A DNA stretch of 19,146 nt. It comes from a virus. The DNA is taken from UHGV virus genome UHGV-1607510. One strand, written 5' to 3'. This document shows, piece after piece, positions 1 to 19,146 of this stretch (positions are counted from its first letter, which is position 1; the number at the start of each line of letters is the position of its first letter). The position numbers were made by a program, and so were the translations under genes. The notes under the pieces were generated by a model. The model was given only the letters and a program-made list of their open reading frames with translations. It did no database searches and was not told where the DNA came from.

Positions 1-83
1 CTTTGCACAGGTGGCGGCGACTTGCAGGCGCTTACGCCCAGCAGAAACATCAGCACGGAGACTTTCGATAGTCGCGTTAGCAT
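1..83 (-). CDS. Rz1: o-spanin Rz1 (partial), embedded in the +1 frame of Rz
   Basis: ATG at 83..81 preceded by AGGAG with a 7-nt spacer. Translation [27 protein letters not shown]... gives a signal peptide, a lipobox-like VSAC and a Pro-rich start, the o-spanin hallmark. Truncated by the window edge. Confidence 0.6.
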
Positions 84-282
84 CAGCAAGCTCCTTTGTA
101 TATCTGGCGTCGAGTTCTGCTACATCACGTTGACGCTTCTGCATGTCAGCGATGATGGATGTGGCTTTATCGCGCTGCTCTTTGTAGGCGATGGCGTTAT
201 CACGGTAATGATTAACAGCCCATGACAGGCAGACGATGATGCAGATAATCAGAGCGGAGATAATCGCGGTGACTCTGCTCAT
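1..282 (-). CDS. Rz: i-spanin Rz (partial; 3' end lies beyond the window start)
   Basis: Minus-strand ORF with ATG at 282..280 overlapping the R stop (ATGA). Translation [94 protein letters not shown]... has an N-terminal TM helix followed by a charged helical region, matching the lambda Rz family by recall. Position immediately after R is as in lambda. Confidence 0.85.
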
Positions 283-755
283 ACCTCAATCTCTCTGACC
301 GTTCCGCCAGCCTCTTTGAATTTTGCAATCAGGCTGTCAGCCTTATGCTCGAACTGGCCATAACCAGCGCCCGGCAGTGAAGCCCAGATATTGCTGCAAC
401 GGTCGATTGCCTGACGGATATCACCGCGATCAATCATCGGTAAAGCGCCACGCTCCTTAATCTGCTGCAGTGCCACAGCGTCCTGGCTTTTGGGAGAGAA
501 GTCTTTCAGGCCAAGCTGCTTGCGGTAGGCATCCCACCAACGGGAAAGAAGCTGGTAACGTCCGGCTGCTGTTGATTTGAGTTTGGGGTTTAGCGTGACA
601 AGTTTGCGAGGGTGATCGGAGTAATCAGTGAATAGCTCTCCGCCAACAATGACGTCATAACCATGATTTCTGGTTTTATGCCGTCCGTTATCAGTTCCCT
701 CTGACCACGCCAGCATATCGAGGAACGCCTTACGTTGATTATTGATTTCCACCAT
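279..755 (-). CDS. R: Endolysin R (lytic transglycosylase), near-identical to lambda R by recall
   Basis: 158-aa [55 protein letters not shown]... Its start overlaps the S 3' end by 17 nt, as in lambda. Confidence 0.95.
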
Positions 756-1062
756 CTTCTACTCCGGCTTTTTTAGCAGCGAAGCGTTTGATAAGCGAAC
801 CAATCGAGTCAGTACCGATGTAGCCGATGAACACGCTCGTTATATAAGCGAGATTGCTACTTAGTCCGGCGAAGTCGAGAAGGTCACGAATGAACCAGGC
901 GATAATGGCGCACATCGTTGCGTCGATTACTGTTTTTGTAAACGCACCGCCATTATATCTGCCGCGAAGGTACGCCATTGCAAACGCAAGGATTGCCCCG
1001 ATGCCTTGTTCCTTTGCCGCGAGAATGGCGGCTAACAGGTCATGTTTTTCTGGCATCTTCAT
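739..1062 (-). CDS. S: Holin/antiholin S (S107/S105 dual-start)
   Basis: 107-aa [42 protein letters not shown]... with the Met1-Lys2-Met3 dual-start motif and TM segments. Matches lambda S by recall. Confidence 0.95.
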
Positions 1063-1349
1063 GTCTTACCCCCAATAAGGGGATTTGCTCTATTTAATTA
1101 GGAATAAGGTCGATTACTGATAGAACAAATCCAGGCTACTGTGTTTAGTAATCAGATTTGTTCGTGACCGATATGCACGGGCAAAACGGTATGAGGTTGT
1201 TAGCGCAACCTCCTGCCACCCGATTTCACGAAGCCAGCCATTGAGCTGGTTTTCTTTTATGCAAAGCACACCGCACCGTAGCCACAGCGGATAAGGTGAT
1301 TATTTTGGTCTGTCTGGTATTTGGTTTGATGTGCTTTCAGAAAGGCCGT

Positions 1350-1390
1350 GCTTAAAACGCAAAAAGCCCCGAGCTATTAACTCAGGGCTT
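1350..1390 (-). terminator. tR'-like intrinsic terminator closing a short pR' leader RNA
   Basis: On the minus strand: AAGCCCTGAG-TTAATAG-CTCGGGGCTT (10-bp stem with one G-U pair) followed by TTTTTGCGTTTT. It lies about 60 nt downstream of the predicted pR' start. Confidence 0.6.
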
Positions 1391-1424
1391 TATTTAACGA
1401 GTGCATTTATCCATCGTTGAGTCA

Positions 1425-1453
1425 AATTTACCCAACTTTATTCAAAAAGTCAA
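1425..1453 (-). promoter_or_regulatory. Late promoter pR' (-35 TTGACT, 17-bp spacer, -10 TAAATT) with adjacent Q-utilisation region
   Basis: Minus-strand sequence TTGACTTTTTGAATAAAGTTGGGTAAATTTGACTCAACGATGG closely matches the lambda pR'/qut region as recalled. It sits directly downstream of the Q stop. Confidence 0.65.
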
Positions 1454-1495
1454 TATCATGCCGTTAATATGTTGCCATCCGTGGCAATCATGCTG

Positions 1496-2119
1496 CTAAC
1501 GTGTGACCGCGCTCAAAATGTTGTCTGCGATTGACTCTTCCTTGTGGCATTGCACCACCAGAGCGTCATACAGCGGCTTAACAGTGCGTGACCAGGTGGG
1601 TTGGGTAAGGTTTGGGATTAGCATCGTTACAGCGCGATATGCGGAGCTTGCTGGCATTCTTGAATAGCCGACACCTTTGCATCTTCCGCACTCTTTCTCA
1701 ACAACGCTCCCCCACTGCTCTGTTTTTGCTATATCAACTGCCCGACCTGTTCCGTGGCAATCTCTGCATCTTGCGCCCGGCGTCGCGGCACTACGGCAAT
1801 AATCCGCATAAGCGAATGTTGCGAGCACTTGCAGTACCTTTGCCTTAGTATTTCCTTCAAGCTTTGCCACACCACGGTATTTCCCCGATACCTTGTGTGC
1901 AAATTGCATCAGATAGTTGATAGCCTTTTGTTTGTCGTTCTGGCTGAGTTCGTGCTTACCACAGAATGCAGCCATTCCGAATCCGGCTTGTGATTGCGCC
2001 ATCCCCATAGCAGCCATCACATCAGTACCGGAAAGAGAGTCAGAAGCCGTAGCCCGTGGTGAGTCGCTCATCATCGGGCTTTTTGGCGAATGAAATTTAG
2101 CTACGCTTTCGAGTCTCAT
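1496..2119 (-). CDS. Q: Late-gene antiterminator Q (lambda Q type)
   Basis: 207-aa [32 protein letters not shown]...[20 protein letters not shown]...[11 protein letters not shown] with a Zn-binding CxxC pair. Near-identical to lambda Q by recall. Confidence 0.95.
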
Positions 2120-2781
2120 GCGCCTTCTCCCTGTACCTGAATCAATGTGAGGTTTCCGCAGAACACTGCGCCGGTATCGATATACATCTGGTTGGCAAAC
2201 TTGAGTGGTTTCACTGCTGGCGTATGACCAAAGATGAACGTGTCCGCGCCTTTAATTTCTTTCACGATCCCGTCTTGTGAGTTGCTGATTCGTTCGCGGT
2301 TCCAGATTACCTGCTGATGATCAACTGGCTTTCCAAACTCGTATTCGTCACAAGGATAATCGGCGTGGCAGATGACATATTTTTTATCTTTGCTCACCAG
2401 TTCGATGATTAACGGAAGTTCTTCTGCTTTATAGGCAAGAGCTTTAGCCAGAATCTCTTTGTCGTAATCGAGATTAAAGAACCAGCCACCGCCATTAAGC
2501 AGCCAGTGATTAACGTTTCCACGCTCTGATAAGCCATCAATCATCATTTTCTCATGGTTTCCACGTACAGCTCTGAACCAGGGGAATGTGATTAATTCCA
2601 GGCATTCAACGTTCTCTGTACCGCGATCGACCAAATCGCCAACCGAGATAAGCAGGTCTTTTTTGGTGTCGAATCCTATCGCCTCCAGTTTTTTCATCAG
2701 GTTCGTGTAGCATCCGTGCAGATCGCCAACTACCCAAATATTTCGGTATTTGCTGCCATCAATTTTTTCGTAATAGCGCAT
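2116..2781 (-). CDS. ninI: Ser/Thr protein phosphatase NinI (lambda PPase)
   Basis: ORF contains [25 protein letters not shown]...GDLVDRG...GNHE (calcineurin-like metallophosphatase motifs GDxHG, GDxxDRG, GNHE). The track ORF begins 25 codons upstream, but the lambda-type start MRYYEK at 2781 is preferred. Stop overlaps the Q start (ATGA). Confidence 0.9.
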
Positions 2782-2965
2782 CTCTTTCACTCCATCCGCG
2801 ATGAACCATGAGAACGTCGTTGACGATGGCGTGCATTTTCCCGTCTTTATCATCAACGTATTTTCTGACCGTACCGCGACTACATTTCAGTCTGCGTGCT
2901 ACTTCTGTCTGGTTTCCGTATGCTTCAACGAGCATGTCTGGAATGGTTTTTACTGAGAACGTCAT
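2759..2965 (-). CDS. ninH: NinH (small Fis-like DNA-binding protein)
   Basis: 68-aa [40 protein letters not shown]... with an HTH, matching lambda NinH by recall. Overlaps ninI as in lambda. Confidence 0.85.
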
Positions 2966-3573
2966 GCGGCCTCACTTCTGCTATTTCGCAGGTCTTTGAG
3001 TTTCTGCTGATACTCCGCCTTGATGGCCCTGCACTCTTCGATAGTCCAGCGATGGCGGTTATGGTTTGATTCGATTTCGTCTACTGCTTCCTGCCCGATG
3101 CGGTTAATCAGTTCGACGCGATACGGAACGAGATTTCCGCTTTTGTGCTGGTTGCACACCACGCATTGCTTGTGAATATTGCGTTCATCAAATCGGAGTT
3201 GAGGTGCCGCAGCAGTTGTCCGGTAATGCCCGGCATCCCACTGAGCAGACGTGAGCGTTCCGCACGAGATACATGGTAAGTCGCGGTCTCTTTCTCTGAT
3301 GAAGGCGTTTACGGCTTGTTGGGCTTGTTTAATCCAGTAACTGCGGGGCTTTAAGGCGAGTTTTCGAATCTTCAGTTTATCTTTCTGTTTCTGTTCCTCT
3401 CGTCGTCGTTTCTTCTCTGCTGCTTTTTCCGCTTTTTTGCGTTCTTTGCTTCGTCGTTCGAGTGCTATCTTGGTTCCACACTCTGGAGAGCACCACCACT
3501 GATTAGCGAATGCAGGGTGAAACCATTCCCGGCATTCATCGTTTTTACATCGTCTTCGCGCTGGTTTAGCCAT
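2962..3573 (-). CDS. ninG: NinG / Rap recombination-promoting structure-specific endonuclease
   Basis: 203-aa [44 protein letters not shown]... with a Cys-rich N-terminus and basic linker. Matches lambda NinG by recall. Confidence 0.9.
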
Positions 3574-3742
3574 CGTCTTCTTCCTCGTACATTGAGCTAT
3601 TCGGATCGCTCATCAGTTCTGCGCAGCAGTGCTCACACACATGAACTTCCAGCACATGCAGCTTCTGACCGCAGTTAGCGCACGTTAAAGCCCGCTCGAC
3701 GCTTTCTTTCTGGTATTGAATGGATTGGGATGGGCTAAGCAT
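3566..3742 (-). CDS. ninF: NinF (58 aa, Cys-rich)
   Basis: Not in the supplied track because it is under 60 aa. Hand translation from ATG 3742..3740: [58 protein letters not shown]. Its stop overlaps the ninG start and its start overlaps the upstream gene's stop. Confidence 0.75.
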
Positions 3743-4088
3743 TATTGGCGTCCTGCATCATGAGAAAGACAATCATGGCAGCGCGGAGTGGGTTTTCATC
3801 TTGAGTCATATGATATGGGGTACTATCACCGCCAACTTTTCTATGCGCTGCCTTCCATAATCCATTTTCTGGCGCTGGAATAATGCCAATTCTGTTCTCT
3901 ACGATAATCGGCTCTGCATCTTCAGGATTATTGCAGTAGTCGTACCATCGATAATTACCATTTGATTCATTGCCGACAGACCGTCCATCTGCGTTGTGCG
4001 GATAACCTAATGGTTTTGCCCCTACTATCGCTTTAAATACTCGCTTGTTAATTTCAAAATCACTTAACTGTGAATAATCCATTGTCAT
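3735..4088 (-). CDS. Hypothetical nin-region protein (117 aa), no lambda counterpart
   Basis: [66 protein letters not shown]... Start chosen at ATG 4088 because it forms an ATGA overlap with the ninE stop. The track ORF extends 12 codons further upstream into ninE. Confidence 0.6.
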
Positions 4089-4261
4089 TTCCTCGCACGA
4101 TTTCTTAGCCACCGGATATCCCACAGGTGAGCCGTGTAGTTGAAGGTTTTTACGTCAGATTCTTTTGGGATTGGCTTGGGTTTATTTCTGGAGCGTTTCG
4201 TTGGAAGGTATTTGCAGTTTTCGCAGATTATGTCGGTGATACTTCGTTGCTGTCGCCTCAT
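4085..4261 (-). CDS. ninE: NinE
   Basis: 58-aa product [58 protein letters not shown] from ATG 4261, with an ATGA overlap to the ninB stop. Matches lambda NinE by recall. Confidence 0.7.
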
Positions 4262-4668
4262 TCGTACCTCCTGTCGGTAAATCTGACACCCTGACCAATA
4301 GCCCATGCTGTCGTGTACTCAATCAGACTTGCCATACGCTTCACGCTCATCTGCGCGCTGCTTTCGCGAATGTTGACGTATTCGCCTTCAAGCCCGGGCA
4401 AAACATCAGCTTCCTGTTTTGTTGCCACTGCATGACCGCTGATCAACAAAACCTTCCATTGTTCCGGTTTTAACCATTTTCCGCACCATTGAACCTGACG
4501 AGCGATATCCGCCAGCATCGCGTGAAATTTTGCGTTCTGGTCAAGATTTCGCTTGTAGTCAGTAATGCGGATCGTGACTGGCTTGTCTTTATCGAGAGGA
4601 GTTGAGAGGATGGAATTTATTGCGGCTTGCTGTTGTTGCTTACTTCGGAGGAAGATTGTTTGCTTCAT
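4258..4668 (-). CDS. ninB: NinB family recombination mediator (Orf-like)
   Basis: 136-aa product [66 protein letters not shown]... from ATG 4668, with GGAG 4 nt upstream. Shows the NinB-family pattern (RSLDQN...W..G.WL..E.WK) as in lambda NinB. Confidence 0.8.
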
Positions 4669-4670
4669 CG

Positions 4671-4982
4671 TTACTCCTTCACTTTGACTCCAGCAGCGCG
4701 AATCCGTCCTTCGCATTCACTAATTGCGTCGTTATAACCAAATGTGACCCCATCCTCGAAATCGGTAGAAAATGCCTCACGCTCTCTTTTTCCAGGAAAC
4801 TCAATCTCGATAGCTGCTCGCGATGCCTGCCATAAAGCCCACCACTCATTTAAGGAGTGGCGAATATCCATGCTTGAAAATGCGAAGTACCTATCACCAT
4901 TTCTTGCCTCGGTTATCATCTCGAATGGTAATCTCAATTTTTTGGCAACGTATTCCTCAAACTTCTTTCTTGATTCGTCCAT
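4671..4982 (-). CDS. Hypothetical protein (103 aa)
   Basis: ORF MDESRKKFEEYVAKKLRLPFEMITEARNGDRYFAFSSMDIRHSLNEWWALWQ... Start placed at ATG 4982, which overlaps the upstream ORF's TGA (TGATATG); the track start at 5006 is the alternative. Confidence 0.5.
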   Translation of the reverse strand: MDESRKKFEEYVAKKLRLPFEMITEARNGDRYFAFSSMDIRHSLNEWWALWQASRAAIEIEFPGKREREAFSTDFEDGVTFGYNDAISECEGRIRAAGVKVKE

Positions 4983-4983
4983 A

Positions 4984-5199
4984 TCAATCCCCGTTAGTCG
5001 TTTCACTCACGAATCTGACAAAACCAGCCATGTTAATTTGCATGAGTTTTTTCAACACTTTGTCTCGTCGGCTACGTTTTGGTTTTGGCCTGTGGTTGAA
5101 TCTTTCACAAACTGGAAGGCTTGATGATTTCCAGTACCTATTACGCCTTGCTCCATCTTCCGCCATATCGGCATGAATAAGGTCTGCGAGTGTGCTCAT
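4984..5199 (-). CDS. Hypothetical small basic protein (71 aa)
   Basis: ATG 5199..5197 preceded by GGAGAGGTG with a 3-nt spacer. Product MSTLADLIHADMAEDGARRNRYWKSSSLPVCERFNHRPKPKRSRRDKVLKK... Confidence 0.45.
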   Translation of the reverse strand: MSTLADLIHADMAEDGARRNRYWKSSSLPVCERFNHRPKPKRSRRDKVLKKLMQINMAGFVRFVSETTNGD

Positions 5200-5213
5200 A
5201 TTCACCTCTCCAG

Positions 5214-5396
5214 TTACATTGGTTTTGTAATGTTGCTAGTCATCTTGCGAATAAAAAGATGCGTACGTAGCTTTGCTTCCCACATGTAAATCTCCTCAAG
5301 GCGAGATAAATCTACGAATACCGGACCTTTGTAATCTGGTCTTGATGCCCTTATGTATGAGCTAATAGTTTGTGCATCTTGCTCGTCAAGATTCAT
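5214..5396 (-). CDS. Hypothetical small protein (60 aa)
   Basis: ATG 5396..5394 preceded by GGAGAGGG with a 5-nt spacer. Product MNLDEQDAQTISSYIRASRPDYKGPVFVDLSRLEEIYMWEAKLRTHLFIRKMTSNITKPM. First gene after the tR2-like terminator. Confidence 0.4.
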   Translation of the reverse strand: MNLDEQDAQTISSYIRASRPDYKGPVFVDLSRLEEIYMWEAKLRTHLFIRKMTSNITKPM

Positions 5397-5411
5397 GAAT
5401 TCCCTCTCCCC

Positions 5412-5443
5412 CAAATAAAAAGACCTGCGATTACCAGCAGGCC
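5412..5443 (-). terminator. tR2-like intrinsic terminator between the replication genes and the nin region
   Basis: Minus-strand GGCCTGC-TGGTAATC-GCAGGTC followed by TTTTTATTTGG, 25 nt downstream of the helicase stop. Same position as lambda tR2 (the region removed by nin deletions). Confidence 0.5.
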
Positions 5444-5469
5444 TGTTATTAGCTCAGTAATGTAGATGG

Positions 5470-6846
5470 TCATACGTCAGCCCCTTGTGCATATCGTCTG
5501 CCACGCGCAGCAGGTGCATTTGATGCTGTGCAAATCTGTCTGGCTTCATCCTGGTCACATGCAACAAAGTGTCCGTTACAGAACCGCTGGTAAACCGTAC
5601 CAAGCGAGCCAAAACGGTTTTTCGTCACAATGATTTCAGCAAATGGCGCGGCGCTACTGTTCTCGTCATATACCGCTTCCCGATAGAGCATGATGATTGA
5701 GTCTGCGTCCTGTTCAATGCTTCCTGAATCACGCAAATCTGCGTTTGTCGGGCGTTTGTTTGGTCGCTTCTCAACATCGCGCGAAAGCTGACTCAGGGAG
5801 ATAACGGGCGTTTTCAGGTCTTTCGCCATCGCCTTCAGGCTTCCGGAGATGTGAGCAATTGCGAGGTCGTTGCGGTCTGCTTTCGGCTTCTCAATCAGAC
5901 CAAGATAATCCACCATGATGAGTGACAGGTTTGGATTTTCCTGTTTGTGCCGTTCTGCGATTGAGCGTATTTCTTCGACCGATAACCGCGAGGCATCGAC
6001 TACCCATACATCCAAATCTGCAAGCTGACTCATGCCGTTAGCAACGCGCGCCCAGCCTTCGTCATCCATCGATGCAGGATTTCGCAGCACGCTAACCGAC
6101 ATCCTCCCGGCGTTGGCAATGCTTCGCTCTGCAATCTGCAATGCGCTCATTTCCATCGAGAAAATCAACACTCCGCGCCGGACGTCAGAACCAGGAATAA
6201 CGCGGCTTGCAACGCCTTCGGCAATCTTCAGCGCCAGCTCGGTTTTCCCCATACCAGGACGAGCAGCGATTATCACCAGGTCTTCTGCGTTCATCCCTCC
6301 GGTGATGGCGTCAAGTTCTTCGATTCCGGTCTTCATGGTATCTGACTCTTCTCCGTTCCTCAGACGCCTGTCAAGCGTGTCAGTGTAGTCAGTGATGATT
6401 TCCCCTAACCGTACAGGTTTAACCTCGTCACGGGGCTTTCTGATGGCTGAGAGACGCTTTACAAGCTCGTCCATCGCCTGACTCGATGTATCGATGGTTC
6501 CGCTCTGAATTGGTTCACGCATTTCATCCATGATTTCCAGCACCAGACGGCGGTGATAGTTATCCGCGACCATTCCGGCGTATCCCTTCAGGTTTGCGGC
6601 ACTCGGGCAGTTCTTACTGGTCATCAGGATTGACGTGAAATGCTCCTCTCCGCACGCCTCGGCAACCATCAGCGCGTCGATTAGGTTTCTGTTTCTCGCC
6701 TGCTTGCGGATAACCTCGAAGGCTTTCCGGTAGAGCGGAATTGAAAACGCTTCCGGCTCCAGCGTTGCCAGAACGTCGCTGGCGGTTGGTGTTAATCCAC
6801 CAATCAGCAGGCCACCGATAACGCTCGCTTCGATATCCTGTCTCAT
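5470..6846 (-). CDS. Replicative DNA helicase, DnaB family (P22 gene 12-like)
   Basis: 458-aa ORF with Walker A ARPGMGKT, Walker B-like LIMVDYLGL and a DnaB-like N-terminal domain. ATGA overlap with the O-like gene stop. Confidence 0.9.
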
Positions 6847-7664
6847 GCAATCCCCCTGTCTGCAAACTTCCCTTCCCGAACTCCCGTTAACGAATCTTCT
6901 CTCAGCAGGTAATCAAAATCGGCCGTCCAGCCCGTGTCGTTGTCTCCGAAGTAAAACGGCTTGGCCTGATGCACAAACGCCCTGACATACGCTCTGAAAC
7001 CGTCCACGTTTGGCGTTTTCAGTTGCGGGATGATTTTCTTCAGGCGGCGTTTGCGTTTCTCGTTGACCGCAACAGCATGTGGAAGTCTGTCACCGACTTC
7101 GGTGTTGTAGGCGTTCAGGAAGGATTCGTAGTCGATTCGTTCTGCCTTGCGACGTTCAGGTTTAACCTGCCCATCGCCGCCCCCGTTAGGGGGTAAGGGG
7201 GTATTTGTATTTATTGTCTTTTGTATATTGTCTTTTGTGTTTAGCTGACTTGGCTTATACCCATTAGCCGACTCGGCTAATGTTTTATTAGCTGTTTTAG
7301 CTAATGTTAAGCTGTCCTGGCTAATCCACTGAGAAACCACCTTGTTCACTCCGATTTTCACGCCATCAGCAATGAGGAATTTACGCTCGATAAGCTGGCG
7401 CTTGGCAGCGCAAACATGAGTGTGATGAATACCTGTCATGGCTGCTATCTGCGTGTTTGTGAGTCGATCCATCGGCTTATTGAATCCGTATGTCTTGCGC
7501 ATGATAGCGAGCATCACCTTCAGCTGCCGGACGGTTAAATCAGCCATCAGCAGACTGTCGGTAATCTCGTTAGCAACGCGCATGAAACCATCTTCGGTAT
7601 CTGCCACGCGATGCTCCACGACCTCCAGTTGAGGCCTGTAATCAGCTAACTTAACGACGCCCAT
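6843..7664 (-). CDS. Replication initiator, lambda O-like
   Basis: 273-aa ORF whose N-terminal domain ([32 protein letters not shown]) resembles the lambda O N-terminus (LTKRQFKVLLAILRKTYGWNKPMDRITDSQL). Iterons and an AT-rich tract are embedded mid-gene. Confidence 0.85.
7199..7240. other. AT-rich DNA-unwinding element of the replication origin
   Basis: gggtatttgtatttattgtcttttgtatattgtcttttgtgt lies immediately downstream (in gene direction) of the iterons, the same order as in ori-lambda. Confidence 0.5.
7241..7324. repeat. Origin iterons: four about 17-bp palindromic repeats TTAGC-N7-GCTAA inside the O-like gene
   Basis: Repeats at 7241-7257 (ttagctgacttggctta), 7264-7280 (ttagccgactcggctaa, perfect palindrome), 7288-7304 (ttagctgttttagctaa) and 7308-7324 (taagctgtcctggctaa), spaced about 20-24 bp apart. 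Confidence 0.7.
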
Positions 7665-7812
7665 GTTTCACTCCTGCTTTGGCTAGTCTGTAAACACCAA
7701 CAAGGCGCTCTGCGAACGCCCTGTTATTTGCTGCGGCTACCACTAATCCCTCAGGTGAATCAGGGTGTCGAATCTCTTCTTTTTCCTGGTATTTCTTACG
7801 ACGTTTTGTCAT
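7651..7812 (-). CDS. Hypothetical small basic protein (53 aa) between cII and the O-like gene
   Basis: ATG 7812..7810 preceded by AGGAG with a 5-nt spacer. Product [53 protein letters not shown]. Its 3' end overlaps the O-like start by 14 nt. Confidence 0.4.
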   Translation of the reverse strand: MTKRRKKYQEKEEIRHPDSPEGLVVAAANNRAFAERLVGVYRLAKAGVKHGRR

Positions 7813-7890
7813 AATTACTCCTGTGGATTGATCCAGTCTTTCTACATCAGGCCTCAAAACTGTTGCAGCAGTCTTGAGGCTTTTCTTTTG
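7810..7890 (+). ncRNA. oop-like antisense RNA overlapping the cII 3' end (promoter tentative)
   Basis: Plus-strand intrinsic terminator GCCTCAA-(16-nt loop with internal CTG/CAG pairing)-TTGAGGC followed by TTTTCTTTTG at 7851-7889, antisense to the last codons of cII. A candidate -10 CATAAT at 7810-7815 would give a 65-75 nt transcript, comparable to the 77-nt lambda OOP RNA. Confidence 0.5.
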
Positions 7891-8125
7891 TCAGCACCAT
7901 GGCTACTTTCTTTGCCAGCTCCGCTAATTCCTCGTCTTCAACACCCCACTCCAGCACAGCCAGAAGCATGGCCATCTTTGGGATAAAACTGTCTTTCCAT
8001 CGCGAAATTTGCGATTCATTAATCCCTAACGCGTCGGCAACCTTTCGCTGACCACGTACAGCAATTCGATTTAGGATGTTGCTTGTAATTGCATTCGCTT
8101 TCTTGCGAGTACTTGTAAGTTGCAT
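7847..8125 (-). CDS. cII: CII-like transcriptional activator
   Basis: 92-aa product MQLTSTRKKANAITSNILNRIAVRGQRKVADALGINESQISRWKDSFIPKMAMLLAVLEWGVEDEELAELAKKVA... from ATG 8125 (AAGGAAAT RBS upstream). The central region matches lambda CII (KSQISRWKRDWIPKFSMLLAVLEWGV). The track ORF is longer and runs through nutR. Confidence 0.8.
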   Translation of the reverse strand: MQLTSTRKKANAITSNILNRIAVRGQRKVADALGINESQISRWKDSFIPKMAMLLAVLEWGVEDEELAELAKKVAMVLTKEKPQDCCNSFEA

Positions 8126-8135
8126 ATGTAAGTAT
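8103..8135 (+). promoter_or_regulatory. pRE-like CII-activated promoter
   Basis: Plus-strand TTGCgagtacTTGT (TTGC-N6-TTGT) lies in cII codons 3-8, followed 12 nt later by TAAGTAT. The spacing and -10 match lambda pRE (TTGCGTTTGTTTGC then CATATGTAAGTAT) as recalled. Confidence 0.5.
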
Positions 8136-8184
8136 TTCCTTAACAAATAAGAAGTTATGCGCATCAAATTATGCGCGTTGTATT

Positions 8185-8227
8185 CCCGCATTTCGGCGGG
8201 AATGAGGACCATGACTGTTAAAGAGCG
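8185..8227 (-). promoter_or_regulatory. nutR site (boxA CGCTCTTTAACA plus boxB hairpin CCCGC-CGAAAT-GCGGG)
   Basis: Minus-strand sequence between the cro stop and cII start: CGCTCTTTAACA-gtcatggtcctcatt-CCCGCCGAAATGCGGG. The boxB is identical to the one upstream of N. Confidence 0.65.
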
Positions 8228-8233
8228 GTGTTA

Positions 8234-8428
8234 CTATTTGTTTTTCTTGTTGCTTGGGAAAGGACGAACTTCCTCTCCAATCACACTGCCATCAGGCTTT
8301 ACCGTAACCATGATGTTACGGCCTGCCAGAATGGCCTTGCTGATAGCGCACTGGATTACACCAAAGTCACTGGCTGCTTTAGCCTGTCCATGGATTTTGG
8401 CGTAATCGGCAAGTGTCATTCGAATCAT
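8234..8428 (-). CDS. cro: Cro repressor (lambda-Cro fold)
   Basis: 64-aa product [64 protein letters not shown] from ATG 8428 (GGAGAG with a 5-nt spacer). Aligns with lambda Cro ([59 protein letters not shown]). Confidence 0.8.
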
Positions 8429-8457
8429 ATGCACTCTCCGTTATTAACCATGAACAA

Positions 8458-8499
8458 AGAATACTACAGGTATTCAAAGCAATCAATACTCAGGGTATT
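8458..8499 (-). promoter_or_regulatory. PR promoter with operators OR1 and OR2
   Basis: Minus-strand -35 TTGATT (8486..8481), 17-bp spacer, -10 TATTCT (8463..8458). OR1 AATACTACAGGTATT at 8460-8474 overlaps the -10; OR2 AATACTCAGGGTATT at 8485-8499 overlaps the -35. Centre-to-centre spacing is 25 bp. Confidence 0.6.
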
Positions 8500-8534
8500 T
8501 TTAGTTTAAGTACCTTAGCTATTAGAATTAAGCT
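8500..8534 (+). promoter_or_regulatory. PRM-like promoter for a leaderless cI mRNA, with possible OR3
   Basis: -10-like TAGAAT at 8523-8528, 7 nt before the cI ATG, with no Shine-Dalgarno. A degenerate operator-like AGTACCTTAGCTATT lies at 8509-8523. This is the lambda PRM arrangement. Confidence 0.45.
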
Positions 8535-9251
8535 ATGGAAAATAAAAAATCACTGACGACAGAACAGCTGGAAGACGCTAAGCGGCTTAAGGCTTTGTAT
8601 GAGTCAAAAAAGAAAGAATTGGGAATAACCCAATACTCAATCGCTGATGAACTGGGTATCACCCAAGGAGCGGTAGGGCATTATCTTAATGGCAGAAATG
8701 CGCTAAACGTTGAGGTTGCATCTGGTTTTGCACGATTGTTGCAAGTCTCAATTGCTGATTTTAGCCAGTCAATTGCTGCCAAGGTTGCAGAACAGGCAGA
8801 AAGCCTTAAGAGCGATGCCAACGTAAGGTATGCAGGGGAATACAGAGCAGGAAAGAGGTATCCGGTGTTAAGCAGTATCCAGGCTGGCTCGTGGTGTGAA
8901 GCATGCGAACCATACACCATTAAAGACATAGATGTTTGGCTTGAGTCTGACGCGCATATTCAAGGTAATGCGTTCTGGCTTAAAGTGGAAGGTGATTCAA
9001 TGACGGCACCGGTTGGGTTAAGCATTCCAGAGGGAACATTCGTTCTTTTCGATACCGGAAGGGAGGCAATCAACGGCAGCTTGGTCATAGCAAAACTTTC
9101 TGACTCTAACGAAGCAACATTCAAGAAGCTGATAATCGACGGCGGAAATAAATACCTCAAGGGACTTAATCCTGCATGGCCTCTCGTGCCAATCAATGGA
9201 AACTGCAAGATTATAGGCGTTGCAATTGAGACAAAACTCAGACTGGTTTGA
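8535..9251 (+). CDS. cI: CI prophage repressor (HTH plus S24 LexA-like autopeptidase domain)
   Basis: 238-aa ORF with HTH (ITQYSIADELGITQGAVGHYLNG), Ala-Gly cleavage site (SIQAGSW), catalytic Ser (VEGDSMTAPVG) and Lys (ATFKKLI). Collinear with lambda CI (TQEQLEDARRLKAIYEKKK...). Confidence 0.9.
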   Translation: MENKKSLTTEQLEDAKRLKALYESKKKELGITQYSIADELGITQGAVGHYLNGRNALNVEVASGFARLLQVSIADFSQSIAAKVAEQAESLKSDANVRYAGEYRAGKRYPVLSSIQAGSWCEACEPYTIKDIDVWLESDAHIQGNAFWLKVEGDSMTAPVGLSIPEGTFVLFDTGREAINGSLVIAKLSDSNEATFKKLIIDGGNKYLKGLNPAWPLVPINGNCKIIGVAIETKLRLV

Positions 9252-9268
9252 TCACGCAAGGGGCGAAT

Positions 9269-9637
9269 ATGGTTGGAACCGCTATAGCAAGCTTTTTAGG
9301 GATGTTGGCAATATCGACAATTTACTGCTTAGCGCATGCTTTTATTGCGAAATCTCTATCAGAAAAAATAAGCCAGGCTTGGGCGCATAGATCAGCTCGT
9401 TTCATGATTCTGGTGATCATAGCAATACAAGGGATATCTGCATTTATCCTCTATGGATCAAGCTTATACCTATTGTATCAAGGCGCGACATTTACGCCTT
9501 ACACCAGTGATTACGGAACCCTATACGATGGTAGTGAAGACATCTCTATGGCTTGGATCGTCTTTGGTTTATCTATGGCCGTGTCTGTTGTAGCAGACAT
9601 CATTAAGGTAATTCTCGTCTTAACCTTCGCTGACTAA
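9269..9637 (+). CDS. Small integral membrane protein (122 aa, 3 predicted TM helices) downstream of cI
   Basis: ATG 9269 with AAGGGG RBS (5-nt spacer), 17 nt after the cI stop. Hydrophobic segments VGTAIASFLGMLAISTIYCLAHAFIA, FMILVIIAIQGISAFILYGSSLYLLY and AWIVFGLSMAVSVVADIIKVILVLTF. The track start (TTG at 9248) overlaps the cI stop and is less likely. Confidence 0.6.
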   Translation: MVGTAIASFLGMLAISTIYCLAHAFIAKSLSEKISQAWAHRSARFMILVIIAIQGISAFILYGSSLYLLYQGATFTPYTSDYGTLYDGSEDISMAWIVFGLSMAVSVVADIIKVILVLTFAD

Positions 9638-9769
9638 CCCATAATCCCGGAAGCAATAGCTATCGGGATCCACTTCACATATCCCGCATAAAAAGCACTG
9701 AACAAGCAGACACCGAAAAAAATAAATATCCTTTGTATTCATTTGTTTATCATTATTTCATCAAAAATA

Positions 9770-9811
9770 AATACCTTGGGTATTTACACAATAAAATACC
9801 TACAGTATTCT
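9770..9811 (+). promoter_or_regulatory. PL promoter with operators OL2 and OL1
   Basis: -35 TTTACA (9783-9788), 17-bp spacer, -10 TATTCT (9806-9811). OL2 AATACCTTGGGTATT at 9770-9784 and OL1 AATACCTACAGTATT at 9795-9809, spaced 25 bp as at OR. A degenerate third site AATATCCTTTGTATT lies at 9725-9739. Confidence 0.6.
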
Positions 9812-9857
9812 TTAGCCATCAGCAGGACGCTGGTAGCCAAACGGAACAGATTGGCAG

Positions 9858-9897
9858 GCTCTTTAACATTGATGGGATTGTCCCGCCGAAATGCGGG
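9858..9897 (+). promoter_or_regulatory. nutL site (boxA GCTCTTTAACA plus boxB CCCGCCGAAATGCGGG)
   Basis: boxA at 9858-9868 matches the rrn/lambdoid boxA consensus. boxB at 9882-9897 is identical to the nutR boxB. Located between PL and the N-like gene. Confidence 0.7.
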
Positions 9898-10005
9898 AAC
9901 CAAAGAGTAGTTGGCTTTGGGGTGACGTGAAGTGCAGATGCACGACGGCAACCGGAAGATAAGCACCCGGCGCGTCACCGCCAAAGTCAATCATCGGAGG
10001 TCAAC

Positions 10006-10278
10006 ATGACAGTAGTCATTACATATCTGGCTGACGATAACGCCAGAAATCGCCGCAGAGCACGCAGACAGGCTCAACGTGAACAGGCAATGCAAGAACA
10101 GCGACTGGCGCGAAAGATTGCGCTAAAGCTCTCTGGTTGCGTCAGAGCAGATAAAGCAGCATCACTCGGAAGCCTTCGCTGCAAGAAGGCAGATGAATGC
10201 AGTGGAAGTATTTGCCTGCCAAACGTAGCCATTTACGCGGCAGGCTACCGGAAATCAAAACAACTGACAGCCAGGTAA
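10006..10278 (+). CDS. N-like transcription antiterminator (P22 gene 24 type)
   Basis: 90-aa ORF with GGAGG RBS and an N-terminal arginine-rich motif (NARNRRRARRQAQREQ). First gene after PL-nutL. The C-terminus VAIYAAGYRKSKQLTAR resembles P22 gp24 as recalled. Confidence 0.75.
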   Translation: MTVVITYLADDNARNRRRARRQAQREQAMQEQRLARKIALKLSGCVRADKAASLGSLRCKKADECSGSICLPNVAIYAAGYRKSKQLTAR

Positions 10279-10281
10279 GTG

Positions 10282-10506
10282 ATGAATCAGACATACATTC
10301 CATCATGCTTGAGAAATCTGCCAAAGCAGAAAGCAAAGCCCCGCAAGCAAGCCATAAAGGACGCTAAGGCAGAGGTTATTGATCAAGCAATACAATTGCT
10401 CAGGGAGGAGTTAAGAAGTGGCAAGCTCGAAGGAATGATGATGCCCTATCAGCGCGGATATCTATCGGCGATTAGTAAGTTGGAAGTATTGAAGAGTGAA
10501 TTATGA
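10282..10506 (+). CDS. Hypothetical small helical, Lys-rich protein (74 aa)
   Basis: ATG 10282 directly after the N stop. Product MNQTYIPSCLRNLPKQKAKPRKQAIKDAKAEVIDQAIQLLREELRSGKLEGMMMPYQRGYLSAISKLEVLKSEL. Stop overlaps the next start (ATGA). Confidence 0.5.
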   Translation: MNQTYIPSCLRNLPKQKAKPRKQAIKDAKAEVIDQAIQLLREELRSGKLEGMMMPYQRGYLSAISKLEVLKSEL

Positions 10507-11039
10507 ACTATCTGGAATTTCCGGATGGTTCATTGTTTTGGCAGCAAACCACTTATTTGAGGCGAGATATGAGAAAATCATGGAACGTACCTTTTCCTGA
10601 ATCAGAAACTGAACATGATGGAATGCCTGTTTTCTGGAGATTCCAGGCGACAGTTGAAGAAGATGGAATCAAAATATTCGCACTTCAATATATAGCTTTT
10701 CATCAGACAGAGCATTATGCATGGTTGGTTCCTGCGCATTGGATTGTTGATTTTAAACCAGCACCAAATCAGTGGTTACGGGAATGGAAACAAAGGATAA
10801 ATAGATATGCAATTAAGAAAGTAGCAAAAAATGCAGAAAGATCTTTTGCATTCCCAACGAAGAAACTTGCCATTGAGAGCTTATTGCGCCGGAAGAAATA
10901 CCATTTAATAAGAATCAAACAAGATTTGGCTGTTGTATCAACTCTTGTTGATGGGATGAAGAATATTGATACATCAACACCAGATATTGAATATAATTTT
11001 GGACACAACCAAGAAACAGAAAATTGGGTATTCTACTAG
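10503..11039 (+). CDS. Hypothetical protein (178 aa), AT-rich gene
   Basis: ORF MNYLEFPDGSLFWQQTTYLRRDMRKSWNVPFPESETEHDGMPVFWRFQATVEEDGIKIFALQYIAFHQTEHYAWLVPAHW... The 3' half is visibly more AT-rich than the neighbouring phage genes. Followed by an intrinsic terminator. Confidence 0.6.
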   Translation: MNYLEFPDGSLFWQQTTYLRRDMRKSWNVPFPESETEHDGMPVFWRFQATVEEDGIKIFALQYIAFHQTEHYAWLVPAHWIVDFKPAPNQWLREWKQRINRYAIKKVAKNAERSFAFPTKKLAIESLLRRKKYHLIRIKQDLAVVSTLVDGMKNIDTSTPDIEYNFGHNQETENWVFY

Positions 11040-11064
11040 GCCGCATAGTCGGCCTTTATTTTTG
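11038..11064 (+). terminator. Intrinsic terminator after the 178-aa ORF
   Basis: AGGCCG-CATAGT-CGGCCT followed by TTATTTTTGG. Confidence 0.5.
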
Positions 11065-11085
11065 GCATAAACAACAGAGGCTAAC

Positions 11086-11382
11086 ATGGAATTTAAAGGT
11101 ACTGAAGGTAAGTGGGAAATAATGATGGACGGCGATGAGATTAAAATCATCCAGGCAGACTCTCTTGAAAATGGCACAGGCTGGCGTTCGTATATTGCAA
11201 TCTGTGAGGAAGTTCAATGCATTGAAGATGCCAATCTAATAGCGGCAGCGCCTGACCTTCTCGAAGCACTTCAGTTATTACTTAAGCAAACCAAAAATAG
11301 AACAACGACAACATATCCAGAATGGTATGGAGCTGTTAATAAAGGTCTCGCAGCAATCAGAAAAGCTCTTGGGGATAAGTAA
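11086..11382 (+). CDS. Hypothetical protein (98 aa) with an IAAAPDLLEAL motif
   Basis: ATG with AGAGG RBS. Product MEFKGTEGKWEIMMDGDEIKIIQADSLENGTGWRSYIAICEEVQCIEDANLIAAAPDLLEALQLLLKQTK... The motif resembles AEFIAAFNPKVALALLDE in the ORF at 17642-18109. Confidence 0.55.
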   Translation: MEFKGTEGKWEIMMDGDEIKIIQADSLENGTGWRSYIAICEEVQCIEDANLIAAAPDLLEALQLLLKQTKNRTTTTYPEWYGAVNKGLAAIRKALGDK

Positions 11383-11570
11383 TGAAAGTAAAAATAACTG
11401 CTTCTAATACCAGTTTTGTTAGTGTTGGTGATATTACAGACGTAATAACAAACCATGATGGAACACAAGTTATGTGGTCTGATTTTTGTAAAAGATATGA
11501 GCGAGTCACTTGGTGTAAACTCGTATGGGGCGTCGAATACGAAGAATTACCTGAAATGCATGGCGAATAA
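11382..11570 (+). CDS. Hypothetical small protein (62 aa)
   Basis: Start overlaps the previous stop (TAATG). Product MKVKITASNTSFVSVGDITDVITNHDGTQVMWSDFCKRYERVTWCKLVWGVEYEELPEMHGE. Confidence 0.45.
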   Translation: MKVKITASNTSFVSVGDITDVITNHDGTQVMWSDFCKRYERVTWCKLVWGVEYEELPEMHGE

Positions 11571-11665
11571 GCACTGTGTATTCATTCCAACGAGTGAATA
11601 CACGGAGCAATGTCGCTCGTAACTAAACAGGAGCCGACTTGTTCTGATTATTGGAAATCTTCTTT

Positions 11666-11693
11666 GCCCTCCAATGTGAGGGCAGTTTTTTTT
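11666..11693 (+). terminator. Intrinsic terminator immediately upstream of the coiled-coil gene
   Basis: GCCCTC-CAATGT-GAGGGC followed by AGTTTTTTTT. It ends 13 nt before the GGAGG RBS of the next gene. Confidence 0.6.
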
Positions 11694-11705
11694 GACGGAG
11701 GATAT

Positions 11706-12674
11706 ATGAGTGAAGTAACAGATTTAGTTGTTATTGAAAAAGCAAATGCAATGACTGTATTTCAGTCTGCCGACCAGATTGAAGAAATTCTCCAAAAGGT
11801 TGAACGTGAAGTTATGTCCTTTGTGCCTGATATCACAACGGCAAAGGGCAGAAAGGAGATCGCTTCTCTGGCGTATAAAGTTGCGCAGACGAAAACATAT
11901 CTCGATGGTCTTGGCAAAGACCTTGTTGCTGAACTGAAGGAAATTCCAAAGCTAATTGATGCCAACCGCAAGACAGTGCGTGATCGCCTTGATGAGCTGA
12001 AAGCCAAGGCACGCCAGCCTCTTACTGATTATGAGGAAGAACAGGCGCGGATTAAAGCCGAAGAAGAAGCTAAGGCAGCAGCTGAAGCTCTCGCAAAGCA
12101 AATTGAGTCTGACCATGAAATAGCGATTTTGATGGATCGAGAATTTGACCGCCAAAGAGAAGAGACAAGACTCAAAGCGGAGCAGGAAAAGCGAGAGCAT
12201 GAAGAACGCTTAAAAAGAGAAGCTGAAGAGAAAGCCAGAGCTGAAGCCGAAGCAAAGGCAAAAGCCGAAATTGAAGCAGCAGCAAGGCGAGAAGCAGAAG
12301 CTAAGGCAGCAGCGGAACGTGCAGAGCGTGAACGCATTGAAGCCGAGCAACGAGCACAGCGCGAAGCAAAAGAGGCAGCAGAACGAGCTGAAAGAGAAAA
12401 GCAGGCGGCAATTGAAGCAGAACGCAGAAAAGCACAGGAGGAGGCTGAACGAATCCGTCGCGAGGCTGAAGCAAAAGAGCAAGCCAGAATAGCAGAAGAA
12501 AAAAGAATCAAGGACGAAGAAGAGCGTAGAGCAAAGGATAAAGCTCACCGGAAAGAAGTAAATAACAAAATACTTGCTGACCTTATCAAGGTTGGCGCAT
12601 CAGAAGATGTTGCTAAAAATATCATAACAGCCATCGTAAAAGGCGAAGTATTCGCAACAAAAATAACCTACTAA
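11706..12674 (+). CDS. Coiled-coil protein with a long Glu/Ala/Lys/Arg-rich low-complexity repeat region (322 aa)
   Basis: ATG 11706 with GGAGG RBS. The track start at 11610 reads through the upstream terminator and is rejected. N-terminal globular part (MSEVTDLVVIEKANAMTVFQSADQIEEILQKVEREV...), then about 150 aa of EAEAKAKAE/AERAERE-type repeats, then a C-terminal tail. Confidence 0.65.
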   Translation: MSEVTDLVVIEKANAMTVFQSADQIEEILQKVEREVMSFVPDITTAKGRKEIASLAYKVAQTKTYLDGLGKDLVAELKEIPKLIDANRKTVRDRLDELKAKARQPLTDYEEEQARIKAEEEAKAAAEALAKQIESDHEIAILMDREFDRQREETRLKAEQEKREHEERLKREAEEKARAEAEAKAKAEIEAAARREAEAKAAAERAERERIEAEQRAQREAKEAAERAEREKQAAIEAERRKAQEEAERIRREAEAKEQARIAEEKRIKDEEERRAKDKAHRKEVNNKILADLIKVGASEDVAKNIITAIVKGEVFATKITY

Positions 12675-12698
12675 TAAAACCAACATAAGGAACCACCC

Positions 12699-12830
12699 AT
12701 GATTTACGCAATCGCGGGAGGCGCTCGCATGGGTGCCTTCCAACTAAATGAATCTTTACTTGAACGAATCACCCGTAAATTACGTGACGGATGGAAAAGA
12801 GTTGAGGTCTTATTATGCGCAATGAAATAG
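12699..12830 (+). CDS. cIII: CIII (FtsH-inhibitor) homologue
   Basis: Not in the track (43 aa). ATG 12699 with AAGGA RBS. Product MIYAIAGGARMGAFQLNESLLERITRKLRDGWKRVEVLLCAMK. The central region matches lambda CIII (ESLLERITRKLRDGWKRL) by recall. Confidence 0.7.
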   Translation: MIYAIAGGARMGAFQLNESLLERITRKLRDGWKRVEVLLCAMK

Positions 12831-12966
12831 CCATCAATCACCAGATGCTTCGTGCAGCACAGAACAAAGCAGTAATAGCCAGATTTATTGGTGATTCAAA
12901 AATGTGGATTGAAGCAAATAAAGCGATGAAATCAGCTATCAACCTTCCGTGGTATCGCAGGAAATG
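12814..12966 (+). CDS. Kil-like small protein (putative host division inhibitor)
   Basis: 50-aa ORF overlapping the cIII 3' end by 17 nt, with GAGG RBS. Product MRNEIAINHQMLRAAQNKAVIARFIGDSKMWIEANKAMKSAINLPWYRRK. The Kil assignment rests on position after cIII and a loosely remembered IATFIGDEKM-type motif. Confidence 0.45.
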
Positions 12967-13134
12967 AGTTTTACAGATAACTGGTCAGACGAAGAATTCA
13001 TTCGTCAGATGAAAGAATTAATCGGTAACGAAGGAGATATTCATGTCACTTGCAACCACAGTGAAGGAGAGCAAGTTACAGAGACGCATGTACACGCAGC
13101 AGGCGTTAATGTATCGCCAGAAGGGAGATCGTGA
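12963..13134 (+). CDS. Hypothetical small acidic protein (56 aa); Arf-like by position only
   Basis: ATG 12963 overlapping the previous stop (ATGA). Product MSFTDNWSDEEFIRQMKELIGNEGDIHVTCNHSEGEQVTETHVHAAGVNVSPEGRS. The track ORF starts upstream at 12949. Confidence 0.35.
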
Positions 13135-13221
13135 AGGTGTTCGCGTATTTTTAAATGCGGCAAAGACTGAAGTATTAAATCAGCGTTATTTCCTTGGGCC
13201 ATGTCCATTCTGAGGTGAATT

Positions 13222-13929
13222 ATGGATTTGAATAAATTCGATGAGCCATTCAGCCCTGAAGATATCGAATGGCGAATACAGCAAAGCGGTAAAACACGCG
13301 ATGGAAAGGTGTGGGCTATGGTGCTGGCTTATGTCACGAACAGGGCAATCATGAAACGCCTGGACGATGTTTGCGGCAAAGCAGGATGGCGCAATGAATA
13401 CCGCGATATTCCCAACAACGGAGGCGTTGAATGCGGCATATCAATCAGGATTGATTCCGAATGGGTAACCAAATGGGATGCTGCTGAAAACACGCAGGTA
13501 GAAGCCGTAAAAGGTGGTCGTTCCGGTGCAATGAAGCGCGCTGCCGTTCAGTGGGGAATCGGTCGGTATCTGTATAACATTGAGGAAGGTTTCGCACAAA
13601 CATCTCTCGATAAAAAGCAGGGATGGCACAGGGCAAAACTCAAGGATGGAACAGGATTTTACTGGCTCCCTCCATCGCTGCCGGGATGGGCAATCCCAGC
13701 ATCAGATAACAAACCATCACCAGAAAATACCAACCAGAAATCTCCATCGGTTGACTGCGAGCAAATCCTGAAAGACTTCAGCGATTATGCGTCAACAGAA
13801 ACTGACAAGAAAAAACTCATCGAGCGTTATCAGCGTGACTGGCAATTAATGGCTGGCAACGAGGAGGCGCAGGCTAAATGCGTTCAGGTAATGAACATCA
13901 GAGTTAACGAACTAAAACAGGCGGCATAA
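13222..13929 (+). CDS. Single-strand annealing protein (Rad52/Erf-type recombinase)
   Basis: 235-aa ORF with GAGGTG RBS. The core VEAVKGGRSGAMKRAAVQWGIGRYLYN resembles the conserved Rad52/Sak/Erf annealing-domain signature. Immediately followed by SSB. C-terminal tail ...TETDKKKLIERYQRDWQLMAGNEEAQAKCVQVMNIRVNELKQAA. Confidence 0.7.
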   Translation: MDLNKFDEPFSPEDIEWRIQQSGKTRDGKVWAMVLAYVTNRAIMKRLDDVCGKAGWRNEYRDIPNNGGVECGISIRIDSEWVTKWDAAENTQVEAVKGGRSGAMKRAAVQWGIGRYLYNIEEGFAQTSLDKKQGWHRAKLKDGTGFYWLPPSLPGWAIPASDNKPSPENTNQKSPSVDCEQILKDFSDYASTETDKKKLIERYQRDWQLMAGNEEAQAKCVQVMNIRVNELKQAA

Positions 13930-14403
13930 ATGGCAAGCAGAGGCGTAAATAAGGTGATCATTATTGGTCGCCTTGGGCATGATCCAGAAATCAGATATTC
14001 ACCATCAGGAACGGCATTTGCAAACCTTACCGTTGCTACGTCAGAACAATGGCGTGATAAGAAAACTGGAGAGCAAAAGGAGCAGACGGAGTGGCACCGC
14101 GTGGTAATGAGCGGGAAACTGGCAGAAATTGCCAGCGAATATCTGCGAAAAGGCTCTGAGGTTTATCTTGAAGGCAAATTGCGGACAAGAAAATGGCAGG
14201 ATCAAAGCGGACAGGATCGGTTCACTACCGAAGTCATCGTGGGCGTTGGTGGAACCATGCAAATGCTTGGTGGCAAGCAAGGAGGCAATGAACAGTCTTC
14301 ACCTCAGCGAAATAATGGTCAGCAACAAAGACAGCAACCTCAGCAGCAGGGGAATCACAGCGAACCACCTATGAACTTCGACGATTCGGATATTCCGTTC
14401 TAG
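13930..14403 (+). CDS. ssb: Single-stranded DNA-binding protein (SSB)
   Basis: 157-aa ORF with an OB-fold N-terminus ([44 protein letters not shown]), a Gly/Gln-rich linker and the acidic C-terminal tip DDSDIPF. Confidence 0.9.
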
Positions 14404-14412
14404 GAGCTGAAT

Positions 14413-14892
14413 ATGAAAATCTGCTCAAGATGCCATCAACAGAAGGAAGAAAGGGACTTTCAAATCAGAAGAGCATCCAGAGATGGATTAACTGCCGCTT
14501 GCCGGGCTTGCCTGGCTGAATACGACAAAGAGCGCGCGGGATTGCCACATCGAGTATCAGCAAGGAGAGAATATCAATCATCGGAACGCGGCAGAGAACG
14601 GTGTAACGCAGCCAAAAAGCGGTTCATTCAGAGCAACCCATGGAAAAGAAAAGCCCACATCATCGTGGGTAATTTTTTGCGCGACGGTAAGCTAATCCGA
14701 CCACCACAATGTGAGTGCTGCGGATCAGAATGCAAACCACAGGCGCACCACTGCGACTACAGCAAACCAACCGATGTGATGTGGCTCTGCAAGTCATGTC
14801 ATGTCGAGTGGCACAAACATAACAAACCTATCTACCCAGACGAGGAGCCAGTAACTCTCCCCTTCCCTCGTCACGCTATTCACGCAATTTAA
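14413..14892 (+). CDS. Cys-rich zinc-finger protein with an HNH-like C-terminal motif
   Basis: 159-aa ORF with CxxC pairs (CSRCH, CRAC, CECCGSEC, CKSCH) and QAHHCDYSKPTDVMWLCKSCHVEWHKHN, resembling the HNH nuclease beta-beta-alpha-metal motif. Confidence 0.55.
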   Translation: MKICSRCHQQKEERDFQIRRASRDGLTAACRACLAEYDKERAGLPHRVSARREYQSSERGRERCNAAKKRFIQSNPWKRKAHIIVGNFLRDGKLIRPPQCECCGSECKPQAHHCDYSKPTDVMWLCKSCHVEWHKHNKPIYPDEEPVTLPFPRHAIHAI

Positions 14893-14900
14893 GGACTTAC

Positions 14901-15449
14901 ATGAATCACTTGATGGTTGACCTTGAAACAATGGGCAACGGGCCATACGCGCCAGTTATTTCTATTGGGGCGGTATTCTTTGACCCGAATACCGGAGAAA
15001 CAGGAGAAGAGTTCTCGGTAAATATCTCGCTTGAATCATCAATGCGATATCGAGCGCGTCCTGACGCTTCAACGATTTTATGGTGGCTGGAACAGAGTGA
15101 AGAAGCCAGGAAATCGCTAACCAGCAACACTCAGGAGCTTTCAACGGCTCTTTCATGGTTATCTGAATTCATCATAAAGAACGCTAACCACAAATTCGTT
15201 CAGGTTTGGGGGAATGGAGCATCATTTGACTGCGTTATTCTCCGCAACAGTTATTCGCTGACAGGGCAGCCAGTTCCGTGGCAGTGGTGGAATGACCGCG
15301 ACGTAAGAACAATCGTCGAACTTGGGAAGGCAATAGGATTCGACCCTAAGCGAGATATGCCATTCAAAGGAACTCGCCACAACGCTCTTGATGATGCCAT
15401 TCACCAAGCCAAATACGTTTCAGCGATCTGGAAAAAGTTAGCTAAATAA
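14901..15449 (+). CDS. DEDDh-family 3'-5' exonuclease (DnaQ-like)
   Basis: 182-aa ORF with Exo I (MVDLETMG), Exo II (WGNGASFDCVIL) and Exo III (HNALDDAIHQAKY) motifs. Confidence 0.75.
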   Translation: MNHLMVDLETMGNGPYAPVISIGAVFFDPNTGETGEEFSVNISLESSMRYRARPDASTILWWLEQSEEARKSLTSNTQELSTALSWLSEFIIKNANHKFVQVWGNGASFDCVILRNSYSLTGQPVPWQWWNDRDVRTIVELGKAIGFDPKRDMPFKGTRHNALDDAIHQAKYVSAIWKKLAK

Positions 15450-15465
15450 TCAACAGGAGAAAAAC

Positions 15466-15762
15466 ATGCCAGCGCCTCTGTATGGTGCGGATGACCCGCG
15501 CCGCTGTTCCGGCAATTCCGTATCGGAGGTGCTGGATAAATTCAGAAAAAACTACGATCGGATAATGTCGCTACCGCAGGAAACGAAAGAGGAAAAGGAA
15601 TTTCGCCACTGTATATGGCTTGCAGAGAAAGAAGAACGCGAGCGAATTTACCAGACATCAATCCGACCATTCCGCAAAGCCACATATACCCACTTCCCTG
15701 AATATATCGACCCGCGCCTGCGTAATTACCGCTCACGCTATGGCGCTATCAGTAATGACTGA
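15466..15762 (+). CDS. Hypothetical protein (98 aa)
   Basis: ATG with AGGAGA RBS. Product MPAPLYGADDPRRCSGNSVSEVLDKFRKNYDRIMSLPQETKEEKEFRHCIWLAEKEERERIYQ... Confidence 0.5.
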   Translation: MPAPLYGADDPRRCSGNSVSEVLDKFRKNYDRIMSLPQETKEEKEFRHCIWLAEKEERERIYQTSIRPFRKATYTHFPEYIDPRLRNYRSRYGAISND

Positions 15763-15772
15763 GGAATTAACA

Positions 15773-16063
15773 ATGAAAACAATGAAGCTAAACATCGACC
15801 TCGGAAAATACGTTATTACCGGAACCAAACACGATCTGATTCTTAGCGAAAGAGGAATTATCAAAGAAGGCGAGAATGCAGGGAAAGAAACACTAAGTCG
15901 TATCGGTTATTACAGCAAGTTTGAGCATCTGGTTAAAGAGTTATGCAACCGTGAAATCCTGTTATCTCAGGCGCAGACGCTACAGGATATTCAGCAGCAT
16001 ATCGAAACTTTAGGTATGTCACTTAGCATGGCTATTGACCAGTTCGTTGAGAGTAAATCATGA
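15773..16063 (+). CDS. Hypothetical protein (96 aa)
   Basis: ATG 15773 with GAGGAA RBS, 10 nt after the previous stop. Product [57 protein letters not shown]... The track ORF (15620) starts inside the previous gene in another frame. Confidence 0.5.
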
Positions 16064-16224
16064 GAGGACTTGCATACAATCCCGGCATTCTTCCGGCAGA
16101 AATGATTATTCGCCAACGCGTAAAGCCAATGCCATCGAGAGAGGAATTGCTTAAGAGAAATAGTTTCGGTTCTGTTAATGACAACAAATATCTGAATGCG
16201 ATGTGGCGTAGTGGGAAGAAATGA
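16060..16224 (+). CDS. Hypothetical small protein (54 aa)
   Basis: ATG 16060 overlapping the upstream TGA, and stop overlapping the next ATG. Product [54 protein letters not shown]. Supported only by the coupling geometry. Confidence 0.35.
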
Positions 16225-16802
16225 AACAAATGTCACTAATTGAGATGGATGGATTTCTGAAAGGTAAATGCATCCCATGTGATTTAAAGGTTAACGAAAC
16301 AAACGCTGAATATCTTGTCCGTAAGTTCGGTGAACTTGAATCAAAACTAGAAACGGCGTTGCGGGAGTGTCGTTCTGCTGTAATCACGATTGATAACCTT
16401 GAGGCCAAGTGCGCGGCGCTGGCGGCAGAGAATGCGGGGCTGAATAAATTTATCGCACAGAGTTGCTACGTGTTTGATGGCGAGCAGGATGAAATATCTG
16501 ATGCGTATATCTGCGCAACAGATGGAGGGATGCCGCAAACACCAGCCACCGATGCTTTCCTGGCTGAAGTGAAGACTGAAGCACGCAAGGAGGGCGCTTA
16601 CTTTGTGGCGAACAGAATGCTGGCTGCCTGGGAAGCTGGTTTTATTGATGATACTGCGAAGAACGCCGCGGATATTGCCCGGATGATTCTTACCTCTACT
16701 GAGTTTATGGCTAATGCGCCGGAAGGCGATTTTGACCGCTCATTCTCTGATGGCGTTCTCGAAGATATCGCCGCCCAGCTTCGCAAAGGAGGCAACCAGT
16801 GA
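16221..16802 (+). CDS. Hypothetical protein (193 aa)
   Basis: [80 protein letters not shown]... with a coiled-coil-like N-terminal half. Confidence 0.55.
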
Positions 16803-17344
16803 GTGTAACGGTTGAAAAGATTGATGTGTTGTCATTCGTTATAACCGGTGCAGAGAGACTAGATCCGGTTCGAGTGATGATTGAAAACTACGAACCTGGA
16901 AAGGGAAGAATCACCATCACCTGCTACGGAAAAGCGTGGACTGCGACTTGGTTTGCTATGGGCGGTGATGATGTGCAGACGTTCATTAAGCGAGTCAGCA
17001 ACGACTATCTAATCGACAATTTCGACCCTCAACTGCGAAGCACGGTCGACGATGACAACGACGCAAATCTGCTTTTCGTGAAGTCAGAAATCATAAAGTT
17101 ACGAAGAGAGAGAGAAATCGACGCCGTACTGGCTCGCGAAATGTGGTACGAGGCGGAAAACGCCGATGACGTAAAAGAAAACTGCTGCTGTTTCGGCGTC
17201 GGTAACAAACTACTGAATCTCTTTGGTGATGATCCGTGGTATGCCAACTGGCCAACGATACCAAACCCGAAATACCAGTATCTGGAACGCGTACTTAATG
17301 CAGTGAGAGACGGTCTTAAGCAAATAGAGAAGGTGGAACCATGA
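16799..17344 (+). CDS. Hypothetical acidic protein (181 aa), probable GTG start
   Basis: GTG 16799 overlapping the upstream stop (GTGA). Product [66 protein letters not shown]... Confidence 0.5.
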   Translation: MSVTVEKIDVLSFVITGAERLDPVRVMIENYEPGKGRITITCYGKAWTATWFAMGGDDVQTFIKRVSNDYLIDNFDPQLRSTVDDDNDANLLFVKSEIIKLRREREIDAVLAREMWYEAENADDVKENCCCFGVGNKLLNLFGDDPWYANWPTIPNPKYQYLERVLNAVRDGLKQIEKVEP

Positions 17345-17640
17345 CTGTATGTCTTATTGATAAACGTCGACGTGGGCAACAAATACCATCTGTTGGAATG
17401 CCGAATCACACATGGTTTTGCGTACTTGATATCGATGGCATGGATGCGTTGGTTGACACTCGTCATTACTGCGATACCGCAACAGCTACTCCTGCAAAAG
17501 CAAAGAAAATGGCTGCTCTGATAGAAAACTGGACTCCACCTGATGGTTGGTGCAATGGGAATGATCGAGATTGGCACGAAAAAATGAAGGGCTATATCTG
17601 CGATTTTTTACGTAAATGCAACGGATTCAGGGTGATGTGA
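17341..17640 (+). CDS. Hypothetical Cys/Trp-rich protein (99 aa)
   Basis: ATGA overlap with the upstream gene. Product MTVCLIDKRRRGQQIPSVGMPNHTWFCVLDIDGMDALVDTRHYCDTATATPAKAKKMAALIENWTPPDGWCNGNDRDWHEK... Confidence 0.5.
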   Translation: MTVCLIDKRRRGQQIPSVGMPNHTWFCVLDIDGMDALVDTRHYCDTATATPAKAKKMAALIENWTPPDGWCNGNDRDWHEKMKGYICDFLRKCNGFRVM

Positions 17641-17641
17641 C

Positions 17642-18109
17642 ATGAGCGAGATTAACCATCAGGCACTGCGTGAGGCGGTGGAAAATGCAACGTGGGGAGA
17701 CTGGGACTCATATAAACCACACCGTGGCGCACGTGGTTATGAGGTCCGACTAAGTAGCCAAGCCATTGCGCAACACGTTCTGAAAAACAACGCTGAATTT
17801 ATTGCTGCCTTTAATCCAAAGGTTGCTTTGGCACTACTGGATGAACGGGAAAGGAACCAGCAATACATCAAACGCCGCGACCAGGAGAACGAGGATATTG
17901 CGCTTACGGTTGGGAAACTGCGTGTTGATCTGGAAGCCGCAGAGAAGCGGATCGCTGAACTGGAAGCACGGGAAATATCGCTCCCAGAACGTAGCAGTAT
18001 GTTTCATCGAACAGATTTTCACGAGGATTACCAAACGGTAATGGCATACAAAGTTTCTGAAGTCATCGATGCAATCCGCGCCGCTGGCATTCGCATCAAA
18101 GGAGAGTGA
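17642..18109 (+). CDS. Hypothetical protein, possibly Ead/Ea22-like family
   Basis: 155-aa ORF MSEINHQALREAVENATWGDWDSYKPHRGARGYEVRLSSQAIAQHVLKNNAEFIAAFNPKVALALLDERERNQQ... The FIAA.NP...ALLDE motif is recalled from Ea22-like prophage proteins. Confidence 0.5.
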   Translation: MSEINHQALREAVENATWGDWDSYKPHRGARGYEVRLSSQAIAQHVLKNNAEFIAAFNPKVALALLDERERNQQYIKRRDQENEDIALTVGKLRVDLEAAEKRIAELEAREISLPERSSMFHRTDFHEDYQTVMAYKVSEVIDAIRAAGIRIKGE

Positions 18110-18110
18110 G

Positions 18111-18647
18111 ATGAACGCTATCACCAAAGAACAGTTAATCGAAGACCTGAAAGCATCGACGCAGAATTCCAGCGGTATGTTTGAAATCGGCGAGGACACC
18201 ATCTGTAACTTGATGTCTATGCTCACCGCCCATCCAGCGCCGGTAGCGCCGGATGAAATGACGCCGCAGCAGGCGAGTCGGTCATATGGTGGAGAGGTTC
18301 GCGGTTATCGTGATGGCTGGAACGCCTGCCGCGTCGCCATGCTTCAGGGTAAATCCGAACAACCACAAAACGCACAACAAAATATTCCGGAAAATATTCC
18401 CGGTGGCAACTCTCCGGGAATTCCGGATGGTTGGATAAGCTGTAGTGAGCGAATGCCGAACGATAAACAGTATGTTTGGTGTTGGGGTAAATCTTACGGC
18501 TGGACGGAGTACGATACCTTCGAAGGGTATTACGATTGGTCGAGAAACAAATGGTGGGCGGTTACTGACGATGGGGAAGAACCGGCATCGAAAGTAACCC
18601 ACTGGATGCCGCTACCAGAACCGCCGCAGGAGGTTAACCGTGGCTAA
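18111..18647 (+). CDS. Hypothetical protein with DUF551-like C-terminal domain
   Basis: ATG 18111 with GGAGAG RBS; the track ORF (18069) starts inside the previous gene. The C-terminus WISCSERMPNDKQYVWCWGKSYGWTEYDTFEGYYDWSRNKWWAVTDDGEEPASKVTHWMPLPEPP matches the DUF551 signature as recalled. Confidence 0.55.
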   Translation: MNAITKEQLIEDLKASTQNSSGMFEIGEDTICNLMSMLTAHPAPVAPDEMTPQQASRSYGGEVRGYRDGWNACRVAMLQGKSEQPQNAQQNIPENIPGGNSPGIPDGWISCSERMPNDKQYVWCWGKSYGWTEYDTFEGYYDWSRNKWWAVTDDGEEPASKVTHWMPLPEPPQEVNRG

Positions 18648-18924
18648 CCTGCAACTAGCCGTTAAAGGTGAATACTTCGATGCCATCATTCGCGGAGAGA
18701 AAACGGAAGAGTATCGCCTGTGTAATGACTACTGGAATAAGCGAATTATATTCCGCGAGTATGACCGCCTGATTATCACAAAGGGATATCCGAAGCGCGA
18801 CGATTCCAGCCGTAGAATTGATGTTCCGTATGACGGATATGAAATCAAGACAATCACACATCCGCACTTCGGCGATAAACCGGTAAAGGTATTCGCGATA
18901 AAGGTGAATATCGGCAATGAATAA
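18640..18924 (+). CDS. Small ASCH/DUF3850-like protein (94 aa), GTG start
   Basis: GTG 18640 preceded by AGGAGG with a 6-nt spacer. Product MANLQLAVKGEYFDAIIRGEKTEEYRLCNDYWNKRIIFREYDRLIITKGYPKRDD... The pattern (F..I..G.KT.E.R) resembles ASCH-like domains. Confidence 0.5.
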   Translation: MANLQLAVKGEYFDAIIRGEKTEEYRLCNDYWNKRIIFREYDRLIITKGYPKRDDSSRRIDVPYDGYEIKTITHPHFGDKPVKVFAIKVNIGNE

Positions 18925-18961
18925 CAATCCTCGCACTCGCGGGGATTTCTTTTATCTGAGC

Positions 18962-18989
18962 TCGCTACGGCGAGTTTTGTTTTATGGAG
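18962..18989 (+). terminator. Possible weak intrinsic terminator
   Basis: CTCGC-TACG-GCGAG followed by TTTTGTTTTATGG. The stem is short (5 bp). Confidence 0.35.
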
Positions 18990-18996
18990 ACAAGAA

Positions 18997-19146
18997 ATGT
19001 CAGATTTGGCTATGAAGGTTTTGAAATGGCAATCGACTGGCGATGTTGGCATCAGTAGCGCAACTCTTGCCTCAATCGCATGTGGACTGAAAAAGAATAT
19101 CTATGGTCATCACTTCGGCGCTCCACATGACGCAGCCGATTTCCGA
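18997..19146 (+). CDS. Hypothetical protein, 5' part only (runs off the window end)
   Basis: ATG 18997 with GGAGA RBS. Product MSDLAMKVLKWQSTGDVGISSATLASIACGLKKNIYGHHFGAPHDAADFR... with no stop before the window ends. Confidence 0.4.
   Translation, partial: MSDLAMKVLKWQSTGDVGISSATLASIACGLKKNIYGHHFGAPHDAADFR

Follow-up and report, generated by a model that had tools for sequence, protein, structure and literature searches.

The Q-dependent late cassette of lambdoid phages has been defined by the gene Q, the late promoter pR', a sigma-dependent pause element, a terminator and the late genes (bioRxiv 10.1101/2022.03.25.485794). The same work describes that Q-lambda binds a DNA site and is loaded at the pause with the help of NusA, and that its nozzle at the RNA exit channel stops terminator hairpins. 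In phage lambda, the stretch from +1 to +194 ends in the phage's own tR' hairpin and U-tract. The 6S RNA of lambda is 194 nt long and has a processed form of 121 nt (bioRxiv 10.1101/2024.10.31.621285), and the length of about 194 nt given in the initial annotation of the locus studied here is thereby confirmed from the literature. Short RNAs regulated by antitermination have been reported from the late promoters of lambda, 21, phi80, 82 and P22 (cited in PMC7547250). For P22, the record BK000583 carries a promoter "P late or PR'", a "qut"-like site and the late RNA 5' nucleotide at 37887, which is annotated as "similar to phage lambda P late RNA 5' nt" and is the equivalent of the +1 used below. 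It also carries a terminator at 37917-37945, corresponding to +31 to +59, with the note "t late or tR'; antiterminated by gene 23 protein action"; the annotation of this TPA_inf record is inferential. An earlier record (X78401, 1994) annotates "terminator tR'", and the Emek record has a rho-independent terminator at the same site. In the literature searched, we found no specific description of the late leader of HK022 and HK97.

The window analysed here is UHGV-1607510, a stretch of 19,146 nt whose late-control region lies on the minus strand at the left end. The compact pR'-tR' unit that it carries is the already described P22-type late control region and not a new lambda variant. The gene order around the unit is as follows.

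2856-2116, minus strand: NinI (ORF list)
2119-1496, minus strand: gene Q, late antiterminator of the lambda/P22 "type 1" (207-aa ORF)
1495-1063, minus strand: non-coding Q-S interval of 433 nt (ORF list)
1062-739, minus strand: holin gene S, the first late gene, with the dual start Met-Lys-Met (ORF list; annotations of HK544, HK022 and lambda)
755-279, minus strand: endolysin gene R, after S (ORF list)

The Q protein of the window is identical to lambda Q at 203/207 amino acids (98%) and to P22 gp23 at 199/207 (96%). It is encoded immediately upstream of pR' and matches PF03589, the Q-lambda family, with an E value of 3e-57. The identity to lambda Q and the Pfam match agree with the lambda-type Q that had been proposed. 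The initial annotation also stressed that the short leader occurs "despite" such a Q, but there is no paradox, as lambda Q and P22 gp23 are both about 96-98% identical to the window Q and are reported to be interchangeable (PMC8022706).

The promoter and the first transcribed nucleotides consist of the following elements.

1453-1425, minus strand: pR', with the -35 TTGACT at 1453-1448, a 17-nt spacer and the -10 TAAATT at 1430-1425 (promoter scan; alignment with lambda, HK022 and HK544)
1425-1413, minus strand: -35-like TTGACT at 1425-1420, predicted +1 at 1418 and -10-like pause-inducing AACGAT at +1 to +6 (1418-1413) (lambda alignment)
1412-1396, minus strand: initial transcribed region, +7 to +23 (alignment)

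The combination TTGACT-17 nt-TAAATT was the sole promoter-like match that the promoter scan gave within 1000-1600. The first 100 nt past the Q stop codon showed 94% identity to lambda, and since this match sets the register with lambda 44587, the predicted +1 is 1418. The spacer region 1447-1427 is the stretch annotated as "Qut site" in HK544, a record in which the promoter is described as "promoter, similar to lambda PR' with 2bp mismatch". The spacer of the window differs from that of lambda at two positions; this is the commonest variant and occurs with both leader types among the contigs listed. A sigma-70 promoter with a predicted Q-binding element between -35 and -10 is thus present in the window. 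From -7 to +8, the sequence is the same as that of lambda in the alignment, and a sigma-dependent pause element is predicted from lambda at this place; the roles of the -35-like and pause-inducing elements come from established lambda work and from the cassette study (bioRxiv 10.1101/2022.03.25.485794). The earlier view that the -35 and -10 of pR' and the adjacent sequence are lambda-like is borne out by the scan and by the 94% identity, and the qut and pause elements have been kept as was proposed, with the -35, the Q-binding region, the -10, the -35-like TTGACT and AACGAT all in place.

The initial transcribed region differs from lambda at four positions, +9, +11, +15 and +17 (within 1410-1402). 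The lambda pause site (+16/+17) would map to 1403/1402 in the window. The C16-G17 step of lambda conforms to the consensus pause motif. The window has C16-A17 at this step, so that the G after the lambda pause site is lost, and the predicted pause position or lifetime might differ from that in lambda given this change. A 5' hairpin pairing +1 to +7 with +16 to +23 was predicted for the window leader and is also possible in the lambda sequence; the change of G to A at +17 turns a predicted U6-G17 wobble into U6-A17 in this hairpin.

The terminator follows at a short distance.

1391-1363, minus strand: tR' hairpin, +28 to +56, AAAGCCCUGAGUU-AAU-AGCUCGGGGCUUU (terminator scan; the homologous P22 site is annotated "t late or tR'")
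1365-1354, minus strand: U-tract UUUUUGCGUUUU (read from the sequence)

The hairpin has 13 bp with six G-C pairs, a G+C-rich core of 10 bp and a 3-nt loop, and its dG is -18.6 kcal/mol. The extended stem runs into the U-tract, its last three pairs involving the first Us of UUUUUGCGUUUU, and five Us follow directly after the stem. Among the 31 terminator-like sites of the window (18.1 +/- 3.7 in shuffles), this hairpin was ranked first, which substantiates the strong hairpin that had been noticed close downstream of the predicted start. The stretch from the pause site to the first late gene is thereby predicted to hold an intrinsic terminator. By the usual geometry of intrinsic terminators, release would occur near +58 to +62, which predicts a leader of about 58-62 nt. 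Over the whole window, terminator-like sites were more numerous than in the shuffles, and matches resembling sigma-70 promoters were fewer (12 vs 27.5 +/- 4.9). A search of the whole window at the Rfam gathering thresholds found no family. A permissive search gave the trpB motif and NsiR1 in 1050-1500 with E values of 0.5-0.9, far under the gathering scores, and these were read as chance.

The closest relatives of this region are found in HK phages. The whole interval was 99.8% identical to that of HK544 and 96-98% identical to HK140, HK542, HK106, HK022, mEp234, mEpX1, Sf101 and others, and it was covered to at least 80% in 68 phage records. A 162-nt module within the interval, whose limits are given below, was covered to at least 80% in 88 phage records, HK97 included, and was found at about 76% identity in P22 and many P22-like Salmonella phages. 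HK97, HK022, HK544, HK140, the mEp phages, Sf101 and Emek have the same region as the window. The interval is collinear with that between gene 23 and gene 13 of P22, with 79% identity over positions 2-415. The two share Q/gp23 (96%), the promoter, the pause element, the position of the terminator (+28/+31 to +56/+59) and the length of the interval (433 vs 434 nt). The P22 sequence from +1 to +30 is that of the window, and the hairpins are homologous and unlike only in the loop (UUAAUA in the window, UUUAACC in P22). From +1 to the U-tract, the window is 95% identical to P22, and over the next 133 aligned positions the identity is 65%. The last 171 nt before the holin gene differ, being lambda-like in the window (97.7%).

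By its elements, the region would belong to the lambdoid Q-dependent late cassette of the lambda/P22 "type 1", and homology, collinearity and the position of the terminator identify the unit as a P late/t late module of the P22 type. As a discovery, the compact unit has little value, for it is annotated in P22 and nearly identical in many HK and mEp phages. Two phage records in the comparison, MW057783.1 and LC768498.2, are named "Campylobacter phage CJLB-4" and "Klebsiella phage phiKp_30". The former is 100% identical to lambda across the Q-S interval, has a record of nearly the same length as lambda and looks like lambda DNA under another name, and the latter has the module of the window at 100% identity.

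The phages ST104 and ES18 resemble the window in the homologous flanks of the terminator (GCCCUG...CGGGGCUUUUUGCGUUUU), in a downstream module of the P22 type (89-97%) and in a short distance from promoter to terminator. On the other hand, their Q is 42% identical with a 50-aa insertion, the DNA near the promoter is unlike that of the window, and compensatory changes have altered the upper stem of the hairpin. We had assigned the Q of ST104 and ES18 to a different family; this was corrected, as it still belongs to PF03589 at 42% identity. In a consensus fold of 24 leaders, the terminator stem was intact in 22, HK022 having one mismatch and one contig a 1-nt deletion. From these two cases, maximal hairpin strength does not appear to be strictly maintained. 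The upper-stem change of ST104 and ES18 was the one compensatory change seen in the terminator stem, and support from covariation is thin. Since the stem is nearly invariant, the case for the terminator rests on its conservation and canonical form.

We are highly confident that the unit of the window serves a lambdoid phage as its Q-dependent late-gene switch, in the compact form of P22, HK97 and HK022. We infer promoter activity, the pause, the termination point and the read-through with Q; termination without Q and read-through with Q are supported by analogy and by the annotation of P22. In the proposed mechanism, pR' would be constitutively active, and the sigma-70 holoenzyme would pause soon after the start, where the non-template AACGAT (+1 to +6) would be read as a -10 element. 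Without Q, the polymerase would resume, make the hairpin at +28 to +56 and terminate in the U-tract, giving a leader RNA of about 60 nt and leaving the genes for lysis and morphogenesis silent. With Q, the protein would bind between -35 and -10 and join the paused complex with NusA, forming a nozzle on the RNA exit channel. This loading would precede the synthesis of the hairpin sequence, so that the hairpin would be blocked from forming and transcription would run into S, R, Rz and beyond. A terminator this near would still lie downstream of Q loading, because the RNA at the pause is about 16 nt long and the first nucleotide of the hairpin is +28.

Terminated late leaders are abundant RNAs in lysogens. 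It is conceivable that the leader of about 60 nt, made constitutively in lysogens, also acts in trans as an Hfq-dependent regulatory RNA that tunes host physiology, as StxS does, and we regard this additional role as unlikely. StxS is the pR'-tR' RNA of Stx phages, which binds Hfq, activates RpoS and represses Stx1 (PMC7547250), and the 6S RNA of lambda is bound to Hfq and has targets in RIL-seq (bioRxiv 10.1101/2024.10.31.621285). The predicted RNA of the window consists of a 5' hairpin, an A/U-rich single-stranded linker (UAAAUAAA) and the terminator hairpin with its U-tail; the linker and the U-tailed terminator are suggestive of Hfq binding. The 95% identity to P22 up to the U-tract, next to 65% beyond it, would also suit such a role, but the pause element, the terminator and the boundaries of mosaic recombination suffice to account for the conservation of +1 to +60. 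The leader matched no Rfam family and was not among the ten abundant small RNAs of P22 (PMC13397905). None of these ten lies at +1 to +60 of the late transcript, in a lytic infection in which Q is active and with a library that may disfavour such an RNA.

The comparison with StxS itself shows likeness in kind. StxS is also a short constitutive RNA from an antiterminated late promoter that is ended at tR', and it arises from the switch as a by-product of the same kind (PMC7547250). It differs in that the primary transcript has 258 nt and is cut by RNase E to 74 nt, and in that its function was shown experimentally. In a distant blastn search of the phage collection, no Stx-converting phage occurred by name among the matches listed for the module or in their summary by organism; other parts of the window match many Stx phages. 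The leader of the window did not appear to be homologous to StxS, as judged indirectly from blastn with the module and not with the StxS sequence. The relevance of the region lies in the leader RNAs of antiterminated promoters as a source of regulatory small RNAs, of which StxS, lambda 6S, LPR2 and P22E are examples. The short leader would be a simple and widespread candidate small RNA; about 5% of complete E. coli genomes have the module, as do P22-like Salmonella phages.

Beyond the U-tract, a second structured region adjoins the terminator.

1342-1242, minus strand: homologue of P22E (positions +78 to +178 in the late transcript of P22), with AAAGCACAUC/GGUGUGCUUU as the closing long-range stem (P22E sequence mapped from PMC13397905)

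P22E is a 101-nt small RNA of P22 described in a 2026 study of P22 small RNAs (PMC13397905), and it maps immediately after the P22 tR'. Its closing stem in P22 is AAAGCGCCCUAUC/GGUAGGGCGUUUU, and at four pairs of this stem both bases differ between the P22 type and that of the window. The interior of the domain is 47% identical. We considered whether P22E is the terminated leader itself; this was rejected, as it maps to +78 to +178, past the terminator. The distance from the 3' end of P22E to gene 13 is 48 nt in PMC13397905 and 179 nt by mapping on BK000583. In lambda, the corresponding place after tR' is taken by the RNA LPR2 (probe target +230 to +264), which lies in a similar stem-closed domain. 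On the opposite strand, a terminator-like site at 1230-1253 (+), GAAGCCAGCCATTGAGCTGGTTTTCTTTT, faces against late transcription. Its CCAG/CTGG hairpin and A-tract are kept in P22-type leaders, and the site overlaps the 3' end of the P22E-like domain.

The presence of this domain raises the question of where the block to late transcription lies. It would be very improbable, in our judgement, that the main Q-dependent barrier is found downstream, with the structured domain at +77 to +177 and its closing stem followed by UUUG as one candidate, and that the hairpin at +28 to +56 mainly stabilises or shapes the RNA. Such a barrier would agree with the compensatory changes in this conserved second stem, with the mismatch that HK022 tolerates in its first hairpin, and with the fact that the abundant P22 small RNA of this interval is P22E and not +1 to +60. 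However, the P22E data come from lytic infection, a condition under which read-through is to be expected. The first hairpin shows all the hallmarks of a strong intrinsic terminator (the 10-bp core, the 3-nt loop and the five Us), whereas the loop closed by the downstream stem has about 55 nt and only three Us follow. Moreover, the first hairpin and its U-tract persist where the downstream module is swapped for unrelated sequences.

The relation to lambda was obtained by blastn of the 433-nt interval against the 676-nt Q-S interval of lambda, and it divides the downstream part of the interval into two segments.

1395-1234, minus strand: P22/HK022-type replacement module, 162 nt in place of 405 nt in lambda, holding tR' and the structured downstream domain (blastn breakpoints; P22 collinearity)
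1233-1063, minus strand: lambda-like segment of 171 nt before S, with 97.7% identity to lambda 45015-45185 (blastn, alignment)

Only two collinear matches were obtained, interval positions 1-100 and 263-433, the latter against lambda 506-676. The 162 nt between them showed no similarity by blastn to the 405 nt of lambda (lambda interval 101-505). Thus, the region is not collinear with lambda free of indels, since the two matches flank 162 unrelated nucleotides. The initial annotation had given an interval of about 434 bp, shorter than that of lambda, and this was right (433 vs 676 nt, 243 nt shorter). It had further proposed a deletion or replacement within the late leader. The replacement stands and the simple deletion does not, because the 162 nt between the lambda-like flanks are unrelated to lambda. 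Nor is the unit an oddity derived from lambda, as that account implied; it is an allele of the P22/HK97/HK022 type that is collinear with P22. A simple internal deletion of the lambda late leader that by chance moved a hairpin near pR' would fit the shorter interval and the two lambda-like flanks, but it can practically be discounted, as the 162 nt have no significant match in the lambda interval (best spurious match E 0.035 over 12 nt) and are homologous to P22, HK97 and HK022.

Relative to lambda, the leader from +24 onwards, which in lambda comprises the 6S body, tR' and the LPR2 region, is swapped for a shorter, unrelated module with its own terminator. The window and lambda share Q (98%), the -35, the Q-binding region, the -10, the -35-like TTGACT, AACGAT, the 171 nt upstream of S, S itself and the logic of the switch. 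They differ in the leader, which in lambda has 194 nt and ends at another, longer hairpin, and in the four substitutions between +9 and +17. The lambda interval 101-505, which includes the 6S body, orf-64, tR' and the LPR2 region, has no counterpart in the window. Homology to lambda 6S (44587-44780) stops at +23, the 6S body and the lambda tR' being absent from the window. The probes for 6S and LPR2 are directed at the lambda segment that the window lacks, and the window gave no match to the LPR2 target sequence. It had been considered that LPR2 is retained in the lambda-like part upstream of S; this was discarded, as its probe target (lambda +230 to +264) belongs to the missing segment.

Some smaller features were seen in the part before S. 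Lambda has a hairpin upstream of S, GGCAGGAGGU-loop-ACCUCCUGCC followed by GUUUUG, that is perfect over 10 bp. The version in the window at 1217-1188 (-) has two mismatches (ACCUCAUACC), and those of HK022 and HK544 have one. A 51-aa ORF with a GTG start at 1114-1269 (-) crosses the junction of the P22-type module and the lambda-like segment. It is probably not a gene, given the indels that P22-type sequences have there. HK140, mEp234, ECP1 and Sf101 have a "hypothetical protein" annotated somewhere under the Q-S match, which may differ from this ORF.

The frequency of the two leader types was determined by scanning a viral contig collection with the promoter/pause core GGGTAAATTTGACYCAACGATGG, which gave at least 120 loci and 118 usable contigs. 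Among the 118 contigs listed, the short leader occurred in 63 and that of lambda in 55. A search of 5,426 complete E. coli genomes gave the short module at a coverage of at least 80% in 261 and the lambda middle segment in 217, several of the latter being laboratory strains. Full-length intervals of the lambda type in sequenced phages came mostly from lambda itself and laboratory hybrids. The short leader is at least as common as the long leader of lambda, and with the same Q and qut site at least two leaders are in use that are equally common, the 194-nt 6S leader being one of them.

The same 118 contigs indicate where the two types are joined. The differences at +9, +11, +15 and +17 were perfectly linked to the short leader, while the polymorphisms of the Q-binding spacer and of position -2, 10-40 bp upstream, assorted freely between the leader types. 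This linkage, with the upstream sites unlinked, puts the left end of the module directly behind the pause element. It also follows from the unlinked upstream sites that one Q/qut serves either leader in nature.

At the other side, 46 distinct short-type leaders kept the hairpin and U-tract constant, and the sequence after the U-tract fell into at least five unrelated classes. The short terminator was joined directly to the lambda sequence after tR' in some loci (L017, L102, L115 and L110), where 38 nt (+24 to +61) exactly replace lambda +24 to +194. From these comparisons, the U-tract of the terminator (1365-1354) is taken to be a recombination joint, and the terminator behaves as a small exchangeable cassette. 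The joint at the U-tract was seen in L009, L017, L020, L029, L051, L061, L079, L095, L102, L110 and L115. Another downstream class rejoins lambda further on, at GTGCTGAATTAAGCGAAT. A third arrangement of the Q-S interval (L010 = HK446, H58, H60) has an initial transcribed sequence of the lambda type and covers 76% of the lambda interval, and genes for tRNA-Thr and tRNA-Asn are annotated there in mEp506 and Kapi1.

Follow-up and report, generated by a model that had tools for sequence, protein, structure and literature searches.

Whether the window, that is, the whole stretch of 19,146 nt of viral DNA analysed here, carries its own origin of replication is the question raised by a group of palindromic repeats that lies inside an O-like initiator gene. 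Judging from the sequence, the element formed by these repeats and the adjoining AT-rich DNA is very probably the theta-replication origin of a lambdoid prophage or phage, ori-lambda-like and placed inside the initiator gene.

Iterons, AT-rich tract and G+C dyad

The whole 19-kb window was scanned with the iteron pattern TTAGCNNNNNNNGCTAA, allowing at most one mismatch. Five matches were found, compared with 0.57 expected (the mean of 200 shuffles, none of which reached five). Four of them lie within 84 bp (7241-7324; Table 1), the two inner ones exact and the two outer ones with one mismatch each, and no second cluster was found in the window by the same scan. The fifth match, at 7911-7927 in the cII gene, was considered as an auxiliary site and set aside as probably a chance occurrence, given the number expected and a mismatch at a specificity position. 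A preliminary description of this DNA had reported four evenly spaced TTAGC-N7-GCTAA repeats, one of them a perfect palindrome. All four were recovered by the pattern scan, and the perfect palindrome is iteron 3, which together with its flanks extends to 10+10 nt at 7262-7282. However, only the two inner repeats are exact in their arms, and the spacing is not strictly even: the start-to-start distances are 23, 24 and 20 bp on the + strand, or 20, 24 and 23 bp in gene direction (gene positions 341, 361, 385 and 408).

The iterons and the AT-rich tract are contained in the ORF at 6843-7664 (-), in which they occupy the codons for residues 114-162 (residues 114-141 for the iterons alone). The entire Pfam model PF04492 (Phage_rep_O) aligns with residues 19-113 (E 5.8e-33), and the iterons come after this match, in agreement with the earlier placement of the repeats in the inter-domain linker of the initiator.

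Table 1. Coordinates of the features in and around the putative origin (iterons numbered in gene order)
Feature	Position	Strand	Sequence, residues or family	Remarks
DnaB-like replicative helicase gene, 458 aa	5470-6846	-	DnaB_C 1e-78, DnaB N-terminal 4e-13 (Pfam)	
Initiator gene, O-like, 273 aa	6843-7664	-	Phage_rep_O (Pfam)	
C-terminal domain, P22 gp18 type	6846-7169	-	residues ~166-273	presumed helicase contact
G+C inverted repeat	7180-7201		sense C5-TTA-C5-TAAC-G5	far edge of AT tract; encodes P-L-P-P-N-G-G
AT-rich tract, presumed DNA-unwinding element	~7202-7240			~40 bp; directly after iteron 4 in gene direction
Iteron 4	7241-7257		sense TAAGCCAAGTCAGCTAA	one left-arm mismatch; starts at codon position 3; adjoins AT tract
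Iteron 3	7264-7280		TTAGCCGAGTCGGCTAA	perfect palindrome; encodes L-A-E-S-A-N
Iteron 2	7288-7304		sense TTAGCTAAAACAGCTAA	exact arms; encodes L-A-K-T-A-N
Iteron 1	7308-7324		sense TTAGCCAGGACAGCTTA	one right-arm mismatch; starts at codon position 2
N-terminal DNA-binding domain	7326-7610	-	residues 19-113	winged-helix predicted
oop-like element	7805-7893			
CII-like gene	7847-8212			upstream of initiator in gene direction, beyond small orf
CI-like repressor gene	8535-9251	opposite to initiator		

The tract at 7202-7240 is 80% A+T, and its sense strand is rich in A (A26 T5 C9 G2 over 7199-7240). The 40-bp AT-rich tract with an internal duplication that had been noted earlier was confirmed, with a direct repeat at 7210-7225 and 7224-7239, spaced by 14 bp, in which ACAAAAGACAAT occurs twice on the sense strand. 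The GC content of 0.33 in 7200-7299 is the minimum within both replication genes. By calculated duplex stability, the tract ranks third or fourth among the least stable 30-40-bp stretches of the window (z ~3); the operator regions are of lower stability. The GC-skew profile gave no informative switch at the origin, only a dip in composition. The opening of the tract, ACACAAAAGACA, is common to lambda, P22, and Klebsiella, Providencia and Yersinia phages, and a second ACAAAAGA follows it at 14-15 bp in this window, lambda, P22 and the other compared phages.

At the far edge of the tract lies a G+C inverted repeat with the core C5-TAAC-G5 at 7180-7193. This repeat had been omitted when the origin was first delimited as 7199-7324, and the element is accordingly extended to 7180. 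Among 86 distinct O-like genes, a C4+ N2-9 G4+ dyad was found in 69, at a fixed place 37-44 nt beyond the point where the AT tract begins. The codons at the dyad are biased (Pro is encoded by CCC in 49% of cases there and 7% elsewhere, Gly by GGG in 53% there and 23% elsewhere). In a few relatives the symmetry is kept with other letters (CCTCCC-AA-GGGAGG, CCCAC-GCA-GTGGG and CCTC-AC-GAGG), the first two by compensatory changes, and genes with a lambda-type C-domain carry another dyad at the same place. Unwinding or the loading of the helicase may use the G+C dyad as a structural landmark.

The surroundings follow the standard lambdoid early-right layout, in the order cI / cro / cII / orf / O / helicase, and, as in ori-lambda, the cro side of the immunity region is ~1.2 kb upstream of the origin. 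The helicase gene is directly downstream of the initiator gene, its start overlapping the initiator stop codon as ATGA, and a loader of the lambda-P or DnaC type is absent there. A consensus promoter scan of 6800-8600 gave no sigma-70-like site, and the upstream early promoter was not located.

Selection on the iterons as DNA

An IMG/VR scan with the N-domain alignment returned 80 loci, which together with reference phages gave 77 distinct genes of the HK97 class, these homologue counts being counts of phylogenetically related genes and not of independent events. Exactly four sites at 20/24/23 were present in 66 of the 77. Five or six iterons, arising from an insertion of 36 or 39 nt, were found in the HK97-type relatives phiES15, L080, L084, L047 and L049; the window has the basic four.

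Since the inner repeats encode LAKTAN and LAESAN, in a linker region that is predicted to be disordered, the repeats could be regarded as a by-product of a repetitive linker peptide, L-A-x-x-A-N, with no role as DNA sites. The distribution of the copies across the homologues argues strongly against this. Iteron copies occur in all three reading frames (164 in frame, 72 starting at codon position 2 and 73 at codon position 3), and those in the other frames encode unrelated peptides such as ISQDSL and YKPSQL. The synonymous positions of the arms are fixed: the in-frame copies use TTA for Leu in 163 of 164 cases (14% elsewhere in these genes) and GCT for the second Ala in all 164 (33% elsewhere). 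The centre, by contrast, varies freely, with 53 different centres among 69 distinct 17-mers whose arms are nearly invariant. A peptide repeat also gives no reason for dyad symmetry, and this reading is left with next to no probability. On these sequence patterns, the iterons are a DNA repeat under selection as DNA, rather than a peptide repeat.

The imperfection of the outer iterons can be explained by the reading frame. Perfect arms were found in 162 of the 164 in-frame copies, whereas a mismatch at position 15 or 16 was present in all 72 copies in the frame of iteron 1, and a mismatch at position 2 or 3 in all 73 copies in the frame of iteron 4. Iteron 1 is imperfect because a perfect right arm would read AGC-TAA, with an in-frame TAA, and iteron 4 because a perfect left arm would read T-TAG, with an in-frame TAG. 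The 20/24/23 spacing thus puts the outer iterons in frames in which the arms hold TAG or TAA, so that iterons 1 and 4 are never perfect, and in the window exact arms are confined to iterons 2 and 3. This forced imperfection may fix a lower affinity of iterons 1 and 4.

The initiator protein

A structure of the initiator was modelled with AlphaFold from 27 homologues (mean pLDDT 52.7). Within residues ~40-110 (pLDDT about 60-78), the model contains a helix, two further helices (70-77 and 81-93) and a hairpin (97-106), while residues 111-175 are predicted to be disordered (pLDDT <50). In this model, H80-H81-T82-H83 fall at the start of the third helix, the predicted recognition helix. A Foldseek search against the PDB gave weak matches (E 0.01-0.07), all of them to MarR-type winged-helix proteins, and at the sequence level the initiator matched no entry of the Protein Data Bank. 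The predicted placement of HHTH on the recognition helix is moderately supported, because the confidence of the model is low overall and the fold matches are weak.

The C-terminal domain gave no match to a Pfam family, and it is conserved with P22 gp18 in the protein alignment. At 51 of 55 loci, genes with a C-domain of the same cluster have a DnaB-like gene as neighbour; two of the remaining four loci are truncated and a third carries a deletion.

Co-variation of the recognition motif with the iteron arms

The motif was defined in the N-domain alignment as the residues just before the conserved C-x-x-A-K. Six motif/arm classes were obtained in all (Table 2), and whatever the class, the palindrome sits at the same place. 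Loss of the repeats from homologous, functional initiator genes, which would have spoken against the preliminary description, was not seen: genes with the same motif keep the same repeat, and genes with other motifs have another palindrome.

Table 2. Recognition motifs of O-like initiators and arms of the iterons in their genes
Motif	Iteron arms	Genes or phages
HHTH	TTAGC...GCTAA	77/77 genes of the HK97 class; TTAGC arms in 0/9 other genes
APTK or DSTK	TTTACC...GGTAAA	P22, PSTNGR2lys
LPHK	TTACC...GGTAA	Klebsiella phage 6 LV-2017, 4A7
SRQN	GTCTC...GAGAC	L085-L087
PETR	TTCCCC...GGGGAA	L088
PVKR	TCCCTC...GAGGGA	lambda

When set in one register, the half-sites of HK97 (TT-AG-CCGA), P22 (TT-TA-CCGA) and 4A7 (TT-AC-CCGA) differ mainly at positions 3-4. 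From these alignments, the four residues at the start of the putative recognition helix appear to predict half-site positions 3-4, with HHTH corresponding to AG, APTK or DSTK to TA, and LPHK to AC. The N-domain of SEN34 is 67% identical to that of P22 and 44% to that of the window, yet it has HHTH and its gene has TTAGC iterons; by sequence, SEN34 is a natural specificity swap.

That the arms change only in step with the recognition motif of the initiator is a signature of protein recognition, and it bears on the possibility that the palindromes work as hairpins in RNA or DNA, for example as intrinsic terminators of antisense transcription or as structures in the mRNA by which translation of the initiator is tuned. 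Two terminator-like hairpins were indeed reported on the + strand by the consensus scan of 6800-8600, at 7262-7282 and 7274-7294. However, these are simply the palindromes with T-rich spacers after them, and two such matches are what chance provides (shuffle mean 1.8). The arm sequences are conserved instead of changing freely with pairing kept, and no Rfam family reached its gathering score anywhere in the window. A hairpin function is therefore very improbable, and recognition of the palindromes by the initiator is preferred.

In work with lambda, P22 and phi80 hybrids, the N-terminal half of lambdoid initiators reads the origin and the C-terminal half contacts the helicase or its loader. 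The homologues are in keeping with this division. The HK97-type N-domain and iterons are combined with DnaB-like helicases in the window, HK97 and a Yersinia phage, and with lambda-P-like loaders in phiES15 and SEN34; in the related 4A7-type class, the loaders are P-like or DnaC-like. The C-domain differs with each type of partner (DnaB-like, P-like and DnaC-like). Conversely, TL-2011a and ~48 Stx2a phages have the C-domain of the window on an unrelated N-domain without these iterons, and the junction of this type is at ~7220, inside the AT tract. Different iterons, each set within the initiator's own gene, have been described for lambda O, P22 gp18 and phage L gp18 (PMC8022706).

Comparison with lambda, P22 and plasmid origins

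The lambda iterons are annotated in J02459 at 39034, 39054, 39078 and 39101, so their spacing of 20, 24 and 23 equals that of the window. Lambda also shares the position within the linker-coding stretch of its Phage_rep_O gene, the four dyad-symmetric iterons, the AT tract opening with ACACAAAAGACA and its repeat of ACAAAAGA, and a dyad element after the AT tract, which in lambda lies around the EcoRI site and in the window is of the C5/G5 type. The two systems differ in the half-site (TTAGCC(A/G)A in the window, ATCCCTCAA in lambda) and in the recognition-helix motif (HHTH against PVKR). Their C-terminal domains are unrelated, and in place of the P loader of lambda the window encodes a phage DnaB-type helicase as the partner. 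The proposal of the preliminary description, an ori-lambda layout whose iteron sequence differs, was thus upheld, the spacing and AT tract being as in lambda and P22 and the arms being different.

In P22, the iterons start at gene positions 353, 373, 397 and 420, with the spacing of the window. Yersinia and Providencia phages also have 20, 24 and 23, and two further phages have 19, 24 and 23. The P22 record (BK000583) contains a 145-bp rep_origin at 32840-32984 in gene 18, which begins at P22 iteron 1; this feature maps onto 7180-7324 of the window, and its end point coincides with the edge of the G+C dyad. The DNA of P22 is 89.6% identical to 7155-7248 of the window, a segment that holds the start of the C-domain, the G+C dyad and the AT tract, and the similarity stops at the iterons. 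At the protein level, P22 gp18 is 49% identical to the initiator overall and ~43% in the N-domain. The C-terminal domains are homologous, and in P22, as in the window, a gene for a 458-aa DnaB-like helicase (gene 12) lies downstream. The P22 iterons are of the form TTTACC-N5-GGTAAA instead of TTAGC-N7-GCTAA, and no P22-type iteron was found in the initiator gene of the window, even with two mismatches allowed. Since both the iterons and the N-domain differ, the origin specificity is expected to differ from that of P22. By these comparisons, the half of the module that concerns the helicase resembles P22, the half that recognises the origin has the HK97 specificity, and the origin is of the lambda family, with HK97-class specificity and a P22-type helicase partner.

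The layout also argues against a purely regulatory role, in which the palindromes would bind the initiator or another regulator for control (autoregulation, silencing or incompatibility) and the working origin would lie elsewhere. In lambda, plasmid-borne iterons together with oop inhibit the replication of incoming phages (PMC3349717), and the window contains an oop-like element. Moreover, the HK97 record has no origin feature, and annotation of an origin in HK97-type O genes was absent from the records examined. However, the exact lambda spacing and the abutting homologous AT tract and dyad make up a full origin layout, the same sites in lambda are the origin, with the control effects additional, and the window lacks a further cluster of iterons. 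The chance that control is the only role is accordingly small, and the reading as a working origin is retained.

[quoted passage not shown] The P27/933W-type Stx origins that have been studied are of lambda specificity, unlike the window.

In the iteron origins of theta plasmids (RK2 oriV, pSC101, P1 and F), repeats that bind the initiator likewise lie beside AT-rich DNA for unwinding and a stretch rich in G+C. There, Rep monomers bind direct repeats located outside the rep gene, and DnaA boxes are usually needed. This type of origin was considered for the window and rejected, as the sites are palindromes inside the gene and no DnaA box is nearby: four one-mismatch matches to the box were found, with 4.1 expected, the nearest ~500 bp from the origin.

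Proposed course of initiation

Lambda O binds four iterons, and the adjacent AT tract is needed for unwinding; stronger binding at the inner pair was measured for lambda and Stx O proteins (PMC7466680). According to the same source, which cites Dodson 1986, the minimal unwinding unit of lambda consists of two iterons and the AT tract. Because initiator binding, the order of the iterons, unwinding of the AT tract and recruitment of the helicase are established for lambda and P22, a similar course may be proposed for the window by analogy. Rightward early transcription (leftward in the window, starting at the cro side and passing through cII and the small orf) would produce the O-like initiator, whose N-terminal winged-helix dimers would bind the four iterons, probably the two perfect inner ones first. 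The bound dimers would form an O-some-like complex, and this would strain the negatively supercoiled DNA until the adjacent A-rich/T-rich tract opens. The C-terminal domain would then bring in the phage's own DnaB-type helicase (of the P22 gp12 type), directly and without a loader of the lambda-P type, after which host primase and polymerase would take over.

Known and possibly new features

The origin is already known in kind, being of a textbook type and located in a gene nearly identical to those of well-known phages, and the understanding of lambdoid replication is unchanged by it. An explicit description of the HK97-type iterons was not found in the open-access literature searched. It is conceivable, though rather doubtful, that four features are undescribed: the spacing of 20/24/23, which is constant across lambda, P22 and the HK97 class, the imperfection forced by stop codons, the table relating motif to half-site, and the compensated G+C dyad. 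If these rules are true and undescribed, the origin specificity and cross-reactivity of co-resident prophages could be read from sequence. The six iteron classes set against the recognition-helix motifs make a small, testable specificity table. The main value lies in annotation, with 7180-7324 as the origin of the HK97-type replication module.

Relatives and distribution of the module

In DNA, the initiator gene shares 98.7-99.4% identity with its counterparts in HK97 (gene O, gp54; 98.9%), HK446, Nil2, the Stx phages 1717 and 2851 and many Salmonella P22-like phages. The same module as HK97 gene O (gp54) and gene P (gp55) is present in Nil2, the Stx phages 1717 and 2851, HK446, HK544, mEp213 and many Salmonella P22-like phages. 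In the HK97-group phages, the origin segment is the same element, with 97.5-100% DNA identity and only point differences; for example, iteron 3 of HK97 has A at position 7 where the window has G, hence the perfect palindrome in the latter. Phage HZ41 matches the 201-bp origin segment at 100% identity.

The initiator gene also occurs in plasmid records, which are mostly 35-48-kb circles or mislabelled chromosomes and give no independent evidence for plasmid-like replication. The origin segment was found, at a coverage of at least 80%, in 398 of 5,426 complete E. coli genomes (~7%). The module is thus common in E. coli, including Shiga-toxin phages, and because the replication of Stx prophages drives toxin gene dosage, a shared specificity class could help to predict cross-activation or interference. 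The best match of the whole window to any single phage covered at most 59% of its length, as is expected of an ordinary mosaic lambdoid.

Recombinant Initiators and Iteron Number in Related Phages

The initiator genes of phage TL-2011a (L010, 494-1441) and of about 48 Stx2a phages have the C-domain and the C5/G5 dyad in common with the window initiator, whereas their N-domain, with His/Ala-rich peptide repeats, is unrelated to that of the window. The TTAGC iterons were absent from the initiator genes of TL-2011a and these Stx2a phages, and the recombination junction of this type was located inside the AT tract. The next gene downstream in TL-2011a encodes a hypothetical protein of roughly 800 aa, in contrast to the 458-aa helicase of the window. 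In the window, the initiator stop codon overlaps the helicase start codon (ATGA), an arrangement that suggests translational coupling of the two genes.

Five to six HK97-type iterons were found in phiES15 (L004) and in four further homologous loci (L080, L084, L047, and L049), in which the extra copies derive from an in-frame insertion of 36 or 39 nt, giving spacings of 20,24,36,24(,24) or 20,39,24,23. This resembles the expansion by two iterons and 13 residues in the Stx phages P27 and 933W (PMC7466680). The G+C dyad, at the border of the AT tract, was compared across the homologous positions of loci L012-L091; in a few lineages (L071, L074, and L082), the changes by which it is preserved look compensatory.

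Features of the CII-Like Gene and of the Region Between It and the Initiator Gene

This part of the window contains a putative OOP-like antisense RNA locus. On the minus strand, the 33-nt lambdoid oop promoter/5' motif (PMC3349717) was matched at 33/33 positions. [quoted passage not shown] An Rfam search of the whole window returned no match to this locus. The ATG at 7813, inside the conserved oop motif, is the probable start codon of the small orf that lies between cII and O; a Pfam search found no family for this orf.

Positions of the features in the window
Feature	Coordinates	Strand	Remark
G+C dyad	7180-7201		
Recombination junction, TL-2011a/Stx2a type	about 7220		
ATGA overlap	6843-6846		
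Small orf	7651-7857	minus	counterpart of HK97 gp53/P22 orf48
Putative OOP-like locus	7805-7893		
oop motif match	7805-7837	minus	
Predicted hairpin	7849-7882	plus	
Fifth iteron-like site	7911-7927		inside CII-like gene

The fifth iteron-like site has one mismatch (TTTGCCAGCTCCGCTAA). Since chance alone would yield 0.57 such sites and the mismatch falls at one of the specificity positions, the site is probably a chance occurrence.

The replication module was also present in a few records filed as plasmids (35-48 kb), including NZ_CP141750.1 (47.9 kb) and NZ_CP043906.1 (41.4 kb), which probably represent circular genomes of phages that were assembled as extrachromosomal elements.

Follow-up and report, generated by a model that had tools for sequence, protein, structure and literature searches.

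Among the oldest known antisense RNAs is oop, reportedly described in phage lambda by Krinke and Wulff in 1987 and 1990 as a 77-nt RNA of the pO/tO unit, and said to have been predicted in P22 by Backhaus and Petri in 1984. Both its P22-type form and its promoter block are already published. In lambda, and in lambda only, RNase III-dependent cleavage of the cII message and a lowering of CII activity are reported (PMC5869508, PMC3985674), and convergent firing of pO may also reduce pR transcription into the replication genes (PMC3985674). The lambda pO -10 element abuts the start codon of O, a pO- mutation falls within this hexamer (PMC3985674), and a LexA site has been cited 'within the oop-pO sequence' (PMC5869508). 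A conserved block comprising the pO -10 element and the oop 5' end was described by Hayes et al. (2012) in the lambdoid phages lambda, 434, 21, 933W, H-19B, HK022, HK97, Nil2, P22, ES18, HK620, ST64T, Sf6 and phi80 (PMC3349717). Regarding the P22 form, small-RNA sequencing of P22 infection lists a species "P22C-oop" with the sequence GAUUGAUCCAGUCUUUCUACAUCAGGCCUCAAAACUGUUCCCGCAGUCUUGAGGCUUUUCUUU (PMC13397905, Table 2), and OOP^BTP1 of the P22-like Salmonella prophage BTP1 has been annotated from RNA-seq (PMC7067206), its coordinates not being given in the supplements of that paper.

The window analysed here is the 19,146-nt stretch of virus genome UHGV-1607510, which very probably carries the pO-oop-tO unit of a lambdoid phage in its P22 form, a unit that would lower cII through the oop RNA. 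Both the kind of element and its type of sequence have been described before; the element is real, well conserved and ordinary. Its likeness to lambda OOP, put forward by a sequence-only reading of the window, is borne out by a true cII on the opposite strand, by a promoter and 5' block that matches the lambda pO/oop 5' end at 30 of 33 positions and the consensus block at all 33, and by the identity of positions 7826-7888 with P22C-oop at 61 of 63 positions.

The list of open reading frames, together with Pfam and PHROG family scans, identifies the window as a lambdoid immunity and replication region in reverse orientation. The cI repressor (8535-9251; Peptidase_S24 and HTH) is encoded on the + strand, and the - strand carries cro (8234-8434; Cro family), cII (7847-8125), a 53-aa ORF (ORF53, 7651-7812), an O-like replication initiator (6843-7664; Pfam Phage_rep_O) and a DnaB-like helicase (5470-6846; DnaB_C), the N peptide giving a further family-scan match. 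The cII gene, target of oop, is of the P22 c1 type (Pfam Phage_CII, E = 1.9e-44; 90% identity to P22 C1), and ORF53, located between oop and O, belongs to the HK97 gp53 family, PHROG 1331 matching residues 1-53 of its 53. The nearest database records are Stx2c- and Stx1a-converting phages (98.5% over 651 nt), followed by HK and mEp coliphages, Sf6, ES18 and P22.

Some further features were observed in these surroundings. Four repeats of ~22 nt with ~23-nt spacing (7240-7325), contained in the O-like gene, look like replication-origin iterons, and the matches at 7262-7294 that the consensus scan gave as "terminator-like" are these ori iterons within the O gene and not terminators. The 3' end of ORF53 and the start of the O-like gene overlap by 14 nt (7651-7664), which suggests, as judged from the gene arrangement, that translation of ORF53 and O may be coupled, and changes in ORF53 initiation at the pO -10 element could therefore propagate to O. 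In the 5' end of cII, TTGCTTGTAATTGC (TTGC-N6-TTGC; 8079-8092, + strand, towards cro and cI) corresponds to the site at which CII/C1 is expected to bind in the establishment promoter PRE, a site that is annotated in Sf6, HK620 and HK633; the TTGC-N6-TTGC motif by itself occurs at chance level in the window (3 found versus 1.6 expected). Directly 3' of cI, on the same strand and overlapping the cI stop, lies a 129-aa ORF (9248-9637, +) that matches PHROG 6534 (unknown function), gave no Pfam match in the family scan and appears by eye hydrophobic and membrane-like. In lambdoid prophages, this site directly 3' of cI is where exclusion genes expressed in the lysogen, for instance rexAB or sieB, are located.

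The conserved 33-bp lambdoid block is found at 7805-7837 as a 33/33 match to the published sequence ACTGGATCaATCcACAGGAGTaATTATGaCAAA, for which 0 matches are expected by chance, and many Stx, HK97 and lambda-like phages carry it with 100% identity. Within these positions are packed the pO -10 element, the first ~15 nt of oop and, on the opposite strand, the Shine-Dalgarno and start codon that serve the downstream gene. The extended -10 element of pO, TGtCATAAT (7807-7815, + strand), is identical to the TGTCATAAT of lambda at the O start, with the TG at 7807-7808 and, at 7810-7815, the CATAAT hexamer that had been noticed earlier as a plausible -10. Its CAT (7810-7812), read on the other strand, gives the ATG of the 53-aa ORF, so that this start codon lies inside the -10 element; the promoter overlaps the ribosome-binding site and start of this ORF, as the sequence-only reading had proposed, and as lambda pO does at O (PMC3985674). 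This disposition is general: among 58 distinct loci, 51 have a (C/T)ATAAT hexamer that overlaps the start codon of the downstream gene, whichever gene that is, and TG precedes it in 23 of those 51. Part of the conservation of the hexamer could be due to translation of the downstream gene, for which it supplies both spacer and start codon.

The -35 region is less marked. A candidate weak -35 was read from the sequence at 7786-7792 on the + strand, either as CTGGTA (18-bp spacing) or as TGGTAT (17 bp), with 2-3 of 6 matches to TTGACA and the TGn extension present at the -10. It does not resemble the TTGAGT of lambda because the upstream module is here an HK97 gp53-type ORF, a module other than those found upstream in lambda or in P22. 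The consensus promoter scan of the window did not call pO, due to this weak -35. In sigma-70 promoters, an extended -10 (TGn) can compensate for a poor -35, and we infer the activity and strength of pO in this exact module context.

One and the same cII/oop module is joined, in every case at the 33-bp block, to three upstream modules (loci L013-L092), namely the lambda O gene with its TTGAGT -35, the HK97 gp53-type ORF present in the window, and P22 orf48, which indicates that the -35 varies with the neighbouring module. These junction variants were provided by an IMG/VR scan with a single cII protein, which retrieved only close relatives (at least 90% identity) and was of no help for covariation. 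HK633 displays the reciprocal combination, a gp53-type ORF joined to lambda-type oop and cII, and the Sf6 record annotates a 'boundary sequence' at the site of the block. Judging from these arrangements, the 33-bp block fits the role of a recombination 'boundary sequence' or mosaic junction.

A CTG-N10-CAG palindrome (CTGTGGATTGATCCAG; 7821-7836, + strand), also read from the sequence, spans the predicted oop start and is a possible LexA box. It occurs at the equal position in lambda and in 28 of the 51 loci, and by hand count its 20-mer context agrees with the LexA consensus TACTGTATATATATACAGTA at 13 of 20 positions in the window and at 15 of 20 in the lambda equivalent. This motif may be the LexA site cited for lambda pO.

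Transcription from pO would yield a predicted oop RNA of ~63-67 nt on the + strand (7823-7889), with its 5' end at G7823 by analogy to lambda or at G7826 according to the P22 RNA-seq, and its 3' end in the U-tract. The exact 5' end is uncertain, since the end observed in P22 lies 3 nt downstream of the lambda-analogous start. The 67-nt candidate (7823-7889) adopts a two-hairpin fold of -25.8 kcal/mol, versus -13.2 +/- 2.7 kcal/mol in dinucleotide shuffles (z = -4.6, 0/200). Since cII stops at 7847-7849, an RNA with its 3' end at ~7888-7889 covers the stop codon together with ~13 codons (42-43 nt). The overlap of about the last 10 cII codons claimed by the sequence-only reading therefore applies to the terminator hairpin alone, and falls short for the RNA.

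This terminator hairpin, equivalent to tO, lies at 7851-7880 on the + strand, is encoded within the last 10 codons of cII, and is supported by folding, covariation and a recoding control. The intrinsic terminator proposed earlier opposite cII is present, with arms GCCTCAA (7851-7857) and TTGAGGC (7874-7880), and the hairpin proves longer than had been claimed, since pairing resumes past a single A.C mismatch and adds 4-5 pairs (ACUG(U)/(G)CAGU) to the stem, for a total of 12-14 bp. It is followed by the U-tract TTTTCTTTT (7881-7889), which is present on the + strand only and is complementary to Lys-Glu-Lys codons of cII. A consensus terminator scan of the window failed to call the hairpin at 7851-7880, as the mismatch, beyond which comes a 4-nt loop, interrupts its stem; this negative, like that for pO, comes from the rules by which the scanner works. 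Folded from the window sequence itself, the hairpin has much the same stability on either strand (-17.7 vs -19.2 kcal/mol), and its strand assignment consequently rests on the U-tract and on homology.

Selection on this structure was evaluated by comparison, with cII loci drawn from IMG/VR and from one genome per species using a 4-sequence cII alignment as query. The distinct P22-type cII 3' ends come from phages and from Enterobacterales, including Escherichia, Erwinia, Kalamiella, Rahnella, Serratia, Tatumella, Pantoea, Enterobacter, Siccibacter, Lonsdalea, Symbiopectobacterium and others, and all of them (35/35) show a hairpin of 11-15 bp followed by a U-tract. In a gap-free, codon-register alignment the majority-register stem is 79.9% paired, versus 65.2 +/- 1.5 in column shuffles (0/500), and the covariation score is 0.386, versus 0.165 in shuffles (0/500), with both sides changed in 7 of the 11 stem pairs. 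Controls slid out of register were paired at 34-58%, the +1 slide being the highest because the subtype of the window and P22 has one extra nucleotide in the 3' arm.

The hairpin is moreover kept while the peptide encoded opposite to it varies, as illustrated by the cII C-termini PQDCCNSFEA, APKNGEFFEA, APSCVNSFEA, PQTSGNSFRA and RPAVGSSLDA. When the cII peptide of the window was recoded synonymously (n = 5000), just 0.1% of the recodings were as stable as the native antisense fold (-18.6 kcal/mol native, versus -8.3 +/- 2.8 kcal/mol in recodings). This control, together with the turnover of the peptide with the stem retained, rules out peptide coding as the sole cause of the hairpin. Regarding strand, 30 of the 35 variants form a hairpin of greater stability on the oop strand than on the cII strand (means of -18.6 vs -14.0 kcal/mol; Wilcoxon p ~1e-6, to be taken as indicative only since the rows are phylogenetically related), due to the G.U pairs of the oop strand becoming C.A mismatches on the other. 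The U-tract lies over KEK or NKK codons at equal cII alignment columns in P22-type and lambda-type genes, indicating that the terminators of both types occupy homologous positions. Together, the comparative results support selection acting on the oop RNA structure, as judged from sequence variation. Folding and covariation argue for this structure in the window, where the transcript is predicted; among its relatives, a transcript of this type is shown in P22 and BTP1 only.

Some cII-oop sequences appeared under unexpected organism labels. An identical segment was present in 16 assemblies of unrelated organisms (Ruminococcus, Pseudoxanthomonas, Kitasatospora, Bradyrhizobium, Shewanella, Vibrio and others; loci L148-L164); it equals lambda over the ~140 nt examined and several of the contigs have ~1x coverage, these segments being almost certainly lambda DNA contamination and not prophages. 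Metagenome-assembled genomes labelled Segatella copri and Bacillota bacterium (L094 and L095) contain contigs whose cII protein is 99% and 89% identical to that of the window and whose cII 3'-end/oop sequences equal those of lambdoid phage types from E. coli; these contigs are probably binning errors.

Other explanations can be considered for the same features. If pO were silent here, the 33-bp block would represent the ribosome-binding site and start of ORF53 plus a recombination junction, the hairpin would simply travel with the cII allele, and no oop RNA would be made. Such an explanation is favoured by the weak, non-lambda -35 and the consensus scan without a promoter, as well as by the block being a known mosaic boundary and by AGGAG-N5-ATG on the other strand constituting a good translation start. 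Nonetheless, a promoter with an extended -10 (TGn) can usually do without a good -35, and P22 and BTP1 still yield the RNA with a -35 that is also non-lambda. Moreover, a Shine-Dalgarno to ATG spacer needs no (C/T)ATAAT for translation alone, yet 51 of 58 loci have the hexamer, and hitch-hiking with cII leaves unexplained the covariation of the terminator and the selection on the oop strand. A silent pO is, on this balance, improbable.

Alternatively, the hairpin might serve the cII sense mRNA, in its stability or processing, or might end longer + strand transcripts, in both cases with no short oop RNA being produced. The sense hairpin of the window is as stable as the antisense one, as this possibility would have it, but over the set of 35 variants the sense strand forms a markedly weaker stem, because G.U pairs turn into C.A there, and the U-tract exists on the + strand only. 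This G.U asymmetry led to the rejection, at family level, of a hairpin for the cII sense strand. The P22 RNA-seq further detects a discrete 63-nt species ending in that same U-tract, and the consensus scan predicts no other + strand promoter nearby from which longer transcripts could come. This second explanation is thus very improbable, and a P22-type pO-oop-tO unit is the reading retained in what follows.

By homology, the pO-oop-tO unit would operate from a weak, probably constitutive sigma-70 promoter pO (TGtCATAAT, 7807-7815), starting a + strand RNA near G7823-G7826. Termination at the hairpin and U-tract (7851-7889) would then release an RNA of 63-67 nt in which a small stem-loop at the 5' end precedes the strong stem-loop of the terminator. 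Along its whole length the sequence of this RNA is complementary to the pR transcript, over a stretch that begins in the cII-ORF53 spacer and takes in the last ~13 codons of cII. As in lambda, pairing of both RNAs may create a substrate for RNase III and destabilise the cII message, with less CII being made and lytic growth being favoured; RNase III dependence of the P22-type oop would follow from the same analogy. Likewise by analogy to lambda, pO firing against pR may damp pR transcription into the 53-aa ORF, O and ori. On a further and improbable reading, pO and oop could also set the translation or transcription of the ORF53-O replication operon, since the oop 5' end abuts the Shine-Dalgarno of ORF53 and the ORF53 stop overlaps the O start, and the CTG-N10-CAG palindrome could bring them under LexA/SOS control. 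The resulting wider role, in which the 33-bp site would link DNA damage, the choice between lysis and lysogeny and the initiation of replication, in addition to serving as a junction for module exchange, is a doubtful proposition.

In phage and prophage records oop is rarely annotated. It is labelled in 1 of the 9 GenBank/RefSeq phage records compared (HK633), and in the GenBank record of phage L a terminator is marked on the oop strand at the corresponding site. Rfam gave no match in the window at the gathering threshold, nor in 7700-8000 at E <= 1; the oop sequences of lambda and P22 themselves likewise lack a match, which indicates that Rfam has no OOP model and that the negative result for the window is uninformative. 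The comparative set collected here, with 35 distinct P22-type terminators showing covariation and a lambda-type set, could seed an Rfam family. In Stx-converting phages, the closest relatives of the window, oop bears on the lysis-lysogeny decision and, indirectly, on toxin release.

Regarding the lambda-type OOP family (lambda, 434, 21 and HK633), the RNA of the window does not align along the 77-mer, only the first ~15 nt being shared. The lambda and window sequences diverge after GATCCAGT, and the RNA body past ~15 nt is not alignable because it is tied to a different cII allele (48% protein identity). The two RNAs also differ in length (77 nt in lambda versus 63-67 nt predicted here), in their overlap with cII (55 versus 42-43 nt), in the 5' stem, which is weaker in the window, and in the downstream gene, which is O in lambda and the 53-aa ORF, between oop and O, in the window. 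On the contrary, they have in common the TGTCATAAT element with its TG extension, the -10 lying over the start codon of the downstream gene, the 7-nt spacing from the hexamer to the start G, the first ~15 nt, the two-hairpin layout, the U-tract over equal Lys codons of cII and the antisense disposition to the cII 3' end. OOP^BTP1 resembles the window in its position, 5' block and -10 element, and departs from it in its terminator, which is of the phage L type (GCCUCGAAGAA...UUCUUCGGGGC) and differs from the stem found here by fully compensated changes. P22 differs from the window in its upstream (-35) module, orf48 in place of the HK97 gp53-type 53-aa ORF, and in two bases at the apex of the terminator hairpin, where substitutions affect a loop base and the closing wobble pair (UUGCAG vs UUCCCG), and its oop is alike in the -10 element, the start region, the terminator and the position opposite the 3' end of c1, a gene of cII type.

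Follow-up and report, generated by a model that had tools for sequence, protein, structure and literature searches.

The stretch of viral DNA analysed here (19,146 nt; hereafter the window) carries two copies of a hairpin-forming sequence that are very probably nutR and nutL of a lambdoid phage or prophage of the HK620 type, sites at which the arginine-rich motif (ARM) of an N protein would recognise boxB together with the Nus factors and bring about antitermination as in lambda. Judged by sequence, they are the sites of the HK620-type lambdoid module and are as such already known; the GenBank record of HK620 (AF335538, 2001) carries identical sequences under the labels of putative nutR and putative nutL, and this region of the window is approximately 98% identical to that phage. 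An earlier note on this DNA had read them as a matched pair, a reading supported by their position and orientation, by the adjacent N gene (PF25694) and by natural swaps of modules. The evidence comprises the sequences with their placement and orientation, in silico hairpin formation, the family to which N belongs and the co-inheritance of ARM and boxB in mosaic phages; binding of N to boxB, dependence on Nus factors and antitermination are what we infer from the lambda paradigm.

The 16-nt core of boxB, CCCGCCGAAATGCGGG, occurs exactly twice in the window, at 8185-8200 on the minus strand (nutR) and at 9882-9897 on the plus strand (nutL), and a scan of the window that allowed up to two mismatches gave no third site; the expectation by chance is 0, with any match in 0 of 200 shuffles. 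The identity between the two boxBs, first given as 16 of 16 positions, in fact extends over 19 of 19 nt (TCCCGCCGAAATGCGGGAA). In the sense of the transcript each boxB is preceded by an exact boxA, GCTCTTTAACA, at 8216-8226 (minus) and 9858-9868 (plus), which lies 15 nt upstream of the 16-nt boxB at nutR and 13 nt upstream at nutL. The base 5' of this boxA is C at nutR (CGCTCTTTAACA, 8227-8216) and G at nutL, as the earlier note stated, and its description as rrn-like also holds, given that GCTCTTTAACA equals the boxA core of the E. coli rrnG boxA-spacer sequence ugcucuuuaacaauuua (PMC2724277). The full nutR boxA (8216-8227, minus), of the rrn-type consensus, is an exact match and the same as that of the annotated HK620 nutR, and the nutL boxA, GGCTCTTTAACA (9857-9868, plus), is likewise an exact match; the element expected of lambdoid nut sites, CGCUCUU(U)A upstream on the transcribed strand, is present at both. 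The spacers, as read from the sequence, are GTCATGGTCCTCATT at nutR (8201-8215, minus) and TTGATGGGATTG at nutL (9869-9880, plus), with a T-ATGG motif in common, and by analogy with lambda the nutR spacer would be contacted by NusA (PMC2724277). A boxC-like element, GGCTTTGGGGTG (9913-9924, plus), follows the nutL boxB after 15 nt.

Prediction of RNA folding at both sites, which had been proposed as a check, yields a boxB stem of 6-8 bp with a CGAAAU loop at each. Sequence match and fold together define the nutR hairpin as UUCCCGC/GCGGGAA (8183-8202, core 8185-8200, minus) and that of nutL as UCCCGC/GCGGGA (9881-9898, core 9882-9897, plus), the 19-20 nt hairpin RNA being UCCCGCCGAAAUGCGGGAA. 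The isolated 20-nt hairpins reach -10.7 and -10.5 kcal/mol (z of -3.0 and -3.7), stabilities equalled by 1/200 and 0/200 shuffles, and the hairpin is retained in the predicted folds of 61-nt and approximately 115-nt contexts; in silico both sites therefore form what is expected of lambdoid nut sites, a compact and stable hairpin whose small loop is rich in purines. In contexts of 61 nt and 118 nt, nutL shows no gain in stability over shuffles (z of -0.9 and -0.5), so a pairing of boxA with AAAGAG at nutL is not claimed as a feature. A search of the whole window against Rfam at gathering thresholds returned no matching family.

The surroundings of both sites are those of the early operons. NutR is flanked by the stop of cro (8234) and the start of cII (8125); for nutL the flanks are a PL-like promoter and the start of N (10006). 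These are the intervals in which the earlier note had placed them, and the gene identities and the PL-like promoter agree with it. Pfam searches and the HK620 annotation identify cro (8234-8428, minus; Pfam Cro, E 4e-26) and cII (7847-8125, minus; Phage_CII, E 2e-44), and a domain search and the same annotation identify the cI repressor, with HTH and S24 peptidase domains (8535-9251, plus). Together with N, these flanking genes make up the same set as in lambda. The PL-like promoter, TTTACA-17-TATTCT (9783-9811, plus), falls on the pL annotated in HK620 and stands 47 nt upstream of the nutL boxA. PR was located at 8451-8486 (plus or minus 1 nt, minus strand) by homology with the HK620 annotation (pR at L001 1149-1184); a promoter consensus scan missed it, and 8 of 12 matches can be counted by eye. 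Each early operon thus has one site, in the orders PL-nut-N and cro-nut-terminator/cII that are typical of lambdoid nut sites.

The N antitermination protein has 90 aa (10006-10278, plus) and matches the Pfam family N_peptide (PF25694) with an E value of 1.1e-15 and 58 bits, the cut-off being 27.9. Alignment places its ARM, ADDNARNRRRARRQAQREQAMQEQR, at approximately residues 9-33 (nt 10030-10104, plus), with the motif itself reading NARNRRRARRQAQREQ, so that the same phage encodes a cognate N with an N-terminal ARM. The protein differs from HK620 N in 3 of 90 residues and shares 97.8% identity with its counterparts in HK140 and HK630; over JEP4, HK140, HK630, HK620 and phi296 the identity is 96-100%. 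Other N proteins match in parts: CUS-3 N in residues 1-64, HK629 N in residues 37-90, 933W N in the last 22 residues and P22 N (gp24) in residues 47-90, with 57% identity. The label "P22-like" given to N in the earlier note thus fits these 44 C-terminal residues and fails for the ARM, which is not that of P22; the alignments indicate an RNA-binding motif of its own type. A search of PDB sequences with N gave only spurious matches to RNF168 (E at least 0.35) and no structure for this ARM.

The link between this ARM and this boxB is supported by related loci. In viral contigs with two copies, the boxBs are divergent in 92 of 92 cases and enclose immunity cassettes of at least 13 different kinds, at distances of 1168-3006 nt. 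Among loci selected by boxB (214 copies, of which 34 are without a called downstream gene and a few have an unrelated ORF), the genes called downstream are nearly all N with the ARM ...DDNARNRRRARRQAQREQAM or of cII type. Selection by ARM gives the reciprocal picture: the exact boxB lies 124-578 nt upstream of N in 76 of the 79 loci with upstream DNA, and a recombination junction falls inside boxB in the other three. The N proteins of HK629 and mEp235 have residues 34-90 as in the window and an ARM of the phage-21 type, and both boxBs of HK629 are also of the phage-21 type, with CUAACC/CUAACA hexaloops; CUS-3 N has residues 1-64 as in the window, followed by a different C-terminus that is lambda-like, and the two boxBs of CUS-3 match those of the window. 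ARM and boxB types therefore change together among phages, and these natural mosaics support the N-boxB connection. Compared with one another, the natural chimeras HK629, CUS-3 and the window phage may be taken as clean evidence that boxB specificity is set by the first 33 or so residues of N. The same logic governs the swap between phages L and P22, in which the N-terminal module and boxB are identical, the C-terminus is exchanged and the proteins are interchangeable in function (PMC8022706).

It could be argued that these are real nut boxBs with no separate specificity, in which case the N proteins of the window and of lambda might recognise each other's boxBs. The ARM does contain the lambda core A-x-x-RRR-x-RR and is identical to lambda N at 7 of 18 core positions (A13, R16-18, R20-21 and Q27, by hand count on the alignment), the GAAA of the loop resembles the GAAAA of lambda, and the boxB requirements of P22 and lambda overlap, at least as Cocozaki et al. 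(2008) are cited in PMC8022706. Nevertheless, we consider this unlikely: the stems differ in sequence; where lambda has a pentaloop resting on a U-A pair, the window has a hexaloop flanked by C and U; Ala stands where lambda N has Trp18; and the mosaics always inherit the ARM with both boxBs, as would be expected if mismatched pairs fail.

The uniformity of boxB raises another question. The identical 16-mer is present in every boxB-selected and ARM-selected locus, so the helix is not provable by compensatory change; a scan of viral contigs for consensus boxA with a CGAAAT loop and another closing base gave 31 loci, none with a hairpin of this type, all being chance matches or other nut types. 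Since the relatives are all at least 95% identical locally, recent common ancestry could account for part of the conservation. Carried further, this would make the repeats products of shared ancestry, of hitch-hiking with their neighbours, or relics that no longer serve N utilisation, a view compatible with the lack of variation (and hence of covariation) among near-identical loci. It is nonetheless very improbable, since at least 13 unrelated cassettes separate the copies, the C-terminus of N and the cII gene vary among relatives with no change in either 16-nt core or in either boxA, and sites cut by recombination are rare (3/79). Least credible of all is that these inverted, G+C-rich repeats are bound as DNA by a dimeric protein, or that they serve as intrinsic terminators or attenuators, as the second hairpin with a U-rich tail after nutR might suggest, because the asymmetric CGAAAT loop keeps its sense relative to transcription and boxA in 92 of 92 pairs and the operators of the immunity region are different sequences annotated elsewhere.

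Taking the two sites as nutR and nutL, the proposed mechanism is that of lambda. The transcripts from PR (leftward in the window) and PL (rightward) would each carry boxA, spacer and boxB, and the N-terminal ARM of the 90-aa N would bind the boxB hairpin through its G+C-rich stem of 6-7 bp and CGAAAU loop. The host pair NusB-NusE(S10) would bind the rrn-consensus boxA (GCUCUUUAACA), NusA would touch the spacer as well as the middle portion of N, whose C-terminal portion would touch RNA polymerase. The complex would remain with the polymerase and allow it to read through tR1 into cII-O-P and, in the left operon, through the terminators downstream of N. The boxB and ARM of the window would then be a matched specificity pair, distinct from those of lambda, P22 and phage 21. 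A tentative extension, to which we would give slightly less than even chances, is that the HK620-type pair represents a further mode of N-boxB recognition orthogonal to these three, with a canonical GAAA tetraloop closed by a C-U mismatch within the hexaloop, no extruded base and an ARM lacking the stacking tryptophan of lambda N. A search of the literature found no published experimental test of this pair, and the HK620 record says "putative". This common pair could provide RNA biology with another orthogonal peptide-RNA tether of the lambda-N/boxB kind.

One feature of the nutR leader counts against the reading of the two sites as nutR and nutL. In its predicted fold, boxA is almost fully paired with the Shine-Dalgarno region of cII in a 10-bp helix to which the stretch UGUUAAGG belongs, and this pairing, if formed in vivo, would compete with the binding of NusB-NusE. 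A weaker possibility is that the same pairing could couple the loading of NusB-NusE and N at boxA to the translation of cII. A second hairpin, GCGCAU-AAUUUG-AUGCGC (8159-8176, minus), stands in the tR1 region after nutR and before cII, and a U-rich tract follows it; compensatory G-C to A-U variants occur in its stem in the related leaders L050 and L051, and in the HK620 record tR1 comes immediately after nutR. The boxBs themselves were considered as terminators and rejected, as no U-run follows either of them (tails AAUACAACG and AACCAAAGAG) and a terminator scan calls neither.

Among known systems the closest is HK620, whose boxA, spacer and boxB are identical to those of the window at both sites and whose gene order is the same (cII-nutR-cro-PR/OR-cI-hkaS-PL/OL-nutL-N); the gene downstream of N differs from hkaQ of HK620. 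The HK620-type nut/N system is also found in HK140, HK630, mEpX2, CUS-3 and JEP4, and the module is carried by more than 120 viral contigs and approximately 10% of complete E. coli genomes. The window as a whole is a distinct mosaic, of which no phage record covers more than 59%, and for its annotation the analysis confirms a standard HK620-type module of lambdoid early regulation. HK022, which the earlier note proposed for comparison, is not known to have an N/nut system of this kind.

As the earlier note remarked, the loop differs from the GAAAA/GAAGA of lambda, and it differs also from the GACAA of P22 and the CUAACC/CUAACA of the phage-21 type. Lambda shares with the window the boxA-spacer-boxB(-boxC) layout, the positions relative to PL/N and cro/cII, the N-terminal ARM of N and, at nutL, the same 12-mer GGCTTTGGGGTG, placed 16 nt after boxB (15 nt in the window). 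Its boxA is CGCUCUUA (cgcucuua), without the extra U (PMC2724277, Table 1), its spacer measures 8-9 nt as against 13-15 nt, its boxB is GCCCU-GAAAA/GAAGA-AGGGC with a pentaloop where the window has the CGAAAU hexaloop, and 11 of the 18 core positions in its ARM carry other residues, with no equivalent of Trp18 in the window N. A lambda-type specificity (GAAAA/GAAGA pentaloop, GCCCU/AGGGC stem, Trp18) was accordingly rejected, since both boxB and ARM differ. P22 has a consensus-type boxA like that of the window (CGCTCTTTAAC), and its gp24 shares the C-terminal LP-VA-YAAG-RKSKQ-TAR module with the window N; the parts that recognise RNA, boxB GCGCU-GACAA-AGCGC and the ARM GNAKTRRHERRRKLAIERDT, are unlike those of the window, and a P22-type specificity (boxB GCGCUGACAAAGCGC with that ARM) was rejected on the same grounds.

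The phage-21 type (HK629, mEp235, PA28; PDB 1NYB) has the same boxA, GGCTCTTTAACAT, and the same central residues 34-66 of N, and with HK629 the agreement extends over all of residues 34-90. Its ARM, GTAKSRYKARRAELIAERR, is unlike that of the window, as are the stems that carry its CUAACC/CUAACA loops, which are moreover unequal between nutL and nutR; a phage-21-type specificity (CUAACC hexaloop with this ARM) was rejected, as only the size of the hexaloop and the pyrimidine flanks are in common. In phage 21 the loop, C-UAAC-C, is closed by a non-canonical C-C pair and adopts a fold like that of GNRA loops (PMC12550061). Both boxBs are thus hexaloops with two flanking pyrimidines, that of the window being C-GAAA-U.

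The early region of this genome is arranged opposite to the conventional lambda map, with PL directed rightward and PR leftward, as follows from the Pfam identities and strands of its genes: replication protein O (6843-7664, -), CII (7847-8125, -), Cro (8234-8428, -), a cI-type HTH/S24 repressor (8535-9251, +) and the antitermination protein N, a 90-aa ORF (10006-10278, +) that matches N_peptide PF25694 (E 1.1e-15). A promoter scan of 7800-10300 gives a single promoter-like site, TTTACA-17-TATTCT (9783-9811, +), and the boxA of nutL lies 47 nt downstream of it. As the earlier note had placed them, nutR follows the cro stop and precedes the cII start, and nutL is located between PL and N.

Two neighbouring elements can be mentioned here. 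Between cI and PL/OL lies an ORF of 129 aa (9248-9637, +) that contains hydrophobic stretches and has no match in Pfam; it is the counterpart of HK620 hkaS ("unknown"). It holds the slot that rexAB occupies in lambda, and therefore may be expressed from the prophage and act in exclusion or conversion. A scan also detected, about 225 nt beyond N, a terminator-like hairpin (10503-10533, +) whose perfect 14-bp stem is followed by UGUUUUGG. The hairpin overlaps with the start codon of a 178-aa ORF (10503-11039); it could terminate the left operon for the first time, or it could control translation.

The boxB 16-mer CCCGCCGAAATGCGGG occurs at 8185-8200 (-) and 9882-9897 (+); no further site with up to two mismatches was found in the window, and none appeared in 200 dinucleotide-preserving shuffles. 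The boxA GCTCTTTAACA is exact at 8216-8226 (-) and 9858-9868 (+), upstream of the 16-mer, in the transcript sense, by 15 nt in nutR and 13 nt in nutL. Every detail of the two identical boxBs with an upstream boxA was thus confirmed, and alignment of nutL with nutR extends the identity from the 16/16 first reported to 19 nt, TCCCGCCGAAATGCGGGAA. Folded as isolated RNA 20-mers, both sites are predicted to form a 6-bp stem capped by a CGAAAU loop, with energies of -10.7 (nutR) and -10.5 (nutL) kcal/mol (z -3.0 and -3.7 vs shuffles), and the hairpins proposed earlier are thus present in the predicted folds. The predicted stem has 8 bp at nutR and 6 bp at nutL in a 61-nt context, and the hairpins are still predicted when about 115 nt are folded. 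Since boxB is invariant in all loci retrieved, and none with a different closing pair turned up in a scan aimed at such variants, the putative helix is based on thermodynamics, position and analogy, and not on covariation. Rfam holds no family for this RNA element.

The relationship between this boxB and N is observed in both directions. Among loci retrieved with the boxB 19-mer, nearly all genes called after a copy are of cII type or encode an N starting M(T/A)VVITYLADDNARNRRRARRQAQREQAM (no gene was called for 34 of 214 copies, and an unrelated ORF follows a few). When loci were selected by protein instead, with N residues 1-62 (arginine-rich motif, ARM, included) as the query, the exact boxB was found 124-578 nt upstream of N in 76 of the 79 informative loci; the three exceptions are recombinants, with the junction within boxB in two. 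Among the matches listed, the copies are divergent in all 92 two-copy loci and lie 1168-3006 nt apart, and the DNA between them forms at least 13 clusters; therefore, one nut pair brackets many different immunity cassettes.

Some related loci depart from this arrangement. In two related viral contigs, the boxB that accompanies this N is hybrid or truncated, GCCCTCCGAAATGCGGG in L197 (~226-242) and ...GGAATGCCGAAATGCGGG in L182 (~150-175), and the recombination junction lies inside boxB. Directly upstream in L182 is the 3' end of a further N gene, whose product has a lambda-like C-terminus; this suggests that two N genes stand in tandem. Of 80 related loci, about 40 (L131-L133, L147, L155 and others) have a 200-250-nt insert, starting ACTGAGTTTAACCAAACAGGAGG..., between the nutL boxB and the N start codon, so that the boxB-to-N distance is 325-418 nt vs 124 nt in the window.

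Natural chimeras are the clearest test of the linkage between N and boxB. From residue 34 to its end, the N of HK629 is nearly identical to the window N, while its N-terminus, MVTIVWKESKGTAKSRYKARRAELIAERR, is a phage-21-type ARM; both HK629 boxBs are of phage-21 type (nutL UCUCAAC-CUAACC-GUUGAGA, nutR CACC-UCUAACA-GGUG), and boxA is unchanged. In CUS-3, window-N residues 1-64 are fused to a lambda-like C-terminus, and both boxBs are those of the window. These chimeras indicate that the N-terminal ~33 residues of N are passed on together with both boxBs as a single unit of specificity, whichever remainder of N is attached. An equivalent case has been made in print for phages L and P22 (PMC8022706); an experimental test of the present N-boxB pair was not found in the literature.

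By tblastn and alignment, the window N itself is a three-part mosaic, with matches to CUS-3 and IME10 over residues 1-64, to HK629 over residues 37-90 and, at 95%, to the 933W-type N over residues 69-90. P22 gp24 aligns solely over residues 47-90 (57% identity), and therefore the label "P22-like", which the earlier note applied to the whole protein, fits the C-terminal module alone. In lambda N, the corresponding part contacts RNA polymerase.

The leader between nutR and cII contains a second hairpin, GCGCAU-AAUUUG-AUGCGC (8159-8176, -), followed by the U-rich AUAACUUCUUAUUUG. Its counterparts in related leaders (GCGCAUC...GGUGCGU/C and ACGCAUC...GAUGCGU) show that the stem is maintained through compensatory changes. 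It lies just after nutR, at the spot where the HK620 record sets tR1, and is probably part of that terminator. In addition, the nutR boxA, UCUUUAACAG (8215-8224, -), is predicted to form 10 bp with UUGUUAAGGA (8137-8146, -), which includes the cII Shine-Dalgarno (SD) sequence, in a helix with boxB and the second hairpin inside it. For the fold of the 113-nt leader, z is -3.8 (0 of 200 shuffles as stable), with an unpaired probability of ~0.01 for both boxA and SD. The helix is predicted in most of 37 distinct related leaders; a T-to-A variant shortens it, and it is absent in two divergent leaders. In contrast, it is not predicted in the lambda and HK629 leaders. Compensatory change is impossible here because boxA is invariant. 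The predicted helix could couple boxA occupancy to cII translation; it could also be a by-product of the likeness of boxA to the anti-SD sequence. At nutL, the minimum free energy fold pairs boxA CUCUUU (9859-9864, +) with AAAGAG (9902-9907, +) just 3' of boxB, but this context does not exceed shuffles in stability (z -0.9 and -0.5), and insert-carrying variants have another sequence in place of the AAAGAG partner.

The feature is already known, since HK620 and its relatives have identical annotated sites. Over the 2.6 kb that surround the nut sites, identity to several coliphages (HK620, HK140, HK630 and mEpX2 among them) is 97.5-98.4%, and boxA, spacer and boxB at both sites are the same in the window, HK620 and mEpX2. 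The HK620 record (AF335538) has "nutR; putative N-utilization rightward" and "nutL; putative N-utilization leftward" at exactly homologous positions, together with pL, pR, OL1-3, OR1-3, tIMM and tR1. The module is also common: an exact scan of IMG/VR gives at least 120 stretches with the boxB 19-mer, and the nutL-to-ARM segment is present in 526 of 5426 complete E. coli genomes. Apart from the "P22-like" label, the interpretation as matched nutL and nutR is supported.

Following the lambda paradigm (PMC2724277), the ARM of N would bind boxB, NusB-NusE would occupy boxA, and NusA would contact the spacer and N; the complex would remain on RNA polymerase, and tR1 and downstream terminators would be suppressed. 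The window boxA, GCUCUUUAACA, agrees 11/11 with the rrnG leader ugcucuuuaacaauuua; that of lambda is cgcucuua (PMC2724277, Table 1), that of P22/933W is of the consensus type, and the phage-21 type has GGCTCTTTAACAT. A boxC-like 12-mer, GGCTTTGGGGTG, lies 15 nt beyond the nutL boxB here and 16 nt beyond it in lambda. At the ARM core, a hand count in alignment A2 gives 7 of 18 positions in common with lambda, 6 with P22 and 5 with the phage-21 type, essentially an Ala/Arg scaffold; where lambda has Trp18, the window N has Ala, and no PDB chain resembles this ARM. In 933W, the annotated nutL (L124, 105-120) has a boxB, GCGCUGACAAAGCGC, identical to that of P22, despite which its ARM, GNSRSRRRERLKAKALANG, departs from that of P22 beyond the RRxER core. 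As had been noted, the boxB of the window, (U)CCCGC-CGAAAU-GCGGG(A), has a loop unlike those of lambda (nutR GCCCU-GAAAA-AGGGC, nutL GCCCU-GAAGA-AGGGC); P22/933W has GCGCU-GACAA-AGCGC, and the phage-21 type has the hexaloops CUAACC and CUAACA. Because the phage-21 hexaloop C-UAAC-C adopts, by NMR, a GNRA-like fold with a non-canonical C-C closing pair (PDB 1NYB; PMC12550061), the window loop could, by analogy, form a genuine GAAA tetraloop with a C-U mismatch as its closing pair.

Follow-up and report, generated by a model that had tools for sequence, protein, structure and literature searches.

An HK620-type immunity region with AATAC-N5-GTATT operators in a mosaic lambdoid phage genome

Closest described systems and the genes of the region

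That lambdoid phages are mosaics is well known from textbooks. A repressor gene and a Cro gene that diverge, together with tripartite palindromic operators, are found in phage lambda and likewise in phages 434 and P22 (c2), whose operator sequences differ from those reported here and whose Cro proteins are all-alpha and thus not of the lambda-Cro fold. Coliphage HK620, reportedly described by Clark, Inwood, Cloutier and Dhillon in 2001, has had its operators marked in its database record (AF335538.1) since that year, with pR, pL, OR1-3 and OL1-3 as annotated features. In the DNA analysed here, a stretch of 19,146 bp from a virus genome (the window), positions 8200-10000 are 98.7% identical to HK620 over 1.8 kb, and the OR stretch at 8420-8560 is 100% identical. 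OL1, OL2 and a further site at -45 of OL2 are identical as well, and the annotated OR1-3 and OL1-2 coincide with the sites described below. With near-identical CI and Cro and identical OR and OL operator sequences, the region is an HK620-type immunity region, already known and annotated. The gene order cro / OR / cI / hkaS / OL / N is shared with HK620, and the two are set apart by a handful of point differences and an indel of 1 bp between hkaS and OL, as well as in the neighbouring modules, HK620 not being among the 25 best whole-window matches.

The cro gene lies on the minus strand at 8234-8428 and encodes 64 amino acids from its ATG (the mechanically called reading frame is two codons longer and starts at the GTG at 8434); the HK620 record has a 195-nt cro at the same place. 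Its product belongs to the lambda-type Cro family (Pfam PF09048, E 3.6e-26) and shows no match to P22_Cro. It is a full-length homologue of lambda Cro with 63% identity, matches PDB 1cop (E 4.7e-19), and is 100% identical over 66 aa to the Cro of HK620 (tblastn, locus L001 of the comparison, AF335538.1). The cI repressor gene is located on the plus strand at 8535-9251 and encodes 238 amino acids, with a helix-turn-helix N-terminal domain (Pfam HTH_3) and an S24 autopeptidase C-terminal domain (Peptidase_S24). It is 99.6% identical to HK620 CI over 238 aa (tblastn) and 43% identical to lambda CI across its full length, and lambda CI is by far its best match among solved structures (PDB 3bdn, E 2.9e-52). 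The Ala-Gly cleavage site and the Ser/Lys dyad are shared with lambda, as Ala117-Gly118, Ser155 and Lys197 align with the lambda cleavage site and catalytic residues, and the segments QAG, GDSMTAP and FKKL are common to both proteins in the alignment. The HK620 record carries the remark 'similar to 434 and L cI', but the match to lambda in this analysis is the stronger one. On account of this remark a 434- or P22-like immunity was considered as the closest, and it was rejected because lambda CI is the best solved-structure match and Cro falls into the lambda family, not into P22_Cro.

Between cI and OL, where lambda has rexAB, the plus strand carries a gene at 9269-9637 that corresponds to the annotated hkaS of HK620; its hydrophobic product of 122 aa belongs to PHROG 6534 (E 3.9e-78), a family in the category of function unknown, and has no match in Pfam. 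The antiterminator gene N, on the plus strand at 10006-10278 (Pfam N_peptide, E 1.1e-15), is annotated as such in HK620 and is the first gene of the PL operon, with nutL upstream in the HK620 annotation.

Operators, promoters and a probable lambda-style switch

The original prediction had quoted four 15-bp palindromes in this region, grouped in two pairs with a spacing of 25 bp, and had proposed a motif scan of the window as a check. In the pattern scan AATACNNNNNGTATT (AATAC-N5-GTATT) is found exactly four times in 19,146 bp, at 8460-8474, 8485-8499, 9770-9784 and 9795-9809, with letters identical to those quoted and with 25 bp start-to-start in both the OR and the OL pair. By chance 0.02 sites are expected, and none of 200 dinucleotide-preserving shuffles gave four. 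OR1 (8460-8474, or 8459-8475 as a 17-mer; AATACTACAGGTATT) corresponds to OR1 of HK620; it overlaps the -10 of PR and is centred at about -16 of that promoter. OR2 (8485-8499; AATACTCAGGGTATT), also annotated in HK620, is centred at about -41 of PR and about -43 of the predicted start of PRM, and abuts or overlaps the -35 of PR. On the left side, OL2 (9770-9784; AATACCTTGGGTATT) overlaps the -35 and OL1 (9795-9809; AATACCTACAGTATT) the -10 of PL, and both are annotated in HK620. Apart from these four exact sites, none of which is assigned to a strand, two more strandless sites are present that had been missed in the original set: the degenerate OR3 (8509-8523; AGTACCTTAGCTATT), which has two arm mismatches, equals OR3 of HK620 and is centred at -19 of the predicted PRM start, and a left-side site with a single mismatch, discussed in the next section. 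Beside the AATAC-N5-GTATT family, no further repeated palindromes were found in OR or OL.

The promoter PR, as it reads on the minus strand at 8486-8458, consists of a -35 TTGATT (8486-8481), a 17-nt spacer and a -10 TATTCT (8463-8458), with a probable start near 8451. It is missing from the promoter scan because it matches only 8 of 12 consensus positions and the threshold was 9/12, but it is contained in the HK620 pR feature, whose place in the window is 8451-8486. PL is located on the plus strand at 9783-9811 (TTTACA at 9783-9788, 17-nt spacer, TATTCT at 9806-9811), matches 9/12 positions in the promoter scan and lies inside the pL feature of the HK620 record. The -10 TATTCT that both promoters had been said to have in common therefore stands with PR as read off the sequence, inside the HK620 feature, and the overlap of each site pair with the -10 and -35 elements stands as well. 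PR and PL face outward and flank cro (minus strand), cI (plus strand) and one small gene. For cI itself, a putative PRM is located on the plus strand at 8500-8528, with a weak -35-like TTTAGT (8500-8505) that matches 3 of 6 consensus positions, a 17-nt spacer and a -10 TAGAAT (8523-8528). The annotation of the HK620 record has no PRM feature; every relative has a TAnnAT hexamer after OR3 (TAGAAT, TACAAT, TACTAT or TAATAT), and the distances of OR2 and OR3 to cI fit the annotated positions in lambda. The PRM start would be at or beside the ATG of cI (8535), which suggests a leaderless cI mRNA like that of lambda.

The arrangement is thus that of a lambda-type switch: cI and cro are divergent with a tripartite operator over PR and PRM, the repressor combines a helix-turn-helix with a self-cleaving S24 domain and is accompanied by a lambda-family Cro, and a second operator, OL, covers PL upstream of N. 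The tripartite OR and its spacing from PR and from the start of cI agree with lambda within 1-2 bp (OR2 at -43 here versus -42 in lambda, OR3 at -19 in both), and the 17-bp sites are centred on a base pair in both phages, whereas the spacing of OR1-OR2 and of OL1-OL2 is 25 bp here and 24 bp in lambda. That this immunity region of HK620 type works as a lambda-style bistable switch I consider highly probable (about 0.9), and the four palindromes are almost certainly the CI and Cro operators of such a switch, an assignment that draws on annotation by analogy and on the comparative evidence of the present analysis. A full-text literature search, with the original HK620 publication outside its reach, returned neither binding or footprinting experiments nor reporter assays for an HK620-type CI or Cro.

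In such a switch, pseudo-palindromes of 17 bp (nAATAC-N5-GTATTn) would be the recognition sites of CI dimers as well as of Cro dimers, the latter of the lambda-Cro fold. In the lysogenic state, CI on OR1 and OR2 and on OL1 and OL2, possibly bound cooperatively, would cover the -35 and -10 hexamers of both PR and PL and keep the early operons off, that is, cro-cII-O-P leftward and N onwards rightward in the window. At OR2 the repressor would be in a position to activate cI transcription from the weak, leaderless-type PRM, and OR3 would be placed for negative autoregulation of cI and for the shut-off of PRM by Cro. In lambda, Cro prefers OR3, a rule that may not carry over to this phage because OR3 is the most degenerate of its sites. 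Prophage induction would then proceed through RecA-stimulated self-cleavage at Ala117-Gly118 by the Ser155/Lys197 dyad.

Diverged relatives and the third left operator

At least 120 loci with the paired pattern came out of a scan of IMG/VR. As these were chosen by their operator pattern, the independent observations are the linkage to CI and Cro, the OR sites of those loci that had been selected by their OL, and the constancy of the recognition helices. Most of the loci have a CI homologue (down to 46% identity where both cI and cro are present) and a Cro homologue (44-86%) beside the sites. In the 37 distinct diverged OR regions that lie outside the basis of selection, an exact OR1 is present in all 37, an OR2 with at most one mismatch is located 23-26 bp from OR1 in all 37, and a third OR site, with a conserved right arm GGTATT, is found in 29 of them at 22-25 bp from OR2. 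When 41 distinct diverged OR regions are compared, the arms are constant, while spacers and centres vary. The recognition helices of the relatives are constant too, with CI (T/S)QG(A/G)VGHY(L/M)NGR and Cro Q(C/T)AISK. The Serratia phage vB_SspS_OS31 (MT843276.1), with a CI 71% identical, has the same operator family. This phage and more than 40 distinct IMG/VR variants share with the present region the AATAC-N5-GTATT sites, the 25 bp between OR1 and OR2, an OR3 with a degenerate left arm, the site at -45 of OL2 and both recognition helices; they differ in CI (46-88% identical) and Cro (44-86%), in the spacers and in the 5 bp at the centre of the sites (e.g. AATACCGCTAGTATT), and in the third OL site, which is at -21, -30 or -45, or absent. 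Phage mEp213 served as a negative control: its CI is 51% identical but has another N-terminal domain and adjoins sites of the ACAC..GTGT type, not AATAC. As the likeness of its CI is confined to the C-terminal domain and its operators are of the ACAC/GTGT type, mEp213 was rejected as a relative of the same family.

The left-side site missed in the original set, at 9725-9739 (AATATCCTTTGTATT), begins 45 bp upstream of OL2 and overlaps the tIMM terminator feature of HK620. I regard it as a candidate OL3; the third left site is then probably 45 bp from OL2, compared with 20 bp in lambda. A minus-strand reading frame close by (9620-9742, 40 aa) was weighed as a small gene whose conservation might account for the conserved ...TTCAT beside this site, and was rejected, as the reverse complements of the relatives run into early stops.

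The overlap with tIMM can also be taken at face value: the palindrome at 9725-9739 would be the stem of an intrinsic terminator that ends the cI-hkaS transcript, and the true OL3 would lie in a lambda-like position at about 9747-9763 (centre at about -63 of PL). This reading deserves serious weight, even if I put it below even odds. In its favour, the annotation of HK620 has tIMM covering the palindrome and OL3 some 22 bp upstream of OL2, the palindrome is followed by a T-rich run (CATTTGTTTAT), and the stretch between hkaS and PL must hold a terminator of some kind. However, the annotated OL3 (9747-9763 in the window), with 6 of 10 arm positions mismatched, is no better than random sequence, while 9725-9739 keeps the half-site AATAY, which goes beyond the mere complementarity of a stem. 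A site at -44/-45 is kept in all 15 HK620-type and in 15 of 50 diverged OL variants, with CI down to 46-51% identity, and two of the loci (L007 and L027) have exact operators there. The 5-bp A/T stem is moreover absent from the minimum-free-energy fold of the RNA, and a terminator scan gave no call at the palindrome. The comparative data thus favour 9725-9739, and not the annotated OL3, as the best third left site, and OL3 and tIMM are probably mis-annotated in the reference record, which is flagged here. The roles of operator and terminator at this site are not mutually exclusive.

Taken together, the statement that a third left operator lies within tIMM, 45 bp upstream of OL2, and that AATAC-N5-GTATT marks a large clade of lambda-related switches with invariant helices, is tentative, and I would not put it at even odds. 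If the third OL site is indeed at 9725-9739, the geometry of OL would be unlike that of lambda, and operator and terminator could be combined in one element that couples the occupancy by CI to read-through of cI-hkaS transcripts into PL. The clade would span phages of E. coli and Serratia and many metagenomic phages; given the invariance of its helices, any heteroimmunity within it would therefore be set by the central 5 bp, by the N-terminal arm, or by cooperativity and spacing.

Specificity and mosaic context

The operators had originally been described as distinct from those of lambda. Sites of the lambda type (TATCACCGC, 17 bp) are present in neither OR nor OL, and the best 17-mer in the whole window has six mismatches to the symmetric lambda consensus; OR and OL being devoid of lambda-type palindromic operators, a lambda immunity specificity is ruled out. 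This part of the description holds, but it understates the kinship, as CI and Cro are full-length lambda homologues and the half-sites, TATCAC in lambda and nAATAC here, have A2, A5 and C6 in common and differ at positions 3-4 (TC in lambda, AT here). In the recognition helices, Cro differs from lambda at H2 (Ser to Cys) and H5 (Asn to Ser), and CI has Gly in place of Ser at the position of lambda Ser45. I propose that the specificity shift at half-site positions 3-4 goes together with these residue changes, with the contacts to A2, A5 and C6 kept. The 'evolutionary code' of Cro, as far as it is quoted in PMC6649833 from Hall, Lefevre and Cordes (2005), assigns A+2 to Gln at H1, A+5 to Ala at H3 and C+6 to Lys at H6. 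The helix QCAISK, with Q at H1, A at H3 and K at H6, thus predicts A2, A5 and C6, and by the code in this quoted form nAATAC agrees at all three positions in the 17-bp frame n1 A2 A3 T4 A5 C6, which is assumed by analogy with the 17-mers of lambda and HK620. The switch appears to be closely related to that of lambda, from which it is separated by two positions in the half-site and by two or three residues in the helices; with so few differences, it would offer a handy natural counterpart to lambda CI and Cro for specificity swaps.

Alternatively, the palindromes could be incidental in AT-rich promoter DNA, or be targets of another host or phage factor, with CI and Cro binding elsewhere. The sites are rich in A and T and share bases with promoter hexamers, and the literature search found no direct binding data; still, I consider this very improbable, given the excess of exact sites over chance, the invariant arms amid variable spacers and centres, the strict linkage to CI and Cro homologues with invariant helices, the agreement with the Cro code as quoted, and the absence of a second repeated palindrome in OR or OL. 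For operators that, according to the literature search, have so far been predicted by analogy, the OR sites of all 37 independent relatives, the helices and the quoted code offer comparative support for their assignment to CI and Cro.

The least probable alternative, that the immunity specificity is new and undescribed for any phage, is virtually excluded: the full-text literature search found no match to the operator sequences in print, but CI, Cro and all the operators agree with those of HK620 as given above, the operators are already annotated in AF335538.1, and the cassette is also present in HK630, HK140, mEpX2, HF4s, HZ41, phi296/phi367, some Stx phages and 146 of 5426 complete E. coli genomes. 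The novelty implied by the original prediction is thus lost to a named phage with an identical operator set. Because the HK620 record already marks the same sites, the finding is correct but ordinary, and as originally worded it is of little import, the cassette being common.

The window as a whole is a lambdoid mosaic, as had been predicted, with near-lambda nin, Q and lysis genes beside non-lambda operators; the claimed near-identity of S, R, Q and the nin genes to lambda is borne out by 93% identity in S/R/Rz and 97% in Q-ninI-ninF. The description as a lambda-like chassis applies to these approximately 3.7 kb, but not to replication, which relies on O and a DnaB-type helicase, nor to recombination, with Erf and SSB. 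Over the window as a whole, P22-like phages (HZ41, HF4s, HK544 and Sf6) match best, and any one record covers at most 59% of the window among phages, or at most 59-67% among phages and E. coli genomes together.

Operators, promoters and switch geometry

Exactly four matches to AATACNNNNNGTATT are present in the window, at 8460, 8485, 9770 and 9795, with the sequences given for them in the original prediction; in dinucleotide-preserving shuffles 0.02 matches are expected on average, and four were never reached. Also the predicted start-to-start spacing of 25 bp is found within both pairs (8460/8485 and 9770/9795). The left pair (OR1, 8460-8474; OR2, 8485-8499) overlaps PR on the minus strand, read from the sequence as TTGATT (8486-8481), a 17-nt spacer and TATTCT (8463-8458), while the right pair (OL2, 9770-9784; OL1, 9795-9809) overlaps PL, a sigma-70-type promoter on the plus strand with TTTACA (9783-9788), a 17-nt spacer and TATTCT (9806-9811). 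As predicted, the two promoters are divergent, face outwards and have the -10 hexamer in common. Two sites carrying mismatches had been overlooked: a mismatch-tolerant scan detected OR3 at 8509-8523 (AGTACCTTAGCTATT), 24 bp past OR2 and immediately upstream of cI, and a site at 9725-9739 (AATATCCTTTGTATT), 45 bp upstream of OL2.

The sites lie among cII (within 7847-8212, minus strand), cro (8234-8428, minus strand; 64 aa, lambda-Cro family PF09048, E 3.6e-26), PR/OR/PRM, cI (8535-9251, plus strand; 238 aa, with HTH_3 and Peptidase_S24 domains), an open reading frame resembling hkaS, OL/PL and the N antiterminator gene (10006-10278, plus strand), in that order, which is the layout of lambda on the opposite strand. 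The best solved-structure matches are full-length lambda repressor for CI (3bdn, E 2.9e-52) and lambda Cro for Cro (1cop, E 4.7e-19), with full-length pairwise identities to lambda of 43% and 63%, respectively. Ala117-Gly118 (SIQAGSW), Ser155 (GDSMTAP) and Lys197 (FKKL) of CI align with the cleavage site and catalytic residues of lambda CI.

The lambda cI mRNA is leaderless, with the PRM start at the cI ATG, and by analogy I set the PRM start at the cI ATG at 8535. The centres of OR2 and OR3 are then at -43 and -19, compared to -42 and -19 in the lambda record, and those of OR1/OR2 and OL1/OL2 are at about -16/-41 of PR and PL, respectively, in agreement with lambda. A -10-like TAGAAT (8523-8528) follows OR3 and has a TAnnAT equivalent in every relative examined. 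Judged from this geometry of sites and hexamers, the putative PRM would be activated from OR2 and repressed from OR3.

The hkaS-like frame (9269-9637, plus strand; 122 aa, hydrophobic) occupies the location of rexAB in lambda, between cI and OL. It matches PHROG 6534 (function unknown), and a Pfam search gave no match. In lysogens its transcription is presumably shared with cI, which makes it a candidate for a role in exclusion or lysogenic conversion. Directly 3' of its stop codon lies a stable hairpin without a U-run (AUCCCGG...UCGGGAU, 9644-9669, plus strand), the sole strong structure between hkaS and OL in the RNA fold, which might act in the stability or processing of the RNA.

Identity with HK620 and the wider operator family

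Several phages match window 8200-10000 from end to end at 98.7-99.1% identity, among them HF4s, mEpX2, HZ41, phi296/phi367, HK620 and HK630; HK140 covers 99% of this stretch, and Stx2c phages cover about 94%. The HK620 GenBank record AF335538.1 (Clark et al. 2001, cited in PMC2629481) annotates cI, hkaS, cro, pR, pL, OR1, OR2, OR3, OL1, OL2, OL3, tIMM, nutL and nutR. When its coordinates are mapped, the 17-mers OR1, OR2, OL2 and OL1 are the predicted 15-mers plus one flanking base per side, and its OR3 is the 8509-8523 site. The OR stretch (141 bp) is 100% identical to that of HK620 and the OL sites are identical too, as is Cro (100%), with CI at 99.6%. Among 5426 complete E. coli genomes, 146 carry the cassette, with identities of 95-99.5%. 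The region is the HK620 immunity region, which is common in E. coli and has been annotated for more than two decades. According to the original prediction, an identical operator set on record for a named phage would take away its novelty; HK620 is such a phage, and the novelty is nil. The functional reading of the four sites as CI/Cro operators, with an immunity other than that of lambda, is well supported.

A 100% match to window 8200-8368 (cro/nutR region) was observed in MT713136.1 (Aeromonas phage AP1, a 254-kb jumbo-phage record) at 253491-253659, about 830 bp from the record end, which looks like contamination or chimeric assembly of that record.

When IMG/VR was scanned for pairs of AATAC-N5-GTATT sites with a 25-bp spacing, at least 120 loci were obtained, about 35 of them with the HK620 cassette. 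The others listed mostly have a CI homologue, and of those most have a Cro homologue too, adjoining the sites (Cro 44-86% identical; CI 46-88% where both genes are present); operator arms and spacing are kept, while centres and spacers vary. As these loci were selected by the pattern itself, only independent features were used, namely 37 distinct diverged OR regions in which the selecting match was at OL. OR1 is exact in all 37, OR2 lies 23-26 bp from OR1 and has no more than one mismatch in 37/37, and an OR3 with up to two mismatches is present in 29. All these relatives keep the CI helix (T/S)QG(A/G)VGHY(L/M)NGR and the Cro helix Q(C/T)AISK, whereas whole-protein identity falls to 46% (CI) and 44% (Cro). 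Serratia phage OS31 is a named member of the family (CI 71% identical). As a negative control, the CI of mEp213 (51% identical overall) has the C-terminal domain in common and differs in the N-terminal domain; its gene is flanked by ACAC...GTGT-type palindromes, and AATAC sites are absent. The operator family is broad, and its recognition helices are invariant.

In a large subgroup of the IMG/VR relatives the operators, AATACCGCTAGTATT / AATACTAGCGGTATT, are near-perfect. With ACCGC..GCGGT, their centre looks similar to the interior of lambda operators, which may hint at subgroup specificity carried by the central bases.

Proposed basis of the specificity difference

The Cro recognition helix is Q-C-A-I-S-K here and Q-S-A-I-N-K in lambda. 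Placed in the 17-bp frame that lambda and the HK620 record use, the half-site reads n1-A2-A3-T4-A5-C6, and all three coded positions match the Cro 'evolutionary code' (H1 Gln/A+2, H3 Ala/A+5, H6 Lys/C+6; PMC6649833). The lambda half-site T-A-T-C-A-C shares A2, A5 and C6 and differs at positions 3 and 4, and between the two Cro proteins H2 changes from Ser to Cys and H5 from Asn to Ser; in lambda Cro, Ser H2 touches base pairs 4-5 and the Asn base pair 3 (PMC6649833). The CI helix is TQGAVGHYLNGRN compared to GQSGVGALFNGIN in lambda, with the Gln and Asn residues retained. In lambda co-crystal structures the CI Ser contacts operator position 4, and this residue is Gly in the window. These helix changes would coherently account for the operator difference at positions 3-4, in line with the predicted specificity unlike that of lambda.

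Putative third left operator and genome mosaic

The OL3 of the HK620 record maps to 9747-9763 (TTATCATTATTTCATCA) and is mismatched at 6 of 10 arm positions, whereas the 9725-9739 site has one mismatch and is found at -44/-45 of OL2 in 15/15 HK620-type OL variants. Among 50 diverged variants, 15 have the -44/-45 site, with the exact operator sequence in two (L007 and L027); a third OL site is at -21 in 10 and at -30 in 11, and is absent in 14. The record places the tIMM terminator over the 9725-9739 palindrome (window 9719-9763, HK620 locus 3020-3063, spans both features). However, its hairpin is not formed in the RNA minimum-free-energy fold of 9636-9765, and a terminator scan of the window did not call it. 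Because of the single mismatch, the conserved position and the absent hairpin, I favour 9725-9739 as the putative OL3 with moderate confidence; OL3 and tIMM are then probably mis-annotated in the reference record, though the site possibly serves as both operator and terminator.

Just 5' of this site, an A-run with TAAAT (AAAAAATAAAT, 9712-9724), and just past it TTCAT (9738-9742), are conserved in most relatives, even very diverged ones. Neither an operator nor an open reading frame fits as the cause, the reverse-strand frame meeting stop codons in relatives.

Only the nin-Q-lysis block fits the proposed 'lambda-like chassis': identity to lambda is 93% in 34-1233 (Rz/R/S), 97% in 1396-3708 (Q to ninF) and 94.6% in a ninD/E piece, and all other alignments are short, none longer than 142 bp. 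An O-like initiator and a helicase of the DnaB type are encoded by the replication genes, Erf and SSB make up the recombination module, and the best whole-window matches are the P22-like phages HZ41, HF4s, HK544, IME10 and Sf6. Given the restricted lambda identity, the differing modules and these P22-like matches, the window is an ordinary lambdoid mosaic; in whole-window searches no phage match covers more than 59% of it and no E. coli genome more than 67%.

The lambda operator half-site 9-mer TATCACCGC has three exact copies, at 419 (+), 3824 (+) and 6550 (-), each inside a coding region (a random 9-mer would be expected about 0.15 times; with at most one mismatch there are 10 vs. 3.5 expected). 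As no copy in the window forms part of a palindromic 17-mer, the excess is probably codon or composition chance. Two plus-strand frames in the early left operon match only profiles of unknown function, 178 aa at 10503-11039 (phrog_1636) and 354 aa at 11610-12674 (phrog_1376/21365). Within 13222-15449 (plus strand), Erf and SSB are followed by a 159-aa endonuclease-like frame and by one of 182 aa, which matches only the C-terminal portion (180-362 of 436) of far longer exonuclease profiles; it could be either a truncated exonuclease or a domain-only version.

Follow-up and report, generated by a model that had tools for sequence, protein, structure and literature searches.

hkaS, a predicted inner-membrane protein gene in the cI operon of HK620-type lambdoid prophages and a candidate for phage exclusion

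The window analysed here is the whole 19,146-nt stretch of the virus genome UHGV-1607510, and its immunity region has the lambda layout in a leftward reading. The upstream flank has cro (Pfam Cro, 3.8e-26), cII, O and a gene for a DnaB-type helicase, all on the opposite strand. The features from the right operator to the antiterminator gene are these:

8459-8524, no strand assigned: OR operator region with OR1-OR3, containing PR and, by analogy with lambda, PRM (HK620 annotation transferred by constant offset)
8535-9251, plus strand: cI repressor, 238 aa, with an N-terminal HTH and a C-terminal S24 autocleavage domain (Pfam HTH_3, 8e-10; Peptidase_S24, 5e-24)
9252-9268, plus strand: cI-hkaS spacer of 17 nt with the Shine-Dalgarno sequence AAGGGG at 9258-9263 (read from the sequence)
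9269-9637, plus strand: hkaS, encoding a 122-aa predicted inner-membrane protein (ORF, hydropathy, AlphaFold2, homologues)
9644-9669, plus strand: stem-loop just 3' of the hkaS stop, the probable end of the immunity transcript with the function of tIMM (inverted repeat, present in the minimum-free-energy fold)
9723-9811, plus strand: OL operators at 9723-9739, 9768-9784 and 9793-9809, with PL (repeat family, promoter scan, agreement with HK620 OL2/OL1/pL)
Between PL and N: boxA/boxB of nutL
10006-10278: gene for an N-type antiterminator (Pfam N_peptide, 1e-15)

The OR region has direct repeats at 8455-8474 and 8480-8499 of the type AATAC-N-GGTATT, and PRM, which we place within it by comparison with lambda, would be the promoter for cI and hkaS in a lysogen. 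The encoded repressor is 99.6% identical to that of coliphage HK620. On the far side, OL/PL forms the downstream boundary of the slot, with a PL-like promoter at 9783-9811 made up of a -35 TTTACA, a 17-nt spacer and a -10 TATTCT. OL3 as placed by the HK620 authors lies about 24 nt further right than the third repeat found here. The slot between cI and OL holds hkaS alone, as compared with rexA-rexB in lambda. An initial annotation of this DNA had described a small 122-aa protein with three transmembrane helices in the rexAB position 3' of cI, and the coordinates, hydropathy, an AlphaFold2 model and collinearity with HK620 all bear that description out; its claim that a single gene fills the slot also stands, as there is no other ORF between cI and OL. 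An Rfam scan of 8200-10400 gave no match. GC content was considered as a sign that hkaS is recently acquired cargo and was discarded, because the difference (41.7% compared with 45.2% for cI) is too small.

The hkaS reading frame runs on the plus strand from the ATG at 9269 to the TAA at 9635-9637, a length of 122 codons. The program-made list of open reading frames begins the same frame at TTG 9248, giving 129 aa. Sequence context supports ATG 9269 as the start over TTG 9248, because AAGGGG precedes it and because the diverged homologues all begin at the equivalent M-[VIM]-G. In those homologues the start lies 17-20 nt past the cI stop of the same locus and has a purine-rich Shine-Dalgarno sequence of its own; a gap length that cannot be divided by 3 means that the extension upstream of the ATG lacks conservation at the protein level.

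The initial annotation took the protein to be expressed in the lysogen, and at the level of architecture hkaS is arranged for co-transcription with cI. Promoter and terminator scans gave no sigma-70-like promoter and no terminator-like site between cI and hkaS, and the short spacer with its own Shine-Dalgarno sequence is kept in all homologues. Furthermore, every homologue has a hairpin a few bases past the hkaS stop, the sequence of which differs by lineage (Salmonella, Hafnia-type, Buttiauxella). In the Buttiauxella locus this is a canonical terminator with a GC stem and T6. In the window and in HK620 it has a 7+3 bp stem without a U tract, and a scan of the window for a canonical intrinsic terminator after hkaS found only this hairpin. 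The hairpin at 9644-9669 is the probable end of the immunity transcript, a call that is weak because of the missing U tract, and its termination efficiency in the window is uncertain. Judged by this arrangement, the repressor operon has two cistrons, of which hkaS is the second, and reads OR/PRM, cI, 17 nt with a Shine-Dalgarno sequence, hkaS, hairpin, OL/PL. We also considered whether relatives carry extra cargo inserted after hkaS and rejected the idea: their length differences between hkaS and N come from insertions that all fall past nutL, at window positions 9900/9901, 9921 or 9991, and thus map to the N leader, with none among cI, hkaS and OL.

The gene itself is already catalogued. Its product is 96.7% identical in amino acids to that of HK620 hkaS (GenBank AF335538, protein AAK28867), a gene that the HK620 record labels 'unknown' between flanks annotated cI, tIMM, OL, pL, nutL and N. 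Identity to HK620 DNA is 98-99% from cro to N, and the part from cI to N is 99% identical and collinear; the genes after N differ between the two. The profile of PHROG 6534, to which no function is assigned, matches at E 3.1e-78 with residues 1-122 on positions 1-122 of 122, and in the 525-member cluster that holds HkaS every database name is 'hypothetical protein'. By these matches the window gene is hkaS of HK620 / PHROG 6534 and is not new as a gene, so that the protein does have a family, contrary to the initial view that it could be assigned to none. A search of the accessible literature for hkaS together with HK620 found no paper, and papers on HK620, the mEp phages, the SieA system, BstA and Hex yielded nothing on hkaS.

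Sequence searches outline a small family. A word-indexed search of 5.8 billion proteins returned 11 clusters at 90% identity, the most distant of them 54-59% identical to HkaS, and a profile search run exhaustively over 1.84 billion representatives at 50% identity added one further genuine cluster and a 44-aa fragment. A third profile hit, the 5949-aa protein P0014, was dismissed as an artefact of nine identical 27-aa repeats contributing about 7 bits each to a summed score. Sequence searches of Pfam, NCBIfam, PADLOC and the PDB gave nothing above threshold, and the 5027 models of PADLOC-DB 2.0 included no family at E <= 1. A Pfam match to Cation_ATPase_C (18.4 bits compared with a cut-off of 27.3) was taken as generic similarity between transmembrane helices. 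Foldseek against BFVD and the PDB found nothing at E <= 0.001 and returned only generic helix bundles, and hhalign gave probabilities of 0.2% for lambda RexB, 0.25% for P22 SieA and 0.06% for 434 Hex. The homology search that the initial annotation had proposed thus turned up a family without an attached function, HkaS/PHROG 6534, and no match to a known defence or exclusion protein. On this evidence the HkaS family is a narrow orphan of Enterobacterales prophages.

In E. coli the gene is common. It occurs in 146 of 5426 complete E. coli genomes (about 2.7%), at 147 places that are always chromosomal, and each of the 146 matching records spans 80% of it or more. It is also found in 16 phage records, including the named phages HK620, HK630, HK140, mEpX2, HF4s, HZ41 and vB_EcoP-611R6, together with two Stx2c-converting phages and two EHEC-derived Traversvirus phages. 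The hosts given by the sources are Escherichia, Salmonella, Enterobacter, Hafnia and Buttiauxella. The carriers span podovirus (HK620, HF4s), siphovirus (HK630) and Stx-phage backbones, HK630 being presumably a siphovirus from its near-lambda genome.

A set of 82 hkaS copies, comprising the window, HK620 and 80 IMG/VR contigs, shows how closely the gene is kept. All 82 are full-length and gapless, without a frameshift or premature stop, and they resolve into 38 alleles at the DNA level and 23 at the protein level, the latter separated only by conservative substitutions such as I/V/L/M, S/T and A/S. The window allele has G20C, which is unique among the copies examined. When the window gene was set against homologues 81% and 59% identical, a comparison in which dS is saturated in part, dN/dS was 0.14 relative to the Hafnia-type homologue (81% amino acid identity); it was 0.20 between the Hafnia-type and Salmonella homologues. 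The dS values of hkaS and cI are nearly equal (0.72 and 0.74), which indicates that the two genes share one history, and dN is about four times higher for hkaS (0.10 compared with 0.024, and 0.34 compared with 0.085). Judged by these rates, hkaS is a genuine gene under purifying selection that is weaker than the selection on cI. In favour of a functionless passenger ORF, kept only through its tight linkage to cI, is this same fourfold divergence at the amino acid level. Against such a passenger are the dN/dS values of 0.14-0.20 even with saturated dS, the complete absence of frameshifts, stops and deletions in the 82 fetched copies, the coverage of at least 80% in the 146 E. coli records, and 45 residues that are invariant across sequences 54-81% identical. 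We therefore regard it as very improbable that hkaS is a mere passenger.

The gene keeps constant company. In E. coli, cI, hkaS and a 401-nt fragment across their junction are each found in 146 genomes at 147 places, and cI lies directly upstream of hkaS in 79 of the 79 IMG/VR loci that include upstream DNA, as it does in the Salmonella, Hafnia-type, Buttiauxella and Logan loci. The Salmonella and Hafnia-type relatives retain cI (86-96% identical), cro (79-87%) and hkaS (59-81%), with N (23-38%) and cII (19-42%) exchanged. The Buttiauxella locus has a different cI N-terminal DNA-binding domain and a different cro, followed by the same S24 C-terminal domain and then hkaS (54% identity), which suggests that the conserved unit is the cI C-terminal domain plus hkaS and not the immunity specificity. 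In these loci, hkaS and the C-terminal portion of a single cI family move together in lambdoid prophages, whatever the virion type.

The repressors with the closest C-terminal domains (CTDs) that are not followed by hkaS have other contents in the slot:

Enterobacter phage ENT1 (cI-CTD 84% identical): a 127-aa Cys-rich ORF and a 109-aa ORF for a C-terminally anchored coiled coil
Erwinia phage Midgardsormr38 (83%): a P63C-domain protein
CharmingMan (80%): no sizeable gene
Cronobacter ENT39118 (77%): a 120-aa ORF
434 (72%): hex

In P22 the slot is empty and c2 abuts OL directly. Another relative listed, phage Huey, has the envelope enzyme PagP annotated next to its repressor. Because related repressors carry other cargo or none, hkaS is replaceable accessory cargo, and on the same comparison it is dispensable for the repressor itself. 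The differences among these six phages, ENT1, Midgardsormr38, CharmingMan, ENT39118, 434 and P22, agree with the initial annotation that slot cargo varies among lambdoid phages, and the literature agrees with its further statement that this slot houses exclusion or abortive-infection genes: PRM transcripts carry the accessory exclusion genes rexAB, 933W stk, 434 hex and BTP1 bstA (PMC3564112, PMC8585504). A similar remark has been made for genes 44 and 45 of epsilon34 (PMC2629481), and the interval between cI and N is described as a mosaic hotspot in PMC8585504, citing Degnan 2007.

The close tie to cI raises the question of whether HkaS modulates the carrier phage's own lysis-lysogeny switch or its induction, in the manner of Hex or Rex. 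The Buttiauxella locus, which keeps the cI C-terminal domain and hkaS together despite a different cI N-terminal domain and cro, would fit such a role. Hex likewise occupies this slot behind a cI with a 72% identical C-terminal domain, and in phage 434 it shields the repressor from RecA-stimulated cleavage (PMC3564112); a role of lambda RexA/RexB in the switch is reported in a preprint (bioRxiv 10.1101/2021.04.19.439022). However, the predicted cytoplasmic part of HkaS amounts to about 17 loop residues and 2 C-terminal residues, the protein has no similarity to Hex (hhalign 0.06%), cI C-terminal domains 77-84% identical work with unrelated cargo or with none, and a physical distance of 17-20 nt explains the linkage to the C-terminal domain equally well. 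A modulator of the switch is thus, in our judgement, quite unlikely.

The protein itself is predicted to be a polytopic membrane protein. Hydrophobic peaks in Kyte-Doolittle profiles (19-residue windows) cover about residues 3-27, 45-69 and 92-120, and an AlphaFold2 model built from only six input sequences (mean pLDDT 91) has helices at 2-29, 31-38, 41-74 and 89-121 with a short hairpin at 78-86. Hydropathy and model thus agree on three hydrophobic helices, the topology that the initial annotation had wished to see checked. Loop 1 (28-44) is basic, with K28, K33, R41 and R44; loop 2 (70-91) is acidic and Tyr-rich, with D81, D87, E90 and D91; and the C-terminus, which ends VLTFAD, extends 2 residues past the third helix. 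From the basic loop 1 and acidic loop 2 we infer, by the positive-inside rule, an N-out/C-in topology at the inner membrane with loop 1 inside and loop 2 outside. No catalytic motif is present, in keeping with the original description of a protein without an enzymatic motif, which the lack of any Pfam, NCBIfam or PADLOC family at threshold also supports.

The 45 invariant positions, counted across six sequences 54-81% identical, fall into groups. They include a face of the first helix (M1, G3, A5, S8, G11, M12, I15, S16, Y19), residues of the cytoplasmic loop (K33, Q36, W38, H40, R44, F45), Q54 in the second helix, an aromatic periplasmic belt (Y67, Y70, Y82, G83, Y86, G88, W96, F99), and the end of the third helix, with D110 and K113 and then I-x-VLTFAD to the last residue. 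Constraint acts on both faces of the membrane, as would fit specific partners or a gated function. A class I holin, which would share the three helices and the N-out/C-in topology, was rejected because HkaS lacks a charged cytoplasmic tail, is encoded in the immunity operon and not in a lysis cassette, and matches no holin profile; the only holin trace was a match of the Salmonella homologue alone to TIGR01593, at 12.9 bits with a cut-off of 40.2.

Among known proteins of this slot, lambda RexB (PF15968) resembles HkaS in lying between cI and OL within the PRM operon, in being a small polytopic inner-membrane protein, and in being dispensable for lysogeny (PMC8585504). It is longer, at 144 aa compared with 122 aa and three helices for HkaS, and in lambda its partner RexA is encoded between cI and rexB, whereas the window has only 17 nt between cI and hkaS and no RexA. 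RexB has four helices. The Pfam RexB model finds lambda RexB at 8.5e-92 and gives no match to HkaS at E <= 1. The other characterized occupants, 434 Hex, 933W Stk and BTP1 BstA, have the same slot and the same expected expression with the repressor, and all three have been connected with the exclusion of heterologous phages (PMC3564112, PMC8585504). They are unrelated to HkaS, and none of them has three transmembrane helices: Hex, at 134 aa, has a signal-peptide-like hydrophobic start and no profile similarity to HkaS, Stk is a kinase, and BstA is a DNA-associated abortive-infection protein.

This comparison raises the possibility that HkaS is an abortive-infection effector, a latent oligomeric channel in the inner membrane that would open on infection and depolarise the cell, with a RexB-like outcome but without a RexA-type sensor. 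The slot and the operon logic would be those of rexAB (PMC8585504), and a membrane-anchored single-protein system in S. aureus prophages is described in PMC10127798. In the sequence, the invariant charged and polar residues inside helices (D110, K113, Q54) point in this direction, and the conserved small-residue faces (G3, A5, S8, G11 and S16; G100 and A104) are compatible with helix-helix oligomerisation. Nevertheless, HkaS is not a homologue of RexB and has three helices, not four; there is no partner gene in the slot; a constitutive channel that lacks a sensor needs a trigger, and the sequence suggests none; and PADLOC gave no hits. We consider an effector of this kind unlikely.

Alternatively, HkaS may serve the envelope of the lysogen and have no phage target, as a lysogenic conversion function. 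Examples would be an orphan immunity protein against a pore-forming colicin, a microcin or a CDI ionophore toxin, or a modulator of one of the host's membrane transporters or stress pathways. In size and architecture HkaS resembles the E1-type colicin immunity proteins, which lie in the inner membrane, measure about 100-115 aa and have three transmembrane helices. Strong retention, in 147 of 147 E. coli prophage copies, would also fit a benefit to the host, and the PagP annotation beside the repressor of Huey would point the same way. On the other hand, the immunity-protein families of Pfam and NCBIfam gave no match even at E <= 1, hkaS has no toxin gene linked to it, and the documented cargo of the slot is mostly phage-directed (PMC3564112, PMC8585504). 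Such a role in the envelope therefore seems improbable to us.

The explanation that we tentatively prefer, and regard as possible though distinctly less than probable, is that HkaS is a stand-alone superinfection-exclusion protein that would block the entry of phage DNA at the inner membrane. We favour it because the best-understood prophage proteins of like size and architecture act in this way, because the slot has a record of phage-directed cargo, and because the conserved periplasmic aromatic and acidic hairpin is a plausible contact surface for a phage conduit or an entry factor. T4 Imm is a similar inner-membrane exclusion protein. The SieA protein of P22 is expressed from the prophage, lies in the inner membrane with three predicted transmembrane domains, a number that HkaS shares by hydropathy and AlphaFold2 only, and blocks DNA injection alone; HK97 gp15 is cited in the SieA paper as acting likewise (PMC10883804). 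By this comparison SieA is the closest architectural and mechanistic analogue for the exclusion model. The two proteins also differ, since SieA has 162-164 aa and a cytoplasmic FxRYPxEAxxFNK motif (PMC10883804) that is absent from HkaS, and sieA has its own promoter and lies beside ejection-protein genes, whereas hkaS lies behind the repressor. They have no sequence relation (BLASTP E 29, hhalign 0.25%).

In the proposed mechanism, HkaS would always be produced along with cI, with PRE as the promoter during establishment and PRM in the lysogen, and would insert N-out/C-in into the inner membrane. The conserved acidic, Tyr-rich hairpin (Y67, Y70, Y82, G83, Y86, G88, W96) would then face the periplasm, and the cytoplasmic side would present the conserved basic loop and the D110-x-x-K113...VLTFAD end. 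We speculate that HkaS might stop the genome of a superinfecting phage from crossing the inner membrane, in the manner of P22 SieA, HK97 gp15 and T4 Imm, and that its target might be the conduit of ejection proteins or tape measure, or an inner-membrane entry factor used by that conduit. The infected cell would not be killed by this action.

Several observations count against superinfection exclusion. HkaS has no similarity to SieA or RexB, and no exclusion or defence model of Pfam, PHROG or PADLOC matched it. Known injection blockers such as sieA, HK97 gp15 and cor usually adjoin genes for the virion or tail and act on phages that enter the cell by a related apparatus. Unlike these blockers beside virion genes, hkaS goes with the immunity module, and because it does so across podovirus, siphovirus and Stx-phage backbones, its target cannot be read from its carriers. 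The invariant intramembrane residues D110, K113 and Q54 suit an ion-conducting or gated function equally well. Thus, HkaS is a reasonable candidate for an exclusion or abortive-infection determinant, and not the strong candidate that the initial annotation had proposed.

A broader reading spans both kinds of action: HkaS may be the founding member of a new orphan family of single-gene, sensor-less inner-membrane anti-phage proteins wired into the repressor operon. We think this a substantial possibility that falls a little short of probable. Such a defence would be on exactly while the prophage is silent, and because hkaS travels with the immunity module and not with the virion module, it would act on heterologous phages, which might be hit at an inner-membrane step common to their genome entry or by a trigger based on membrane potential.

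The architecture predicts constitutive expression of hkaS along with the repressor. Should the gene prove to act in exclusion or abortive infection, it would provide a compact, 369-bp, single-gene defence without homology to catalogued systems. Such a gene would be invisible to annotation of the PADLOC type and would bear on predictions of phage host range and of failed therapy in E. coli and Salmonella rich in prophages. The view of the cI-N interval as a hotspot of defence would gain a further example, and HkaS would offer a tractable small-membrane-protein model alongside SieA, Imm and gp15. If its role is ordinary, hkaS stays one of many prophage morons. HkaS would belong among the accessory membrane proteins of prophages that are cotranscribed with cI, a placement that will not surprise a specialist. 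Its carriers include Stx2c-converting and other EHEC-associated phages.

The interval between cI and OL, occupied by rexA-rexB in lambda and by hkaS in the window, carries other cargo in related phages, and two such loci bear on where its products may act.

L100:1693-2097 (phage 434 locus), hex, annotated as a 134-aa 'repressor protection protein'
L094:2033-2749 (Enterobacter phage ENT1 locus, unannotated record), two-gene cassette

The N-terminus of the annotated 434 Hex is a hydrophobic stretch resembling a signal peptide (MIRIAALLSILLTTSANSEC...). This suggests an exported protein, a location that fits poorly with the effect proposed for Hex on RecA-stimulated cleavage of the repressor. In ENT1, the cassette lies downstream of a cI that shares 84% identity with the window cI in its C-terminal domain; one ORF of the cassette (127 aa) is Cys-rich (zinc-ribbon-like), and the other (109 aa) combines a Gly-rich stretch and a coiled coil with a hydrophobic anchor at the C-terminus. 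Taken together with RexB, HkaS and this membrane-anchored ENT1 ORF, Hex suggests that envelope-located cargo is common in the slot.

A further locus concerns the repressor itself.

L012:2333-3369 (uncultured Buttiauxella sp. contig CBCPKK010000004.1), hybrid repressor locus

Here, the N-terminal HTH domain and the neighbouring cro differ in type from those of the window, whereas the S24 C-terminal domain is a close relative of the window's and is followed downstream by hkaS (54% identity) and then a canonical terminator. This arrangement implies a recombination joint inside cI, between its HTH and S24 domains.

One profile-search hit to HkaS was rejected as a homologue. P0014, a 5949-aa repeat protein of the representative library, carries a 27-aa motif (SATFQTYSSGYTTLYEWKGANQIDVRW) similar to the periplasmic loop of HkaS (GATFTPYTSDYGTLYDGSEDISMAW) in nine identical repeats, and its library-wide E-value of 2.8e-07 stems from the summing of these repeats, each of which scores only about 7 bits.

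Several ORFs of the window also deserve comment.

Window 9620-9742, - strand, 40-aa antisense ORF that extends from around OL3 to overlap the 3' end of hkaS
Window 7847-8212, - strand, cII ORF, listed as 121 aa, Pfam Phage_CII match
Window 10503-11039, + strand, 178-aa ORF, PHROG 1636 match (no function assigned)
Window 11610-12674, + strand, 354-aa ORF, PHROG 1376/21365 (no function assigned)

The interval of the antisense ORF holds small annotated 'hypothetical proteins' in some phage records; for the antisense ORF itself we found nothing in support of gene status. The Phage_CII match starts at residue 29 of the cII ORF, and cII is 92-97 aa long in HK620, Salmonella and Buttiauxella versus the 121 aa listed for the window; the true start is probably an internal ATG (MQLTSTRKK...). 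The 178-aa ORF, which directly follows N and a 75-aa ORF, is strikingly AT-rich (GC 36.9%, GC3 30.7%, versus 46.9% for the window), occurs in only part of the relatives at varying distance from N, and has no match in PADLOC; it looks like a further candidate accessory gene of the PL operon. The 354-aa ORF has a long coiled-coil repeat region rich in Glu, Ala, Lys and Arg. RefSeq annotations for matches to the whole window include names such as 'coiled-coil domain-containing protein' and 'cell envelope biogenesis protein TolA', which probably designate this ORF.

Finally, the N leader (window 9900-9991) is, on sequence comparison, an insertion hotspot. Many relatives carry insertions of ~85-455 bp between nutL and the N start, at window 9900/9901, 9921 or 9991.

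L024:3632-3882 (a relative), example insertion after nutL, in the interval corresponding to window 9900-9991
Window 9911-9920/9981-9990 and 9916-9927/9973-9984, nested inverted repeats that form a long hairpin in the leader of the N mRNA

The L024 insert is ~250 nt long and apparently G+C-rich, with no obvious ORF by eye. The window hairpin (9911-9990), which has no match in Rfam, sits directly 5' of the N start and is reminiscent of the RNase III-sensitive structure in the lambda N leader.

Follow-up and report, generated by a model that had tools for sequence, protein, structure and literature searches.

The locus and its genes

The window considered here, the whole 19,146-nt stretch of UHGV virus genome UHGV-1607510, is a P22/HK620-like lambdoid early region whose early-left (PL) operon reads along the plus strand (Table 1). 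Immediately after the gene for the antiterminator N, the original prediction had placed two open reading frames of 74 aa (10282-10506) and 178 aa (10503-11039), and both are present on the plus strand, the first beginning 3 nt past the N stop codon and the second remaining open throughout. We refer to the first as orf74 and to the conserved 156-aa portion of the second, delineated below, as orf156. Both lie between N and the Kil and recombination genes, the position that places them in the PL operon. A consensus scan returned a sole promoter-like plus-strand site, at 9783-9811 upstream of N, and no sigma-70-like site from 9812 to 11039, with the proviso that weak promoters could escape such a scan; a search of 9600-11800 against Rfam gave no match at E<=1. 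The terminator predicted after the second gene is borne out by a hairpin with a T-run. Of its terminator-linker sequence, 29-44 bp recur in other phages: phi367 has them following ral, ECP1 has them too, and mEp213 contains two copies.

Table 1. Features of the early-left region and their positions in the window
Feature	Position	Strand	Remarks
cI	8535-9251	+	gene order, early region
129-aa membrane ORF			between cI and N
Antiterminator N, HK620 type	10006-10278	+	90 aa; Pfam PF25694 N_peptide, E=1.1e-15; PHROG 271
orf74	10282-10506	+	PHROG 5305; small, basic, predicted helical hairpin
14-bp hairpin	10503-10533	+	core palindrome 10506-10530 = AACTATCTGGAATTTCCGGATGGTT; then TTGTTTTGG
Portable 5'-UTR linker	10537-10575	+	GGCAGCAAACCACTTATTTGAGGYGAnATATG; about 39 bp; blastn joints
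Shine-Dalgarno GAGG	10559-10562	+	in the linker; window-specific C next to it at 10563
orf156	10569-11039	+	HK97 gp45 / 933W L0079 / PHROG 1636; own Shine-Dalgarno
Intrinsic-terminator-like hairpin with T-run	11038-11065	+	GGCCGCATAGTCGGCC; hairpin and T-run at 11038-11055; linker 11038-11080
Genes past orf156, in order		+	small ORFs, Kil, Rad52-like, SSB, exonuclease, Abc2, Ead/Ea22, DUF551
Kil	12815-12967	+	PL strand
Rad52-like recombinase	13222-13929	+	PL strand
Abc2	15466-15762	+	PL strand
Second, degenerate palindrome	18408-18432	+	AACTCTCCGGGAATTCCGGATGGTT; 3 mismatches to the consensus, 0 chance matches expected

The pair had also been predicted to be more AT-rich than its flanks, and computation of the GC content (window mean 0.469, SD 0.033 in 758-bp windows) upholds this for only one of the two genes. 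The second gene, taken as the 178-aa ORF, is markedly AT-rich (GC 0.369, GC3 0.307), falling in the lowest 0.3% of 537-bp windows, whereas orf74 is unremarkable (GC 0.436, within 1 SD of the mean). The downstream flank is as AT-rich as the second gene (orf98, GC 0.414; orf62, GC 0.360), and the bias is therefore a property of the whole accessory stretch rather than of an island around the pair.

Sequence families of the two products

The orf74 product aligns with PHROG 5305 over profile positions 1-71 of 71 (E=4.6e-38). Its 41 homologues are mostly 74 aa long, diverge to a lowest identity of 58% and are confined to the Enterobacteriaceae (E. coli, Enterobacter, Citrobacter, Shigella and Leclercia). 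The protein has a pI of 9.7 and a Lys/Arg-rich N-terminal tail, and its AF2 model (pLDDT 85) displays a helical hairpin formed by residues 21-45 and 55-73; Pfam, NCBIfam, PADLOC, PDB sequences and Foldseek yielded no match to it. In phages mEp213 (mEp213_046), ECP1 (ECP1_059) and phi367 (CDS_0070), members of the same PHROG are likewise 74-aa proteins that follow an HK620-type N and precede the same hairpin and linker, but there, unlike in the window, the linker leads into a ral cassette or a 107-aa ORF.

The core of the orf156 product is 95-96% identical, over its full length, to HK97 gp45 (95.5%), 933W L0079 and an ORF of H-19B. These counterparts share with it the location between N and cIII/kil, the same Shine-Dalgarno-ATG arrangement and the same downstream linker, but differ in having a TGA in the Shine-Dalgarno region, where a CGA opens the frame in the window, and in lacking orf74 upstream. 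The close family is restricted to the Enterobacterales; a profile search of 1.84 billion representatives recovered 115 relatives of about 130-160 aa (PHROGs 13631, 25384 and 28215), none with an annotated domain, and the more distant of these are embedded in strings of small unknown phage genes. The acidic, Trp-rich N-terminal part of the protein is predicted to form a beta-sheet; its helical centre is basic, residues 79-130 carrying a net charge of +9 between acidic ends, and a motif, GHNxETExWxF, is conserved at the C terminus. The AF2 model is weak (pLDDT 62.8).

Neither protein had been recognised in the original prediction, and this assessment stands. Searches of Pfam, PHROGs, NCBIfam and PADLOC with both proteins and their neighbours matched only PHROGs of unknown function to the two. 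The remote-homology check that had been suggested likewise gave no match for either in Pfam, NCBIfam, PADLOC, PDB sequences or fold entries, with profile searches of PDB sequences (alignments A1, A2 and A3) returning only noise (E>=0.038). We found nothing relevant in the literature under L0079, HK97 gp45, the PHROG identifiers or the accessions, and neither sequence occurs in the supplements of an accessory-gene screen (PMC12373910). No similarity to Ral is seen in either ORF; the ral annotated in phi367 and in prophages of O111 strains is a third gene that lies between the two. This absence of domain matches for both, together with the low AF2 confidence for orf156, might be taken to mean that one or both are spurious ORFs in a non-coding spacer. 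The chance of this is negligible, as both belong to established PHROGs and have homologues of conserved length, with intact frames and clear conserved motifs, at identities as low as about 50-58%; in addition, orf156 has its 115 profile-level relatives and orf74 folds confidently.

The conserved second protein starts at an internal ATG

We then examined the extent of the second gene. PHROG 1636 aligns with residues 23-178 of the 178-aa ORF (E=1e-107, profile positions 1-156 of 156), and all full-length orf156 homologues in a database of 5.8 billion clusters are 156-165 aa long and start at the equivalent of M23, with not one carrying the 22-aa N-terminal extension. RefSeq/PGAP and the annotations of 933W (L0079) and HK97 (gp45) similarly place the start at the equivalent of the internal ATG at 10569, which has a GAGG Shine-Dalgarno 6 nt upstream; the ATG at 10503 lies within the stem of the 14-bp hairpin and is preceded by a weak Shine-Dalgarno-like sequence. 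In phi367, ECP1, mEp213, several IMG/VR contigs and the E. coli chromosomal locus L005, the overlap ATG opens a 20-codon ORF encoding MNYLEFPDGSLFWQQTTYLR, which stops at the TGA inside GAGGTGA; a 25-codon variant of this linker ORF is found in two contigs, and a different linker in the L053 contig reads through into an unrelated gene. At L005 the order of orf74 and orf156 is the same as in the window, and this TGA separates the overlap ATG from orf156. The window instead has GAGGCGA, with a C at 10563 where its relatives have T, and it is this removal of the TGA of the linker ORF that gives rise to the 178-aa ORF and the ATGA overlap. The unrelated 105-aa protein P0031 has an identical 22-residue extension, confirming its nature as linker rather than protein and showing that the CGA variant of the linker circulates. 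A survey of 15 billion proteins contained the exact 156-aa product, as a gene call on a contig that matches the window in length (19,146 bp), and lacked the exact 178-aa sequence.

Based on these comparisons, we conclude that the conserved second protein is the 156-aa product initiated at 10569 and that the 178-aa ORF is a one-base artefact of this contig; in annotation, the 156-aa start should be retained. The translational coupling through ATGA that had been predicted survives as an overlap at 10503-10506 in the sequence, whereas a conserved coupling is absent, the window being unlike its relatives at one base. Some N-terminally extended protein could be produced in this contig, since the frame is open from 10503 and re-initiation at the orf74 stop is possible; the peptide stretch MNYLEFPDGSLFWQQTTYLRRD would mark the 178-aa isoform as against initiation at 10569. 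An adaptive reading of the T-to-C change, by which it yields a gp45 isoform of 178 aa with a dosage or timing altered through coupling to orf74 translation, can draw on the uninterrupted frame from 10503 to 11039, on the overlap of its ATG with the orf74 stop, which would permit termination-reinitiation, and on P0031, in which this CGA form of the linker is joined to a different gene. We nevertheless consider it improbable: the ATG at 10503 is buried in the hairpin stem behind its weak Shine-Dalgarno-like sequence while the strong GAGG ahead of 10569 is kept, the extension is translated linker conserved at the DNA rather than the protein level, divergent orf74 loci do not keep a bridging ORF, and both the choice of the gene caller and the 15 billion proteins favor the 156-aa product.

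orf74 and orf156 as independently exchanged cassettes

The original prediction had viewed the two genes as a coupled pair of the toxin-antitoxin or anti-defence kind. To evaluate their association we conducted a census of 5,426 complete E. coli genomes by DNA matches to a query from the window. DNA of orf74 was detected in 149 and that of orf156 in 598 of these genomes, and a single match spanning both in only 18 (18/149 of the orf74-bearing and 18/598 of the orf156-bearing genomes); in at least 174 others the matching part of the query is restricted to the linker or the terminator. Even among the 18, ral intervenes between the two genes in some (O111 strains, as in phi367). In STEC384 and STEC379 the intervening gene is of the Nmad5 family. 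Each gene also occurs apart from the other. In 933W and HK97 a different N leads straight into orf156, with orf74 missing; in ECP1 and mEp213 the block of N, orf74 and linker leads into other genes; and in a Citrobacter prophage, which lacks orf156 at this locus, orf74 lies between a 113-aa gene, which follows N, and one of 76 aa. Beside the orf156 homologues of Pectobacterium (adjacent to xis/int), Cronobacter and Rosenbergiella, no adjoining gene of the size of orf74 is called.

These distributions bear directly on the possibility of a genuine translationally coupled two-gene module, either toxin-antitoxin or anti-defence, with the smaller product controlling the larger. Such a module is suggested by the ATGA overlap in the window, by the layout of a small gene, a larger gene and a terminator, and by the uncharacterised nature of both proteins, and the placement of a small first gene overlapping a larger second one indeed recalls type II toxin-antitoxin pairs, though in this window only. 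Unlike such pairs, orf74 and orf156 lack obligate co-occurrence, a conserved overlap, and any toxin, antitoxin or DNA-binding antitoxin domain. The two are not inherited together, as shown by the 149 as against 598 genomes with 18 spanning matches, by the genes inserted in some of these, and by the divergent homologues of each without the other; the window alone reads through the position of the TGA, which in relatives of the same order (L005) separates the overlap ATG from orf156; and neither product is similar to a toxin, antitoxin or defence family in Pfam, NCBIfam or PADLOC. We accordingly regard a coupled module as very improbable and abandon that part of the prediction. It is instead very probable that orf74 and orf156 are unrelated, independently exchanged accessory cassettes of the N-dependent PL operon rather than a toxin-antitoxin pair. 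The further claim that they are accessory cargo of the PL operon is supported by the presence/absence mosaicism of both genes among lambdoid phages and by the atypical composition of orf156.

The joints between these cassettes are resolved by blastn comparisons. N, orf74 and the 5'-UTR linker form one block (9900-10575) in ECP1, mEp213 and phi367, while the orf156 block begins at 10537 (933W) or 10553 (phi367) and ends at 11039. In other loci, close variants of the linker stand ahead of at least five different genes, each of which begins at the linker ATG; the linker is the recombination joint between the orf74 cassette and the gene that follows. Further downstream, 11086-11570 (orf98 and orf62) constitutes an extra insertion between the portable linkers at 11038-11080 and 11564-11700. 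Related phages are thus polymorphic for presence or absence of these genes, with joints at gene boundaries.

In these respects the locus resembles the lambda N-cIII nonessential region (ral, sieB, ea10) and morons in being dispensable, mosaic, AT-rich, terminator-bounded, N-antiterminated and exchanged at gene-boundary sequences, although orf74 and orf156 are without homology to Ral or SieB. As with morons, there is a downstream terminator (the hairpin at 11038-11055) and an atypical composition (orf156 GC 0.369 as against 0.469); a promoter of their own, which the strict moron definition demands, is not apparent, the consensus scan having found no sigma-70-like site between 9812 and 11039.

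Predicted expression and roles

Given that no promoter-like site was recorded between PL and 11039, the PL transcript would yield both proteins early after infection or induction rather than from the prophage. In this transcript the stop codon of orf74 and the ATG of the 178-aa ORF are overlapped by the 14-bp hairpin, whose stem has 5 G-C pairs, whose tail TTGTTTTGG is a short interrupted U-tract, and which a scan classed as terminator-like; the 91-nt stretch 10490-10580 folds at -24.3 kcal/mol. The hairpin follows the stop codon in every orf74 homologue checked, including those of only 58-73% protein identity, and Citrobacter-type loci possess a separate canonical terminator 3' of the palindrome. 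The hairpin may be a tL1-like terminator, a candidacy to be read with its short interrupted U-tract and the separate terminator of Citrobacter-type loci in mind. Lying upstream of the hairpin and U-tract, orf74 may be co-expressed with N before antitermination, while orf156, translated from its own Shine-Dalgarno, and all downstream genes would depend on N-mediated read-through.

Since the dispensability, mosaicism and position of both genes match those of the class of ral, sieB, kil and abc2, we tentatively suggest that they might supply dispensable host-takeover or counter-defence functions, with orf156 perhaps binding nucleic acid or a host protein via its basic central helices.

A palindrome shared by phages and bacterial rhuM genes

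The core of the junction hairpin (10506-10530) differs at 2 positions from a 25-bp consensus, AACTATCCGGAAWTTCCGGATAGTT, with 0 matches expected by chance. This consensus came from a search of IMG/VR with only the right half of the palindrome, which recovered at least 120 sites in contigs of 30-67% GC; the left half, although it played no part in the search, is 90-98% conserved at these sites. Only 9 of the matches follow orf74, the remainder being in non-coding DNA or within long ORFs in all three frames (NYPEIPDS, LSGNSGQL and TIRKFRIV), and no protein neighbor is shared by the free copies at more than 10 of 120 loci. The second copy in the window is in frame within a 192-aa ORF (18069-18647), where it reads NSPGIPDGW at the N-terminal boundary of the DUF551 domain (residues 121-187). 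Both window copies lie outside any rhuM gene, one in intergenic or linker DNA and the other in the DUF551 ORF, in a frame other than that giving TIR[KN]FRIV.

The exact 25-mer is also present in more than 120 species-representative genomes from nearly every bacterial phylum sampled, ranging from Parcubacteria to Actinomycetota, Chlamydiales, Bacteroidota and Bacillota, plus one Methanoculleus MAG, as against an estimated chance expectation of about 0.004. In 83 of 120 exact copies it is situated about 60-130 codons (mostly 65-95) into an ORF of roughly 350 aa, two representatives of which, when scanned, proved to contain the Virulence_RhuM domain (Pfam PF13310), one of them fused to a Fic domain. 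As a guard against ascertainment bias, we fetched 80 RhuM loci via peptide patterns located elsewhere in the protein. The eight homologous codons of rhuM yielded 38 distinct 25-mers, one of them a misaligned outlier; of the remaining 37 variants, 36 keep 9-12 Watson-Crick pairs despite substitutions in both the DNA and the encoded peptide (TIRKFRIV, TTEFFSVV, VIRKFRIT, VISKMETT, TCANFAQV, VCAKIAHT and others). Across the 37 sequences 96.8% of the pair cells are paired, whereas slid controls reach at most 43%; 9 of 10 pairs have changed on both sides (116 cells), and the covariation score is 0.824 versus 0.262 for shuffles, with 0 of 500 shuffles attaining 0.824. Compensatory changes maintain the palindrome inside rhuM.

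As to the level at which the palindrome acts, a coding motif is rejected by its occurrence in non-coding DNA as well as in each of the three reading frames, and by the retention of pairing as the rhuM peptide varies. An RNA hairpin is disfavored within rhuM, where G-U occupies only 1 of 370 pair cells, which favors a palindrome in DNA over a helix in RNA. An operator of the HipB type (TATCC-N8-GGATA) was considered and set aside, because the palindrome has an N9 spacing and no cognate gene accompanies it. In viral contigs the variant TCCGGAA is found 17 times inside rhuM versus 47 times outside, and TTCGGAA 13 versus 14 times; free phage copies of at least two variants are positioned at intergenic joints and interdomain linkers. 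PeSL-type cassettes of T4-like phages and lambdoid mosaic boundaries have short conserved intergenic sequences, with a hairpin or promoter, at the sites of accessory-gene exchange. In contrast to these, the present palindrome extends beyond any single phage group, the identical 25-mer being spread over bacterial phyla and found inside rhuM coding sequences. RhuM has been proposed to be a toxin domain in restriction-modification islands (PMC3710099), and rhuM is enriched beside genes, hsdS among them, that are the targets of programmed inversions (PMC9881135). We found no description of the palindrome in the literature. As a speculative possibility, and a rather doubtful one, we posit that the hairpin might be a portable DNA-level cis-element and not simply a spacer or an ordinary terminator. 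It could be the cognate site (operator or target) of DNA-binding proteins of the RhuM type, or else a recombination joint, and phages could then employ it for module exchange, as a sensor target or as a decoy.

Implications

Both proteins are common, and orf156 is carried by some 11% of the complete E. coli genomes and by the Stx phages 933W and H-19B. As uncharacterised early genes, the two are reasonable candidates for screens of host-takeover or counter-defence functions. They are ordinary lambdoid early ORFans, and the junction hairpin is the unexpected item; the palindrome, a by-product of this analysis, may matter more than the correction of the gene pair. Should it prove functional, it would represent a cis-element of a new kind that links genes of restriction-modification islands with phages.

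Conservation and dispersal of the palindrome

Exact copies of the 25-bp palindrome AACTATCCGGAAWTTCCGGATAGTT, of which the window has a copy at the orf74/orf156 junction, were recovered from more than 120 genomes representing nearly all bacterial phyla sampled. The majority of these copies are embedded in rhuM (PF13310), in which the palindrome is read as TIR[KN]FRIV. In rhuM genes fetched independently of the palindrome, 96.8% of cells in the inverted repeat were paired and 9 of its 10 pairs showed covariation; the compensatory changes were exclusively of the Watson-Crick type, altering the peptide while retaining the inverted repeat. The palindrome matched no Rfam family, and a literature search found no paper describing it.

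At least two variants of the palindrome also have free copies, situated in phage intergenic regions and, in all three frames, within unrelated ORFs. A second, degenerate copy is present in the window itself and reads in frame as NSPGIPDGW, exactly where the DUF551 domain of the encoded protein begins; IMG/VR copies in other proteins read ...NSPEIPDGW... and ...NYPEIPEGWKLVP... Based on the precise coincidence of the window copy with the DUF551 boundary, the palindrome is suggested to mark joints between modules, interdomain as well as intergenic. In about 12 enterobacterial-type IMG/VR contigs (L020, L022, L027, L028, L036, L039, L043, L068, L073, L087 and L100) it is directly followed by a second small inverted repeat, CACATATTCGGTTATTCCGAACA (TTCGG-N5-CCGAA). 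In L020 the palindrome lies in a late operon leader, between a Q-like and a holin-like gene, both named by eye from their translations. This placing mirrors its early-operon position just after N and orf74.

Features of the window discussed here
Feature	Position	Remarks
25-bp palindrome	hairpin 10503-10533, core 10506-10530	orf74/orf156 junction
Second palindrome copy, degenerate	18408-18432	3 mismatches; inside ORF 18069-18647 (192-aa protein)
Portable linker	11038-11080	contains terminator; further copies in phi367 (after ral), ECP1 and mEp213 (two)
Portable linker	11564-11700	stretch 11564-11692 shared with 933W, phi367 and L005
orf98	11086-11382	PHROG 1273; acidic, AT-rich
orf62	11382-11570	PHROG 10407; acidic, AT-rich
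Terminator-like site	11664-11685	between called and proposed starts of the 354-aa ORF
129-aa hydrophobic ORF	9248-9637	cI strand; PHROG 6534

Variable cargo around orf156

We surveyed the slot between orf74 and orf156 in the E. coli genomes H30-H36 and in the phage phi367 locus L001. It is occupied by ral in O111:H8/H2 prophages and in phi367 (L001 3740-3940), and by a putative nucleotide-modification gene of the Nmad5 family in STEC384 and STEC379. Since the slot takes such other cargo, these sequence comparisons mark it as an anti-restriction or accessory hotspot.

Downstream, the shared stretch of the second linker comes straight after orf156 in the lambdoid phages 933W and phi367 and at the E. 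coli chromosome locus L005; orf98 and orf62 (11086-11570) therefore constitute a cassette inserted in the window. The two genes, which overlap by one base (TAATG, 11380-11384), appear to travel together as one cassette. On this evidence they are a stronger candidate for true coupling than orf74/orf156, the pair put forward by the original prediction. The 354-aa ORF that follows was called from 11610; its real start probably lies further downstream at ~11709, past the terminator-like site.

A candidate exclusion gene beside cI

The hydrophobic 129-aa ORF, overlapping the stop codon of cI, is situated on the cI strand upstream of PL, which is the position of rexAB in lambda. Based on this positional analogy, we propose it as a candidate exclusion or defence gene that would be expressed from the prophage.

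Follow-up and report, generated by a model that had tools for sequence, protein, structure and literature searches.

The stretch of DNA analysed here (the window) comprises 19,146 nucleotides of the virus genome UHGV-1607510, and the question it raises concerns two small, adjoining ORFs at 11086-11570. An earlier note, made from the sequence alone, had described them as a two-gene cassette flanked by terminators, and had linked the first protein through a short motif to a distant ORF of the Ead/Ea22 type, as two divergent members of one family in the same operon. Do the two genes form a unit, is the link between the two proteins real, and what might such a cassette do for the phage?

Both ORFs are borne out. 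Each starts with ATG, and they encode proteins of 98 and 62 amino acids, here called ORF98 and ORF62. The two share a single base (TAATG), an overlap that suggests coupled translation. A terminator scan also recovered both of the terminator-like sites that had been claimed, giving the following local features:

11038 to 11064, plus strand: hairpin T1, AGGCCG-CATAGT-CGGCCT followed by a T-run, from the terminator scan; overlaps the upstream gene's stop codon
11077 to 11080, plus strand: Shine-Dalgarno-like GAGG of ORF98, 5 nt before the ATG, read from the sequence
11086 to 11382, plus strand: ORF98, phrog_1273 / PF27050 ('XkdD/Y8K6') family (phrog_1273, E 6.9e-32)
11382 to 11570, plus strand: ORF62, a small acidic orphan protein, phrog_10407 (E 1.6e-44)
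11664 to 11693, plus strand: hairpin T2, a 7-bp GC-rich stem (11664-11685) followed by T8, from the terminator scan

The T1 stem spans 11038-11055 and is followed by TTATTTTT. The predicted stability of the hairpins is modest relative to shuffled sequences, with a dG of -9.6 kcal/mol and z of -1.7 for T1, and a dG of -12.9 kcal/mol and z of -2.0 for T2. Despite these modest z values, we argue that both sites are real, because they lie on the coding strand just past stop codons or in intergenic sequence, and because both are conserved in related phages. On the plus strand between T1 and the ORF98 start codon (11040-11086), a promoter scan limited to sites of the sigma-70 consensus type found no sigma-70-like site.

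Comparison with related phages, one of which lacks the two genes, allows the limits of the insert to be drawn, as follows:

11040 to ~11563, plus strand: inserted cassette, consisting of T1, the ribosome binding site, ORF98 and ORF62, delimited by blastn against a collinear empty phage

In the blastn comparison with the empty phage (L015), window positions 10537-11039 correspond to L015 positions 1138-1640, and window positions 11565-12000 to L015 positions 1644-2078. Phage vB_EcoP-683R2 has no cassette; its collinearity with the window runs up to the stop codon at 11039 and resumes at 11565. The insert is ~524 bp long and directly follows the preceding gene's stop codon. T1 is missing at the empty site of vB_EcoP-683R2 and T2 is present there, so T2 belongs to the backbone and not to the insert. 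The description of a terminator-flanked two-gene unit is therefore right as to the flanking sites themselves, but only the upstream one, T1, moves with the insert. Indeed, T1, the first ~39 nt of the cassette, recurs 5´ of other genes, such as one of the Nmad5 family, in E. coli genomes that were sampled down the megablast hit ranking, and is thus a recurrent boundary element.

The same slot is filled differently in relatives, where its other occupants include genes for DUF2528, a 'superinfection exclusion protein' and Nmad5, as well as ORFs of 52 and 70 aa. The 52-aa ORF follows a copy of ORF98 that is 96-97% identical in phages mEp043 and APC_JM3.2, the latter with an extra DUF2528 gene in the slot; the 70-aa ORF follows a different member of the ORF98 family in phage CurroJimenez_Bas106; and PA28 carries the 'superinfection exclusion protein' gene downstream of T2. 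The whole cassette is found in 60 of 5426 E. coli genomes, and some part of it in 538 of the 5426.

The genes around the cassette place it in a well-known setting, for which three more features are needed:

8535 to 9251, plus strand: cI-like repressor, upstream of the N-type antiterminator gene
10006 to 10278, plus strand: N-type antiterminator gene, heading the early-left operon in which the cassette lies (Pfam PF25694 N_peptide, E 1.1e-15)
17642 to 18109, plus strand: ORF155, an Ead/Ea22 family protein encoded in the same operon (PF13935, 102.7 bits, E 3.3e-29)

The window is a fragment of a lambdoid E. coli prophage. Its minus strand carries cII, O, a DnaB-type helicase gene, NinB/X/G, a phosphoesterase gene, Q and a holin gene, and its plus strand carries genes for a cI-type repressor, N, Kil, a Rad52-family annealase, SSB, a 3´-5´ exonuclease-like protein, Abc2 and Ead/Ea22. 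Because cI, N, Kil, the annealase, SSB, Abc2 and Ead/Ea22 are all encoded on the plus strand, the cassette is located in the accessory stretch that separates N from cIII/kil in the N-dependent early-left (pL) operon. The claim that ORF98 and ORF155 share one operon agrees with this, both being on the plus strand in the pL operon, and E. coli genomes and phage mEp043 are annotated with the same arrangement as the window.

In lambdoid phages, the interval between N and cIII holds accessory genes with roles such as restriction alleviation and exclusion, in the form of mosaic modules that meet at conserved linker sequences. The cassette resembles these genes in being a discrete insert, sharply joined to its surroundings at a stop codon and a conserved boundary, in a slot that alternative genes fill in relatives and with a T1 that recurs as a boundary before other genes. 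It differs in that restriction alleviation and exclusion are known activities of the interval, whereas ORF98 and ORF62 are known from sequence only. In its organization the cassette is ordinary lambdoid mosaicism.

What kind of protein, then, is ORF98? The match to phrog_1273 is full-length, with ORF98 residues 1-97 aligned to positions 4-100 of a profile 103 positions long. The protein is identical to WP_021575658.1, which carries the RefSeq name 'XkdD/Y8K6 family phage-associated protein', and PF27050 is precomputed on the ORF98 homologs P0001-P0010, which are 88-99% identical to it. Judged by these matches, ORF98 is a typical member of the catalogued but functionally uncharacterised phrog_1273 / PF27050 family. 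It has all three motifs of the family and the ~100-aa size seen in 135 diverse representatives, and nothing substantive sets it apart, the PF27050 assignment being made via the homologs and the identical RefSeq protein. A local Pfam search (E<=1) gave no family for ORF98 or for ORF62, and neither had a match in NCBIfam or a family in PADLOC (E<=0.1). The PHROG category of phrog_1273 is 'unknown function', and no function is assigned to the ORF98 family in any library searched or by any annotated homolog; in the literature, no paper of relevance to the motif, XkdD, PF27050 or Y8K6 turned up, nor any reported function for XkdD.

The family is very large. Searching 1.84 billion cluster representatives with a profile (cut-off E<=1e-3) puts it at no fewer than 28,821 clusters at 50% identity, and among the best 150 of these 28,821 cluster matches nearly all proteins are 85-125 aa long, a few being tandem duplications. 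Members also occur in strictly virulent phages of the Vequintavirinae; one such protein, KB57_029 (85 aa), shares its beta-module with ORF98. The proteins are mostly acidic, with a pI of 4.7 for ORF98 and a family median of 4.9. Some annotations and matches were discounted. The labels 'nucleotide pyrophosphohydrolase' and 'DNA polymerase exonuclease subunit', found at matches in some Klebsiella phage records, are misleading; in the record checked, that of K54lambda1.1.1, it is a pseudo-flagged CDS with in-frame stops that bears the label, and the match itself falls in an 85-aa family member. A PDB sequence search with ORF98 gave one weak match, which we judged spurious.

The alignment of diverse members divides ORF98 into three conserved segments and two variable ones:

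11095 to 11115, plus strand: core segment 1, KGTEGKW (FKGTPGPW in the family), with F3, T6, G8 and W10 nearly invariant
11116 to 11229, plus strand: variable module 1, the beta-sheet region (residues 11-48), found paired with 37 different C-modules
11230 to 11274, plus strand: core segment 2, ANLIAAAPDLLEALQ, comprising helix 1, a proline kink and the start of helix 2, with nearly invariant columns
11275 to 11352, plus strand: variable module 2 (residues 64-89), comprising the rest of helix 2, a loop and the start of helix 3, falling into 126 clusters among 247 proteins
11353 to 11373, plus strand: core segment 3, AIRKALG (AxxAIxKALG in the family), with A90, I91, K93 and A94 nearly invariant

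Across the 135 diverse members, the nearly invariant positions besides those named for core segments 1 and 3 are A49, L51, I52, A54, A55, P56, L58, L59, A61 and L62; L95 and G96 are additionally invariant among 24 closer relatives. All of the nearly invariant positions are hydrophobic or small except T6 and K93, and the alignment of the 135 members contains no conserved polar set suggestive of catalysis. Core segment 2 is the motif that the earlier note had singled out; its family consensus is (A)NAxLIAAAP(D/E)LLEALQ. At the DNA level, the synonymous sites of the motif vary freely across members, and the conservation is therefore at the level of the protein.

When 247 family members were cut at the motif and both variable parts were clustered, the C-module of ORF98 was found paired with six different beta-modules, and another C-module with eight. 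Recombinant crossovers fall within the motif, as in L033, whose 5´ half is of the Bas106 type and whose 3´ half is of the window type. In the sampled E. coli genomes, megablast matches end at query position 220 (window position 11259), also within the motif, and DNA homology with the Bas106 variant stops at 11115, right after KGTEGKW. The two variable modules thus reassort independently, and the motif is the crossover point for their exchange. This shuffling could be an expression of general lambdoid mosaicism, and not of selection for new specificities.

The AF2 model built with 135 diverse members (pLDDT 92.4, pTM 0.79) predicts a five-strand sheet (strands at residues 10-15, 18-23, 28-30, 33-35 and 38-43) and three helices (46-53, 55-70 and 77-94), with a kink at P56. 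With an alignment of 24 close homologs, the N-terminal half was poorly predicted, at a pLDDT of 70. On the model, the conserved segments map to the first strand, the junction of helices 1 and 2, and the end of helix 3. To judge from this predicted secondary structure, and from the conserved residues being small or hydrophobic, the three segments probably pack against one another to make up the core of the fold. No structure resembling the model was found in the PDB.

We now turn to the second ORF of the motif comparison. The identification of ORF155 as Ead/Ea22-like was correct (PF13935, above), and the two copies of the motif lie where they had been placed, ANLIAAAPDLLEALQLL at residues 49-65 of ORF98 and AEFIAAFNPKVALALLDE at residues 51-68 of ORF155. 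In ORF155, residues ~14-68 (17681-17845) correspond to the shared head in degenerate form, ATWGDW ... NNAEFIAAFNPKVALALL. The resemblance of ORF98 and ORF155 as a pair is indistinguishable from chance, and becomes significant only via intermediate sequences. BLASTP of ORF98 against ORF155, the pairwise check that had been proposed, gave no alignment at E<=100, and an HMM of 135 diverse ORF98 relatives placed ORF155 at E=1.1, a non-significant value, at rank 3 of the 254 ORFs of the window.

The Ead/Ea22 homologs found first were near-identical, and the comparison was made with nine diverse N-termini collected by tblastn against phage genomes (HK106, P27, ST160, Gally, Rac-SA53, FSL SP-016, YpM_41, BTP1 and Pae BR243a). 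Most of the nine have ATPGxW, then a variable stretch of ~35-55 aa, then ANAEFIAAxNPxxxLALLDE, so that two motifs, identical in order and similar in spacing, are common to them and the ORF98 family. In an hhalign comparison, the ORF98 family and the nine N-termini aligned over 60 columns that include both motifs (Prob 92.4%, E 5.3e-7), and a second run gave a Prob of 93.5% and an E of 2.3e-7 for the motif region. The real score, 39.1, lies above those of all 400 shuffles of the Ead alignment, of which 200 shuffled single columns (10.4 ± 2.4, maximum 24.9) and 200 shuffled blocks of six columns, leaving motif pieces intact (24.5 ± 1.6, maximum 35.5). In addition, a family HMM built without Ead sequences was run against the 6303 ORFs of the collected loci. 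The 95 true family matches came first, and 12 of the next 16 (E 3e-4 to 0.2) were of the Ead type, as against 21 of all 6303 ORFs.

These profile comparisons indicate that the N-terminal head of ~60 residues in ORF98, consisting of the TPGPW strand, the variable sheet and the NAxLIAAAP helix, is homologous to an optional head that precedes the coiled coil in many Ead/Ea22 proteins, ORF155 among them. The motif link drawn in the earlier note thus reflects true remote homology by hhalign and HMM, but is weaker than claimed, with nothing by BLASTP or in Pfam. What had been named as evidence against it, a lack of alignment beyond the motif and of a shared domain, is what is found pairwise and in Pfam, and is overturned at the profile level only. 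The further claim, that ORF98 is itself an Ead/Ea22 protein, did not hold up. PF13935 has no match to ORF98 at E<=1, membership being set at a gathering score of 27 bits, and as Pfam defines it ORF98 falls outside the Ead/Ea22 family, without the coiled-coil core and in a family of its own.

The likeness to Ead/Ea22 proteins (PF13935; P22 Ead, lambda Ea22 and the Ea22 of Stx phages) lies in the head, with (A)TPGxW, a variable beta region and an NAxFIAAxNPxxxLALL helix, and extends to the location of ORF98 in the same operon as an early accessory gene that is likewise non-essential and of mosaic evolution (PMC10834534). The differences are considerable. ORF98 has neither the leading 'INYQALREAAEKA' helix nor the central coiled coil (…LLDERERNQQYIKRRDQENEDIALTVGKL…) and variable C-terminal domain, and ends at residue 98; the motif differs in spacing by one residue, being IAAAP in ORF98 and IAAxNP in Ead/Ea22. 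In the AF2 model of ORF98, the helix after the motif (55-70) folds back on helix 77-94 of the same chain, whereas in Ead/Ea22 the sequence suggests that the helix runs on into the coiled coil. The head segment is present in many Ead/Ea22 members and not in all; Stx-phage variants have a 63-aa segment that is missing from lambda Ea22 (PMC10834534), and lambda Ea22 lacks the head. No paper linking the ORF98 family to Ead/Ea22 was found in the literature, and none of relevance on Ea22 and defence.

Two other readings of the resemblance have to be weighed. It could be a chance likeness between two Ala/Leu-rich helices in unrelated proteins, as the empty BLASTP result and the E of 1.1 for ORF155 might suggest, together with the fact that the short motif supplies most of the hhalign score (the block shuffles average 24.5). 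We consider this highly improbable, since the real score exceeds every shuffle, since a second motif, TPGPW, is aligned in the correct order and spacing, and since Ead-type ORFs are so frequent among the best sub-threshold HMM matches. Conversely, the homology might be taken to mean that ORF98 is a highly diverged Ead/Ea22 paralog doing the same job in favour of lysogeny, in an operon with two copies of one functional family. The head domain shared at profile level and the common pL operon would fit, and the Ea22 of lambda and Stx phages is reported to favour lysogeny (PMC7093339, PMC10834534). Nevertheless, this is unlikely. ORF98 is without a PF13935 match, without the coiled-coil core that bears the Pfam/InterPro signature, and without any C-terminal domain, and the known phenotype cannot be ascribed to the domain that the two have in common. 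As lambda Ea22, the protein that was measured, has no head, its reported pro-lysogenic effect (PMC7093339) is not transferable to ORF98. We therefore keep to a shared head domain in two separate families.

The second gene of the cassette is of a far rarer type. ORF62-like proteins form just 19 clusters, all enterobacterial and without a Pfam domain. Against a diverged homolog (L031), ORF62 has a dN/dS of 0.22 and has kept its length; this purifying selection and the kept length argue that it is a real gene. The two genes of the claimed cassette are thus both present, but the pair is not conserved, and the downstream partner differs among relatives. At 52 viral loci, the gene 3´ of the family member falls into eight clusters and 21 singletons, and is of the ORF62 type at six. 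It might still be asked whether ORF98 and ORF62 make up an obligate two-component system, such as a toxin-antitoxin or effector-chaperone pair. The TAATG overlap would be in keeping with this, as would the joint presence of both genes in 60 E. coli genomes and the small size and acidity of both proteins. We find it very hard to reconcile with the other data, however, given that mEp043 and APC_JM3.2 pair an almost identical ORF98 with an unrelated ORF, that so few of the 52 neighbours are of the ORF62 type, that 19 clusters of ORF62 stand against more than 28,000 of the ORF98 family, and that no PADLOC or TA-family match was obtained. ORF62 is instead a facultative neighbour of ORF98, one of many alternative partners.

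How would the cassette be expressed, and what would its products do? By analogy with lambda, T1 and T2 would act as terminators, and transcripts from pL would reach the cassette only where N suppresses T1. As no sigma-70-like promoter of its own was detected and T1 stands in front, the cassette is probably expressed only with N read-through. Expression would then fall early in lytic growth or after induction, and ORF98 and ORF62 would be delayed-early products that are not made in the lysogen. ORF98 most likely acts stoichiometrically by binding a protein, to judge from its lack of catalytic residues, its acidity and the shuffling of its modules. We picture it as a non-enzymatic, small acidic scaffold, the exchangeable modules of which are the candidate binding surface and would decide which factor of the host or of a rival phage is bound. 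Host takeover, counter-defence or modulation of the lysis-lysogeny decision would be likely roles, as they are typical of the N-cIII accessory slot and its neighbouring genes. For this reading as a whole, a cassette in the N-antiterminated pL operon with ORF98 as a small acidic binding protein whose modules set the target, and ORF62 as a facultative addition, we estimate a probability of roughly 0.45.

A different mode of expression would apply if the cassette were an autonomous 'moron', active while the prophage is repressed and endowing the lysogen with a property like superinfection exclusion. There are terminators on either side of the cassette, it was inserted as a discrete unit, and the slot holds annotated superinfection exclusion genes in other phages. 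Yet no sigma-70-like promoter was found on the plus strand between T1 and ORF98, which are separated by just 21 nt; the downstream terminator is part of the backbone and only the upstream one travels with the insert; and strictly virulent Vequintavirinae phages carry family members too. We thus regard this as quite unlikely, and favour N-dependent expression from pL.

In a bolder version of the binding-protein reading, the TPGPW-LIAAAP proteins as a whole would be a huge repertoire of modular binders, with a fixed core, two exchangeable modules and the invariant motif as a recombination joint. We think this rather doubtful. If it were true, phages could re-target factors of host defence or takeover via module swaps, and Ead/Ea22 proteins, of which those of lambda and P27 are tetramers in solution (PMC10834534), would mount the same head on a tetrameric coiled coil.

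The locus itself is largely ordinary, one more mosaic cassette with a first gene from a catalogued family. Its value beyond the locus lies in the domain link to Ead/Ea22, the scale of the family and the clear architecture of modules. Within the lambda exo-xis region, no protein is larger or less well understood than Ead/Ea22, and the Ea22 phenotype that has been measured belongs to a protein without the shared head domain. A fixed core with two reassorting modules makes a simple experiment possible, and if the variable modules determine what is bound, the family would offer a large, so far untapped store of protein binders encoded by phages.

One further structure lies beside the cassette:

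11574 to 11605, plus strand: 14-bp perfect hairpin between the cassette and T2, in backbone DNA (dG -21.7, z -8.1)

An Rfam search of 9500-13300 gave no match, this hairpin included. The hairpin is also present in the empty-site phage and recurs in 14 loci.

The terminator-like hairpin T1 opens the inserted cassette upstream of ORF98 (the 98-aa protein of the phrog_1273 family). Its ~39-nt sequence (11038-11080 of the window) was found again, with an identity of 95-100%, in E. coli genomes drawn from successively lower ranks of the hit list, and in these genomes it adjoins unrelated genes, for example one annotated as an 'Nmad5 family putative nucleotide modification protein'. Because T1 recurs beside unrelated genes, it acts like a common boundary or linker element of different cassettes.

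The DNA on the far side of the cassette, and that towards the N gene, carries the following features:

9248-9637, plus strand, 129-aa ORF flanking the N gene
10279-10506, plus strand, 75-aa ORF flanking the N gene
10503-11039, 178-aa ORF, phrog_1636
11574-11605, perfect 14-bp hairpin in backbone DNA directly 3´ of the cassette (dG -21.7 kcal/mol, z -8.1)
11610-12674, ORF whose start at 11610, taken from a mechanical ORF list, lies upstream of T2, the backbone terminator-like hairpin at 11664-11693; the conserved protein begins at ATG 11706

Neither of the two ORFs that flank the N gene has a match in Pfam. The 14-bp hairpin, part of the region 11565-11693, lies about 60 nt upstream of T2, and folding of a 136-nt stretch ending just 3´ of T2 gave a z of -4.5. 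This hairpin is kept in 14 fetched loci, including that of the phage lacking the cassette, and has no match in Rfam. RNA may be processed here, or the hairpin may serve the coiled-coil gene that follows as a leader or a small structured RNA. That gene encodes a conserved protein annotated as 'TolA' or coiled-coil (phrog_1376), whose start codon at 11706 is preceded by GGAGG; across the T2 region, the annotation of phage CurroJimenez_Bas106 has a separate 32-aa ORF (MSLVTKQEPTCSDYWKSSLPS…).

Members of the ORF98 family were also found in virulent phages. An 85-aa member is present in ~145-kb Vequintavirinae, namely Klebsiella phage KB57 (KB57_029; L099 1504-1761) and Salmonella phage 40 (L100), and these 85-aa proteins have the same beta-module as ORF98, with about 50-55% identity over residues 4-52. 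A gene for a PnuC-like nicotinamide riboside transporter lies immediately downstream of the family gene in KB57, and in phage 40 the family gene is two small ORFs upstream of such a transporter gene.

Some family members are duplicated internally: seven proteins of 150-190 aa (P0277, P0278, P0330, P0341, P0376, P0379 and P0385) contain tandem duplications with two LIAAAP motifs. One viral locus has two neighbouring family genes (L076 3992-4646). A 723-aa protein with ~12 repeats (P0241; …DSRHAALLKALGEVEIEDEELDV…) matched the family profile with an E of 1e-25, over profile positions 66-97 only (the AxxAIxKALGE end); this match probably reflects repetitive or low-complexity sequence, not relationship.

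The head domain from TPGxW to IAAxNP, which the family shares with the Ead/Ea22 protein ORF155 (17642-18109 of the window), is missing from lambda Ea22 (L005, J02459 29847-30395), where the sequence reads …AMHDDWGFDADLFHELVTPSIVLELLDERE…. This looks as if the head domain had been lost from lambda Ea22 by an internal deletion. The exact sequence of ORF155 (P0121) has a single recorded contig, of 19,146 bases; the window has this same length, so it is probably an entire assembly contig and not a piece cut from a chromosome. The C-terminal tail …GIRIKGE is common to ORF155, lambda Ea22 and Gally EaD.

Follow-up and report, generated by a model that had tools for sequence, protein, structure and literature searches.

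By homology, the 322-aa protein encoded in the 19,146-nt stretch of viral genome UHGV-1607510 analyzed here (the window) belongs to the phi80 Agt/Mog-Sf6 gp33 family. The main result for the window is a correction: a gene that occurs in ~9% of complete E. coli genomes and in many phages is mislabeled in databases and belongs with phi80 Agt/Mog. With moderate confidence, we propose that proteins of this family are nonenzymatic, rod-shaped accessory proteins of the phage RecA-independent recombination and anti-nuclease module.

A common prophage gene of the Agt/Mog family

The assignment draws on both ends of the protein. Full-length BLASTP against phi80 Agt (YP_007947961.1), which is likewise 322 aa long, gave 51% identity (E = 9e-65), and residues 1 to 113 aligned with residues 1 to 113 of Agt at 40% identity (E = 3e-24), a match that is independent of the low-complexity tract in the middle of the protein. 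At the other end, an hhalign comparison of a 60-member C-domain profile with the C terminus of phi80 Agt returned a probability of 98.8% (E = 5e-17). The protein is also 99.7% identical to the Sf6 gene 33 protein (AAQ12223.1) and matches PHROG 1376 (E = 2e-110). Searches with the 322-aa protein found no match in Pfam, NCBIfam, or PADLOC, a PDB sequence search returned compositional matches only (e.g., Zuotin), and Foldseek against BFVD returned only family members; in line with the original prediction, no known structural family could be assigned with confidence.

Such a protein had been regarded as unusual for an early-left lambdoid gene, a view that did not hold. The gene is gene 33 of Sf6; no fewer than 35 sequenced phages of the lambdoid and P22-like groups carry it, and its N-domain DNA is present in 508 of 5426 complete E. 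coli genomes (~9%). The family comprises more than 5700 clusters at 50% identity with the same three-part architecture, distributed among proteobacterial phages and prophages, and the motifs of both end domains are conserved from Alpha- to Gammaproteobacteria. The gene is a common prophage gene of a large family that has no Pfam model, not an oddity. Its position and those of its neighbors are given in Table 1.

Table 1. Positions of the 322-aa gene, its parts, and flanking features in the window
Feature	Position	Strand	Basis or remarks
Conserved "boundary sequence" (mosaic junction), noncoding for the 322-aa protein	11571..11663	+	Near-identical to lambda 5' of ea10 and to Sf6 bsq4
Rho-independent terminator, lambda tL2a homologue	11664..11693	+	Terminator scan, RNA fold, lambda alignment, Sf6 record "tL2A"
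Shine-Dalgarno sequence GGAGG	11698..11702	+	3 nt 5' of ATG 11706; sequence and fold
CDS, 322 aa, Sf6 gene 33/phi80 Agt (Mog) family (PHROG 1376)	11706..12674	+	ATG 11706, stop 12672-12674
N-terminal conserved helical domain, aa 1-110	11706..12035	+	Alignments; AF2
Charged E/A/R/K helix, aa 111-281	12036..12548	+	Composition, salt-bridge statistics, AF2, purine fraction
C-terminal mini-domain, aa 282-322	12549..12671	+	Alignments; hhalign against phi80 Agt C-domain
cIII	12699..12830	+	Directly 3' of the gene
kil	12815..12967	+	With cIII, between the gene and the recombination module
Rad52-like annealing protein	13222..13929	+	Pfam Rad52_Rad22 E = 2e-25; PHROG 1097
SSB	13930..14403	+	Recombination module core with the Rad52-like gene
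Abc2 homologue (RecBCD modifier)	15466..15762	+	98% identical to Sf6 gene 25, "RecBC inhibitor; similar to P22 abc2"

Start site and expression

The reading frame can be extended 5' to ATG 11610, which would give 354 aa in the ORF listing. This start was rejected because the extension crosses the terminator and the boundary sequence, which lambda keeps near-unchanged 5' of the unrelated ea10, and because homologues from other genera also start MSE(V/T)TDLVVIE in the alignment. ATG 11706 is therefore the real start, as first called. Among relatives the frame is intact in nearly all, with a 1-nt frameshift in the CUS-3 copy, so that neither a displaced start nor general disruption of the ORF, both of which would have counted against the original prediction, was found.

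The terminator predicted directly 5' of the gene was confirmed. Its stem (11664 to 11685, TTGCCCTC/GAGGGCAG) is followed by T8 at 11686 to 11693. The Shine-Dalgarno sequence is separated from the stem by 12 nt and from the T-run by 4 nt. Folding of the RNA from 11655 to 11712 gave a minimum free energy of -17.8 kcal/mol (z = -2.7), and in the predicted fold the Shine-Dalgarno sequence can pair with UCUUCU at 11657 to 11663. The identical terminator sequence is annotated "tL2A" in the Sf6 record, lambda alignment places ea10 behind the same tL2a and boundary sequence, and a second terminator-like hairpin lies further upstream in the window. Since the terminator is a homologue of lambda tL2a and the gene lies behind it in the pL operon, expression is predicted to need N antitermination; N-dependent read-through, proposed from the outset, is the expected mode given this terminator and the second hairpin. 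The 322-aa protein would be made early and only after N antitermination.

Two conserved end domains joined by a charged helix

The gene is real. As predicted, its product has two conserved end domains, an extended helical one at the N terminus and a small one at the C terminus, separated by a long charged helical spacer. The N-domain carries the motif VPDxTTxKGRxxIASxAxKV...K..LD..GK.L...ID..R...R..LD.L....R.PLT.WE, with about ten near-invariant Lys/Arg residues and a net charge of -2. Its AF2 model (pLDDT 91) places two short helices against the start of one long helix, and its profile found no match in the PDB. The C-domain, ~45 residues long across the family and ending I-x-Y, has the consensus HRxxINxxAxxxLxxxGxxxxxAKxxxxAIAxGxIPxVxIxY. 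An aromatic residue stands at the extreme C terminus in more than 90% of members, and the protein studied here ends ...KITY. Against the PDB, the C-domain profile gave recurring but nonsignificant matches to RuvA domain III and UBA domains (E 0.1 to 1.7), and a Pfam comparison at E <= 10 turned up an assortment of small helical domains, RuvA_C among them for 2 of 60; the apparent likeness to RuvA domain III/UBA is sub-threshold and may serve as a lead only. A link between C-domain subtype and annealing-protein family was looked for in enteric loci, and none was seen.

The tract between these domains had been described as about 150 residues of near-pure repeats. An E/A/R/K tract is indeed present (E 28%, A 25%, R 16%, K 10.5%), encoded by low-complexity DNA whose 72% purine content is the maximum of the window, but it spans about 170 aa and is quasi-repetitive, with no true tandem repeat (TRF found weak period-6 and period-15 arrays with 61 to 87% matches). 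ORFs overlapping the tract (antisense, 160, 112, and 82 aa; another sense-strand frame, 73 aa) have low-complexity translations, and the antisense ORFs were rightly dismissed as spurious. AF2 models residues 69 to 295 as one helix, with pLDDT >90 through the tract. Opposite-charge pairs at i/i+3,4 occur at 0.53 per residue compared to 0.32 +/- 0.034 in shuffled sequences (z ~6), and power at period 3.5 for LIVMFYW falls under the null mean, leaving the tract without a heptad hydrophobic seam. The tract resembles a single α-helix (SAH) domain in being E/K/R-rich, enriched in salt bridges, and free of a heptad seam. Alanine and hydrophobic residues do show a 3.67-residue periodicity (power 1.71 against a 95% null of 0.66), and this stripe could reflect a dimeric hendecad or Ala-seam coiled coil instead of the monomeric helix; the AF2 monomer is one helix. 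With a net charge of -8 over 171 aa the tract is near-neutral, and a DNA-mimic role was rejected on that charge.

Comparison of repeat length among relatives, suggested in the original prediction, revealed the expected variation. The proteins encoded by E. coli alleles are 245 to 333 aa long, differing by in-frame indels restricted to the tract, and mosaic breakpoints or domain swaps between alleles also map there. Alleles from Enterobacter, Cronobacter, Citrobacter, and Salmonella are exactly 322 aa long, with tracts 64% identical and end domains mostly 90 to 95% identical (overall, 85 to 96%). Across 97 diverse members, the median tract is 135 aa long with near-neutral net charge, a median salt-bridge pair enrichment of z = 3.6, and no 3.5-residue hydrophobic periodicity. 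In the family, the length and composition of the charged helix are conserved and its sequence is not.

Linkage to recombination genes

The gene lies just upstream of cIII, as first noted, and the order in the window is N, gene, cIII, kil, Rad52-like, SSB, Abc2. The Rad52-like and SSB genes are 98 to 99.6% identical to Sf6 genes 28 and 27. By similarity, Abc2 is the predicted anti-RecBCD function of the window in place of GamL/Gam, neither of which (phi80 GamL, lambda Gam) was matched in the window by tblastn.

A survey of 51 diverse proteobacterial loci showed that in 49 the gene has, no more than 2.5 kb away and in the same orientation, a gene for an annealing protein, a recombination exonuclease, or SSB; the gap is frequently <15 nt. 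This count was made with ad hoc HMMs, with the ERF and Rad52 families merged and a partial Pfam cross-check. A Pfam census of downstream ORFs in 29 loci recovered ERF (9), YqaJ (9), SSB (8), RecT (6), DUF3799 (5), and Gam (1), and depositor annotations agree with a recombination context in phages D3, phiLM21, BT-1011, GF-2, Eho49, and Ab31. In Ab31, ORF39 lies 7 nt upstream of the BAS recombineering operon. Near-identical alleles are paired with Rad52-like, Erf, and Bet modules. The gene is thus almost always codirectional with, and adjoins or lies near, genes encoding annealing proteins, exonucleases, or SSBs from multiple unrelated families. In enteric phages, cIII, kil, and small ORFs stand between the gene and the recombination genes, so part of the association there could reflect conserved pL-operon order. 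The protein is not named as a module component in a 2025 survey of lambdoid Rec modules. BAS recombineering functions without ORF39; this, together with the CUS-3 frameshift, indicates that the protein is not essential, at least in these settings.

Putative role and alternative explanations

As an accessory protein of the recombination and anti-nuclease module, the 322-aa protein would serve as a rigid adaptor or spacer, with each of its end domains binding a separate conserved partner. It may tune how phage recombination and anti-nuclease functions engage the host DNA-end-processing machinery, moderating that engagement without blocking it. The same allele occurs together with modules of the Rad52-like, Erf, and Bet types, and GamL is missing from most loci; a host component or DNA is therefore a likelier conserved partner than any single phage protein.

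The phi80 homologue offers the only genetic foothold. The phi80 gene order is N, kil, agt, gamL, rec, exo. In phi80, Agt reportedly counteracts the toxic effect of GamL, which inhibits the host nucleases RecBCD and SbcCD. A search of the accessible literature found no functional study of Sf6 gene 33 or of GamL/Agt. The earlier verdict of "function unknown" is nonetheless partly out of date, as the phi80 GenBank record annotates agt as "anti-toxin for Gam; Mog (modifier of Gam)" and gamL as "toxic without Mog". These annotations invite the hypothesis that the protein is a dedicated antidote or modifier of a toxic phage nuclease inhibitor and acts solely through a partner encoded by the phage, on the model of Agt and GamL in phi80; the partner here would be Abc2, which the window encodes, or a small unassigned protein between kil and the annealing gene. 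The best match to GamL outside phi80, locus L014, has the same agt-gamL-recT-exo order, and in locus L011 a family member lies directly 5' of a lambda-type Gam. Yet GamL is found in only 1 or 2 of 66 related loci, and GamL or Gam in ~3 of 66, while in many loci the gene abuts ERF, DUF3799, or YqaJ genes with gaps of <15 nt and no recognizable inhibitor. Given the absence of GamL from the window and from nearly all 66 loci, the known phi80 genetic activity is not directly transferable. Phage inhibitors are diverse, in contrast to the end-domain motifs, which are retained from Alpha- to Gammaproteobacteria, and near-identical alleles occur with different modules. We consider a dedicated antidote unlikely, though it is the strongest of the alternatives to an accessory role in recombination.

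It is also possible, with a rather low probability, that the protein is a host-takeover or anti-defense factor unrelated to recombination and that the neighborhood records conserved early-operon order only. The gene occupies the lambdoid accessory slot of lambda ea10 at a mosaic boundary, among morons and small host-directed genes (ral, cIII, kil), and is dispensable in CUS-3. Such an explanation fits poorly with the tight adjacency to recombination genes, which is maintained in widely differing gene orders and module types (one example being the reversed order DUF3799-RecT-gene in Aeromonas), with the lack of any PADLOC match, and with the genetic link in phi80, which is to a nuclease inhibitor.

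Of similarly low probability, and ranked just behind, is a protein that binds, protects, or bridges DNA ends, either as an analogue of Mu Gam or Gp157 or as a CtIP-like tether, in which basic N-domain residues would touch DNA and the rod would bridge the ends. The near-invariant Lys/Arg residues of the N-domain and the slot directly 5' of annealing genes fit such a role: in Firmicutes phages, the slot 5' of erf/sak4-ssb is held by Gp157, Mu-Gam-like, DUF1351, and DUF2483 proteins (PMC8093625), and Sfi21 orf157 is annotated "Mu Gam-like end protection". The authors of the BAS study also note that their operon has no RecBCD inhibitor. Against this, homology to Gp157 was rejected (hhalign probability of 0.2% with Sfi21 orf157), and no PF05565, PF07352, or PF07083 (the Gp157, Mu Gam, and DUF1351 families) turned up when 43 family members were run through hmmscan against Pfam (E <= 1). 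The charges of the N-domain and tract do not clearly point to DNA binding, nor do they fit a DNA mimic, and the protein coexists with Gam, GamL, or Abc2 in several phages.

The TolA-like cell-envelope protein of most database records (RefSeq "cell envelope biogenesis protein TolA"; other labels are "fibrinogen binding protein" and "tail-fiber protein") has a negligible probability: the likeness of the tract to TolA domain II, which the original prediction also remarked on, holds for composition, but there is no transmembrane segment (maximum Kyte-Doolittle 19-residue window 1.03 compared to a threshold of ~1.6), the N terminus is not signal peptide-like, no TolA model matched in NCBIfam or Pfam at E <= 1, and the context is a cytoplasmic DNA-metabolism operon. 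Judged by these predicted features, TolA family membership is already refuted and the label is compositional only.

Implications

The family is very large, was left out of the 2025 survey, and ranks among the neighbors most consistently linked to genes for annealing proteins, exonucleases, and SSB in Alpha-, Beta-, and Gammaproteobacteria. If its members modulate host nucleases or recombination machinery, they bear on how temperate phages balance nuclease inhibition against host viability and on the design of portable recombineering systems, from which the family is currently omitted. We further speculate, on a much more tentative footing, that the Agt/gp33 family has so far gone unrecognized as a general part of phage recombination modules in proteobacteria, its members being rigid helical adaptors of ~20 to 37 nm that act directly on conserved host DNA-end machinery (such as RecBCD or the coiled-coil nuclease SbcCD), independently of GamL, and turn inhibition into a tolerated, recombination-proficient state. 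In that case, adding a cognate member, such as Ab31 ORF39, to SSAP/Exo/SSB systems could improve efficiency or lower toxicity in nonmodel bacteria.

Comparison with known systems

TolA domain II shares with the tract a long Ala/Glu/Lys-rich helix, the source of the database label, but the 322-aa protein has no transmembrane anchor and no domain III, and homology is nil outside the compositional bias. Lambda Ea10 is a positional analogue in the same genomic slot without detectable homology; a homologous relationship was rejected (BLASTP E = 1.4), with the terminator and boundary sequence alone in common. Positional analogy likewise describes the Firmicutes proteins encoded upstream of SSAP genes, which differ in the hhalign and Pfam comparisons given above. 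A further parallel is with ER/K SAH spacers such as those of myosin VI/X and Zuotin, which are similarly E/K/R-rich, with i to i+3/i+4 salt bridges, no heptad seam, and an uninterrupted predicted helix; in contrast to these, the tract is unusually Ala-rich (25%) and bears the 3.67-residue Ala/hydrophobic stripe.

Within the family, Pseudomonas phage Ab31 ORF39 and D3 Orf53 share the three-part architecture and ~52% N-domain identity, but they abut the annealing-protein gene (Bet-Exo-SSB in Ab31, Erf-exonuclease in D3) with no cIII or kil between. The Sf6 gene 33 copies (HK544, HK633, mEp043/213/234, IME10, Sf101, CUS-3, and Stx1a phages) share the terminator, boundary sequence, cIII, and kil with the window, and differences from Sf6 gene 33 and its copies are essentially none; none of these records assigns the protein a function. 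In phi80 (Lula), agt lies directly 5' of gamL, whereas the window carries Abc2, Rad52-like, and SSB genes and no GamL/Gam, and the end domains are only ~40% identical; nevertheless, Agt/Mog and the 322-aa protein are homologous in both end domains and the tract, are identical in length, and occupy the same place in the pL operon, 5' of the recombination genes.

Gene boundaries and transcriptional context

The 322-aa reading frame is real and was properly described in the original prediction, as judged from its frame, its start and the N termini of homologues. A listing of longest-frame ORFs places the start at ATG 11610 instead, giving 354 aa. However, this extension spans the terminator and a 125-bp block near-identical to the lambda sequence upstream of ea10, homologues in other genera share the N-terminal start MSE(V/T)TDLVVIE, and GGAGG lies 3 nt before ATG 11706; on these sequence grounds, the start at 11706 is secure.

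The terminator noticed just before the gene is likewise present, as a hairpin directly 5' of it (RNA fold of 11655-11712: minimum free energy [MFE] -17.8 kcal/mol, z = -2.7). The Sf6 record annotates this hairpin as the homologue of lambda tL2A and the block before it as a mosaic "boundary sequence." Alignment to lambda bears out both, and by this alignment the gene is therefore placed in the slot of lambda ea10, the gene behind tL2A. Homology of its product to lambda Ea10 was not found (E = 1.4). With the second hairpin, at the end of the 178-aa ORF, two terminators lie between N and the gene, so by analogy with lambda, where N allows transcription from pL to read through terminators, its expression is expected to depend on N-mediated read-through from pL. 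In the predicted fold, the Shine-Dalgarno region GGAGGAU (11698-11704) pairs with AUCUUCU (11657-11663) just 5' of the terminator stem, so the ribosome-binding site could be partly sequestered in read-through transcripts. The same complementarity (ATCTTC/GAGGAT) occurs upstream of lambda ea10. Directly downstream of the gene lie cIII and kil. The slot of the 129-aa ORF, for which PADLOC returned no match, is held by rexA/B in lambda and by gene 38 in Sf6.

Features of the window discussed in the text
Feature	Coordinates	Strand	Remarks
cI-like repressor gene	8535-9251		
129-aa ORF	9248-9637	+	TTG start; overlaps stop of repressor gene by 4 nt; PHROG 6534, unknown function
N	10006-10278		Pfam N_peptide
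178-aa ORF	10503-11039	+	Stop codon coincides with second hairpin
Second terminator-like hairpin	11038-11055	+	AGGCCG...CGGCCT, then T-run
tL2A-type hairpin	11664-11685		Followed by T8
Gene studied	11706-12674	+	322 aa; stop codon 12672-12674
DNA of charged tract	12036-12548		72% purine, the maximum of the window
Two overlapping small ORFs	12949-13213	+	61 and 56 aa; Sf6 genes 30 and 29; between kil and the annealing-protein gene; first matches PHROG 2123 "recombinase"
159-aa protein, Lar-like N-terminal region	14413-14892	+	PHROG 2340 "endonuclease"; recombination module
Rv2179c-like DEDDh 3'-5' exonuclease domain protein	14901-15449	+	Pfam E = 7e-74; recombination module

A large family with conserved end domains

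The gene had been taken as unusual, but it is not rare (508 of 5426 complete E. coli genomes carry its N-domain DNA), it has a named relative, and its database names are wrong. DNA 98-99% identical is present in Sf6, HK544, HK633, mEp043, mEp213, mEp234, IME10, Sf101, CUS-3 and several Stx1a phages, and the Sf6 gene 33 protein is 99.7% identical to the window protein. The note on an Erwinia phage record leads to phi80, whose RefSeq entry names agt (YP_007947961.1). Aligned end to end, the window protein is 51% identical to Agt (E = 9e-65); the N-domain alone (E = 3e-24) and the C-domain alone (hhalign probability 98.8%) match as well, and on these comparisons its membership in an Agt/gp33 family is secure. 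Spurious names on phage members include "TolA protein," "cell envelope biogenesis protein," "fibrinogen binding protein," "ribosome recycling factor," "putative tail-fiber protein" and "antitoxin protein."

Searches of Pfam, NCBIfam, PADLOC and PDB sequences with the window protein returned compositional noise only, none of 43 diverse members matched any Pfam family, and no confident known structural family emerged. PHROG 1376 ("unknown function") spans the whole protein, while its N- and C-terminal parts match PHROGs 17211 and 21365, respectively. This division, like the 116-aa BFVD entry A5VWA2, arises because in at least one genome, CUS-3, a single T inserted after GAAGAA (positions 750-842 of its locus, L075; window ~12041) breaks the frame near codon 112 into ORFs of 116 and 214 aa. 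The insertion may mark a true pseudogene or be an artifact of sequencing.

Run against 1.84 billion representative proteins, a profile of the N-domain (aa 1-110) matched 5773 clusters at E <= 1e-3 (2335 of them at E <= 1e-30), mostly of 300-390 aa. Members share the N-domain motif VPDxTTxKGR..IAS.A.KV...K..LD..GK.L...ID..R...R..LD.L....R.PLT.WE, a middle tract rich in E/A/K/R/Q/D and a C-domain of ~45 residues (consensus HRxxINxxAxxxLxxxGxxxxxAKxxxxAIAxGxIPxVxIxY); >90% end on an aromatic residue. Comparison of the C-domain profile with RuvA domain III and UBA domains gave recurrent but non-significant matches (E 0.1-1.7), and RuvA_C matched 2 of 60 members, so a likeness to these folds may serve as a lead only. 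Among the matches listed for another search, with the N-domain as query, all were 68-212 aa, and most of those with a source name were marked "partial." The way that search picks candidates may explain part of this, but it also suggests that short-read assemblies frequently break off in the purine-rich tract.

A charged spacer between exchangeable modules

The original prediction described near-pure Glu/Ala/Lys/Arg repeats. The composition of aa 111-281 is indeed biased (Glu 28%, Ala 25%, Arg 16%, Lys 10.5%), but Tandem Repeats Finder detected only weak period-6 and period-15 arrays, and the tract is quasi-repetitive rather than a clean repeat. The predicted antisense ORFs (160, 112 and 82 aa) overlap it and translate into low-complexity sequence. 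Opposite-charge pairs at i/i+3 and i/i+4 number 0.53 per residue, compared to 0.32 +/- 0.034 in shuffles, net charge is -8 over 171 residues, and classical hydrophobic residues have no 3.5-residue periodicity in the window protein. In a set of 97 diverse members, median tract length is 135 aa (interquartile range 115-144), mean composition is 24% Ala, 28% D/E and 25% K/R, median net charge is -3 and median salt-bridge z is 3.6. By sequence, these are signatures of an ER/K-type single α-helix; near-neutral charge and salt-bridge enrichment speak against a DNA mimic. Alternatively, the tract may form a dimeric Ala-seam coiled coil, since a 3.67-residue periodicity rises above the shuffle null in the window tract once Ala is grouped with hydrophobic residues.

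Length appears constrained. In Enterobacter, Cronobacter, Citrobacter and Salmonella, alleles are exactly 322 aa with zero indels, their tracts ~64% identical and their end domains mostly 90-95% (85-96% overall). Within E. coli, repeat length does vary among relatives, as had been proposed for checking, with in-frame variants of 245, 275, 290, 300, 306 and 333 aa whose indels all fall within the tract; the commonest form is 322 aa. Allele proteins P0197 and P0198 have exchanged the C-domain alone (24% identity there, 91% in the N-domain), and P0199 the N-domain alone (59% there, 88% in the C-domain). On these alignments, the tract is also the joint at which two independent modules recombine.

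Linkage to recombination genes

Scanning one genome per species yielded 66 loci, which come from Alpha-, Beta- and Gammaproteobacteria as well as a few further groups. A Pfam census of four co-directional downstream ORFs in 29 diverse loci identified the first as ERF (9), DUF3799 PD-(D/E)XK (2), lambda Gam (1), YqaJ (1) or RNase_T (1), and the next three as SSB (8), YqaJ (8), RecT (6), DUF3799 (3), Sak4-type AAA_24 (1) or RdgC (1). With ad hoc HMMs seeded from these matches and from lambda and window proteins, 49 of the 51 loci with >= 2.5 kb on both sides proved to encode an annealing protein, recombination exonuclease or SSB on the same strand no more than 2.5 kb away. This neighbor lies downstream in 38 loci, and the gap is <100 nt in about half. 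Alphaproteobacterial loci have the order gene-DUF3799-RecT. Relative to most loci, those of Aeromonas and some others run the opposite way (DUF3799-RecT-gene). In L016-L020, L023 and L060/L061 (Aeromonas and Henriciella loci), which have this reversed order, the gap before the family gene is 0-75 nt (715 nt in L016).

Independent depositor annotations agree: gene, Erf and exonuclease in Pseudomonas D3; gene, Erf, YqaJ and NinB in Sinorhizobium phiLM21; recombination protein, SSB and gene in Vibrio BT-1011; gene, cIII, then Erf and SSB in Edwardsiella GF-2; and gene, then Erf in Erwinia Eho49. The near-identical E. coli phage allele accompanies Rad52-like protein and SSB in the window and Sf6, Erf in mEp213 and Stx1a, and a Bet-like protein in 683R2, so the gene is not tied to a single annealing-protein family. 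In Ab31, the family member ORF39 precedes, by 7 nt, the "BAS" recombineering operon (orf38-37-36), which its authors used without ORF39 and described as lacking a RecBCD inhibitor, Red-gamma or Plu-gamma raising its efficiency (PMC6438905). The corresponding upstream slot of Firmicutes phages holds Mu-Gam-like, Gp157, DUF1351 or DUF2483 proteins (PMC8093625); direct comparison detected no similarity of the family to Gp157.

Proposed role and comparison with phi80

The most economical reading is that the gene product assists the phage recombination and anti-nuclease module as a rod-like accessory without enzymatic activity. We speculate that it would be made early, after N antitermination, that its two end domains, each exchangeable independently, would have different binding partners, and that a helix of constrained length would hold these apart (~20 nm for the tract alone, up to ~37 nm for the predicted helix as a whole). 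The two small ORFs downstream of kil are candidate partners.

A rival hypothesis is that the protein is a dedicated antidote of a phage-encoded inhibitor. In phi80, the agt annotation reads "anti-toxin for Gam" and a note adds "Mog (modifier of Gam)"; directly downstream lie gamL ("gam-like host nuclease inhibitor; toxic without Mog"), then rec and exo. Rotman et al. (2012) reportedly found that GamL inhibits RecBCD and SbcCD and is toxic, that Agt is its "antidote," apparently a modifier, and that phi80 lysogens act as recD and sbcCD phenocopies. A search for GamL found it absent from the window and related loci, save one (L014) and a marginal match in another (L009); lambda-type Gam occurs in one related locus. 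Because most members lack GamL and end-domain motifs are conserved across proteobacterial classes, we infer that a specific phage protein is a less likely conserved target than a host DNA-end-processing component or DNA itself. A second rival is a protein that binds or bridges DNA ends. A third rival, a host-takeover factor unconnected with recombination, has to be weighed against the near-universal linkage to recombination genes. The earlier "TolA-like" label agrees in composition alone; every other defining feature of TolA fails.

Potentially new is the family-wide picture: the size of the family, a build in three parts whose spacer resembles a single helix and has a constrained length, end domains that are modular, and a nearly universal link to recombination genes, which themselves belong to several unrelated families. 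GamL is cited in a 2025 survey of the recombination modules of lambdoid phages, but Agt/Mog and this protein type go unmentioned there (PMC12315714). Agt and the window protein have the same length, but where agt adjoins gamL in phi80, the window has no GamL and encodes Abc2, a RecBCD modifier, instead.

Follow-up and report, generated by a model that had tools for sequence, protein, structure and literature searches.

The locus described here raises the question of what a DnaQ-like exonuclease is doing in the same module as an annealase: 3'-5' DnaQ-like enzymes usually inhibit recombination (PMC12315714), and an enzyme of this kind would be expected to degrade the very 3' tails on which the annealase depends, so that a helper role is not obvious. 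We examined this in one window, the whole 19,146-nucleotide stretch of virus genome UHGV-1607510, in which an earlier note had described four ORFs (13222-15449) as a recombination module and had remarked that a 3'-5' exonuclease is not the usual 5'-3' resecting partner of an annealase, leaving its role unclear. The explanation that we favor, and hold with good though not full confidence, is that we are dealing with an E. coli phage or prophage of the lambdoid, P22/Sf6-like kind and that the region is the homologous-recombination ('Rec') module of its early-left (PL) operon, consisting of a core of annealase, SSB and Abc2 plus two optional nuclease cassettes.

The four ORFs exist exactly as previously described, in the same direction and with spacers of 0, 9 and 8 nt, but the module does not end at 15449, since a fifth gene that had been missed, abc2, starts 16 nt downstream of the exonuclease gene. 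The five module genes thus lie on one strand and are separated by only 0-16 nt. The features of the region are as follows.

9783..9811, + strand: promoter-like site where PL would be expected (consensus scan, 9/12 matches, not significant alone)
12964..13134, + strand: small ORF, 56 aa from its ATG (GTG start at 12949 in the ORF list), PHROG 2123 'recombinase', E=5e-40
13043..13213, + strand: second small ORF, 56 aa, PHROG 1723 'recombinase', E=4.5e-34
13222..13929, + strand: predicted Rad52/Sak-family single-strand annealing protein, 235 aa, module core (PF04098, PHROG 1097)
13930..14403, + strand: bacterial-type SSB, 157 aa, module core (PF00436, TIGR00621)
14413..14892, + strand: predicted HNH-type Cys/His-rich protein, 159 aa, optional cassette 1 (predicted fold, motif, PHROG 2340)
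14848..14892, + strand: 45-nt stretch coding for PVTLPFPRHAIHAI and ending in the stop codon, here the disordered C-terminal tail of the HNH protein
14901..15449, + strand: DexA-like DEDDh 3'-5' exonuclease (polarity predicted), 182 aa, optional cassette 2 (PF16473)
15466..15762, + strand: abc2, anti-RecBCD (RecBCD-hijacking), module core (PF11043, PHROG 656), outside the range first described

The surrounding gene order is that of an early-left operon, running on one strand through cI-like, N-like, cIII, kil, the two small ORFs, annealase, SSB, HNH, exonuclease and abc2. The promoter-like site is flanked by genes for a cI-like repressor (8535-9251) and an N-like antiterminator (10006-10278), and lambdoid gene order makes it our candidate PL. 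The first small ORF, seen in 131 related loci, sits between kil and the annealase gene, which is the place of arf in P22; the second overlaps it out of frame by 92 nt, ends 8 nt before the annealase gene, and possesses a GGAG 7 nt ahead of its ATG and a pN/pS of 0.25. Inside the module, a consensus scan found no promoter-like sites above chance (7 versus 17.4 in shuffled sequence), and on this count we rejected an internal promoter that would express the exonuclease from a prophage. The window held no RNA families (Rfam) and no Chi sites, the latter being uninformative because just 0.38 were expected.

Evaluating the core genes, we found that the annealase matches Rad52_Rad22 (PF04098, E=2e-25, score 89.8 bits, threshold 20.3) over residues 4-136, equivalent to profile positions 7-153 of 153, and that this was the sole Pfam match at E<=0.01, with none to the Erf profile. 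Its PHROG match (PHROG 1097, E=3e-129) is labeled 'Erf-like', which is merely the label of that PHROG; judged by its sequence, the protein is a Rad52/Sak-type annealase and not Erf, so that the first half of the original 'Rad52/Erf-type' description stands and the second falls. The gene has a pN/pS of 0.08. A WW domain in the C-terminal half, suggested by a weak PDB match to Prp40 (E about 0.1), was rejected, having no Pfam support. As had been noticed, the SSB follows directly, its start codon adjoining the annealase stop codon, and its identity is clear from PF00436 (E=3e-38, score 130.5 bits, threshold 26) and TIGR00621 (score 180.6 bits, threshold 53.95), with an architecture of OB fold, Gln-rich linker and a free acidic tip that ends in NFDDSDIPF before the stop codon. 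Abc2 matches PF11043 over residues 1-98 (profile 1-97 of 97; E=4e-62, 206.8 bits against a cut-off of 25) as well as PHROG 656 (E=8e-57), and its gene was present in 74 of 74 scorable annealase-anchored loci.

The presence of abc2 changes how the exonuclease is to be read. In the P22 paradigm, Abc2 is described as giving host RecBCD the task of resecting in the 5'-3' direction (Murphy 2000, as cited in PMC5928155), and with RecBCD reprogrammed in this way no phage resecting nuclease is missing; the enzyme keeps its 3'-5' assignment, while the puzzle of an unusual resecting partner largely dissolves. The arrangement resembles P22 arf-erf-abc1-abc2 in its operon position, in abc2 and in the lack of a phage 5'-3' exonuclease, with Abc2-modified RecBCD resecting in P22, and differs from it in possessing a Rad52/Sak-type annealase in place of Erf and, where P22 has abc1, ssb together with the two nuclease cassettes. 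With lambda Red (Exo-Beta-Gam) it shares operon position and purpose, namely phage single-strand annealing and RecBCD neutralization, but here RecBCD would be hijacked rather than blocked and the phage carries its own SSB; among the ORFs from kil to abc2, Pfam and PHROGs gave no match to a lambda-Exo/YqaJ-type 5'-3' nuclease, Beta or Gam, bearing out the earlier statement that the lambda trio is not there. A third relative, Sak4-SSB-Abc2 of HK620, likewise has a phage SSB gene immediately after the annealase gene, and then abc2, and in that system the phage SSB stimulates the neighboring annealase through a C-terminal tip, the last six SSB residues, that is needed for the effect (Hutinet et al. 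2018, PMC5928155). Unlike here, the HK620 annealase has a RecA-like Sak4 fold, its SSB is non-canonical and there are no nuclease genes.

By analogy with these characterized relatives (P22, HK620 and lambda), after infection or induction Abc2 would bind host RecBCD and block its response to Chi, so that RecBCD would serve both as helicase and as the nuclease that resects 5'-3'; the phage SSB would coat the 3' single strands exposed in this way, and the annealase would pair complementary strands. P22-like phages package by the headful mechanism and have a terminally redundant genome, and with such packaging annealing would circularize the genome and feed recombination-dependent replication.

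Turning to the nucleases, we found that the Cys-rich protein fits its original label of HNH-like through a predicted beta-beta-alpha fold and conserved His and Cys residues, yet has no HNH profile match. No usable match came from Pfam (E<=10), NCBIfam or PADLOC, none from PDB sequences (phmmer plus two profile searches), and none from Foldseek of the model against the PDB at E<=0.001; among its homologues, 2 of 29 matched PF01844, at E=0.68 only, and 0 of 72 did so at E<=0.01. The predicted structures of BFVD, on the other hand, gave 31 matches at E<=1e-3, most of the named ones annotated as HNH, HNHc or endonuclease VII, and PHROG 2340 ('endonuclease') matched at E=3e-47. The AlphaFold model (pLDDT 92.6, falling below 70 in the C-terminal tail) has a beta-beta-alpha unit of strand 110-113, strand 122-125 and helix 127-136, and suggests a layout of N-terminal C4 zinc ribbon (C4, C7, C30, C33), helical linker and C-terminal HNH-type beta-beta-alpha-metal domain with predicted zinc ligands C100/C103/C126/C129, the pair H112-H113, D121 at the HNH Asn position, and H130 and H134. 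Across the homologues H112, H113, H130, H134, C100, C103 and C126 are each invariant or conserved at 90% or more; at position 129 the majority of the aligned homologues have Cys, while three have His. It had been allowed that this region might be a mere zinc ribbon with no catalytic His/Asn; the His residues are kept, while the Asn position holds Asp or Glu across the family. Fold and motif therefore point to an HNH-type zinc-finger nuclease. The family is large (30,002 cluster representatives at E<=1e-10) and the gene here has a pN/pS of 0.10, strong purifying selection that is as compatible with an active selfish gene as with a useful one.

The exonuclease is recognizable over almost its whole length, matching Rv2179c-like PF16473 at residues 2-177 (profile 1-177 of 177; E=7e-74, 247.8 bits against a cut-off of 27). 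Its motifs are not degenerate on alignment: across 19 homologues of 57-88% identity D7, D110, H160 and D165 are invariant and E9 is at least 90% conserved, so all three Exo motifs of a DEDDh enzyme are intact, as had been claimed from the single sequence. The only solved relative detectable by sequence is T4 DexA (8KEL/8KEN; E=1.5e-13 with the single sequence, 5.5e-15 with a profile), a member of the same DEDDh family, with homology spanning residues 4-145; the acidic residues of Exo I and Exo II fall within this stretch (D7, E9 and D110 align to DexA), DexA W152 corresponds to W130, there is a gap opposite D90, and none of the alignments reaches D169. The protein is shorter than DexA (182 versus 227 aa), lacks the DexA loops, and belongs, unlike T4 DexA, to a temperate phage with unmodified DNA. 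Its pN/pS is 0.13. We take the 3'-5' polarity from DexA, and on the same analogy we tentatively propose that the enzyme trims 3' DNA ends or oligonucleotides, which would suggest end processing or nucleotide salvage rather than resection.

To place the two nuclease genes among relatives, we compared synteny and occurrence. Escherichia phage CurroJimenez_Bas106 (PQ850599) matches all five genes, in unchanged order and at 98% nucleotide identity (Bas106_0030-0034, annotated as annealase, SSB, endonuclease, exonuclease and abc2), a module essentially without difference, while the flanking early genes are mosaic and 47% of the whole window is covered. In Sf6, by contrast, HNH is the only one of the two nuclease genes, in mEp235, mEpX2 and epsilon34 it is the exonuclease, and N7, IME10 and HK75 have neither, so that the synteny comparison proposed in the earlier note yields relatives with both, one or neither nuclease. 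Among 5426 complete E. coli genomes, the annealase occurs in 392 (about 7%), the HNH gene in 98, the exonuclease in 152 and both nucleases in 36, against 38 expected under independence. An IMG/VR sample of 74 loci with an annealase at least 99% identical divided into 36 with neither nuclease, 18 with the exonuclease only, 18 with the HNH gene only and 2 with both, and the gap between ssb and abc2 measured 62, 506, 622 or 1066 nt, that is, it varies by gene-sized indels. The HNH gene and the exonuclease are thus optional single-gene cassettes between ssb and abc2 that are gained and lost independently, and not fixed parts of a four-gene machine as had been proposed. Purifying selection on both indicates that they are functional genes that do something, although neither is likely to be an obligate partner, whether for the annealase or for the other nuclease. 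A functional pairing of the two, like I-TevI and DexA in T4 intron homing, was considered and rejected, their co-occurrence being that of chance. Other prophages carry exonuclease homologues (60-62% identity) close to the integrase gene, and the genes called there include no annealase, SSB or abc2; this, together with the independence of the cassettes, argues against equating gene adjacency with functional partnership.

The SSB tip varies as well. Wherever the HNH gene is absent, the SSB carries a 15-residue extension that buries the canonical IPF tip. The 45-nt tail at 14848..14892 encodes the C-terminus of the HNH protein here and, in HNH-less relatives, the C-terminal extension of the SSB.

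We weighed whether the HNH gene might encode a free-standing homing endonuclease, with the conserved 3' end of ssb as its target, that would pass from phage to phage during co-infection and take no part in recombination as such. The gene is present or absent precisely at the ssb stop codon, and the ssb tip sequence is perfectly linked to its status; the unrelated HNH gene of ES18, gp47, fills the same ssb-abc2 slot; and remnants with internal deletions and fusion derivatives of the HNH gene occur in phiKp_30, P0073 and P0112. Against this, the last 45 nt of the gene remain fused to ssb in the HNH-less allele, which therefore looks like a deletion product and not like an empty target site, and a similar tail in one HNH homologue (P0109, 43% identity) suggests that the tail is native to the HNH gene. 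We regard the full homing scenario as possible but tentative, the less demanding but likewise tentative statement being that this is probably a mobile nuclease gene, perhaps of the homing type, that has settled beside ssb.

A further reading would make the exonuclease an anti-phage weapon, a DexA/EcD-like enzyme ('HREX') that degrades the hydroxymethylcytosine DNA of competing T-even phages and spares unmodified DNA, or more generally a prophage-borne DEDDh defense nuclease. Besides the DexA match, this draws on the E. coli DexA homologue EcD, accession HAK9828821.1, which keeps the catalytic residues, lacks the tetramer residue D90, cuts 5hmC DNA only, protects against T4, and recognizes 5hmC through W152 and D169 (Kang et al. 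2025, PMC12153337). The exonuclease here, like EcD, has no D90 equivalent in the DexA alignment and keeps the W152 equivalent, W130; it has a weak PADLOC DEDDh match, and prophage DEDDh nucleases that defend against RNA phages have also been reported. However, its gene is in the middle of the PL operon, where the promoter scan gave nothing above chance, so it should be silent in lysogens; the equivalent of D169 is not aligned; and EcD is a different protein, since its cloning primers encode the N-terminus MIDTET, which is absent from the exonuclease and from ten homologues checked. An exact search of viral contigs with the EcD reverse-primer sequence returned nothing, or one chance match in a locus with no exonuclease-like ORF. 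A weapon role therefore strikes us as unlikely, and we would say the same of the version in which an exonuclease of the EcD/HREX kind is a mobile early-operon cassette and not a recombination factor, acting while the phage itself grows lytically, or through weak expression in the prophage state, and sparing phage and host DNA, both unmodified.

That the four genes form one integrated recombination machine, with the HNH nuclease making breaks and the 3'-5' exonuclease serving as a processing partner dedicated to the annealase, appears quite improbable to us. The genes are contiguous, co-directional and 0-16 nt apart, both nuclease genes are under purifying selection, and Zheng et al., who list DnaQ-like and HNH nucleases as Rec-module members, see such genes as very likely genuine members because they are tightly packed (PMC12315714). 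But neither nuclease is present in about 45% of otherwise near-identical modules, both co-occur no more often than expected, exonuclease homologues are found with no annealase nearby, and resection is already accounted for by Abc2. Finally, that ORF 14413-14892 is not a real gene, or encodes a structural zinc-ribbon protein without nuclease activity, is very improbable: an identical ORF (100%) is left unannotated by NCBI PGAP in RefSeq E. coli genomes, sequence matches in Pfam, NCBIfam and the PDB are missing and the HNH Asn is replaced, but the pN/pS, the model confidence and the family size count against a spurious ORF, the His pair and the helix His residues, at positions corresponding to the catalytic ones of HNH nucleases, are invariant or nearly so, and most of the named neighbors among predicted structures are annotated as HNH nucleases.

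The favored reading, a core of annealase, SSB and Abc2 with two optional nuclease cassettes, places the locus within a published module type that already includes a 3'-5' DnaQ-like nuclease. Zheng, Casjens et al. (2025, Genome Res, PMC12315714) describe a lambdoid Rec class of anti-RecBCD, SSB, nuclease and annealase in 25 phages, and the gene order here is of this ES18 functional type, with the same early-left operon position and four functional classes and with gene families found individually in the named phages Sf6, epsilon34 and mEp235. It differs in combining an HNH and a DnaQ-like nuclease gene within a single module, where the 325-phage panel had just three phages with two genes of one function and none of these with this pair (PMC12315714), and the HNH protein that ES18 itself encodes, gp47, is of an unrelated family.

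As found, then, the locus is one more copy of a cataloged module and in itself matters little. What it adds is that the two nuclease genes behave as independent and dispensable cassettes and that the exonuclease lives outside Rec modules too, which sharpens a question already in the literature, that of why a 3'-5' exonuclease lies inside a recombination module. If HNH gain and loss truly switches the SSB tip on and off, these phages would offer a natural test bed for the coupling of SSB and annealase, of relevance to recombineering tools; and if the exonuclease were shown to be an anti-competitor or anti-defense nuclease, a set of common prophage genes would change category.

The window corresponds to the early region of a P22/Sf6-like lambdoid phage or prophage of E. 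coli, and its top whole-window matches (phages HZ41, HF4s, HK544, Bas106, IME10 and Sf6) align at up to ~97% identity in mosaic segments. The earlier note had placed four genes at 13222-15449, and we found all four at exactly these coordinates, forming a real feature whose genes had been correctly identified, with spacers of 0, 9 and 8 nt between ORFs 1/2, 2/3 and 3/4. A further 16 nt separate the exonuclease gene from abc2 (PF11043, E=4e-62, full length), which lies beyond that interval.

Features of the early-left operon and neighbouring genes in the window
8535-9251, + strand, cI-like repressor gene
10006-10278, + strand, N-like gene
12699-12830, + strand, cIII
12815-12967, + strand, kil
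12964-13134, + strand, small ORF of 56 codons between kil and the annealase gene (PHROG 2123, 'recombinase')
13043-13213, + strand, small ORF of 56 codons between kil and the annealase gene (PHROG 1723, 'recombinase')
13222-13929, + strand, ORF 1, Rad52/Sak-family annealase
13930-14403, + strand, ORF 2, bacterial-type SSB
14413-14892, + strand, ORF 3, HNH-type protein
14901-15449, + strand, ORF 4, DEDDh exonuclease
15466-15762, + strand, abc2

The two 56-codon ORFs share 92 nt, read in different frames; each has a strong PHROG match, and 131 related loci carry the pair; one may be a conserved artefact, or the overlap may be a true out-of-frame one. Also in the operon, 5' of cIII, is a 354-residue ORF (11610-12674; its only matches are PHROGs 1376 and 21365, both without an assigned function), whose long central region, rich in Glu, Ala, Lys and Arg, is probably a coiled coil.

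The module type is already known, and public phage genomes contain near-identical annotated copies. Bas106 (PQ850599) shares the five genes from annealase to abc2 with the window at 98% identity, annotated as annealase, SSB, endonuclease, exonuclease and abc2. A survey of Rec modules in 325 lambdoid phages (Zheng, Casjens, Davidson, Amundsen, Smith 2025, PMC12315714) defined a class of anti-RecBCD, SSB, nuclease and annealase genes (prototype ES18, 25 phages) and counted DnaQ-like and HNH nucleases among Rec-module genes. The uncommon aspect of the window is that one module holds two nucleases (HNH and DnaQ-like): two genes of one function occurred in only 3 phages of that panel, and HNH with DnaQ in none.

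Evaluating the core genes, we found that ORF 1 matches PF04098 (E=2e-25, far over the curated cut-off), so that of the proposed 'Rad52/Erf-type' annealase the Rad52/Sak assignment stands, whereas the Erf family was absent from the Pfam scan results and 'Erf-like' is a PHROG label only. Residues 129-164 of the annealase (window 13606-13713) form a WW-domain-like stretch, GWHRAKLKDGTGFYWLPPSLPGWAIP; we dropped a WW domain there as a claim, the PDB match to Prp40 being weak (E ~0.1) and without Pfam support. Directly downstream, as had been claimed, ORF 2 is an SSB (PF00436, E=3e-38; TIGR00621, 180.6 bits) with the acidic tip DDSDIPF at its C-terminus.

The earlier note also saw a 3'-5' exonuclease as an unusual partner for an annealase. 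The nuclease is predicted to be of the 3'-5' type, and abc2 adjoins. In the summary of Murphy 2000 given in PMC5928155, P22 Abc2 binds RecBCD and yields a 5'-3' resecting activity for the phage annealase, and Abc2 binds RecC and blocks Chi activation (Zheng et al. 2025, PMC12315714). P22-type modules do not encode their own resecting exonuclease. It is therefore unremarkable that the window has no 5'-3' nuclease in its module, and the 3'-5' exonuclease need not be the annealase's 'partner'. The puzzle itself has already been raised in print, 3'-5' nucleases being described as ones that 'curiously, usually inhibit homologous recombination' (PMC12315714).

ORF 3 had no sequence matches in Pfam, NCBIfam or the PDB, including with profiles built from 29 or 72 homologues. 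In its AlphaFold model a C4 zinc ribbon at the N-terminus is followed by a linker of four helices and, last, a strand-strand-helix unit (110-113, 122-125, 127-136). Conserved C100/C103/C126/C129 form a putative zinc site (a few homologues have His in place of C129), conserved H112-H113 close strand 1, and H130 and H134 lie in the helix. In this model the conserved residues match the positions an HNH nuclease requires: the His residues whose absence would have left only a zinc ribbon are present, while D/E121 occupies the position of the HNH Asn. A Foldseek search of predicted viral structures returned 31 matches at E<=1e-3, the named ones mostly annotated HNH, HNHc or endonuclease VII. We accept ORF 3 as a predicted nuclease of HNH-type fold whose catalytic residues are plausible.

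Across the window (ssb 3' end, 14389-14403) and related loci (L003-L161, L162), HNH status was perfectly linked to the SSB C-terminus: the protein ends in DIPF and a stop in 37/37 HNH-positive loci, and its frame runs on for 15 residues, APVTLPFPRHAIHAI, in 115/116 HNH-negative loci. This extension is encoded by 45 nt that in the window are the HNH gene's 3' tail (14848-14892), a disordered C-terminus there, and the annotated SSB of epsilon34 carries the 15-residue tail. Since the terminal residues of SSB are the binding site for partner proteins, the majority, HNH-less allele would have its tip buried. Rare deletion or fusion derivatives of the ssb-HNH-exonuclease interval were also seen (proteins P0070, P0073, P0083 and P0112), as was an internal-deletion HNH remnant of ~200 nt in phiKp_30 (L164 2890-3110). 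P0073 fuses the SSB OB domain to the C-terminal half of the HNH protein at a shared IVG motif and P0112 joins the HNH N-terminus to the exonuclease C-terminus, from which we conclude that the interval often undergoes deletion. HNH genes have entered the region more than once: an unrelated one in ES18, gp47 (L163 2735-3256), fills the equivalent ssb-abc2 slot, and another in epsilon34, gp31A (L162 3902-4468, 'possibly defective'), lies a few genes 3' of abc2. A homing endonuclease gene would fit the slot-specific presence/absence polymorphism and the decay products in the interval, but the HNH-less allele resembles a deletion product, leaving homing a possible though doubtful account.

ORF 4 matches PF16473 (Rv2179c-like) over its whole length (E=7e-74), and the DEDDh assignment with three Exo motifs was borne out by 19 homologues (57-88% identity), among which D7, D110, H160 and D165 never vary and E9 shows at least 90% conservation. 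The only solved relatives found by sequence were 8KEL and 8KEN (E=1.5e-13 with the single sequence, 5.5e-15 with a profile), 227-residue 'exodeoxyribonuclease' chains that we take to be the T4 DexA and S87A/D90A mutant of Kang et al. 2025. No further solved structure, Rv2179c entries included, matched in the PDB at E<=1, which makes DexA, on sequence similarity, the apparent closest characterised relative. An anti-competitor or defence nuclease has precedents: EcD, an E. coli DexA homologue that has lost the tetramer residue D90, is reported to cut 5hmC DNA only and to protect against T4 (Kang et al. 2025, PMC12153337), and prophage DEDDh nucleases defending against RNA phages have been reported (2026 preprint). 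ORF 4 likewise lacks a D90 equivalent and keeps that of W152 in the DexA alignment. EcD is nevertheless a distinct protein, the N-terminus encoded by its primers being MIDTET; the D169 equivalent of ORF 4 falls outside the DexA alignments, and the gene's location in the operon speaks against its being expressed in lysogens. We consider this role improbable. Promoter-like sites within the module did not exceed chance (7 versus 17.4 in shuffles), and both nuclease cassettes are therefore probably silent in lysogens.

The two nuclease genes are optional, independent and dispensable add-ons to the annealase, ssb and abc2 genes. Among 74 IMG/VR loci with an annealase at least 99% identical and enough downstream DNA, 36 had annealase, SSB and abc2 only, 18 added the exonuclease, 18 the HNH gene and 2 both, and the ssb-to-abc2 distance took four discrete values (62, 506, 622 and 1066 nt), the length classes being clean gene-sized indels at gene boundaries. 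In complete E. coli genomes (features at >=80% coverage), the annealase occurred in 392, the HNH gene, full length, in 98, the exonuclease gene in 152 and the HNH-exonuclease junction in 36, with ~45% of modules having neither nuclease. The 36 observed compare with 98 x 152 / 392 = 38 expected under independence, so co-occurrence of the two genes is neither favoured nor disfavoured. In other prophages, of Salmonella and Klebsiella (L167-L172, ~5001-5570), exonuclease homologues (60-62% identity) also occur towards the integrase end, either directly 3' of a PF04447 gene (dATP/dGTP pyrophosphohydrolase family) or a short way 3' of a PF14072 gene (DndB-like). The genes called around them include no annealase, SSB or abc2, in agreement with the 'sporadic' DnaQ and HNH genes noted outside Rec modules (Zheng et al., PMC12315714). 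Cassette independence and these non-Rec contexts make it unlikely that the four genes form an integrated recombination machine. That ORF 3 is not a gene is rejected: its pN/pS of 0.10, AlphaFold pLDDT of 92.6 and family of 30,002 cluster representatives (E<=1e-10; 68,919 at E<=0.001) show a real protein. This very large zinc-ribbon and HNH-like family has no Pfam or NCBIfam model and no sequence-detectable solved relative, and PGAP annotates no feature at the HNH ORF (159 codons) even at 100% identity to the window, as at L002 9405-9901 (NZ_AP022173.1) and in the other RefSeq E. coli matches listed. Under purifying selection (pN/pS 0.10 for the HNH gene, 0.13 for the exonuclease gene), both cassettes confer something.

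By analogy with characterised relatives, the module would be expressed by PL transcription, Abc2 would reprogram RecBCD to leave 3' tails, and SSB would coat them, its acidic tip recruiting or stimulating the annealase as the HK620 SSB does with Sak4, where the terminal residues are needed for stimulation (PMC5928155). The annealase would then pair strands for genome circularisation and the start of recombination-dependent replication. The exonuclease might serve end trimming or salvage, with 3' DNA ends or oligonucleotides as its substrates as for DexA, and the HNH gene might be a mobile nuclease gene. Between them, abc2 and the dispensability of the add-on nucleases largely remove the apparent paradox.
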